Below are positions 1 through 24,747 of a stretch of 24,747 nt of DNA, piece after piece. The notes under the pieces are model-generated. The model searched no databases, was not told the origin of the DNA, and worked only from the letters and a program-made list of their open reading frames with translations. This DNA comes from Chloroflexota bacterium (lineage in GTDB: Bacteria > Chloroflexota > Ktedonobacteria > Ktedonobacterales > Ktedonobacteraceae). Each line of letters starts with the position of its first letter. Positions within the stretch are counted from its first letter, which is position 1. The stretch lies in assembly GCA_046726675.1 (NCBI GenBank), contig JBKPBA010000498.1:1-24747 (forward strand), in the 5' to 3' direction. Made by a program: the position numbers and the translations under genes.

Positions 1-43
1 GGCCGCCTTACCCCTAGATGAATCGTAGGGGTATCCGGCGGCC
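1..43. repeat. Imperfect inverted repeat (hairpin) at window edge; terminator or IS200/IS605-type end
   Basis: GGCCGCC (1-7)/GGCGGCC (37-43) and TACCCCTA (9-16)/TAGGGGTA (26-33) pair around a 9-nt loop; lies just downstream of the minus-strand TfoX-like gene. Function not resolved. Confidence 0.5.
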
Positions 44-65
44 CTCTCATGAATGAATTGCGCTC

Positions 66-395
66 CTATATCTTTTTATCCGCAACGTAATCGAATGCAT
101 TTCGAGCAAACTCAAGCCATCTCAAAACATGTTCAAACGGCACCACTACCCACTCTTTCATTGGCCTCCCACGACCTGATGGATCAAACAACCGGGACCC
201 AGCAAGCGCAAGCGCCTCAGCATGGCTGGCGCCACCAAGTTTGAAAACCATCGCACCCTCAGAATATCCCGCAAACGCCTTGCCATTACTATGCTTTAAA
301 CAAGGCATTCCAAACATTTTCCCACTTGTCGTTGGAGATGTAGCAATCATTTCAGAGACAACAGCTTCATATGCTGCTTGAGGTTCCAAAGACAT
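66..395 (-). CDS. TfoX/Sxy N-terminal-domain family protein
   Basis: Motifs KMFGMPCL, GKAFAG, FKL, FDPSGRGRPMKEWVVVP typical of stand-alone TfoX_N proteins; start moved to ATG 395, preceded by AGAGGTG. Confidence 0.75.
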   Translation of the reverse strand: MSLEPQAAYEAVVSEMIATSPTTSGKMFGMPCLKHSNGKAFAGYSEGAMVFKLGGASHAEALALAGSRLFDPSGRGRPMKEWVVVPFEHVLRWLEFARNAFDYVADKKI

Positions 396-431
396 GGTAG
401 TATCACCTCTATTCAGACTATTCAACTCAAT

Positions 432-857
432 TTACGGCGCAGGATGTTGTGGCAACACTATCGCCAGCACTACGGGTAAAAGCACAACCAGCGCAGAAAA
501 CCCTAAAGCCAGCAACGTAGCACGGGCCTGACCACCCGCGCCACCTCGTTGCCAGACTTTCACCCACCTCAATGTACGTACGATAGCAACAACGTACACA
601 ACGAGAGCCACAACTAAACTAGCAATCAGAACGATCACAGACGCTCGCTGCTGTACAAAAAATCCCGGCGGTGCGACTAACTGGCGAGCGAGAGCCGTTA
701 GCAGCACAGTAACAGCAACTACCAGCAGCAGAAGCCCTAATGGGATCAGCCCGACTAATGCACCTCGTACCAATGCGCCTCGTAATGAACTGCCTTTATG
801 TTCTAACGAAAGACTTTGTGCTGGATCATTCAATGTGTTATACATCTGTGAAGACAT
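432..857 (-). CDS. Hypothetical membrane protein (about 3 TM helices, 141 aa)
   Basis: Three long hydrophobic segments; ATG 857 preceded by AGAGGAGG, so the ORF-track extension to 1013 (overlapping the upstream gene) is not used. Confidence 0.7.
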   Translation of the reverse strand: MSSQMYNTLNDPAQSLSLEHKGSSLRGALVRGALVGLIPLGLLLLVVAVTVLLTALARQLVAPPGFFVQQRASVIVLIASLVVALVVYVVAIVRTLRWVKVWQRGGAGGQARATLLALGFSALVVLLPVVLAIVLPQHPAP

Positions 858-879
858 CGTTTCCTCCTCTAAACCGGTA

Positions 880-1911
880 TTATTTACCGCTGGTATCTGG
901 TCCAAGCGCCGCAGTATAAAAGGCAACCACACGATCAACGTACACTGCGCCCTCCGTATTGAACGACTGGGCATGATCGGCTCCTGGCACTGACCAGGTC
1001 TGGACGTTGGCATCAGGTACAGTACGGGCCGCAGCAGCTAGAATATTCAAATTCGATGGTGGTATGTAGTGATCATTAGCCCCATGAATAAAAAGTATTG
1101 GACGGGGTGCGATGTTTGCCACGATATCTTCTGGTCGAACAGCATAAAAGTCCATGCCGTATAGAACATTGGCTGCGAAAAGTCCTCCAGGGGTGAACAA
1201 TGCGGGTAAATGACCGCCTTTGGGAACCTCGCGTTCTAGAATAGGGATGATATCGGCATAGGCACAATCAGAGACAACTGCACGGAAATCTGGCTCTTGC
1301 GCGGCTGCCATCAACAGCGTAGCTGCCCCCATCGAGACACCCCAACCTCCAACGATGTGCGTACGACCTAATGCAGGATAAGGAATTGGGCCAGAACGTA
1401 AGAAATCCACCGCTCCAAGCACATCGCGCTGCTCAAAGTAGCCGAGAGAGAGCGGTGCCGGCGGCGATTCACCTGTACCGCGCATATCGAAGGCAAGTAT
1501 AGCAAACCCATGACGAGCAAGTTCGCCGCTGAGGTTGAGGAGTCCAGCTTTCTGATCGGTACGATTCGTGCGAGTACCATGCACCACGATAAGTGTTCGC
1601 TGCGACGTCAGTTTTCCATCAGGCCACACGCCTGGTATGTACCAACCTTTTAGTTGCACATGGTCTACTCGACTCGGGAAAGTGACGTACTTGAACTGTA
1701 ATCCCAACGAGGCTGGTGTGGCATACAGTGGCTTTTGTGGCACATAGACCAATTGCGTTGCGATATAGATTGAGAGAGCAGTATAGGCCATGGTCACAAT
1801 GACGGAGACGATAAGCAAAGTCACAACAATCCAACGTAAAAGACGACCTGTCTTCGCTCCTGCCTGAGTTTGTGTGACAGGGGCAACAGATGACGATGTA
1901 CGAGATAACAT
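880..1911 (-). CDS. Membrane-anchored alpha/beta hydrolase
   Basis: N-terminal TM helix, VHG oxyanion motif, FDMRGTGES, nucleophile elbow GVSMG, FIHGANDHYIP (Asp), GADHAQ (His); AAGGA upstream. Confidence 0.85.
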   Translation of the reverse strand: MLSRTSSSVAPVTQTQAGAKTGRLLRWIVVTLLIVSVIVTMAYTALSIYIATQLVYVPQKPLYATPASLGLQFKYVTFPSRVDHVQLKGWYIPGVWPDGKLTSQRTLIVVHGTRTNRTDQKAGLLNLSGELARHGFAILAFDMRGTGESPPAPLSLGYFEQRDVLGAVDFLRSGPIPYPALGRTHIVGGWGVSMGAATLLMAAAQEPDFRAVVSDCAYADIIPILEREVPKGGHLPALFTPGGLFAANVLYGMDFYAVRPEDIVANIAPRPILFIHGANDHYIPPSNLNILAAAARTVPDANVQTWSVPGADHAQSFNTEGAVYVDRVVAFYTAALGPDTSGK

Positions 1912-2098
1912 AGCAAGGTTTCCTTAATACCATATGAGACAGACCGCGTACCTTTATGCAGATGTCATACCATTCCATATAAAGGCTCATCCATTTGGAG
2001 TGTAGCACTTTGATTATGAAATAGCAAGCATTGACAATACTGGGGGTGCGCGTACGATTTGTGCAGAGACAGGCAGCCGAGCGAAGCGATGGCCAGTC

Positions 2099-2122
2099 GT
2101 AGGGGCCCGATTGATCGCGCCC
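2099..2122 (+). repeat. GTAG-type REP-like palindrome, inverted partner of the copies at 2171 and 3634
   Basis: CGTAGGGGCCCGATTGATCGCGCCC is the near reverse complement of GGGCGCGATAAATCTGGCCCCTACG at 3634-3658. Confidence 0.75.
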
Positions 2123-2190
2123 ACGGGGTGGCGTGGGGCAAACGTCCGCATGAGCCTCCCCCCACCCCATGGGCGCGATCAATCTGGCCC

Positions 2191-3633
2191 CATAAGCATT
2201 AACTTAAGGACTGAAGAGTTCCCAATCGGAACCCTCCAGCAACATCTGCATGGTGCCGGGATCAGCCTTGCGCCGATTGACGCGACAGCCCGAGCGCATA
2301 CTGCGGCGCAGGGAGCGTTCCAGGCAGTCCCAACGATACTCGCCATGCAGCGCCGCTAGCACCCGCATGGCAAGGCGGCGCACCACCTGCGCCGCCTTGC
2401 CCAGGCTGCGCCACGGGTCGTGCCAACAGCCCAGCAGGATGAGCCAGTGGTGCAGCAGCATGGCAGCCAGCTTGCCATACACTTCGCACAAGATACGCCA
2501 GGGCTGCTTGCTGCGCCACTCATCGATCTGGCCATAGTGTTTCCAAAGCTTGTACAGCAGTTCCAGTTGCCAGCGGATGCGCATGAGTTGCAGGACTTCG
2601 ATCACGCTCAGGCGCCCACGCGACACATTGGTGATGACGATCGTCCACTCGGCCAGGTACCATTGCTCTGGCGAGACCGCTTGCCCTTTATCCCGGGCTT
2701 CTTCTTCCAGCCGTTCCCGTCGCTGCCTGGCTACCTCACTGGGTACTCGCACGATGATCAGACGAGCAGGAATGCGCGCCTGTGCTCCTCCCAACACCCC
2801 GTATTGCACCACCTGACCGACCTGCTGGGGCAAGAGCCCACGCAGCTGCAGTCGATAGCTGCCCTTGCGATTGAGCAAGACGGTCTGGCTCTTGAGTCGC
2901 ATCAGCCACCACACCCCCGCCTGTGCTTGCCGTTGGAGCCAGGCTAAATCAAAGTAGCCCAGATCAGCTAGAAACAGCGTCCCTGCCAGCAGCGCCAGTG
3001 CTTTGAACGGACTGCGATGGTCGGGGAGCCGCCCATCAGACAAGCATGGCCCTTGCAACTGCCCACACAGCAAGTCCCACCGCACCTGTAATGTGACGGC
3101 AGCCGGCGAAGTCCCCGTGCGCCCGCCGCAGCCGCGCCACCCCTCTTGCAAGCCTGGGGGCAAGCCCACCACACTACTATCTTCCACCACCACCGCTTCA
3201 AAGCGGCGCAGCAGCGGAATATCGACCGGATCTGCTTGCATGAGCTGGGCGGCCATCCGCTGCAGCATCGCCTGCATGAAGCGGGTGCAGGCAGCCGTGA
3301 AACGCTTGCTTAAGCCGGGGGCCGAGAGATCCACCTCGCACTCCTGAGCCACTTGCGGCAAGGCGTCCAGCGACGCATCGGCCTGCTCCAGCCAGCCAAA
3401 CACCAGCAACAAGAAAAACTGCGCTCCATCAAAGTTGCGTTCCCTTTGGATAAAGCCCGTCTCACGGGCCACCTCGGTGGCTTGTGCCAGTACCTGCTCT
3501 AAGCTCTCTTTGATCTGTGTTATCCTTCGCATTGAAGGTCTCCTTCCCATCATGACTAGTGTTTCAGAACTTGCTTTCATGATGTCTTATGGAGATCCTT
3601 TGTGTCATCCCTTTCCTTAAGTTAATGGCTATG
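2191..3633 (-). mobile_element. IS4-family insertion sequence (CAT ends), 1443 bp
   Basis: Terminal inverted repeats CATAAGCATTAACTTAAGGA (2191-2210) and TCCTTAAGTTAATGGCTATG (3614-3633; 18/20 match) enclose one transposase; visibly more GC-rich than the flanks. Confidence 0.9.
2204..3532 (-). CDS. IS4-family DDE transposase
   Basis: VVEDSS, FLADLGY and RIRWQLELLYKLWK (YREK-like signature); ATG 3532 preceded by AGGAG; stop TAA lies within the terminal repeat. Confidence 0.9.
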   Translation of the reverse strand: MRRITQIKESLEQVLAQATEVARETGFIQRERNFDGAQFFLLLVFGWLEQADASLDALPQVAQECEVDLSAPGLSKRFTAACTRFMQAMLQRMAAQLMQADPVDIPLLRRFEAVVVEDSSVVGLPPGLQEGWRGCGGRTGTSPAAVTLQVRWDLLCGQLQGPCLSDGRLPDHRSPFKALALLAGTLFLADLGYFDLAWLQRQAQAGVWWLMRLKSQTVLLNRKGSYRLQLRGLLPQQVGQVVQYGVLGGAQARIPARLIIVRVPSEVARQRRERLEEEARDKGQAVSPEQWYLAEWTIVITNVSRGRLSVIEVLQLMRIRWQLELLYKLWKHYGQIDEWRSKQPWRILCEVYGKLAAMLLHHWLILLGCWHDPWRSLGKAAQVVRRLAMRVLAALHGEYRWDCLERSLRRSMRSGCRVNRRKADPGTMQMLLEGSDWELFSP

Positions 3634-3787
3634 GGGCGCGATAAATCTGGCCCCTACGGCACTTTGTGCAAAAATCGTACGCACACCCCAATACTGGCTA
3701 TTTCTCAAGCATACGCTCTTATTTGGAGTTTACATCTCATCCAAATCCCAGGAGAGTGTCATTTGACCTATATTAGTGATCAGGTCT

Positions 3788-4072
3788 TTATTGTGCAGCG
3801 GTCCTGGAGTGCAGCCAAGCGTTGCACTTCGTGATTAACCGGGGCAGGAGCGCCACGACAAGAACGGCTAACCAGATGGCGGTAGCCGTTGCAAAGAGTG
3901 TGCCGAACAACCACGTGCCCAGCCACCCTCCGAGCAAGGCAGCCAGCGCACCGAGGCCGAGCATGCCCAGACGTCCACCACGAACCCATGCCGCCGGCCG
4001 CAGCTTCGCCGCATTAGCCAGCGCACCGATGAGAAGGCCAACAAACAACCAGAAGAGTGAAAGGATCAGCAT
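3788..4072 (-). CDS. Small Gly-rich membrane protein (GlsB/YeaQ/YmgE-like)
   Basis: Three TM segments with GLLIGALA and GALAALLGGWLG patterns; GAGGAG upstream. Family assignment by motif resemblance only. Confidence 0.6.
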   Translation of the reverse strand: MLILSLFWLFVGLLIGALANAAKLRPAAWVRGGRLGMLGLGALAALLGGWLGTWLFGTLFATATAIWLAVLVVALLPRLITKCNAWLHSRTAAQ

Positions 4073-4105
4073 CGTCGCTCCTCGCTTTCTGCTCCGTTAC
4101 GATGC

Positions 4106-5335
4106 TCAGGAGCCAACCAGCAGTAGACTGTTAATAGTTTGGAACAGCCTGGTACCATCACTCAGTAGTTGGGCCATGTCAAGGTTCGACCGTACCTGTA
4201 CGTGCGAGAAGATACCATAAGCGGCAAAGTCATATGGATGATGGAGGCGAGCAAGCGCCACTGCAAATTCCTGAGCCTGGGTGAACGGTATGGATTGATC
4301 GTTGCGGTCATGCAGCAAGTGGATTGGAGCACGTACCTGATCGATGACCGACATCGGTGAGAGTTGGATGAGCAGCGCTTTCATCTGGGGCGAGAGCGCA
4401 CTGAGATTGCGGTCGACACTGCCGGGCTCATCGCCTTCCAGCAGGTGATAGAACGCCGCGGTTCCTGGCGAAAGTTGCGCCTGTTGCTGCGCGGTCAGCG
4501 GGGGAGCGATTTTATCAGGGAACGCTTTCTGCATGAGCTTGTTTTCTGCAGGCGAGAGCAGGCTGCTCACGGTGCGGGCCAACGCGAATTGGTCGGTCGC
4601 AATCGGCTGCCAGGGCTGCGTCTGGCCATCGACGTCCTGGGCGCGCTTGCCTATGACGCGGAGCAGGCTGGTCACATCAAAATAACCACCTAGCATGCCG
4701 ATGAACGCCACCTGGTCGCGGATGCGCGGGTCGGCTGCAGCCACGCTGGCCAGTTCATCGCCGACGCTGAAAGTGATGATGCCGATGTGATGCGGGTCCA
4801 CGCCCGGCCAGTGCTCCAGTAGCTCGAATGCCTGCACTACGGCCTCACCGTCGCGCGCCGAGATCTGGAAGTTGAAGAGAGTGGGCGTCCCGACATTGAC
4901 GACGACGATGCCCTCTCGCGCAAAAGATTGCGCGAAGTTGATGAACTGTGGTACTTCGCGATTATCGCCAGCTCCCACAATGGTGATGATAGCCTCGCGC
5001 CCGCCGGGGATCAGGGGAGGTGACGTGGCCGGCTCGTAGATGTCCAGAAAGACCGGGCCAATGGCTGAGGATAGCGTAATGCGCCTGAAGCGCACGGCGT
5101 CGCCAGCAAGCACCAACGGCGCGGGCGCAGAGGCGCTAATCACCGCCGGGAGCAGCAAGGTACTGCGTGACCAGGCCCGTCCCCAAGGGAAAAGCGAGAA
5201 AAAACATCCTGCGCACAGCAAGAAGGCGAGGGCCGCCTGCGCTGCTCTCTGGCCCAGTCTCAAGGTTCGCCGGGGTTTGGCTCCAGGCGACCCAGGGTCG
5301 ATTTCCTGCCTTGTAGATAGCTGCTTATAGTCCAT
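4106..5335 (-). CDS. Membrane-anchored alpha/beta hydrolase-fold protein
   Basis: N-terminal TM helix, DIYEP, HIGIITFSVG (elbow-like), LLHDRNDQSIP (Asp), FSHV (His); start 5335 has GAGG upstream, alternative start 5374. Confidence 0.7.
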   Translation of the reverse strand: MDYKQLSTRQEIDPGSPGAKPRRTLRLGQRAAQAALAFLLCAGCFFSLFPWGRAWSRSTLLLPAVISASAPAPLVLAGDAVRFRRITLSSAIGPVFLDIYEPATSPPLIPGGREAIITIVGAGDNREVPQFINFAQSFAREGIVVVNVGTPTLFNFQISARDGEAVVQAFELLEHWPGVDPHHIGIITFSVGDELASVAAADPRIRDQVAFIGMLGGYFDVTSLLRVIGKRAQDVDGQTQPWQPIATDQFALARTVSSLLSPAENKLMQKAFPDKIAPPLTAQQQAQLSPGTAAFYHLLEGDEPGSVDRNLSALSPQMKALLIQLSPMSVIDQVRAPIHLLHDRNDQSIPFTQAQEFAVALARLHHPYDFAAYGIFSHVQVRSNLDMAQLLSDGTRLFQTINSLLLVGS

Positions 5336-5534
5336 AGCAGTATCGCCTCGCGCTTCCCGCACTGGTTGACGCATCTCTTTCAGGCTCCATTGCTGCTCGA
5401 CCAGAGCGTGAACCAGCTAACGTTTGCGCGCTCTTCCCTTTCATAAGATAAGAACGCTGCATAGCTCCTCCAGGTCACTGATTGAGGACATGCTCATTAA
5501 GTGGTGCATTCGGCAAATTCGTGGATGAGAACCA

Positions 5535-5578
5535 GGGCCGATCAATCGGCGCTGTGCACGATCAATCGGCACCTACGG
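5535..5578 (-). repeat. Tandem pair of GTAG-type REP-like palindromes
   Basis: CGATCAATCGGC occurs twice with a 20-bp period (5539-5550, 5559-5570), ending in CTACG; same family as the 2099/2171/3634 copies. Confidence 0.7.
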
Positions 5579-5623
5579 TTTCCCCAGGAATGAGCGAATG
5601 CACCACTAAGTATACATACAACC

Positions 5624-7435
5624 TTAACTGTTCTTAGCAGGCTCTGTTTCGACAAGATCAGCCCGTATGCGCTGCACACCCTGACCAATGGTTTCAGCTT
5701 TGATGATGCGGAAGCGTCCCATACCGCCAGTATGCCGCACATGCGGGCCACCGCACACCTCCATCGAGTGATCCCCAATCTTATAAACTTTGACCAGATC
5801 ACCGTAGCGCTCACCAAAGAAAGCCAGCGCCCCCTGATCGAGCGCCTGTTGCAGAGGCATCACCTCCACTGTTGTCTGAAGGTCACGCAAAATCTGCTGG
5901 TTCACGATCTCCTCAACGCGCCGTATTTCCTCACTGGTCAGCTTCTTTGGATGCGAGAAATCAAAGCGCAGCCGCTCCTGTGTAATGTTGCTTCCTACCT
6001 GGTGCACATGTGTCCCTAGCACATCACGCAGCGCCTGGTGGAGCAGGTGTGTCGCAGTATGCAGTCGCGTAGTACGTTCGCTGTAATCAGCCAGTCCGCC
6101 CGCAAACTTTTTCTGATTAGCCTGGCGTGAGCGTTCTTGATGCTGCTTGAAAAGGAAATTGAAGCCAACTAGATCAATACTCAGGCCGCGTTCCTGGGCC
6201 AGTTCAGCCGTTAAGGTCGGGGGGAATCCAAAGGTATCAAAAAGCCGGAAGACTGTCTCGCCTGGCAGAATCGTCTCACCTCGCTGGCGTAGCCTTTCCT
6301 CCTGCTTCTGGAATTCACGCAGCCCTCGCGACAGTGTGCGCCCAAAGCGCTCCTCCTCACGAGTCAATTCGTTCATGACGGTTGCCTGTTGCTCTTCCAA
6401 TTCTGGATAGATCGGCCTATAACGAGCGATGACTGTTTGCGCCACTTCAGCAGTGAAAGTGCGTGGCATGTTCAGTTCTTGCCCACATCGCACTGCACGA
6501 CGTATCAATCGGCGGCAGATGTAGCCTTGCTCGACATTACTGGGTATCACACCATCAGCAATAATGAACGTTGCTGCACGTAGATGGTCGGCGATGATAC
6601 ATATCAGCCGCTGCTCCGGTTCAGATGAGACAACCTTCTTTCTCTCCTGCCGCTCGCGTAGTTCACCGATGCGCTCCACAATAGGTATGAATAGATCAGT
6701 AGCATAGACATCGCTGGTTCCCAGGTGTACACAGAGCGTTCGTTCCAGGCCAATACCCACATCAATGTTACGCTGCTTGAGCGGCTCGTATGTACCCTCT
6801 GCTGTTTTGTTGTACTGCATGAAGACGTTATTGCCGATCTCAATATATTTACCGCAGCCGCAACCCGGCTGGCAATCAGAACCATGCATTGGGCGGCCTG
6901 TGTCGTAGAAGAGTTCAGAGTCTGGACCACAAGGACCTGTCTTGCTATCAGGTGGCCACCAGTTGTCCTTTTTAGACAGGTAGTAGATACGCTCCTGAGG
7001 AATACCCAACTCTAGCCACACCTGCGCTGCTTCGTCGTCACGGGGAGCATCACTATCACCTGCAAAGACGGTGACAGAGATGCGCTCCTGCTCCAATCCC
7101 AGGGCACATGTAAACCATTCTAATGTCCAACGCAATGAATCCTGTTTCCAGTAGTCACCAAGTGACCAGAAGCCTAACATCTCAAAGAAGGTGTTATGGC
7201 TGATATCACCGACTTCTTCAATGTCATCGGTGCGTAAACACTTTTGCACATTCACCAGGCGTCGCCCATTAGGATGACTCTCACCCAGCAGATAAGGCAC
7301 GAGCGGTTGCATGCCGGCGCTCATAAACAGTACGCTTGGGTCGTTTTCCGGCACGAGCGGTGCTGATGGAATAATTATGTGCCCACGCTCCGCAAAGAAG
7401 CTCAAGAACAACTGTCTCAGTTCATCCCCTGTCAT
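5624..7435 (-). CDS. alaS: Alanine--tRNA ligase, short form lacking the C-Ala domain
   Basis: ELRQLFLSFF, DPSVLFMSAGMQP, QKCLRTDDIEEVG, HNTFFEMLG, GPCGPDSE, DHLRA, PSN..GY..RRLIRRA, FDTFGFP, editing motifs HTATHLLH and EVCGGPHV; ends shortly after RIRA; T-box leader upstream. Confidence 0.95.
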   Translation of the reverse strand: MTGDELRQLFLSFFAERGHIIIPSAPLVPENDPSVLFMSAGMQPLVPYLLGESHPNGRRLVNVQKCLRTDDIEEVGDISHNTFFEMLGFWSLGDYWKQDSLRWTLEWFTCALGLEQERISVTVFAGDSDAPRDDEAAQVWLELGIPQERIYYLSKKDNWWPPDSKTGPCGPDSELFYDTGRPMHGSDCQPGCGCGKYIEIGNNVFMQYNKTAEGTYEPLKQRNIDVGIGLERTLCVHLGTSDVYATDLFIPIVERIGELRERQERKKVVSSEPEQRLICIIADHLRAATFIIADGVIPSNVEQGYICRRLIRRAVRCGQELNMPRTFTAEVAQTVIARYRPIYPELEEQQATVMNELTREEERFGRTLSRGLREFQKQEERLRQRGETILPGETVFRLFDTFGFPPTLTAELAQERGLSIDLVGFNFLFKQHQERSRQANQKKFAGGLADYSERTTRLHTATHLLHQALRDVLGTHVHQVGSNITQERLRFDFSHPKKLTSEEIRRVEEIVNQQILRDLQTTVEVMPLQQALDQGALAFFGERYGDLVKVYKIGDHSMEVCGGPHVRHTGGMGRFRIIKAETIGQGVQRIRADLVETEPAKNS

Positions 7436-7465
7436 GATTCATTCCTTTCTCATACATTAGTACAC

Positions 7466-7505
7466 AAACAAAAAGCCCGCCTCGAACAAATGTCGGGGCG
7501 GGCTT
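7466..7505 (-). terminator. Intrinsic terminator of the alaS T-box leader
   Basis: Minus strand AAGCCCGCCCCGAC-ATTT-GTTCGAGGCGGGCTT followed by TTTGTTTG. Confidence 0.85.
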
Positions 7506-7860
7506 GATAATTCAAATACAACCCGTGGTACCACCCTGCTTGGAACTGGACCGCGTCCATAAAAAGCACGCGTACAGGTTTCCCACTCAACGGGCACGGA
7601 ACGCACTTGTTAAAGTGATCACCAATGCAAAATCTCTGGCAACACACTCCAATTGGCATACGTTCGATGCCTTGCCCTTATGTAACGGTGGGCTTCCGGC
7701 AAGAATTACTGACCACCTCAATTGAGGTAGTGTTCGTCCCGCGCCGTGGTCTGATGGACTCTAAGCTTCAGACCAGAGGGTGGCTTTCCATGTGGCTCCA
7801 CATGCCAGGCTTTCACCATTCCCGGCTCGCTGTTTCTGTTGCCAATATGTATTCGTCCCT
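7466..7860 (-). ncRNA. T-box riboswitch (Ala) leader of alaS
   Basis: Minus strand: stem I with AGCGAGCCGGG..GGTGAAAGCCTGGC, specifier GGAAA-GCC-A (GCC at 7784-7782), CCGTTA element, T-box AGCAGGGTGGTACCACG (7540-7524) and an overlapping antiterminator/terminator. Confidence 0.9.
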
Positions 7861-7889
7861 CGTGACGACGTATTATATGCGATATGTCA

Positions 7890-7919
7890 AGTATACATAC
7901 AGGTGGTGAAATTTGTCAA
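7890..7919 (-). promoter_or_regulatory. Candidate sigma70 promoter for the alaS leader
   Basis: TTGACA (7919-7914), 18-bp spacer, TATACT (7895-7890), about 30 nt upstream of T-box stem I. Confidence 0.6.
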
Positions 7920-7993
7920 CATACCGCATCAAGGAGTCCTCTGCTTTCTAAGCATAAGGAGGAATTGGCACAAGCTTCACACTAAGCGCGTAT

Positions 7994-8022
7994 TTCACAT
8001 TTGTGTGAACATGTGCTATACT
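7994..8022 (+). promoter_or_regulatory. Candidate promoter giving a leaderless tnpB mRNA
   Basis: TTCACA (7994-7999), 17-bp spacer, TG-C-TATACT (8017-8022); ATG at 8029, no Shine-Dalgarno. Confidence 0.6.
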
Positions 8023-8028
8023 TCTCTT

Positions 8029-9336
8029 ATGAAACAGATCAACACGGCCAAGCTGAAACTGCATACGGATGACTTTCAGTTCGCTGCTTTGAGAAAAACG
8101 CAACTGGCGTATCGCGATGCCTTGAACTATGTGAGTCAGTACAATTTTACGCATGGCAAGTTGAGTAACCAGCGAGCTTTGCAGCGTGACTGCTACGATG
8201 TGATACGCTTGACGTATGGGTTGCCCGCTCAAATGGCCTGCAACGTTCCCCGCCAGGTCGGGGCCACCTACAAGACGCTCTGGACAAAGGTGAAGCACAA
8301 TGCCGAGGCACGCAAGGCGGGCCGGACCAAGAAACGTTACAAGGGTCTCGACCAGGCTCCCAAGTATGTCTCTCCGACGCTCACCTACAACTACCACCGT
8401 GACTACAGTCTGAAGCCTGAGCACCAGATGAGCATCCTCACGCTGGATGGGCGCGTGATTGTGCCCTACACGGGGTACAGCAAGCACGTGGCGTTCCTTC
8501 AGCAGAGAGCCCACATTGGAGCCGCCAAGCTGTGGTATGACAAGCCCCGCAAGCAGTTTTACCTGCTCGTGACCCTTGAGCTTGAAGTAGCAGACCCCCA
8601 ACCTGAAAGCCATAAGCAGGTGGTTGGCGTCGATGTGGGGCAACGCTATCTTGCAGTCACTGCTACCCCAACGAATGATGCATCCTTCTATTCTGGTAAA
8701 CAGGTTCGAGCCAAAGCTGACCATTATGCGCGACTGAGAAAACGGTTGCAGAAGAAAGGCACTCGTTCCGCCACACGACGCTTGCTCGTGATTAGTGGAC
8801 GAGAGAGACGGTTGAAACAAGACCGCAACCATCTGATCAGTCGACGCATTGTGGACGAGCACCCACAGAGCATCATCGGACTGGAAGACTTGACACACAT
8901 CCGTGAACGAACCAGGAGGAAACGAGGCCGATCCGCGAGCAAGAAGCAGAGACGAGCAAACCGTCATGCCTCCAGTTGGGCTTTTGCTGAACTGCATGGC
9001 TACATTGCCTATAAAGCCACGCTTGCGGGCAGTATGGCCGTGAAAGTGGATGCCAACTCCACTAGTAAAGCGTGTCCGATGTGTGGATACACCAGCGATG
9101 CGAACCGTCCCAACAAGGGTTTGCTGTTTGTCTGTCAGAACTGTTCTTACAGCCTCCATGCAGACCTGATTGGTGCGCGTAACGTTGTACTCAGAACGCT
9201 GCTTGTCCGGCAAGACTGGACGAGCACGGGGCACTTGTCGATTGCCCCTGATGTGTCGTGCAATGAAGCCAAAGCTGCACGCCTGCAAAGGTATGCAGAA
9301 TTGCGGTGGAGCATAGATACAAGCCTCTGCCTTTAG
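8029..9336 (+). CDS. tnpB: RNA-guided endonuclease TnpB (435 aa)
   Basis: RuvC-I VVGVDVG, RuvC-II IGLEDL, Zn finger CPMCG..CQNC, RuvC-III HADLIGARN; start moved from 7780 (would overlap the T-box) to ATG 8029. Confidence 0.9.
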   Translation: MKQINTAKLKLHTDDFQFAALRKTQLAYRDALNYVSQYNFTHGKLSNQRALQRDCYDVIRLTYGLPAQMACNVPRQVGATYKTLWTKVKHNAEARKAGRTKKRYKGLDQAPKYVSPTLTYNYHRDYSLKPEHQMSILTLDGRVIVPYTGYSKHVAFLQQRAHIGAAKLWYDKPRKQFYLLVTLELEVADPQPESHKQVVGVDVGQRYLAVTATPTNDASFYSGKQVRAKADHYARLRKRLQKKGTRSATRRLLVISGRERRLKQDRNHLISRRIVDEHPQSIIGLEDLTHIRERTRRKRGRSASKKQRRANRHASSWAFAELHGYIAYKATLAGSMAVKVDANSTSKACPMCGYTSDANRPNKGLLFVCQNCSYSLHADLIGARNVVLRTLLVRQDWTSTGHLSIAPDVSCNEAKAARLQRYAELRWSIDTSLCL

Positions 9337-9352
9337 GCATGGGGTAATTGAC

Positions 9353-9382
9353 TTGGCACTCTCTTATCATGTCAGTTACAAT
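9353..9382 (+). promoter_or_regulatory. Candidate promoter of the men operon
   Basis: TTGGCA (9353-9358), 18-bp spacer, TACAAT (9377-9382), about 70 nt upstream of menF. Confidence 0.4.
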
Positions 9383-9455
9383 ATATACAGAACATAGCTG
9401 ACTTTACTTTGGGCTATACTCAGCCCATTTTTTATGTAGCGAGCTAAACAGAAGT

Positions 9456-10955
9456 ATGAATGTAGAAATATCCAATCCGCTTAAAGCGCGAAAATCGACT
9501 GAGGTTGGGCAATTGCCCTTTACCATTGACCATGAAGTGCTTATCAAAATCCTACAGGAAGCAGCCACGCGTTCTATTCAACACCAACGAACGATCCTTG
9601 CTAGCTTCACACAACAGATTGAGTGGCACGATACAATCCAGGCCTTCAGCGGTGCCAGGCAGGCGAGGTTAGGAGAGTGCTTTTTCTGGGAGCAGCCAGC
9701 AGAGCAAACTACGCTCATAGGTATAGGTGCGGTGACAACCATTGAAACCAATGGAAGTACATGCTTTACAGATTCGGCCTCAGCCTGGCGTGCCTTGATG
9801 AATGATGCTGGCATCTCATACGCACCAGAAACAGAGCCCACACCTGGCAGTGGCCCTGTACTCTTCGGTGGATTTGCCTTTGATACACTATCTCCATGTA
9901 CCCAACTCTGGTCCGAATTCCCAGGTGGGCTGCTCATTTTACCCCGCTTTCTATTGAGCTACAATGTCAATCATGTCACTCTCACCATAAATTGTATGAT
10001 CCAGGCAACTGATACTATTGAGTTGAACGCGCAAAAGATTGAAGAAGATCTAAGAAAGCTACAAACCGCCATAGAACATAGCTCAAACATACCTCGAGAG
10101 CACCCTTCTACTCAGTTCTCCATACACGAAAGACGACCCGCCTCAGAATGGATGGCAATGGTGGCAAATGTTGTCGAAAGAATTCGGCAAGGAACATTTG
10201 AGAAGGTCGTGCTCGCGCGTGACATCCAGTTAGTGCTTGATGATCCTACGGAGACGTTTGATATCACTCTCACACTCCAAAAATTGCGCGAAAGCTATCC
10301 AGGTGCTTACATCTTTGCCATACAACGCGGAGAGCGCTTCTTCGTTGGCGCAACTCCCGAACGGCTCGTACTGGCCCAGGATGGACAAATACACACGATG
10401 GCGCTGGCAGGATCAGTACGACGTGGCGAAACTGAATTGGAAGACATGCAACTTGGTGTAGAGCTTTTACACAGTGAGAAAAATATTAATGAACATGTCA
10501 TTGTCGTAGCAATGGTGCTGGAAGCACTGAAGAATCACTGCACAAACGTGCATGTCTCTACTACGCCTCAGTTGCTAAAGCTAAAGAATCTACAGCACCT
10601 GCAAACCCCCATCACTGGTGATCTCATCCCTGGACGATGCATTCTTGACGTTATGGCAGACTTGCACCCCACACCCGCAGTTGGCGGTTTCCCGCGCGAG
10701 GCTGCTCTCGAAGAGATACGCAACACCGAAAAGCTAGATAGGGGCTGGTATGCTGGACCGCTGGGCTGGATTGGCGCAAGCGGCCATGGTGAGTTTGCCG
10801 TTGCGTTGCGTTCCGGACTGGTCGATGGCTCAACAGCTACACTCTTTGCAGGATGCGGCATCGTTTCAGACTCTGAACCTCAGATTGAGTATGCAGAGTC
10901 CTGGTGGAAATTTCAAGTGATGCTGCGTGGCCTGGGTGGCAGAAATCAAGGGTAA
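9456..10955 (+). CDS. menF: Isochorismate synthase
   Basis: FEKVVLARD, FVGATPERL, ALAGS, SEKNINEH, HLQTPI, LHPTPAVGGFP, LDRGWYAGP, EFAVALRSG, FAGCGIV; first gene of the men cluster. Confidence 0.95.
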   Translation: MNVEISNPLKARKSTEVGQLPFTIDHEVLIKILQEAATRSIQHQRTILASFTQQIEWHDTIQAFSGARQARLGECFFWEQPAEQTTLIGIGAVTTIETNGSTCFTDSASAWRALMNDAGISYAPETEPTPGSGPVLFGGFAFDTLSPCTQLWSEFPGGLLILPRFLLSYNVNHVTLTINCMIQATDTIELNAQKIEEDLRKLQTAIEHSSNIPREHPSTQFSIHERRPASEWMAMVANVVERIRQGTFEKVVLARDIQLVLDDPTETFDITLTLQKLRESYPGAYIFAIQRGERFFVGATPERLVLAQDGQIHTMALAGSVRRGETELEDMQLGVELLHSEKNINEHVIVVAMVLEALKNHCTNVHVSTTPQLLKLKNLQHLQTPITGDLIPGRCILDVMADLHPTPAVGGFPREAALEEIRNTEKLDRGWYAGPLGWIGASGHGEFAVALRSGLVDGSTATLFAGCGIVSDSEPQIEYAESWWKFQVMLRGLGGRNQG

Positions 10956-10960
10956 AGAAT

Positions 10961-12799
10961 ATGCCAAATGTACCTACCATGAAACATGACTCTGCAAACC
11001 CTGCTTATATCTATGCCGTTGCGTTTGTTGATGAGTTACAGCGAGCTGGTATACGAAACGTCGTAATTTGTCCTGGTTCCCGTTCGACCCCTCTAGCCAT
11101 GGCTTTTGTTGCCCAAACAGCTATTCATACCTGGATGCACGTGGATGAGCGTTCAGCAGCTTTCTTCGGGCTGGGGATGGCAAAACAGTTGCGTAAACCA
11201 GTCGCCCTGCTGTGTACATCGGGAACAGCAGCAGCGAACTTTTTGCCCGCACTTGTCGAAGCAAAATTAAGCCATATTCCTCTGCTGGTACTGACAGCAG
11301 ATCGCCCTCATGAACTGCGTGATAATGGTGCGCCACAAAGCATCGATCAGAATCGGCTTTATGGAACTTATGCGAAATGGTTTGTTGAGGTAGCTCTTCC
11401 CGAAGCAACAGATGCAGCTCTTCGCTATATTCGTACTACTGCAGACCGTGCCGCCGCCGCTGCTCAAAGCATTCCCGCAGGTCCGGTGCATCTTAATTTC
11501 CCATTCCGTGAGCCATTAACACCTGAGCCAATTCCTGGTCAGTTTCTGCCTCCAGTCGAACAGCGTGATCTCGTTGCCTGGCAGGGAAGACCAGGCAATG
11601 CTCCTTACATCGAAGTTCGCGATGCACCGCTAGACGCACCTGAGGCCATTACTATAGGAAATTCATTGAGTATGGTGTATGAAGCGCAACACGGACTTAT
11701 CATCGTTGGTCCAAACGACGATCCCACACTGGAAGAACCACTTTTGCGGCTGGCACAGTACCTTGGCTATCCTATTTTAGCTGATCCCCTTTCGCAACTG
11801 CGATGTGGAGCCTATAATCGAAGTATGGTACTTTCAAGTTACGATGCTTTCTTGCGTATCGACTCCTTTATCGAAAGCGTCCAACCAGAGCTGATACTCC
11901 GCTTTGGCGCAATGCCAATATCCAAACCCCTGCTGCTCTACCTGAAACGCTATGCCTCTTGTCCCCTTGTGGTCATCGATAGCAATGGCGGTTGGGAGGA
12001 ACCAACGCAACTTGCGAGCCAACTCATTCATACCAATCCAACTGCTCTGTGCCAGGATCTCTTCACCTCGCTTGTTCAACACAAAACAAGTGAAGAAAGA
12101 CCTTCAGTCGTGTCTCAAACATGGTTAAACTTATGGCAAGATACAGACAAAATCACACAGCAGGCATTACAGAATGCCATCTATGATTTCAACGAACTCT
12201 TTGAAGGAAGAGTTTTTAGCGAACTGACCAATCTGTTACCGGATGGTGCAATACTCTACATAGGTAACCGCATGCCTGTGCGAGATCTAGATACCTTTTT
12301 TTGGTCCAGCGAAAAATGTATACGCATCATGGGCAACCGTGGGGCAAGCGGCATTGATGGCATTATCTCCAGCGCCCTTGGCACAAGCGCTGTAGCCGGA
12401 CAGCATGAACCATCGGTCCTGGTACTTGGTGATCTCTCGTTCTTCCATGATCTTAATGGACTACTCGCTGCCCGATTACACCAATTGAACCTGACCATCA
12501 TTCTGATCAATAACGACGGGGGAGGCATCTTCTCTTTCCTGCCCCAGGCTGCTTATCCAGAACATTTTGAACAACTTTTCGGCACACCAACAGGCCTGGA
12601 TTTTAGTCTTGTGGTAGAAATGTACGGTGGACGATTCCAAAGAGTTGATAGCTGGGAGTTGTTTCACAAAGCAGTGAATCAGGGACTACATACTGGCGGT
12701 TTACATGTGATCGAGATACCTGCCGAACGAACAAGCAATGTCAAAATGCACCGGCAACTCTGGGAGGTAGTCAATGAAGCCATCGGTAAGTGTCAGTGA
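10961..12799 (+). CDS. menD: SEPHCHC synthase (ThDP-dependent)
   Basis: ICPGSRSTPL, VDERSAAFFGLG, CTSGTAAAN, LTADRPHEL, GPVHLNFPFREPL, NRGASGIDG, GDLSFFHD, NNDGGGIF; start at 10961 or 10979. Confidence 0.97.
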   Translation: MPNVPTMKHDSANPAYIYAVAFVDELQRAGIRNVVICPGSRSTPLAMAFVAQTAIHTWMHVDERSAAFFGLGMAKQLRKPVALLCTSGTAAANFLPALVEAKLSHIPLLVLTADRPHELRDNGAPQSIDQNRLYGTYAKWFVEVALPEATDAALRYIRTTADRAAAAAQSIPAGPVHLNFPFREPLTPEPIPGQFLPPVEQRDLVAWQGRPGNAPYIEVRDAPLDAPEAITIGNSLSMVYEAQHGLIIVGPNDDPTLEEPLLRLAQYLGYPILADPLSQLRCGAYNRSMVLSSYDAFLRIDSFIESVQPELILRFGAMPISKPLLLYLKRYASCPLVVIDSNGGWEEPTQLASQLIHTNPTALCQDLFTSLVQHKTSEERPSVVSQTWLNLWQDTDKITQQALQNAIYDFNELFEGRVFSELTNLLPDGAILYIGNRMPVRDLDTFFWSSEKCIRIMGNRGASGIDGIISSALGTSAVAGQHEPSVLVLGDLSFFHDLNGLLAARLHQLNLTIILINNDGGGIFSFLPQAAYPEHFEQLFGTPTGLDFSLVVEMYGGRFQRVDSWELFHKAVNQGLHTGGLHVIEIPAERTSNVKMHRQLWEVVNEAIGKCQ

Positions 12800-12811
12800 G
12801 AGAGTGTGATT

Positions 12812-13687
12812 ATGGCGAGAACTATTGTGCAGGTGAATGGTATAAGGCTTGGAGTTGAACAGCGCGGTGTAGGGGCTCGATTTATCGAGCCCCAAAACGG
12901 CCAAGAGATACCTCATACGCTCGTTTTGTTGCATGGCTTTACAGGAAGTGCGGCTGGTTGGGGACATCTGTTAGATATACTGGCTGACTATGGTTTGCGC
13001 ATAATCGCCATTGATCTGCCTGGCCATGGACAATCCGATGCTCCAGATGATCCACAGCGTTACGCAATCGAGCGCTGCCAACAAGATATCCTGGCAGCAT
13101 TACAAGAGTTGGGTGTAAGCAAGGGTCAGGCTATCATCCTTGGCTATTCGATGGGTGGACGTATAGCGCTCTACACAGTATTCTCAGGATTCTTTCGTGC
13201 CCTCATCCTGGAAAGCTCTTCGCCTGGATTGGAAAACCCTGCTGAACGCGAACAGCGACGCGTCAACGACGAAGCGCTGGCTGCAAGCATCGAGCGCGAA
13301 GGAGTCCCAGCGTTCATCGAGCGTTGGGAAAATCTACCATTGTTTGCCAGCCAGAGGACACTAGCGTGTGAATGCAGGGAGGCGCTACATAGACAGCGCC
13401 TGCAAAATAGCGCTACGGGTCTGGCTCAGAGCTTGCGTGGCGTAGGTACAGGTGTCCAGCCATCCCTCTATACTCGACTGCCAACGCTGCATATACCTGT
13501 CCTGCTGATTGTTGGCGCACTCGATACAAAATTCACAGCGATTGCAAGACGCATGGCCCAGGCGCTACCGCAATCACAACTGCATATAGTACCTGCTGCT
13601 GGCCACACAGTTCATCTGGAACAGCCACAGCTATTCGCTTCCCTGGTAGGAGATTTCAGCTTAATATTGACCCGTCCTTTATCATGA
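12812..13687 (+). CDS. menH: SHCHC synthase (alpha/beta hydrolase)
   Basis: LHGFTGS, DLPGHG, GYSMGGRIAL, SPGL, FIERWENLPLF, GHTVHLEQP; located between menD and menB. Confidence 0.92.
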   Translation: MARTIVQVNGIRLGVEQRGVGARFIEPQNGQEIPHTLVLLHGFTGSAAGWGHLLDILADYGLRIIAIDLPGHGQSDAPDDPQRYAIERCQQDILAALQELGVSKGQAIILGYSMGGRIALYTVFSGFFRALILESSSPGLENPAEREQRRVNDEALAASIEREGVPAFIERWENLPLFASQRTLACECREALHRQRLQNSATGLAQSLRGVGTGVQPSLYTRLPTLHIPVLLIVGALDTKFTAIARRMAQALPQSQLHIVPAAGHTVHLEQPQLFASLVGDFSLILTRPLS

Positions 13688-13695
13688 GATTGAGC

Positions 13696-13785
13696 GGGGT
13701 TCAGGGGCAGCCGCCCCTGACGGGGTGTGGGGTGTCCCCACCACCTCTTTCTCCCCTCGCCGCCGTAGGCGCGAGCAAAGAAAAA
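13696..13785 (+). repeat. Multi-hairpin GC-rich intergenic element
   Basis: TCAGGGGC-AGCC-GCCCCTGA (13701-13720), GGGG...CCCC (13722-13739) and CTCGC-C-GCC-GTA-GGC-GCGAG (13756-13775) hairpins between menH and menB; only one copy in the window. Confidence 0.55.
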
Positions 13786-13825
13786 TTATGCAAATAGAGC
13801 ATAGCAAAAACAAAAGGAGAAATAC

Positions 13826-14644
13826 ATGCAAGTAGAATGGGAAAAAGTCCGCGATTATTCAGACATTATCTTTGAAAAAGCAGAAGGAATGGGAAAAATT
13901 ACCATCAATCGCCCCGAAGTACGGAACGCCTTCCGGCCAGAAACGCTCACAGAACTGATAGACGCCTTCAACACCTGTCGTGAAGACCCACAGATCGGCG
14001 TAGTCATCCTCACAGGCGCAGGTGACAAGGCATTCTGCTCAGGCGGCGATCAGCGCATTCGAGGACACGGAGGCTACGTCGGCAGCGATGGTGTACCTCG
14101 TTTGAACGCCCTCGACTTACAGAAGGTTATTAAGTACCTTCCCAAACCAGTCATCGCTATGGTTGCAGGCTATGCTATTGGAGGCGGGCACGTGCTACAC
14201 TTGCTCTGTGATCTGACCATCGCCGCTGACAATGCTCGGTTCGGACAGACTGGTCCCAAAGTTGGCAGTTTTGATGCAGGCTGGGGAGCTACATATATGG
14301 CACGTGTCGTCGGTCACAAAAAAGCCCGTGAGATTTGGTATCTCTGCAGGCAATACTCTGCCCAGGAGGCGCTGGATATGGGACTGGTAAACACCGTGGT
14401 GCCTTTGGAACGCCTGGAAGAAGAGACAATACAATGGGCACAGGAGATACTGGAGAAAAGCCCACTTGCCCTGCGCTTCCTCAAAGCTGCTTTCAATGCT
14501 GATACCGATGGCCTGGCGGGTATTCAAGAGCTGGCTGGTGATGCAACGATGCTCTATTACATGACTGAAGAGGGTCAGGAGGGGAGAAATGCCTTCCTAG
14601 AGAAGCGCAAGCCCGATTTCTCCAGGTTCCCGCGTTTGCCATAG
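13826..14644 (+). CDS. menB: 1,4-dihydroxy-2-naphthoyl-CoA synthase
   Basis: [64 protein letters not shown]; AAAGGAG upstream. Confidence 0.98.
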
Positions 14645-14678
14645 TAGTCCGTCAAGCTACATGTGGTGGTTGGGAACC

Positions 14679-14703
14679 TGGCACCCGCATGGGGTGCCAC
14701 TAC
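14679..14703 (-). repeat. GTAG-type REP-like palindrome
   Basis: Minus strand GTAG-TGGCACCCCATGCGGGTGCCA in the menB-menC gap. Confidence 0.7.
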
Positions 14704-14726
14704 ATTTCTGCCGATCAAACGAAGCT

Positions 14727-14735
14727 TGATACAAT
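14727..14735 (+). promoter_or_regulatory. Candidate extended -10 internal promoter upstream of menC
   Basis: TG-A-TACAAT 18 nt before the menC ATG; no clear -35. Confidence 0.35.
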
Positions 14736-14753
14736 GGTAGGTACACCAACCGT

Positions 14754-15872
14754 ATGAAAATCATTGATCTTCAGTGGCATATTTATCGCCTGCCATTCCT
14801 CCACAAGTTCAATACCGCTCATGGTGAAATGGACACCCGTGAGGGAATCATTGTACAGGTGACTACCAATGAGGGAATCTCAGGTATTGGAGAGATAGCT
14901 CCGCTCCCAACTTTCATTGGGGGCAGCCTTGCTGATGCCTGTTCACTCCTTCCAATACTGGCTGGTCGCCTCCGCCATAAAACACTTCGCGAAGCGTTGG
15001 AGCTCCTCGCCGCAGAGAAGGTACATCCATAGACCGCCTCTACACTTTGCGGATTGGAAATTGCTCTGCTTGATGCGCTAGGCAAAGCAACAAATTGCTG
15101 TGTCTCAACACTGCTCTCACCGGCCGATTTTGCACCACGAGCAGCCGTGCCGGTCAATGCAGTTATCAGCGCTAAAGCAACGAAAGAAGCAGCCGAGACC
15201 GCACTAAACGCCAAAAAGAACGGCTTTCTCTGTGTAAAGCTAAAAGTTGGCCTGGGATTCAGCGCCCACGAAGAGTTAGAGCGTATAGCGGCGGTGCGTG
15301 ATGCCATCGGACCAACACTGCATCTCCGCCTGGATGCGAATGAGGCCTGGCAGCTTGAGGAGGCAATCGCTATCCTCTCTCAATGTGTGGCATACGACAT
15401 TCAGTATGTCGAACAGCCCCTCAAGGCACATGACCTTGTGGGAATGCGTACACTTCGTCAGGCCATACCTATTCCGATTGCAGTTGACGAAGCAGTACAC
15501 AGCCTTGAGAGCGCCTATCGTATCCTCGATAGCGAGGTAGCTGATATCCTTGTAATCAAGCCTCAATTTGCTGGGGGTCTACGTATTGGACAGCAGATGA
15601 TTAAGGCAGCATCAGAGAGAGGAGTAAGCAGTGTCATTACAAGTACAATCGAAGCGGGCATTGGTTTGGTAGCCGAGTTGCACCTCGCCGCTGCATCACC
15701 TGCTGTAACGCTTGAATGTGGCCTTGCAACGCTTCCCCTATTGGCTGACGATCTTCTCACTGAAGAGTTGCTCGTTCACGATGGTTTCCTGGCAGTTCCA
15801 ACTGGCCCTGGCTTAGGCGTTGAACTGGACAGGCAAGCATTAGACAGGTATTTGAGAAGAGGTTTTGATTGA
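14754..15872 (+). pseudogene. menC: o-succinylbenzoate synthase interrupted by one in-frame TAG (15030-15032)
   Basis: ORFs 14754-15032 and 15054-15872 are in the same frame and read continuously (KVHP*TASTLCGLEIALLDALG); capping domain plus barrel with KLKVG, LRLDANEAW, YVEQP, IAVDEA, IKP intact. Pseudogene status uncertain. Confidence 0.75.
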
Positions 15873-17404
15873 ATACATCCGACATCTTTCTACCCAATTG
15901 GCTGACACGTTGCACCGAAAATCACCCGGAGCGCAACGCAGTGCAATGCGACCAGGTGCAATGGAGCTTTGCGGAGCTTGATTGTCAAGCATCCAGGATT
16001 GCACGACAGCTTGCTACTTTAGGTATACAGGAGGGTAGTCGTATTGCCCTGCTGGCCGCGAATGGCCTACCCTACGTCGCATTTGTACACGCACTGGCAC
16101 GTCTTGGAGCTATCCTTGTGCCTCTTAATGTTCGCTTGACGCTGCAAGAGCTATACTGGCAGCTTCGTGATGTGCGTGCATCGCTACTCGTCTGTGATGC
16201 AGACTATGCAAGCCTGGCACAGGAGATTATAGGAATGGTTCCACAACTCCCTCTTGCTACCTTGGTCACCATTTCTAGAAGTGGCGAAACGGTGATAAGC
16301 GATCTTCAGGAAGACGATGTTCCTCTGCGCACCCTCATTGATCTCAAAAAGCCACAGGCCATTATCTACACATCTGGTACTACTGGTCAGCCGAAAGGCG
16401 CGATCATTACATATGGCATGCAATGGTGGAATGCCATAGGATCAGCGCTCAATCTCGGGCATAGTCCCGACGATCGCTGGCTCGCTTGTCTGCCATTCTT
16501 CCACATTGGTGGCCTCTCCATTCTGATGCGCAGCGTCATCTATGGTAACAGCGTAATGGTACACAAAAAATTTGATCCCGCGATCATCAATCAAGCCATA
16601 TTGGAGGATAAAATAACCATTATCTCTGTAGTCGCTGTGATGCTACAACGTATGCTCAATGACCTTGATAGCAAAGCAGCCAATTATCCCTCAACGTTGC
16701 ATTGTATATTACTCGGTGGGGGTACCGCTCCATATCCTCTCCTTGAAGCATGTATACTTCGTAACGTTCCAGTCGTTCAGACGTATGGTCTAACCGAAGC
16801 CTGTTCGCAAGCTGTGACTCTTTCCCCAGCAGATGCAATACGCAAGATCGGTTCTGCAGGGCGTCCACTCCTTCCAGTCCAGCTACGCATTATGAATGAT
16901 GATAAGCCAGCCTTGCCTGACGAGCATGGTGAGATTTTTCTCAAAGGGCCAACTATCACCCCGGGCTATATAGACAGACCGGAGGCAACATCTCAGGCTT
17001 TTCAAGACGGCTGGTTCGCCACAGGCGACATCGGTTATCTTGATGACGATGGATACCTCTATGTACTCGACCGCAGAGCTGACCTTATTATTTCCGGTGG
17101 AGAAAACATATATCCTGCCGAGATTGAATCTGTCCTTCAATCTCATCCCTCCGTAGAAGAAGCAGGCGTCTGTGGACAAGCAGACCCACAATGGGGTCAG
17201 GTACCCATTGCCTTTGTCGTACTCAAATCCGATAGCTCTGTCAATGTCGAAGAGTTGCTAAGCTATACAGCACAAAAACTGGCTGGTTATAAACAACCCA
17301 GAGCCATCTACTTTACCGAACAGTTACCACATACATCATCAGGAAAACTTGTACGCCGCGAACTATCTCGATTGCTTCAAACCGGGCACAAGAGAACAGA
17401 GTAA
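15869..17404 (+). CDS. menE: o-succinylbenzoate--CoA ligase
   Basis: TTG start overlapping the menC TGA; YTSGTTGQPKG, LPFFHIGGL, TYGLTE, TGDIG, RADLIISGGENIYPAEIE. Confidence 0.93.
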   Translation: MNTSDIFLPNWLTRCTENHPERNAVQCDQVQWSFAELDCQASRIARQLATLGIQEGSRIALLAANGLPYVAFVHALARLGAILVPLNVRLTLQELYWQLRDVRASLLVCDADYASLAQEIIGMVPQLPLATLVTISRSGETVISDLQEDDVPLRTLIDLKKPQAIIYTSGTTGQPKGAIITYGMQWWNAIGSALNLGHSPDDRWLACLPFFHIGGLSILMRSVIYGNSVMVHKKFDPAIINQAILEDKITIISVVAVMLQRMLNDLDSKAANYPSTLHCILLGGGTAPYPLLEACILRNVPVVQTYGLTEACSQAVTLSPADAIRKIGSAGRPLLPVQLRIMNDDKPALPDEHGEIFLKGPTITPGYIDRPEATSQAFQDGWFATGDIGYLDDDGYLYVLDRRADLIISGGENIYPAEIESVLQSHPSVEEAGVCGQADPQWGQVPIAFVVLKSDSSVNVEELLSYTAQKLAGYKQPRAIYFTEQLPHTSSGKLVRRELSRLLQTGHKRTE

Positions 17405-17442
17405 GAGAGAACTACATCATTCAATCTATGTACCGACTCGGC

Positions 17443-17946
17443 CTATTCAACTGGTCTCTCGCTACTCAGCCGAATTACCTCTCCATTAACACGCAGTGTC
17501 GCATCCCAGGTAACCGTAATAGCATCCTTGACGCTCTGGTGGGCTGGGCAACCTTCCGGGTGTACATGAAGTGCGCGTTCGGCCGCAGTACGTGACTCTG
17601 CTGGGATCGCCAAATCGTAATGGACAGTAATCGACTCGATACGGATCGTTTTGCCAATACCAACAATCCGACCATCGACGGTGGCGGTATAGAGTTGACG
17701 ATCAAAAGGAATTTTGCGCCCTGACAGGGCACCGGCAAGAGTGCCGTACATTCAACCTGCAACGGCGGCGACAATGTGATCTAATGTAGAGGCAATTGCA
17801 GGGCCCTCTTTGGCCCCATAATACTCACGCAATTTCCCCTGTACACCATAAACTACGGGAGTCTCGACTTCCCCGAGATAGGCATTGCGATAGCCCTCCT
17901 TATAAATCAGGCGCGCATGGGAAATGTACTCAAAGGGTTCTGCCAT
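17443..17946 (-). CDS. OsmC-like protein with in-frame TGA, probable selenoprotein (167 aa)
   Basis: ORFs 17752-17946 and 17443-17751 are in frame and separated only by TGA: HIVAAVAG-U-MYGTL...HPEGCPAHQSV; GAAAGGAGG only before the first ATG; hairpin after the TGA. Confidence 0.8.
17714..17738 (-). promoter_or_regulatory. Candidate bacterial SECIS hairpin
   Basis: Minus strand UUGC-CGGU-GCCCU-GUC-AGGGC-GCAA; apical loop starts 26 nt after the UGA and begins with G. Confidence 0.5.
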
Positions 17947-17985
17947 CGTGCTCTTCCTCCTTTCAAAATATGATGCAGGCGATTT

Positions 17986-18675
17986 CTATACCTGCCGTTT
18001 TGATTTACTCCGCTGCTCAGTTACAGACTTACCCAGTGCAAAGTCGAGGAACTGGTTCCAGAACGGGATGGAACTACTGATAAAGATGATACAACCGACA
18101 AAGGCAACCAACGCGACGATAAGCGGCACTTGCTCGAGCCGTAGTACATCATAAAGCGCCCACGCCAAAAGACTCAGTAGTGCAAGGATCACAACAAGCA
18201 CACCGCGAAATCGATCATAGAATGCCAGTCGATTTTGAACAATCCTATTCTCTTCGGCATGCTTGCGCACCTGTGCGTTTTGTAGGAACCATGCTGCGAT
18301 GCCCACCAGATAGCACCCGGCGTAAGCAAGGTGCCATCCACGGACATTGCCATAGACGAAGTGAACGAGGAAGAGTTCAGTCGCGACGAAGGCAAAAGGG
18401 ACAATCGAATCGAGCAAGGTCGGAAGCCAAACATATGCCAGTACCATCATCAAGTACTCGTGCCAGATATCCAGGATGACTAAGAAAGTAGTGATGGTTA
18501 GAAGCCAAGCGACCGTATTGAAGCCTGGATATGTGGATTCGACGCGTATTACCAAAGTCGAAAGAGCAACACCCTGGATGATGCTCGCCAACGTCAGGTA
18601 GGCCGGGGCGAACTGGCTTTTGATGCGTTGAGCAATGTTGTCGCTCTCGATGTCTTCAAGTGTTGTCTTATTCAT
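17986..18675 (-). CDS. Hypothetical polytopic membrane protein (about 6 TM)
   Basis: Repeated hydrophobic helices; ATG 18675 preceded by GGAGG; ends 39 bp upstream of the OsmC-like gene. Confidence 0.7.
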   Translation of the reverse strand: MNKTTLEDIESDNIAQRIKSQFAPAYLTLASIIQGVALSTLVIRVESTYPGFNTVAWLLTITTFLVILDIWHEYLMMVLAYVWLPTLLDSIVPFAFVATELFLVHFVYGNVRGWHLAYAGCYLVGIAAWFLQNAQVRKHAEENRIVQNRLAFYDRFRGVLVVILALLSLLAWALYDVLRLEQVPLIVALVAFVGCIIFISSSIPFWNQFLDFALGKSVTEQRSKSKRQV

Positions 18676-18931
18676 AGTGAAGCCTCCAGTGAACGCTGTC
18701 ATCGGGTTGAGCGTATTTCTCCAGATAATATATTACCACGCTCCTCATTGCCGTGAGTCACCTTTGTGGACACCCTTGAAAATTCAGTCAACAGGCTCAA
18801 GCTGTGCTATCATACATACAGGAGGCATGTACTCATTCAATGAGAGATGGGAAAGCACGCCAAATTATTATTTTTAGATGAATGGTCTGTATGACCATCC
18901 ACAAGACGAAAAAGGAGCCAGCAATAAGCAT

Positions 18932-19666
18932 ATGAGCAAAAAGTTAGCCGGATCTGTTTGTTTAATTACCGGAGCCAGTTCGGGTATTGGCAGAGCATCT
19001 GCTCTCGCGTTAACCAACGAAGGAGCCAATCTTGTACTCACAGCCAGGCGAGAACATCGTCTCGATGAAGTGGTGGAGACGATCCAATCAGCGGGTGGTC
19101 GAGCCATAGCAGTAACAGGAGATGCCCGTGAAGAGGAGACAGCAATACGTGCCATTTCCACAGCAAAAGAGCAATTTGGAACCGTGAATATTCTGATCAA
19201 CAATGTTGGCGTCGGAAACTACAAGAATCTCATTGACACCAGCATTGAAGAATACGACGAGATGATGGACAGTAATGTACGCTCCACATTCCTTTTCACC
19301 CGCCACGTCGTCCCCTTGATGATCGAGCAGAAGTCCGGTACCATTCTCATGATCTCATCGATGGCAGGCATTTACGGCTTCGCAGGTGAAGCCGTGTACT
19401 GCGCTACAAAATTCGCTCAAGTCGGCTTTGCACAGGCATTGGACAAAGAATTGCGTCCCTATGGTATCAAAGTCGGCGTCATTTGTCCTGGTGGGGTAAA
19501 GACCGAATTTGCACTGGGAAAGGGACGGACAGAAGAGAGCGTCGCTCAATCAGGCATGCTCGACCCCGAAGATGTTGCAGGTGCAGTACTCCTGGCCTGC
19601 ACACAGACCACTCACTCGCGTATCATTGAGATTCAGATGCGTCCAATGGCTGAACCTTTAACCTGA
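18932..19666 (+). CDS. Short-chain dehydrogenase/reductase (SDR)
   Basis: TGASSGIG, NNVG, ISSMAG, YCATK, ICPGGVKT; start at 18932 (AAAGGAG upstream) or 18878. Confidence 0.92.
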   Translation: MSKKLAGSVCLITGASSGIGRASALALTNEGANLVLTARREHRLDEVVETIQSAGGRAIAVTGDAREEETAIRAISTAKEQFGTVNILINNVGVGNYKNLIDTSIEEYDEMMDSNVRSTFLFTRHVVPLMIEQKSGTILMISSMAGIYGFAGEAVYCATKFAQVGFAQALDKELRPYGIKVGVICPGGVKTEFALGKGRTEESVAQSGMLDPEDVAGAVLLACTQTTHSRIIEIQMRPMAEPLT

Positions 19667-19714
19667 TTCGCAGCACAGAGGTAGTGGTTTTCTTAAGGTT
19701 ATTCGCGAGGCTTC

Positions 19715-19935
19715 TAAGCGGGAGCGCAGGATGGCAATGCCAACACTGAGGGGAAAGATCAGGAATGTGACGGATGGGAGTGTTCCATTGATCAGTTGAT
19801 AGGTCGAGTCGGGAGCTGCGAGCCCCGGGAACAGGATGCCGAGGAGACCATACAGGAAGTCCAGCGTCAGTAATCCTGCGAATCCAAAGACGACCCACTT
19901 TGTCTGCTCGCTGGGAGTAGTTGGAGACCCTCACA
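19715..19935 (-). pseudogene. Remnant of a membrane sensor/histidine-kinase N-terminal region
   Basis: Minus-strand frame reads EQTKWVVFGFAGLLTLDFLYGLLGILFP...YQLINGTLPSVTFLIFPLSVGIAILRSRL with no start codon and an apparent frameshift near 19908; I recognise the QQTKWVVFG...PLSIGIAILRYRL pattern from membrane sensor proteins (recall, not searched). Confidence 0.55.
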
Positions 19936-20054
19936 TGTTTTGAGAGGGAGTATAGCATATGCTCGTTACAGAACCGTTACGAAACACGTGATATGGTAAT
20001 TTATTGAAAAATATTAAATAGCACAATACTAGAGGTTTGTCACGTTTGTCAAAA

Positions 20055-20993
20055 TCATGTCCTCAGTAAAGTAGAACTCAACACATACCCAACAACCTCA
20101 TACCCCCTGCCCAACTTCCCCTGCCCAGGCAAATCAGTAATCCATTCCCAGTGACGCTCTTCTATTACATTGAAACTCTCTCGCACCAGTTCAGGCAACG
20201 AGCGTGGAACAATTGGCAAAGTCCGACGACGGTGCGTATCATTCTCAGTGCCGAAAACTTCAAACACAAAGCCCCGTACATCACTGAGCAACACAACGAT
20301 CCCTCCCACATCAAGCAGTTCGTGTAACAGGTGTAAGTGTCCCTGAATGATACGTATGCGAAAGTTTTGTGCTGCCTCCTGGTAGCGGTGATGGCGTTCC
20401 TGCTCACCCAGATAGGCGGGCGCAATGTGTTGTACATGATCAAGCATATCCAATAGAGGATAACTGAAGAGTTGTGAGAGCACTAGCGAACTGATGACCA
20501 CACCAAATTCACTTGTATGCAAACCCTCGATTTCAGGTGGGTCTGGTACGGGACATTGTTCTAAGCAGCGAGCAGCGGCATCGAAAATAACCTGAGCACC
20601 CTGAGATATAAGCTTATCCCAGGGCTGCTGTTCGATCAGGCGGTTCAGGTTGGCGCTTACTCCGCCGCTAATATCACAACATAGTAATCGTATCCTTTTA
20701 CGTAGCGCAGGAGAAGTTAGCTCGTTCCACCCTTGTTGCATCGATGCATGATCATAATCAGCGAGCACGACCTCGTCAGAATCACGAGCGAGTTCAGCAA
20801 GAGGAATTTCGGTACAGGCCCCTGCGCCCAACACAAGTGTGCTGTTTGAAGCGCTCCGTAGACGTTCCTGGAGTCCCTGGAGCATAAGAGCTGTACATAG
20901 TTGCAGGTGTTGAGGACTATGCTGGCGCAGCCACACTCGACGCTGCGCCCCCTGAGTCTGGATATTATTGTAGGTCAGGGTGTCAATGCGCAC
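20055..20993 (-). CDS. Hypothetical protein with class I SAM-methyltransferase-like motifs
   Basis: LVLGAGAC (motif I), VVLADYD, CCDIS; GTG start with GGAG, 3 bp after the upstream stop. Confidence 0.55.
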   Translation of the reverse strand: MRIDTLTYNNIQTQGAQRRVWLRQHSPQHLQLCTALMLQGLQERLRSASNSTLVLGAGACTEIPLAELARDSDEVVLADYDHASMQQGWNELTSPALRKRIRLLCCDISGGVSANLNRLIEQQPWDKLISQGAQVIFDAAARCLEQCPVPDPPEIEGLHTSEFGVVISSLVLSQLFSYPLLDMLDHVQHIAPAYLGEQERHHRYQEAAQNFRIRIIQGHLHLLHELLDVGGIVVLLSDVRGFVFEVFGTENDTHRRRTLPIVPRSLPELVRESFNVIEERHWEWITDLPGQGKLGRGYEVVGYVLSSTLLRT

Positions 20994-20996
20994 ACC

Positions 20997-21794
20997 CTAT
21001 CTCCCTTTATATTCTGGTGGCCGTTTCTGCAAAAAAGCGACTACAGCGTTTTGATGATCTTCCGTCTCAAAAGCCATATCTTGCAATTCACCTTCGAGAC
21101 TCATCGACGTTTGCAAGTCTGATTCAGCCGACGTATAGATCAGCTTTTTGATCAAAGCATATGCGCGTGTTGGCCCTTTTGCTAGCCTCTGCGCAAGCGC
21201 TTGTGTTGCATCCTCAAACTCTTCCAGAGGCACACACTTATTGATCAGCCCGATACGCTCAGCCTCCGGTCCTCTCACCTCGTCGGCAAGCATCGATAAC
21301 TCCAGAGCCTTTCCGACTCCAACAAGTCGCGGTAAGAAATATCCGCCACCTCCATCAGGCACCAGACCAATCCTGGCAAAAGCTTCTATGAAACGTGCAT
21401 CGTCCGAGGCAATCCGTAAGTCACACGCCAGCGCTATATTACAAGAAATACCTGCAGCAACACCGCGCACCGCAGCTATCACGGGTTTAGGCATCTCGCG
21501 TATCGCATACACGACCCTGTGATATTTTTGCAAGTGTTCACTCACTTTACTCACCGCGCCGCTGCTCCGACCCTCGGATAGACTACGCAAGTCCTGCCCC
21601 GAGCCAAACGCCCTACCTGCCCCAGTAAGCACAACGCAGCGCACTGCTTCATCTTGCGCTGCTGTCTCTACAGCCTCAGTCAGCTCCGCTAGCATAGCAT
21701 CATTAAACGCATTCAACACCTCAGGCCGATTCATCGTAATGGTCAGCACACCGCCATCCTGTTTCACCAGAAGGTGTTGGAAGTCAGTTCGCAT
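20997..21794 (-). CDS. Enoyl-CoA hydratase/isomerase, PaaG-like
   Basis: ITMNRPEVLNAF, FGSGQDL, PKPVIAAV, LACDLRIAS, FARIGLVPDGG (Asp present, canonical two Glu absent, as in PaaG); ATG 21794 with AAGGAG. Confidence 0.88.
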   Translation of the reverse strand: MRTDFQHLLVKQDGGVLTITMNRPEVLNAFNDAMLAELTEAVETAAQDEAVRCVVLTGAGRAFGSGQDLRSLSEGRSSGAVSKVSEHLQKYHRVVYAIREMPKPVIAAVRGVAAGISCNIALACDLRIASDDARFIEAFARIGLVPDGGGGYFLPRLVGVGKALELSMLADEVRGPEAERIGLINKCVPLEEFEDATQALAQRLAKGPTRAYALIKKLIYTSAESDLQTSMSLEGELQDMAFETEDHQNAVVAFLQKRPPEYKGR

Positions 21795-21816
21795 CGAGCA
21801 CTCCTTCATATGTATA

Positions 21817-21842
21817 GTAGGTGCGGGGCTTGCCCCCGCCCT
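21817..21842 (+). repeat. GTAG-type REP-like palindrome
   Basis: GTAG-GTGCGGGGCTTGCCCCCGCCC between the tnpB element and the PaaG-like gene. Confidence 0.7.
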
Positions 21843-21874
21843 TGTTACTTCCACTCCTGATTATCTGACACTCG

Positions 21875-23150
21875 GTGACGACTCCCCACGGCTACAAGCC
21901 GGGGGCTTCTGGAATGACGCGGCCGTGTCGTCCCACGGCTTCTAACGCTTCGTCTAAGATATTCTTACTGCCATTGTGGTCTCGATCGATGACCAGACCA
22001 CAGCTGGGACACTCATACACCCGCGCTGAAAGGGGCATCTCTTGGCGATGTCCGCAGCCCGAACAGCTTTGCGACGTATAAGCCGGATTCACGCGCACCA
22101 CTTCTCGGCCAGCTTCCTCCGCTTTACTGAGCAGATGTGCGAAAAATGACGACCATGCCGCATCGGCGATACTCTTGGCCAATTTCGGGTTTTTGAGCAT
22201 GTTGCGCACCACCAGAGCTTCCACCGCAATGAACCCAAACCGTTTGATCAGAGAGACCACCTCTTGCCGGATGAAGTTTTCCCGCCGCCACCTGACCCGT
22301 TCATGCACGCGCGCCACCACCTTGCGCCGTTTTTCCCGTTGTGGTGTCCCCCTGTGCGTTTTGGAGAGCTTGCGATGGGCACGGGCTAATGCCTGTTCCT
22401 CCTTCCGGAAGAACCGCGGATTGTCGATCTGCCCTCCGATCGAGAGATAGGCAAACGTTTTCAGGCCGACATCGATACCGACCTGCGCATCTGATGGAGG
22501 CAAGGAATCAGCCTCCAGCTCATTTTCCGCGCTGATGCTCACAAACCATTTGCCTGTCGGCGTCCGTTTCCCCGTGGCCGTCTTGGGGATGCCGGTGAGC
22601 GGCCGATGCATCACCATCTTGATGTGACCAAGCTTGGAGAGGATGAGCGTGCCTTCCTGTTTCTTGCCAGCGTGGACGTCAAAGCTGTTGTGGTATTGCT
22701 TGAAGGTGAGGCTATTGTAGCGCCAGCTCGATCGGAAGCGTGGATAACCCGGCTGCTGTCCGTCCTTCACGCGCCGGAAAAAGCCGTCAAAGGCCCGATC
22801 CACCCGCTTGAGGACGTCTTGCAGGACTTGCGAGTTCACCTCGGCCAGTTCCGGGCGTACCTCTTTGCAAGCAGGCAGTTCAGCGCACTGCTGCGCGTAG
22901 CCAAGCGAGATGCCCGCCATGCGGTAGGCATCACGGCGTTCTTGCAACGCGGCGTTATAGGTCTCGCAGCAGAGAGCAAGCCACTTGTTCAGCGTGGTTT
23001 GTTGCTTTTTTGTCAGGTAGAGTCTGTACTGAAACGTCTTGTTCATCTCGCGGATACTTTCTTCTTGGGGCACGAGCAACCGGAAACAGTCCCTTCCCCG
23101 CCCCAAAAAGGAACGCGCCTTTCATCTCCATAACTGGAAGTCAGGGGCAT
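21875..23150 (-). mobile_element. Second tnpB-only IS200/IS605-family element
   Basis: Right end (minus strand) GAAGCCCCCGGCTTGTAGCCGTGGGGAGTCGTCAC ending 21875; left end ATGCCCCTGACTTCCAGTTATGGAGATGAAAGG directly after the holB stop; no tnpA. Left boundary approximate. Confidence 0.75.
21892..23046 (-). CDS. tnpB: RNA-guided endonuclease TnpB (384 aa)
   Basis: N-terminal HTH KTFQYRLY, VGIDVG, IAVEAL, CSGCG..CPSCG, DRDHNGSKNI; start moved to ATG 23046. Confidence 0.92.
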   Translation of the reverse strand: MNKTFQYRLYLTKKQQTTLNKWLALCCETYNAALQERRDAYRMAGISLGYAQQCAELPACKEVRPELAEVNSQVLQDVLKRVDRAFDGFFRRVKDGQQPGYPRFRSSWRYNSLTFKQYHNSFDVHAGKKQEGTLILSKLGHIKMVMHRPLTGIPKTATGKRTPTGKWFVSISAENELEADSLPPSDAQVGIDVGLKTFAYLSIGGQIDNPRFFRKEEQALARAHRKLSKTHRGTPQREKRRKVVARVHERVRWRRENFIRQEVVSLIKRFGFIAVEALVVRNMLKNPKLAKSIADAAWSSFFAHLLSKAEEAGREVVRVNPAYTSQSCSGCGHRQEMPLSARVYECPSCGLVIDRDHNGSKNILDEALEAVGRHGRVIPEAPGL

Positions 23151-24185
23151 TCAGGCGCGGGGCTCTGGTAAATCAAGCATCAATACCTCAAGCGCTACAC
23201 GCGCATTTACGTTTTGCTCTAACGCCTCCATAGTACCCAAAATAGCTCGTACCATGCGCTGGGATTCAGTCGCGCCAATCTTTGCGGCCTGATTCTGTAT
23301 CAGCCCTCGCATATCTACATTGACAATTAAATCAAGACAGTTGTTGGCCGCCAATACTATGTCACGCCACCAGAGCAACCACAACTCAAGTATACCATGT
23401 AACTTGTCGCTATCTGCGCTCAGACGCTGCGCCACTTCAAAACGTTGTACCTTACCTGCCGTCGATAGCTTTGCCAACGTCTCCAATTGTGCCTGGCGTT
23501 CTGCTAGCATATCATCATCTTCTACAGCTTGCACTGCCCAGCCCATACGGCCCGCCGCCAACGCTGCGATCAAACTGGCATCTTCTGGCTCAACCTGCCA
23601 GCGCTCCTCAAGGGCAGACGTAATCTGTTTAGTAGTAAGTAACTGCATGGGTACCTGCTGCACGCGCGAGAGGATAGTGGGTAATAGCGAGCCTGGATCA
23701 GGAGCGGTGAGCAGCAAGACCACGTCTGGTTCCGGCTCCTCAAGCGTCTTCAACAAACAGTTAGCTGCCTGCACATTCATCTCGTGCATACCCTGAATAA
23801 TAAAAATATTGCGTCGTCCCTCCAACGTTTTACGTGCCGCATCAGCTTGCAACGCCCGTACCTGCTCAATCAGTATGAACTGTTTGTCTGGTGGTCTACT
23901 AATATAATGCACATCCGGATGATTGCCGTGCATAACCTTGCGGCAAGAGAGACAGGCATTGCATGGATTTTGTGGCGCATCGTGCGAATCTATTTCACCT
24001 GTACACAACAATGTTTGCGCAAAACGCTGAGCCAGTAATGTTTTACCAATATGCTCGGGGCCAGTAAACAGATAGGCATGTCGCACCCTTTGTGCCGCAA
24101 GTGCGCGCCGCAACGTATTAATAGCATGCTCGTGGCCCACAATATTCCAGTCATGCATTGGCATTTGAAAATCTGTACCGCTCAT
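23151..24185 (-). CDS. holB: DNA polymerase III subunit delta'
   Basis: IVGHE, HAYLFTGPEHIGKT, Zn module C..C..C, HPDV, MNVQAANCLLKTLEEP, LLPTILSR; start may be 24185, 24164 or 24158. Confidence 0.93.
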   Translation of the reverse strand: MSGTDFQMPMHDWNIVGHEHAINTLRRALAAQRVRHAYLFTGPEHIGKTLLAQRFAQTLLCTGEIDSHDAPQNPCNACLSCRKVMHGNHPDVHYISRPPDKQFILIEQVRALQADAARKTLEGRRNIFIIQGMHEMNVQAANCLLKTLEEPEPDVVLLLTAPDPGSLLPTILSRVQQVPMQLLTTKQITSALEERWQVEPEDASLIAALAAGRMGWAVQAVEDDDMLAERQAQLETLAKLSTAGKVQRFEVAQRLSADSDKLHGILELWLLWWRDIVLAANNCLDLIVNVDMRGLIQNQAAKIGATESQRMVRAILGTMEALEQNVNARVALEVLMLDLPEPRA

Positions 24186-24291
24186 GGAAGCATCCTATCA
24201 GAAACTATGAACAAAGGCAAGAATAAAAATTCTGTAAAAAAGTTGTAAAGTCCTTAGAAATCAGCCACTCCTGGTGTTATAGTAATATAAT

Positions 24292-24747
24292 ATGAATGCT
24301 CGTTACAGCTATCTCAGCCATTTGCAATGCAGCCTGTGCCAACATGCCTACAACGCTGACCAACTTTATACAACCAGCCCATGCTGCTCCAGGCCGCTCC
24401 TTGCGCAATACGATCTTATCGCGTTGACTCGCGACCTGATAACGGACAGATTAGCAAGCCGCGAAGCTACCATGTGGCGCTATCATGAACTGCTACCAAT
24501 ACGTCAAGAACGTTATGTGCTAACCCTGGGAGAGGGCATGACGCCCTTATTATCAGCACCACGCCTGGCTCCGCAAGGACTTGAGAGCGAAGCTCGCTTG
24601 CTGGTCAAAGATGAAGGGCAAAACCCGACCGGTAGTTTCAAAGCGCGAGGAATGGCAGTCGCCGTCTCCCGCGCCCTTGAACTAGGAGCAGAGGGTTTAG
24701 TAATACCTACAGCAGGGAATGCCGGGGCTGCTCTGGCTGCATATGCC
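24292..24747 (+). CDS. thrC: Threonine synthase, 5' part (runs off the window; absent from ORF track)
   Basis: Manual translation: MNARYSYLSHLQCSLC...MWRYHELLP...LGEGMTPL...KDEGQNPTGSFKARG...PTAGNAGAALAAYA, with the PLP lysine motif. Confidence 0.9.
   Translation, partial: MNARYSYLSHLQCSLCQHAYNADQLYTTSPCCSRPLLAQYDLIALTRDLITDRLASREATMWRYHELLPIRQERYVLTLGEGMTPLLSAPRLAPQGLESEARLLVKDEGQNPTGSFKARGMAVAVSRALELGAEGLVIPTAGNAGAALAAYA

What the first reader, a model, noticed from the sequence alone, without database searches (positions are those of the whole stretch)
2171..3653. IS4 element flanked by a 20-bp duplication that spans exactly one REP hairpin
Immediately outside the terminal repeats are GGGCGCGATCAATCTGGCCC (2171-2190) and GGGCGCGATAAATCTGGCCC (3634-3653), 19/20 identical, starting and ending at the base of the palindrome. 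IS4-family duplications are typically about 8-13 bp. A duplication equal to the hairpin length suggests structure-directed insertion, with cuts at the base of an extruded REP cruciform. Alternative: insertion between pre-existing tandem REP units, as these occur with a 20-bp period at 5539-5570.
Basis: partly seen in the sequence, partly recalled or inferred. Interest (0 to 1): 0.7.

Follow-up and report, generated by a model that had tools for sequence, protein, structure and literature searches.

The report
IS231-like element with 20-bp duplication
A jumping gene of the IS4 family sits in a repeated DNA hairpin and really did duplicate 20 bp of its target. That is twice the usual length for the family, and dozens of related copies in other bacteria do the same, so it is a fixed property of this transposase lineage and not a by-product of the hairpin's size.

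Summary
A 1443-bp IS (2191-3633; ends CAT...ATG; intact 458-aa transposase on the minus strand) is flanked by 20-mers at 2171-2190 and 3634-3653, 19/20 identical.

The 20-mer is not a hairpin by itself (-2.2 kcal/mol, z -0.14). It is the 3' arm of a ~90-nt hairpin (2098-2195, z -7.5) inside a 183-bp MITE that has its own 9-bp duplication.

Uninterrupted copies of this MITE carry one arm unit, so the 20 bp is a true target duplication, not pre-existing tandem units.

Among 66 non-redundant flank pairs from public contigs of Chloroflexota and other phyla, 45 have exact direct repeats of 19-22 bp and 8 more have two or fewer mismatches. On contigs of 100 kb or more the figure is 44 of 50.

Length stays 20-21 bp whether or not the target is palindromic. 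Where REP-like palindromes extend further (GTAG...CTAC), the cuts lie inside the stem.

The target consensus is G|GGGC...GCCC|C. The ends match IS231, which duplicates 11 bp at GGG-N5-CCC.

My reading: an IS231-like clade with the same half-sites but a stagger one helical turn longer. REP-directed insertion is supported; a cruciform-base cut is not.

This scan had noted the MITE and 9-11-bp REP-seeking IS4 elements before, but not a 20-bp duplication.

The parts
2034..2042 (.). Left copy of the 9-bp target duplication (CAATACTGG) of the host MITE
   Evidence: Same 9-mer at 3689-3697. Other MITE copies have their own 9-bp duplications. A soil-metagenome contig joins 2036 to 3691, and the same-genus ortholog locus lacks the whole element.
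2043..2064 (+). Left terminal inverted repeat of the 183-bp MITE
   Evidence: Inverted repeat I4, 2043-2065 against 3667-3689, 91% complementary. MITE copies on C509, C460 and C385.
2098..2122 (+). 5' arm of the MITE's central REP-like hairpin: CGTAG foot plus the inverted copy of the 20-mer unit (2103-2122)
   Evidence: 1 mismatch on the minus strand; fold.
2123..2170 (+). Inner stem and loop of the hairpin
   Evidence: I1; -38.4 kcal/mol, z -7.5 for 2098-2195.
2171..2190 (+). Left copy of the 20-bp target-site duplication. It is the 3' arm unit of the hairpin and still pairs with 2103-2122.
2191..3633 (-). IS4-family (IS231-like) insertion sequence, 1443 bp, single copy in this assembly
   Evidence: only one full copy in G000. 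Ends defined by the conserved inverted repeat shared with about 70 related copies.
2191..2209 (+). Terminal inverted repeat on the transposase C-terminal side (CATAAGCATTAACTTAAGG)
   Evidence: Fits the IS231-subgroup end signature CAT-------AA--TAA (PMC2266710 Table 1).
2204..3580 (-). Transposase gene, 458 aa, intact. It has D134, D206 and E340, plus R336 and K347.
   Evidence: The AlphaFold model (pLDDT 85.8) best matches Tn5 transposase 1MUH, E 1.2e-8.
3615..3633 (-). Terminal inverted repeat on the transposase N-terminal side (reads CATAGCCATTAACTTAAGG on the minus strand)
3634..3653 (+). Right copy of the 20-bp target-site duplication (A instead of C at position 10)
3654..3658 (+). CTACG foot of the ancestral hairpin, now separated from its partner CGTAG (2098-2102) by the IS
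   Evidence: Inverted repeat I3, 2098-2122 against 3634-3658, 92% complementary. The same foot follows the single arm in the uninterrupted copies.
3667..3688 (-). Right terminal inverted repeat of the MITE
3689..3697 (.). Right copy of the MITE's 9-bp target duplication (CAATACTGG)

Best explanation
An IS231-like member of the IS4 family (DDE transposase with a Tn5-like fold) transposed into the 3' arm of the REP-like hairpin at the centre of a 183-bp MITE. Its two strand transfers were staggered by 20 bp, and gap repair duplicated the arm unit.

The 20-21 bp stagger is an intrinsic ruler of this transposase clade. The enzyme selects targets whose ends read G|GGG(C)...(G)CCC|C. These are the same GGG/CCC half-sites that IS231A uses with an 11-bp duplication, but set about one helical turn further apart. 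In many genomes that spacing matches the GC-rich stem ends of REP-like palindromes of the type GTAG-GGGC-N12-GCCC-CTAC, which therefore act as hot spots.

Because the whole recognised site lies inside the duplication, insertion copies the target instead of destroying it.

Shown: the element, its ends, the duplication, the single-unit ancestral state, the clade-wide length and the target consensus.

Inferred: that a symmetric transposase dimer reads the two half-sites on ordinary duplex DNA two turns apart. The one mismatch is taken as a later substitution or a conversion towards the commoner REP variant.
For: This locus:
- Coordinates, inverted repeats and the 19/20 repeat.
- Both flanks belong to one MITE copy, with matching TIRs and a matching 9-bp duplication. 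This excludes a chimeric assembly.
- The MITE with the IS and one 20-mer removed (183 bp) aligns end to end with uninterrupted copies on C509 (90%), C460 (90%) and C385 (82%). Each has a single arm unit followed by CTACG.
- G000 has no other same-strand tandem units.

Same genome:
- A diverged copy on C496 has an exact 20-bp duplication in the hairpin loop. A 35%-identical copy on C564 has an exact 20-bp duplication of a perfect palindrome.

Clade:
- 37 of 50 flank pairs on contigs of 100 kb or more have exact 19-22 bp repeats, and 7 more have two or fewer mismatches. On shorter contigs 8 of 16 are exact.
- These include cultured Ktedonobacter racemifer, Ktedonospora formicarum, and the Chlorohelix and Herpetosiphon plasmids.
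- Identical transposases give 19, 20, 21 and 22 bp.
- Length is independent of target palindromicity, and symmetry often extends beyond the duplication.
- Consensus: G at position -1 in 39 of 51; GGG at positions 1-3 in 45, 44 and 37; CC at the last two positions in 46 and 45; C at +1 in 42.
- G042 has 145 single REPs and 0 tandem doublets, although its IS copies are all flanked by duplicates.
- A tandem IS-REP-IS arrangement shows re-insertion into a regenerated target.

Family placement:
- NCBIfam IS4.
- The closest named relative is IS231E, with nearly the same terminal repeat.
- IS231A duplicates 11 bp at GGGNNNNNCCC (PMC2577343 Table 1).
- IS4-family duplications are 7-13 bp (PMC2266710 Table 1).
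Against: - The two copies differ at one base.
- No allele of this exact locus with the MITE but without the IS was found. The read-laying gave only paralogous joints and a MITE-empty joint.
- The two closest relatives recovered (94% and 66% identical transposases, L128 and L129) carry different REP-like 20-mers on their two sides. They lie on metagenome contigs of about 2.6 and 3.0 kb. I attribute this to chimeric assembly or IS-IS recombination, but did not show it.
- Across the set, 6 pairs have no repeat, 4 have inverted flanks where direct ones are expected, and one has an 11-bp duplication.
- Only the best 80 of 348 confirmed loci were examined, and many rows come from a few genomes, so they are not independent.
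- The duplex two-turn mechanism is inference. No transposition assay or complex structure exists.
- ISfinder could not be consulted, so the length may already be recorded there.
Confidence: 0.78

Rival explanations
1. Structure-directed insertion. The transposase recognises an extruded hairpin or cruciform and cuts at its base, so the duplication equals the hairpin length.
For: Most targets are palindromic: a mean of 6.3 of 10 complementary pairs against 2.5 expected by chance. In several genomes the duplication is a self-complementary 20-21-mer, for example -9.3 and -10.6 kcal/mol. Odd-length palindromes tend to give 21 bp and even-length ones 20 bp.
Against: In the window the 20-mer is not a hairpin, and the real hairpin is about 90 nt. 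Of 51 exact duplications, 23 have 5 or fewer of 10 internal pairs yet are still 19-22 bp. Symmetry extends 4-12 bp beyond the duplication in 18 of 51, so the cuts are inside the stem and not at its base. The C496 copy duplicated 20 bp of loop. The same REP sequence gives both 20 and 21 bp with an identical enzyme.
Confidence: 0.1
2. No long duplication took place. The IS inserted, with a short or no duplication, between two REP units that were already tandem.
For: A REP subtype with two units about 20 bp apart exists at 5539-5570 and beside other IS ends. The two flanking units differ by one base. L128 and L129 have different REP-like units on their two sides.
Against: Uninterrupted paralogous MITE copies have one unit, and the reconstructed 183-bp element is colinear with them. 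G000 has no same-strand tandem units of this type. G042 has 145 single and 0 tandem REPs. Exact 20-21 bp repeats also occur at unique, non-REP sequences.
Confidence: 0.04
3. The 20-mers belong to the element. The true ends would be 2171 and 3653, forming long imperfect inverted repeats because the unit is partly self-complementary.
For: the repeat finder reports a 40-nt, 80% complementary inverted repeat at 2171-2210 against 3614-3653.
Against: About 70 related copies share the CAT...ATG ends but have unrelated flanking 20-mers. The 20-mer is part of the MITE hairpin in IS-free copies.
Confidence: 0.01
4. The flanks come from two different insertions joined by IS-IS recombination or by assembly. 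Their similarity would then only reflect the REP family.
For: Such hybrid flanks do seem to occur elsewhere (L128, L129, L038, L061, L076).
Against: Left and right flanks continue into the two halves of one MITE, with matching TIRs and the same 9-bp duplication. The IS is single-copy in this assembly.
Confidence: 0.03

Closest known systems
IS231A and the IS231 subgroup of the IS4 family (Bacillus cereus group)
   Same: Single-ORF DDE transposase. Nearly the same terminal repeat: IS231E CATGCCCATCAACTTAAGG against CATAAGCATTAACTTAAGG here, fitting the subgroup signature CAT-------AA--TAA. The target duplication starts with GGG and ends with CCC. IS231E is the closest named relative, and Bacillus supplies 660 of the 700 plasmid records with a match.
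   Different: IS231 duplicates 10-12 bp (11 bp, GGG-N5-CCC); this clade duplicates 20-21 bp. Transposase identity is only about 25%, on a long branch. The Y of the YREK motif is M here and varies across the clade. Hosts are Chloroflexota and other non-Bacillota.
ISRm22 (IS4 family) and other REP-targeting IS: IS1397/ISKpn1, ISPsy8, ISPa11, ISPpu9/10 (Tobes and Pareja 2006, PMC1525189)
   Same: They insert preferentially into REP palindromes. REP targeting by an IS4-family member is already documented. Hybrid or imperfect direct repeats there were also attributed to recombination between copies.
   Different: Those elements break the REP at one point and duplicate 0-6 bp. Here the duplication covers the whole 20-21 bp core, so both flanks keep a complete unit.
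IS1202 family subgroups (Siguier et al., bioRxiv 10.1101/2022.12.17.520857)
   Same: This is a precedent for long, fixed-length duplications by a bacterial IS. It is also a precedent for subgroups of one family that differ in steps of about 10-12 bp (5-6, 15-17, 27-28 bp), tentatively linked to transposase indels.
   Different: A different IS family. It does not target REPs; the 5-bp subgroup targets Xer sites.
IS1634 and IS1549 (IS1634 family, related to IS4)
   Same: Relatives of IS4 that produce unusually long direct repeats.
   Different: Their repeats vary from 8 to 514 bp between copies. Here the length is fixed at 20-21 bp. They lack the YREK motif.
Tn5/IS50 transposase (PDB 1MUH)
   Same: Best structural match of the predicted model over its full length: E 1.2e-8, probability 1.00.
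   Different: 11% identity and TM 0.45. Tn5 makes a 9-bp stagger.

Membership tests
IS4 family | DDE_Tnp_1-type transposase scoring above the curated family cut-off | tested here: met
   Pfam PF01609 at E 9e-14. NCBIfam NF033592 at 186.7 bits against a cut-off of 115.
IS4 family | Intact DDE triad | tested here: met
   D134 (nearly invariant), D206 and E340 (invariant) align with the IS231E motifs.
IS4 family | Y(2)R(3)E(6)K motif | tested here: not met
   R336, E340 and K347 are present, but the Y position is M in the window protein and L, A or K in relatives. Y occurs only in the Chlorohelix copy.
IS4 family | Target duplication of about one helical turn (7-13 bp; PMC2266710 Table 1) | tested here: not met
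   20 bp here. Across the 66 tallied public-contig flank pairs, 45 are exact at 19-22 bp.
IS4 family | Tn5-like transposase fold | tested here: met
   AlphaFold model with pLDDT 85.8. The top PDB matches are all Tn5 transposase, E about 1e-8.
IS231 subgroup | End signature CAT-------AA--TAA | tested here: met
IS231 subgroup | 10-12 bp duplication at GGG-N5-CCC | tested here: not met
   The GGG...CCC ends are kept, but the spacing is N14-15.
IS231 subgroup | Transposase clusters with the IS231 transposases | tested here: inconclusive
   IS231E is the closest named relative, but at about 25% identity and separated by a long branch. Only one IS231 sequence was in the tree.
REP (repetitive extragenic palindromes) as the target | Short GC-rich imperfect palindrome with a conserved GTAG foot, many intergenic copies | tested here: met
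   About 100 units of the form GGGS-N12-13-SCCC followed by CTAC in the 3.8-Mb partial genome. 145 perfect GTAG...CTAC units in G042.
REP (repetitive extragenic palindromes) as the target | Associated RAYT (Y1 transposase flanked by REPs) | tested here: inconclusive
   Eight PF01797 matches in G000, none with such units within 600 bp. The genome is 66% complete.

The most novel reading that the evidence does not exclude
This clade may show that DDE transposases of one lineage can change duplication length in quanta of one helical turn (11 bp in IS231, 20-21 bp here) while keeping the same GGG/CCC half-sites. That would parallel the 5-6, 15-17 and 27-28 bp series of IS1202, and it implies a re-spaced synaptic dimer that attacks the same face of the DNA one turn further apart. 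One consequence is that the entire target lies inside the duplication. Each insertion then copies a REP hairpin and regenerates its own hot spot, which could seed IS-REP-IS arrays and possibly REP doublets.
Probability: 0.4. Interest if true: 0.65.

Novelty: new variant of a known kind. Interest (0 to 1): 0.55.

Why it matters
Duplication length is treated as a family-level constant and is used to classify IS elements and to infer transpososome geometry. The 2008 revision of the IS4 family used 'about one helical turn' as a hallmark.

A well-populated IS231-like clade that reproducibly makes 20-21 bp duplications breaks that rule. It offers a natural pair of enzymes (11 bp against 20-21 bp, same half-sites) for asking what sets the stagger.

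There are practical consequences too.
- Annotation pipelines that look for 8-13 bp repeats will miss or misplace the ends of these elements.
- Because the element copies REP hairpins without disrupting them, it may shape REP clusters in Chloroflexota genomes.

For this window alone, the finding is an ordinary nested insertion (an IS in a MITE in an intergenic region).

Tried and rejected
- Read-laying on four soil-metagenome runs. No contig showed this locus with the MITE but without the IS. The joints from 2122-2168 to 3634 come from other copies of the hairpin family. Only the MITE-empty joint (2036 to 3691) is informative. Shares of words were small (0.15 or less), so I draw nothing about habitat.
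- Control of the end-finding script on Bacillus IS231 copies. The left end was found in only one of four loci, and that copy had no direct repeat. The 11-bp figure for IS231 therefore rests on the literature.
- Sequence search of the PDB: no meaningful hit. The fold search was needed.
- RAYT search: no Y1 transposase next to these REP-like units.
- Literature searches for named IS of Ktedonobacter or Herpetosiphon and for '20-bp direct repeats' in IS4 or IS231: nothing relevant.
- Source names of 120 homologs are generic ('IS4 family transposase'), with no ISfinder names.
- Excision footprints (tandem REP doublets without an IS) were sought in two IS-rich genomes and not found.
- Extended-IR, pre-existing tandem unit and hybrid-flank explanations were considered and rejected, as set out under Rival explanations.
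Full report
**What is at the coordinates**

The window is contig C498 of a fragmented genome: 565 contigs, 3.78 Mb, 51% GC, 66% complete.

Positions 2191-3633 are a 1443-bp insertion sequence.
- Its terminal inverted repeats are CATAAGCATTAACTTAAGG (2191-2209) and, read on the minus strand, CATAGCCATTAACTTAAGG (3615-3633).
- It has one intact 458-aa ORF on the minus strand, 2204-3580.
- The protein matches Pfam DDE_Tnp_1 and NCBIfam NF033592 'IS4 family transposase' at 186.7 bits, cut-off 115.
- Its AlphaFold model (pLDDT 85.8) finds Tn5 transposase as best structural match, E 1.2e-8.
- D134, D206, E340, R336 and K347 are in place. The tyrosine of the family's YREK motif is a methionine.

They are 19/20 identical, and no such match occurred in 100 shuffles.

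**What the 20-mer is**

It is not a hairpin of its own. Alone it folds at -2.2 kcal/mol with z -0.14.
- An inverted copy lies at 2103-2122. The two are the arms of a long hairpin, 2098-2195, at -38.4 kcal/mol and z -7.5.
- The foot of that hairpin, CGTAG (2098-2102), pairs with CTACG. CTACG now lies on the far side of the IS, at 3654-3658 (repeat I3).
- The hairpin is in turn the core of a MITE. Its terminal repeats are at 2043-2064 and 3667-3688, and it has a 9-bp duplication, CAATACTGG, at 2034-2042 and 3689-3697.

The MITE is a discrete insertion.
- A same-genus genome, G002, has the syntenic locus without it.
- A soil-metagenome contig joins 2036 directly to 3691.

The structure is therefore nested: an IS inside a REP-like hairpin, inside a MITE, inside an intergenic region. 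The region lies between an alpha/beta-hydrolase gene (880-1911) and a hydrolase-like gene (4106-5374).

**Is the 20 bp a real target duplication?**

Yes, on three lines of evidence.
1. Both flanks continue into the two halves of one MITE copy, which rules out a chimeric assembly.
2. Removing the IS and one 20-mer leaves a 183-bp element. It aligns end to end, without a gap at the junction, with uninterrupted copies on C509 (90%), C460 (90%) and C385 (82%). Each of these has a single arm unit followed by CTACG.
3. No same-strand tandem units of this kind occur elsewhere in the genome.

The single C/A difference sits at position 10. The inner copy keeps C, which matches the opposite arm. The outer copy has A, the commoner variant of the unit in this genome (13 against 3 copies). 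I take it as a later substitution or a conversion.

The assembly holds only one copy of this IS, but it holds diverged relatives.
- C496 carries a frameshifted copy (46-58% identity) with an exact 20-bp duplication. That duplication lies in the loop of another copy of the same hairpin element, not in an arm.
- C564 carries a 35%-identical copy with an exact 20-bp duplication of a perfect palindrome.

I then collected relatives from 41 related genomes, from the species-representative genome collection (best 80 of 348 confirmed loci) and from two plasmids of cultured Chloroflexota. All share a conserved end, with AA[GC]NTAAG at positions 11-18. This allowed the boundaries to be set independently of the flanks.

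After removing duplicate sites, the tally for the 66 public-contig flank pairs was:

|---|---|---|---|---|---|---|
| 100 kb or more | 50 | 37 | 7 | 3 | 2 | 1 ambiguous |
| Shorter | 16 | 8 | 1 | 1 | 4 | 1 of 11 bp, 1 ambiguous |

Over all non-redundant pairs, including the ten from related genomes searched that the table leaves out (the window's own among them), there were 32 exact 20-bp and 17 exact 21-bp repeats.

The set includes Ktedonobacter racemifer, Ktedonospora formicarum, Chlorohelix allophototropha, Herpetosiphon aurantiacus, two closed Dehalococcoidia chromosomes, Ardenticatenaceae, Poribacteria, Latescibacterota and Synergistia. On a transposase tree every sub-branch shows 20-21 bp, and identical proteins give 19, 20, 21 and 22 bp.

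One row (L011, 21 bp) comes from the unpublished genome G022. No conclusion depends on it.

**Ruler or structure?**

Four observations bear on this (unless stated).
- The 51 exact duplications average 6.3 of 10 self-complementary pairs against 2.5 by chance, so palindromes are clearly preferred.
- Length does not depend on palindromicity. Targets with 5 or fewer pairs give 12 of 20 bp, 9 of 21 bp, one of 22 bp and one of 19 bp. Targets with 8 or more pairs give 14 of 20 bp and 4 of 21 bp.
- Where the palindrome is longer than the duplication, the cuts fall inside the stem. This is typical of REPs of the form GTAG-GGGC...GCCC-CTAC. Symmetry continues 4-12 bp beyond the duplication in 18 of 51 sites.
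- The consensus is G|GGGC...GCCC|C: G at -1 in 39 of 51; G at positions 1-3 in 45, 44 and 37; C at the last two positions in 46 and 45; C at +1 in 42.

In the window itself a cut 'at the base of the hairpin' would have given a duplication of about 90 bp.

These results fit a symmetric enzyme that reads two half-sites a fixed distance apart. They do not fit a cut at the base of an extruded cruciform. The pre-existing tandem rival also fails at clade level. Genome G042 has 145 single GTAG...CTAC REPs of the targeted type and no tandem doublets, yet its IS copies are all flanked by two units.

**Comparison with what is known**

- The end sequence fits the IS231-subgroup signature of the IS4 family. 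It is nearly identical to the IS231E end found on a B. cereus plasmid. IS231E is the closest named relative at about 25% identity, and 660 of the 700 plasmid records with a match are Bacillus.
- IS231A duplicates 11 bp at GGGNNNNNCCC (PMC2577343 Table 1).
- The 2008 revision of the family lists 7-13 bp for all seven subgroups and treats 'about one helical turn' as a hallmark. Long duplications there appear only as the variable 8-514 bp repeats of IS1634 and IS1549.
- REP targeting by IS of five families, including ISRm22 of the IS4 family, is known, with duplications of 0-6 bp (PMC1525189).
- This scan has also noted REP-seeking IS4 elements in Chloroflexota with 9-11 bp duplications.
- Long fixed duplications have a precedent in the IS1202 family, whose subgroups give 5-6, 15-17 and 27-28 bp.

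The present clade thus keeps the IS231 ends and half-sites but has a stagger about one turn longer. I found no description of this in the searchable literature. ISfinder could not be consulted.

**Consequences and loose ends**

Because the recognised site lies within the duplication, insertion doubles it. One Dehalococcoidia locus shows REP-IS-REP-IS-REP, as expected from re-insertion into a regenerated site. In the window the MITE hairpin stays intact on the left of the IS.

Against the reading, three points stand.
- The two closest relatives recovered (94% and 66% identity) have unlike REP-like 20-mers on their two sides. Both lie on metagenome contigs of about 2.6 and 3.0 kb, where chimeric assembly is likely, but I did not prove it.
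- Several copies have flanks that are inverted copies of each other where direct copies are expected.
- One copy has an 11-bp duplication.

These remain unexplained and are listed under things noticed in passing.

**Verdict**

- The duplication is genuine.
- The REP preference is real.
- The cruciform-length mechanism is not supported.
- The best explanation is a clade-wide 20-21 bp stagger of an IS231-like transposase.
- It is a new variant of a known kind, of moderate interest.

Noticed in passing
window 2034-3697: The IS sits in a 183-bp MITE (TIR GGGTGCGCGTACGATTTGTGCA, 9-bp duplication CAATACTGG) whose core is a REP-like hairpin. At least four other copies exist in the genome, each with its own 9-bp duplication. 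The element is absent from the syntenic locus of same-genus genome G002 and from a soil-metagenome contig. The parent IS was not sought.
   Followed up: partly
G000 contig C496:1155-2722 (L016/L022): A related IS (1568 bp, transposase 46-58% identical, apparently frameshifted near residue 300) lies in the loop of another copy of the same MITE hairpin. It has an exact 20-bp duplication, GGGGCGGCTCGTGCGGACGT.
   Followed up: partly
L009, L038, L081, L061, L076, L037, L077: In several related copies the two flanking 20-mers are reverse complements of each other, not direct repeats. In near-palindromic REPs only the central 2-4 nt are flipped (for example CTTG against CAAG). L009 is at a unique terminator hairpin, where recombination between copies is a poor explanation. 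Possible causes are IS-IS recombination between REPs of opposite orientation, or hairpin-templated gap repair. Unresolved.
   Followed up: partly
L079 (Chloroflexi MAG contig): One member of the clade, on a long branch, has an exact 11-bp duplication (GGGGTGTCTCG). This is the IS231-type length, not 20-21 bp.
   Followed up: no
L060:1427-4256 (Dehalococcoidia chromosome OZ247430.1): Two identical IS copies lie in tandem, separated by a 22-bp REP unit and flanked by the same REP on both sides. This is as expected if the second copy inserted into the target regenerated by the first.
   Followed up: yes
window 5539-5570; C303:559-605; L032 left flank: A REP-like subtype with two CGAT(A/C)AATCGGC cores about 20 bp apart, ending in CTAC. 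It recurs next to IS ends of this clade. Whether such doublets descend from 20-bp duplications left after IS loss is untested. No doublets of the targeted REP were found in two IS-rich genomes.
   Followed up: partly
window 3775-5651 compared with L112 (G002): The hydrolase-like gene 4106-5374 and its flanks have no counterpart in the syntenic locus of G002. There the hydrolase gene (880-1911 ortholog) is about 150 bp from the alanyl-tRNA synthetase gene (5624-7435 ortholog).
   Followed up: no
imperfect duplications in L031, L035, L046, L073, L108 against L064: When the two copies of a duplication differ, the copy downstream of the transposase gene is the more perfect palindrome in 5 of 7 cases. 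In L031 two differences both act in that direction. The numbers are too small to interpret.
   Followed up: no
L128 and L129: The two closest relatives of the window IS (94% and 66% identical transposases) are flanked by two different REP-like 20-mers, one of them the window's own unit. They lie on metagenome contigs of about 2.6 and 3.0 kb. Chimeric assembly or recombination is suspected.
   Followed up: partly

Follow-up and report, generated by a model that had tools for sequence, protein, structure and literature searches.

The window analysed here is the whole of a 24,747-nucleotide stretch of DNA (contig JBKPBA010000498.1, positions 1–24,747, assembly GCA_046726675.1) from a soil bacterium of the Ktedonobacteraceae, in the phylum Chloroflexota. 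On its minus strand lies a gene of the OsmC/Ohr superfamily in which a mid-gene 'stop' is almost certainly read as selenocysteine (Sec). We put the probability at roughly 88% that the locus is one gene of 167 residues, with UGA65 decoded as Sec through SelB and tRNA-Sec under the direction of a stem-loop downstream of the codon. For the Sec65 protein we infer selenium incorporation, a peroxidase activity, and the substrate and reductant that would go with it.

The interrupted reading frame and the predicted fold

The predicted coding sequence spans 17443..17946 on the minus strand and is supported by its reading frame, a Pfam match, the predicted fold and the presence of orthologues. The frame runs from an ATG at 17946–17944 to a TAG at 17445–17443, and its sole interruption is a TGA at 17754–17752, which forms codon 65. 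In the ORF listing the same stretch appears as two abutting, same-frame ORFs on the minus strand, 17946..17752 (64 aa and the TGA) and 17751..17443 (102 aa and the TAG). Reading through the TGA gives a product of 64 residues, Sec and a further 102 residues, or 167 codons ahead of the TAG. A plus-strand reading of 17443–17946 was also considered and rejected; the frame on that strand is riddled with stops, and the gene is therefore assigned to the minus strand. The original prediction had the coordinates right and named no strand, and its fusion of two ORFs through one TGA into a 167-residue protein is borne out by the minus-strand frame.

Both of the motifs that it quoted, AAVAG-[TGA]-MYGT and GCPAHQS, are present in the translation. 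On read-through, Sec65 is embedded in HIVAAVAG-U65-MYGTLAGAL; its wider surroundings read LDHIVAAVAG-U-MYGTLAGALSGRK, and the peptide across the residue is VAAVAG-U-MYGTLAGALSGR. The second motif, HPEGC133PAHQS, belongs to the longer translated stretch HVHPEGCPAHQSV and includes, within GCPAH, the TGC codon of Cys133 (17548..17550, minus strand), the predicted resolving cysteine. A Shine–Dalgarno box, GGAGG, read from the sequence at 17956..17960 (minus strand), is positioned 9 nt 5′ of the ATG at 17946–17944, and purine-rich boxes precede the start in most of the orthologues inspected. The ATG immediately 3′ of the TGA (GCCGTTGCAGGTTGAATG) has no comparable box upstream, which agrees with the earlier statement that only the first ATG is so equipped.

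The 167-residue product is an OsmC/Ohr-superfamily protein. Residues 55–147 match Pfam PF02566 (OsmC) with 36.4 bits against a gathering cut-off of 27.5 (E 7.5e-9). An AlphaFold2 model, calculated with 30 homologues as input, has a pLDDT of 96.1 and a pTM of 0.89 and contains a predicted continuous central helix, residues 54–76, that runs through residue 65. In a Foldseek comparison with the PDB, the top 50 matches are all OsmC, Ohr or related putative redox proteins at a probability of 1.00, and the best solved fold is Ta0195 (2onf; TM 0.71/0.83).

When a homologue profile is aligned to the PDB, column 65 coincides with the first conserved Cys in 1ukk, 1qwi and 2onf; the segments of T. thermophilus and E. 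coli OsmC that align there read AAHAGCFSMAL and AAHAACFSMAL. Cys133, near-invariant in homologues, falls on the GCPV Cys of the T. thermophilus and E. coli OsmC structures (1ukk, 1qwi). This alignment places codon 65 and Cys133 just where the original prediction had put them, at the first catalytic Cys and at the second, C-P Cys. In OsmC and Ohr proteins the first Cys is peroxidatic and the second is resolving, and the active site of the homodimer includes a catalytic Arg, joined by a Glu in Ohr. Arg20 is invariant in the orthologues examined here and Asp56 is near-invariant in homologues; judged from sequence, these two residues are candidates for the active-site Arg/acid pair.

Models of narrower groups fit the protein poorly. 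TIGR03562, which describes the OsmC subfamily, scores 12.1 bits against a cut-off of 85.8, and no Ohr model is listed at E ≤ 1. The curated NF041052 (OsmC_like_Se) reaches 23.2 bits against a cut-off of 95, over residues 55–155 only, and the protein is not a member of that family.

By analogy with OsmC and Ohr enzymes, Sec65 in the long central helix would occupy the first (peroxidatic) Cys position and Cys133 in the GCP motif the second (resolving) position. The Sec65 selenolate would attack a hydroperoxide (ROOH) to yield a selenenic acid, Cys133 would resolve this species to a selenenylsulfide, and a thiol (dithiol) reductant would then regenerate the enzyme. The recycling reductants of OsmC and Ohr proteins are lipoyl proteins or thioredoxin. 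The protein might instead be a selenoprotein with some other thiol/selenol redox or carrier role, of the YhfA/COG1765 or Ta0195 type, and not a hydroperoxide reductase. We rate such a role as somewhat unlikely yet deserving of real weight, because the closest solved match is the uncharacterised Ta0195 (2onf) and not OsmC or Ohr proper, and because the OsmC/Ohr subfamily models are not matched (about 12 bits against 85.8 for TIGR03562, and no Ohr match). It would also fit the lack of any conserved neighbour gene hinting at a pathway. Hydroperoxide reduction is favoured by the retention of both catalytic Cys positions of the OsmC/Ohr peroxidases and by the presence of Sec at the nucleophilic position, which is typical of peroxide-reducing selenoenzymes; moreover, we know of no alternative activity for the OsmC fold.

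Conservation of the UGA codon and of a hairpin 3′ to it

The in-frame UGA (17752..17754, minus strand), the predicted Sec codon at the first, peroxidatic-type Cys position, is strictly conserved among orthologues. The gene occurs in 10 of the 40 relatives searched, at 73–89% identity and each time with exactly one internal TGA; in all ten the TGA is codon 65 and lies inside an invariant AAVAG-U-MYGTLAGAL. Codon-aligned loci from species-representative genomes likewise have TGA at codon 65 in 43/43 cases, with hosts among the Ktedonobacteraceae/Ktedonobacterales, other Chloroflexota (including a Dehalococcoidia MAG) and Methylomirabilota/Rokubacteria. The two sets overlap in part. Across all 53 orthologue sequences read (10 + 43), a single TGA at the same codon is far beyond chance.

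Homologues with an uninterrupted frame supply the residue that Sec would replace. C65 and C133 are near-invariant (at least 90%) in 30 full-length homologues drawn from a 1.8-billion-protein library, and these homologues are uninterrupted polypeptides that read Cys-Met or Cys-Leu across the TGA junction. A 43%-identical paralogue in one relative (G021) has TGT in the TGA column; among the Cys forms, the paralogue L025 and L078 have TGT there. An alignment of homologues for Cys or TGA at this column had been proposed as a check on the original prediction, and its outcome is favourable. Dozens of library matches stop at query residue 64 or start at 66, the pattern left when gene callers cut TGA forms in two.

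Four full-length homologues (P0153, P0023, P0115 and P0117) carry Ser, Trp or Asp at the Sec/Cys column. The 'W' at column 65 of JGI proteins was considered as a Trp variant and rejected, since it is a TGA translated with another code (e.g. P0152); the Trp of P0023 may be another TGA read as W in the same manner.

Two accounts that do without recoding, either two separate small genes (64 and 102 aa) coupled through a UGA–AUG stop–start or a nonsense pseudogene, are in our view very improbable. A pair of genes would explain the ATG immediately after the TGA and the annotation of the 102-aa piece by itself in hundreds of records. It is opposed by the full-length homologues, in which a single chain reads Cys-Met or Cys-Leu at the junction, by the predicted helix 54–76, which crosses that junction in a fold that requires both halves, and by the second ATG, which is without a Shine–Dalgarno box. 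A pseudogene is opposed by the fixation of the TGA in over 50 genomes from two phyla and by purifying selection on both halves. Relative to the congener, dN/dS is 0.03 for the N-terminal half (codons 2–64) and 0.10 for the C-terminal half (codons 78–160), which indicates that both are maintained as coding sequence; dS is saturated against most other orthologues. The genome also contains a true pseudogene copy of the gene, and that one, unlike the copy analysed here, bears an additional TAA and is truncated.

A global reassignment of TGA, such as the Trp of code 4 or the Gly of code 25, would make residue 65 something other than Sec. JGI pipelines did translate two orthologous contigs with TGA as W, giving 'W' at column 65, but we find this explanation scarcely credible. 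TGA is the ordinary stop of 7 of the 19 long ORFs in the window and the gene's own terminator in two inspected orthologues. The selA, selD and other searched genes of the MAG have open frames under table 11 with no internal TGA, and homologues carry Cys at column 65, neither Trp nor Gly.

Decoding of UGA65 as Sec would involve an element in the mRNA, and a SECIS-like hairpin is found at 17716..17732 (minus strand) on the basis of folding, conservation and synonymous sites. It consists of a 7-bp stem (GUGCCCU / AGGGCGC) and a G-U-C loop. Stem and loop begin 19 and 26 nt 3′ of the UGA, respectively, and the element spans +22..+38; in E. coli fdhF the base of the SECIS hairpin is about 11 nt from the UGA. 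The SECIS check suggested with the original prediction has a favourable outcome, a SECIS-like, G-first hairpin 19 nt 3′ of the TGA. In the proposed mechanism, this mRNA stem-loop, 19–35 nt past the UGA, would direct bacterial SelB and tRNA-Sec to insert Sec65. An Rfam scan of the gene region at E ≤ 10 gave no SECIS or other credible family.

Folding of the 50 nt 3′ of the UGA (MFE −18.9 kcal/mol, z −2.66) predicts two small hairpins side by side. The first of these (CGGCA-CUCU-UGCCG; 17733..17746, minus strand), a competing or auxiliary hairpin, separates the UGA from the SECIS-like stem. Its loss in the Methylomirabilota orthologues, those whose sequences read CTGCGTGG, makes it unlikely to be the functional element.

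Across the alignment the SECIS-like stem reads G(U/C)GCCCU / AGGGCGC, with a G-(U/G)-C loop. The hairpin is kept in 38 of 41 aligned sequences, and 95.5% of cells are paired compared with 28–60% when the partner is slid. Every change seen in the stem keeps the pairing, namely C-G to U-G at one pair in 15 sequences and at another in 3, and no double compensatory changes occur in the 41 sequences. Because classical covariation is absent, the case for the hairpin rests on frozen synonymous sites, together with these one-sided pair-preserving changes. Over codons 67–77 the normalised synonymous entropy is 0.36, as against 0.79 elsewhere, and this is the minimum of the gene (Mann–Whitney p = 8e-5; 43 sequences). 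In the same set Leu74 is CTG in 43/43, Gly76 is GGG in 40/40, Arg77 is CGC in 40/43 and Ala73 is GCC in 38/43. The Cys forms L025 and L078, two controls only, have similar residues in this region encoded by different codons and keep 4–5 of the 7 pairs.

The most divergent Sec orthologues, L066–L068 from Chloroflexota and Dehalococcoidia MAGs (64–66% identity, 155 aa), are without the GCCCUG/CAGGGC hairpin. They contain another G-first hairpin (UGGCCGG-GGCA-CUGGCC-like) nearer the UGA, which suggests that the SECIS was replaced within the family.

Selenocysteine machinery and genomic setting

The source MAG comprises 3.78 Mb in 565 contigs, is 65.8% complete and has 24 assembled tRNA genes. Intact selA (463.6 bits) and selD (388.5 bits) genes are present in it; we know of no role for selA outside Sec synthesis. 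In searches of the MAG for selB, TIGR00475 picked up nothing beyond TypA-like and other GTPases, the SelB winged-helix domain PF09107 had no match, and tblastn with the congener's SelB returned just a weak TypA match. A tRNA-Sec was found neither among the 24 tRNAs reported by Aragorn nor with RF01852, which stayed below its gathering score. Given a MAG that is 65.8% complete with only 24 tRNA genes, the missing selB and tRNA-Sec amount to weak evidence against Sec decoding.

Relatives of this organism commonly possess both components. A selB gene scores above cut-off in 31 of 41 relatives, including all three congeners, and tRNA-Sec does so in 20 of 25, two of the three congeners among them. 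Among relatives that carry the OsmC-type gene, 8 of 10 have selB above cut-off, and the genomes of the other two are 82% and 69% complete. The tallies for gene presence and for selB include one unpublished genome (G022) that has selB and no orthologue. The original prediction had taken the gene to point to Sec machinery in this organism. That claim stands as regards selA and selD; searches of the MAG (65.8% complete) turned up neither selB nor tRNA-Sec, and congeners have both.

If selB and selC were truly absent, the gene could be ancestrally Sec-encoding and its UGA could here terminate translation or be read by near-cognate decoding at low efficiency. The searches of the MAG with family models, Aragorn and the congener's SelB fit such a scenario. 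We nevertheless judge it improbable, in view of the state of the assembly (65.8% complete, 565 contigs, 24 tRNA genes), the intact selA and selD, and the congeners, with selB in 3/3 and tRNA-Sec in 2/3. Failure to decode the codon is further opposed by the lack of gene decay, the dN/dS values of 0.03–0.10 and the intact hairpin, and insertion of Sec at UGA65 remains our preferred reading.

The assembled part of the genome yielded no further selenoprotein gene; the three molybdopterin-oxidoreductase genes found there have no in-frame TGA, and two of them begin at contig ends.

The selenoprotein gene appears to be a stand-alone unit, since no neighbour is conserved across loci. A 238-aa ORF (17986..18702, minus strand), with a hydrophobic-looking translation and without a Pfam match, terminates 39 nt 5′ of the selenoprotein start and is possibly co-transcribed with it; this ORF accompanies the gene in 0 of 54 other loci, the congener included. 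Conserved neighbours or operon partners are lacking across 44 loci, with an SDR linked only in the congener. A plus-strand cluster resembling menaquinone biosynthesis (12806–17404) converges on the gene and encodes an alpha/beta hydrolase (MenH-like), an enoyl-CoA hydratase (MenB-like), an MR_MLE C-terminal protein (MenC-like) and an AMP-binding protein (MenE-like). Also on the minus strand is a 312-aa ORF with no Pfam match (20055–20993); neither it nor menE is linked to the selenoprotein gene in other loci. A 404-aa TnpB-type ORF (21892–23106, minus strand) with HTH_OrfB_IS605, OrfB_IS605 and Cas12f1-like TNB domains marks an IS200/IS605-family element or a relative of RNA-guided nucleases. 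The promoter and terminator scan of the region was at shuffle level and uninformative.

Additional copies of the gene were observed in two genomes. The dead second copy in the genome studied here (locus L026, contig C488:1088-1333, minus strand) has about 80% DNA identity to the intact gene over its first ~245 nt, including the TGA and an intact SECIS-like hairpin. It contains a TAA at codon 16, and homology ends abruptly after codon ~82. The downstream sequence has broken frames in which IstB/IS21-helper-like motifs can be read (AAIDRVIHHCVILDI...ESYR), suggesting that an IS element cut the copy short. The cultured Ktedonobacteria bacterium brp13, whose genome is complete (AP024096.1), has two TGA-containing copies, L041 and L044, at ~7.643 and ~7.663 Mb. 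These lie about 20 kb apart and are near-identical, differing in one residue (R/H).

Annotation of the family and comparison with known systems

The split reading frame has shaped the public record of this family. There are about 2,100 database relatives, and among the best 120 nearly all are C-terminal fragments of 97–107 aa. Public records name these fragments 'hypothetical protein' or 'uncharacterized OsmC-like protein', and in the 1.8-billion-protein library the N-terminal pieces are called as separate entries. The expectation that the gene would be mis-annotated as two is matched by these records, which consist mostly of 98–102-aa C-terminal fragments with the N-terminal pieces called separately. 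A curated model of this widespread clade would mend hundreds of records and enlarge by one selenoprotein the selenoproteomes of Ktedonobacteria and Rokubacteria, which have been little studied. The gene would mean that aerobic soil Chloroflexota spend Sec on a redox enzyme of the OsmC type. Its hairpin offers a very well conserved SECIS example, useful for refining bacterial SECIS models.

No concept is changed by these observations, as the type of selenoprotein, the recoding mechanism and the logic of Sec/Cys replacement are all established. The earlier remark that OsmC-like selenoproteins are already known in prokaryotes is accurate: 'OsmC-like protein' was published in 2005 as a prokaryotic selenoprotein family from Sargasso Sea/marine metagenomes by Zhang, Fomenko and Gladyshev (PMC1088965), who assigned it to COG1765 with the motif UxxT. 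OsmC-like selenoproteins are listed in reviews from 2022 and 2026 (PMC9312934, PMC13188914), and NCBIfam holds the curated model NF041052, 'OsmC-related (seleno)protein'.

The present protein shares with the marine family (COG1765/PF02566) the fold, Sec in place of the first Cys, Cys-containing homologues and, directly after the UGA, a SECIS-like stem-loop whose small apical loop contains a G. It differs from the marine family and NF041052 in reading U-M-Y-G-T (UxxxT) rather than UxxT and in having an extra N-terminal beta region of about 50 residues. Its hosts are soil Chloroflexota and Methylomirabilota, not marine plankton. The NF041052 score (23.2 against 95 bits), the UxxxT motif, the N-terminal beta region and the hosts together set these proteins apart, at the sequence level, as a clade separate from NF041052 that would work like the known selenoprotein family. 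Whether they amount to a distinct and individually undescribed selenoprotein clade of the OsmC superfamily, found in soil Chloroflexota (mainly Ktedonobacteria) and Methylomirabilota and lying outside NF041052, we consider an even bet.

The SECIS hairpin is almost identical in nucleotides across both phyla, while synonymous sites elsewhere in the gene are saturated. If the clade is indeed distinct, this near-identity would suggest that gene and SECIS spread laterally together or that recognition by SelB is unusually strict. In a FastTree phylogeny of Sec and Cys forms, the Sec clades of Ktedonobacteria and Rokubacteria are neighbours with a few Cys forms interspersed. The tree, rough and midpoint-rooted, is only suggestive; P0016 (frame-shifted) and L065 and L070 (N-terminally cut) were excluded from it. 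For a distinct clade, the interspersed Cys forms would mean repeated exchange of Sec and Cys within it.

The OsmC/Ohr thiol peroxidases of solved structure (E. coli OsmC, 1qwi/1nye; T. thermophilus OsmC, 1ukk; Ohr, 1n2f/6eb4) have the same fold (Foldseek probability 1.00, TM 0.6–0.8), and both of their active-site Cys columns are shared, one in the long helix and one in G-C-P. The present protein differs from them in using Sec for the first Cys, in its low identity (11–20%) and in falling short of the subfamily models. Ta0195 of Thermoplasma acidophilum (2onf) is the best solved relative both by profile (E 6.8e-6) and by fold, and has a Cys at the same helix position and a C-x-x-T-like motif. 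It differs in having Cys and not Sec, in its length of 140 aa, in having no known function and in its second motif, which is KYCFISR and not GCP.

The hairpin resembles SECIS elements of the E. coli fdhF type, and with them the general bacterial SECIS stem-loop model (PMC1088965), in being a stem-loop within the coding sequence, 3′ of the UGA, with a small apical loop that starts with G(U). By analogy with these elements, it is presumably bound by SelB. It departs from the fdhF type in that the base of its stem is 19 nt from the UGA, in having no evident bulged U and in its unrelated sequence.
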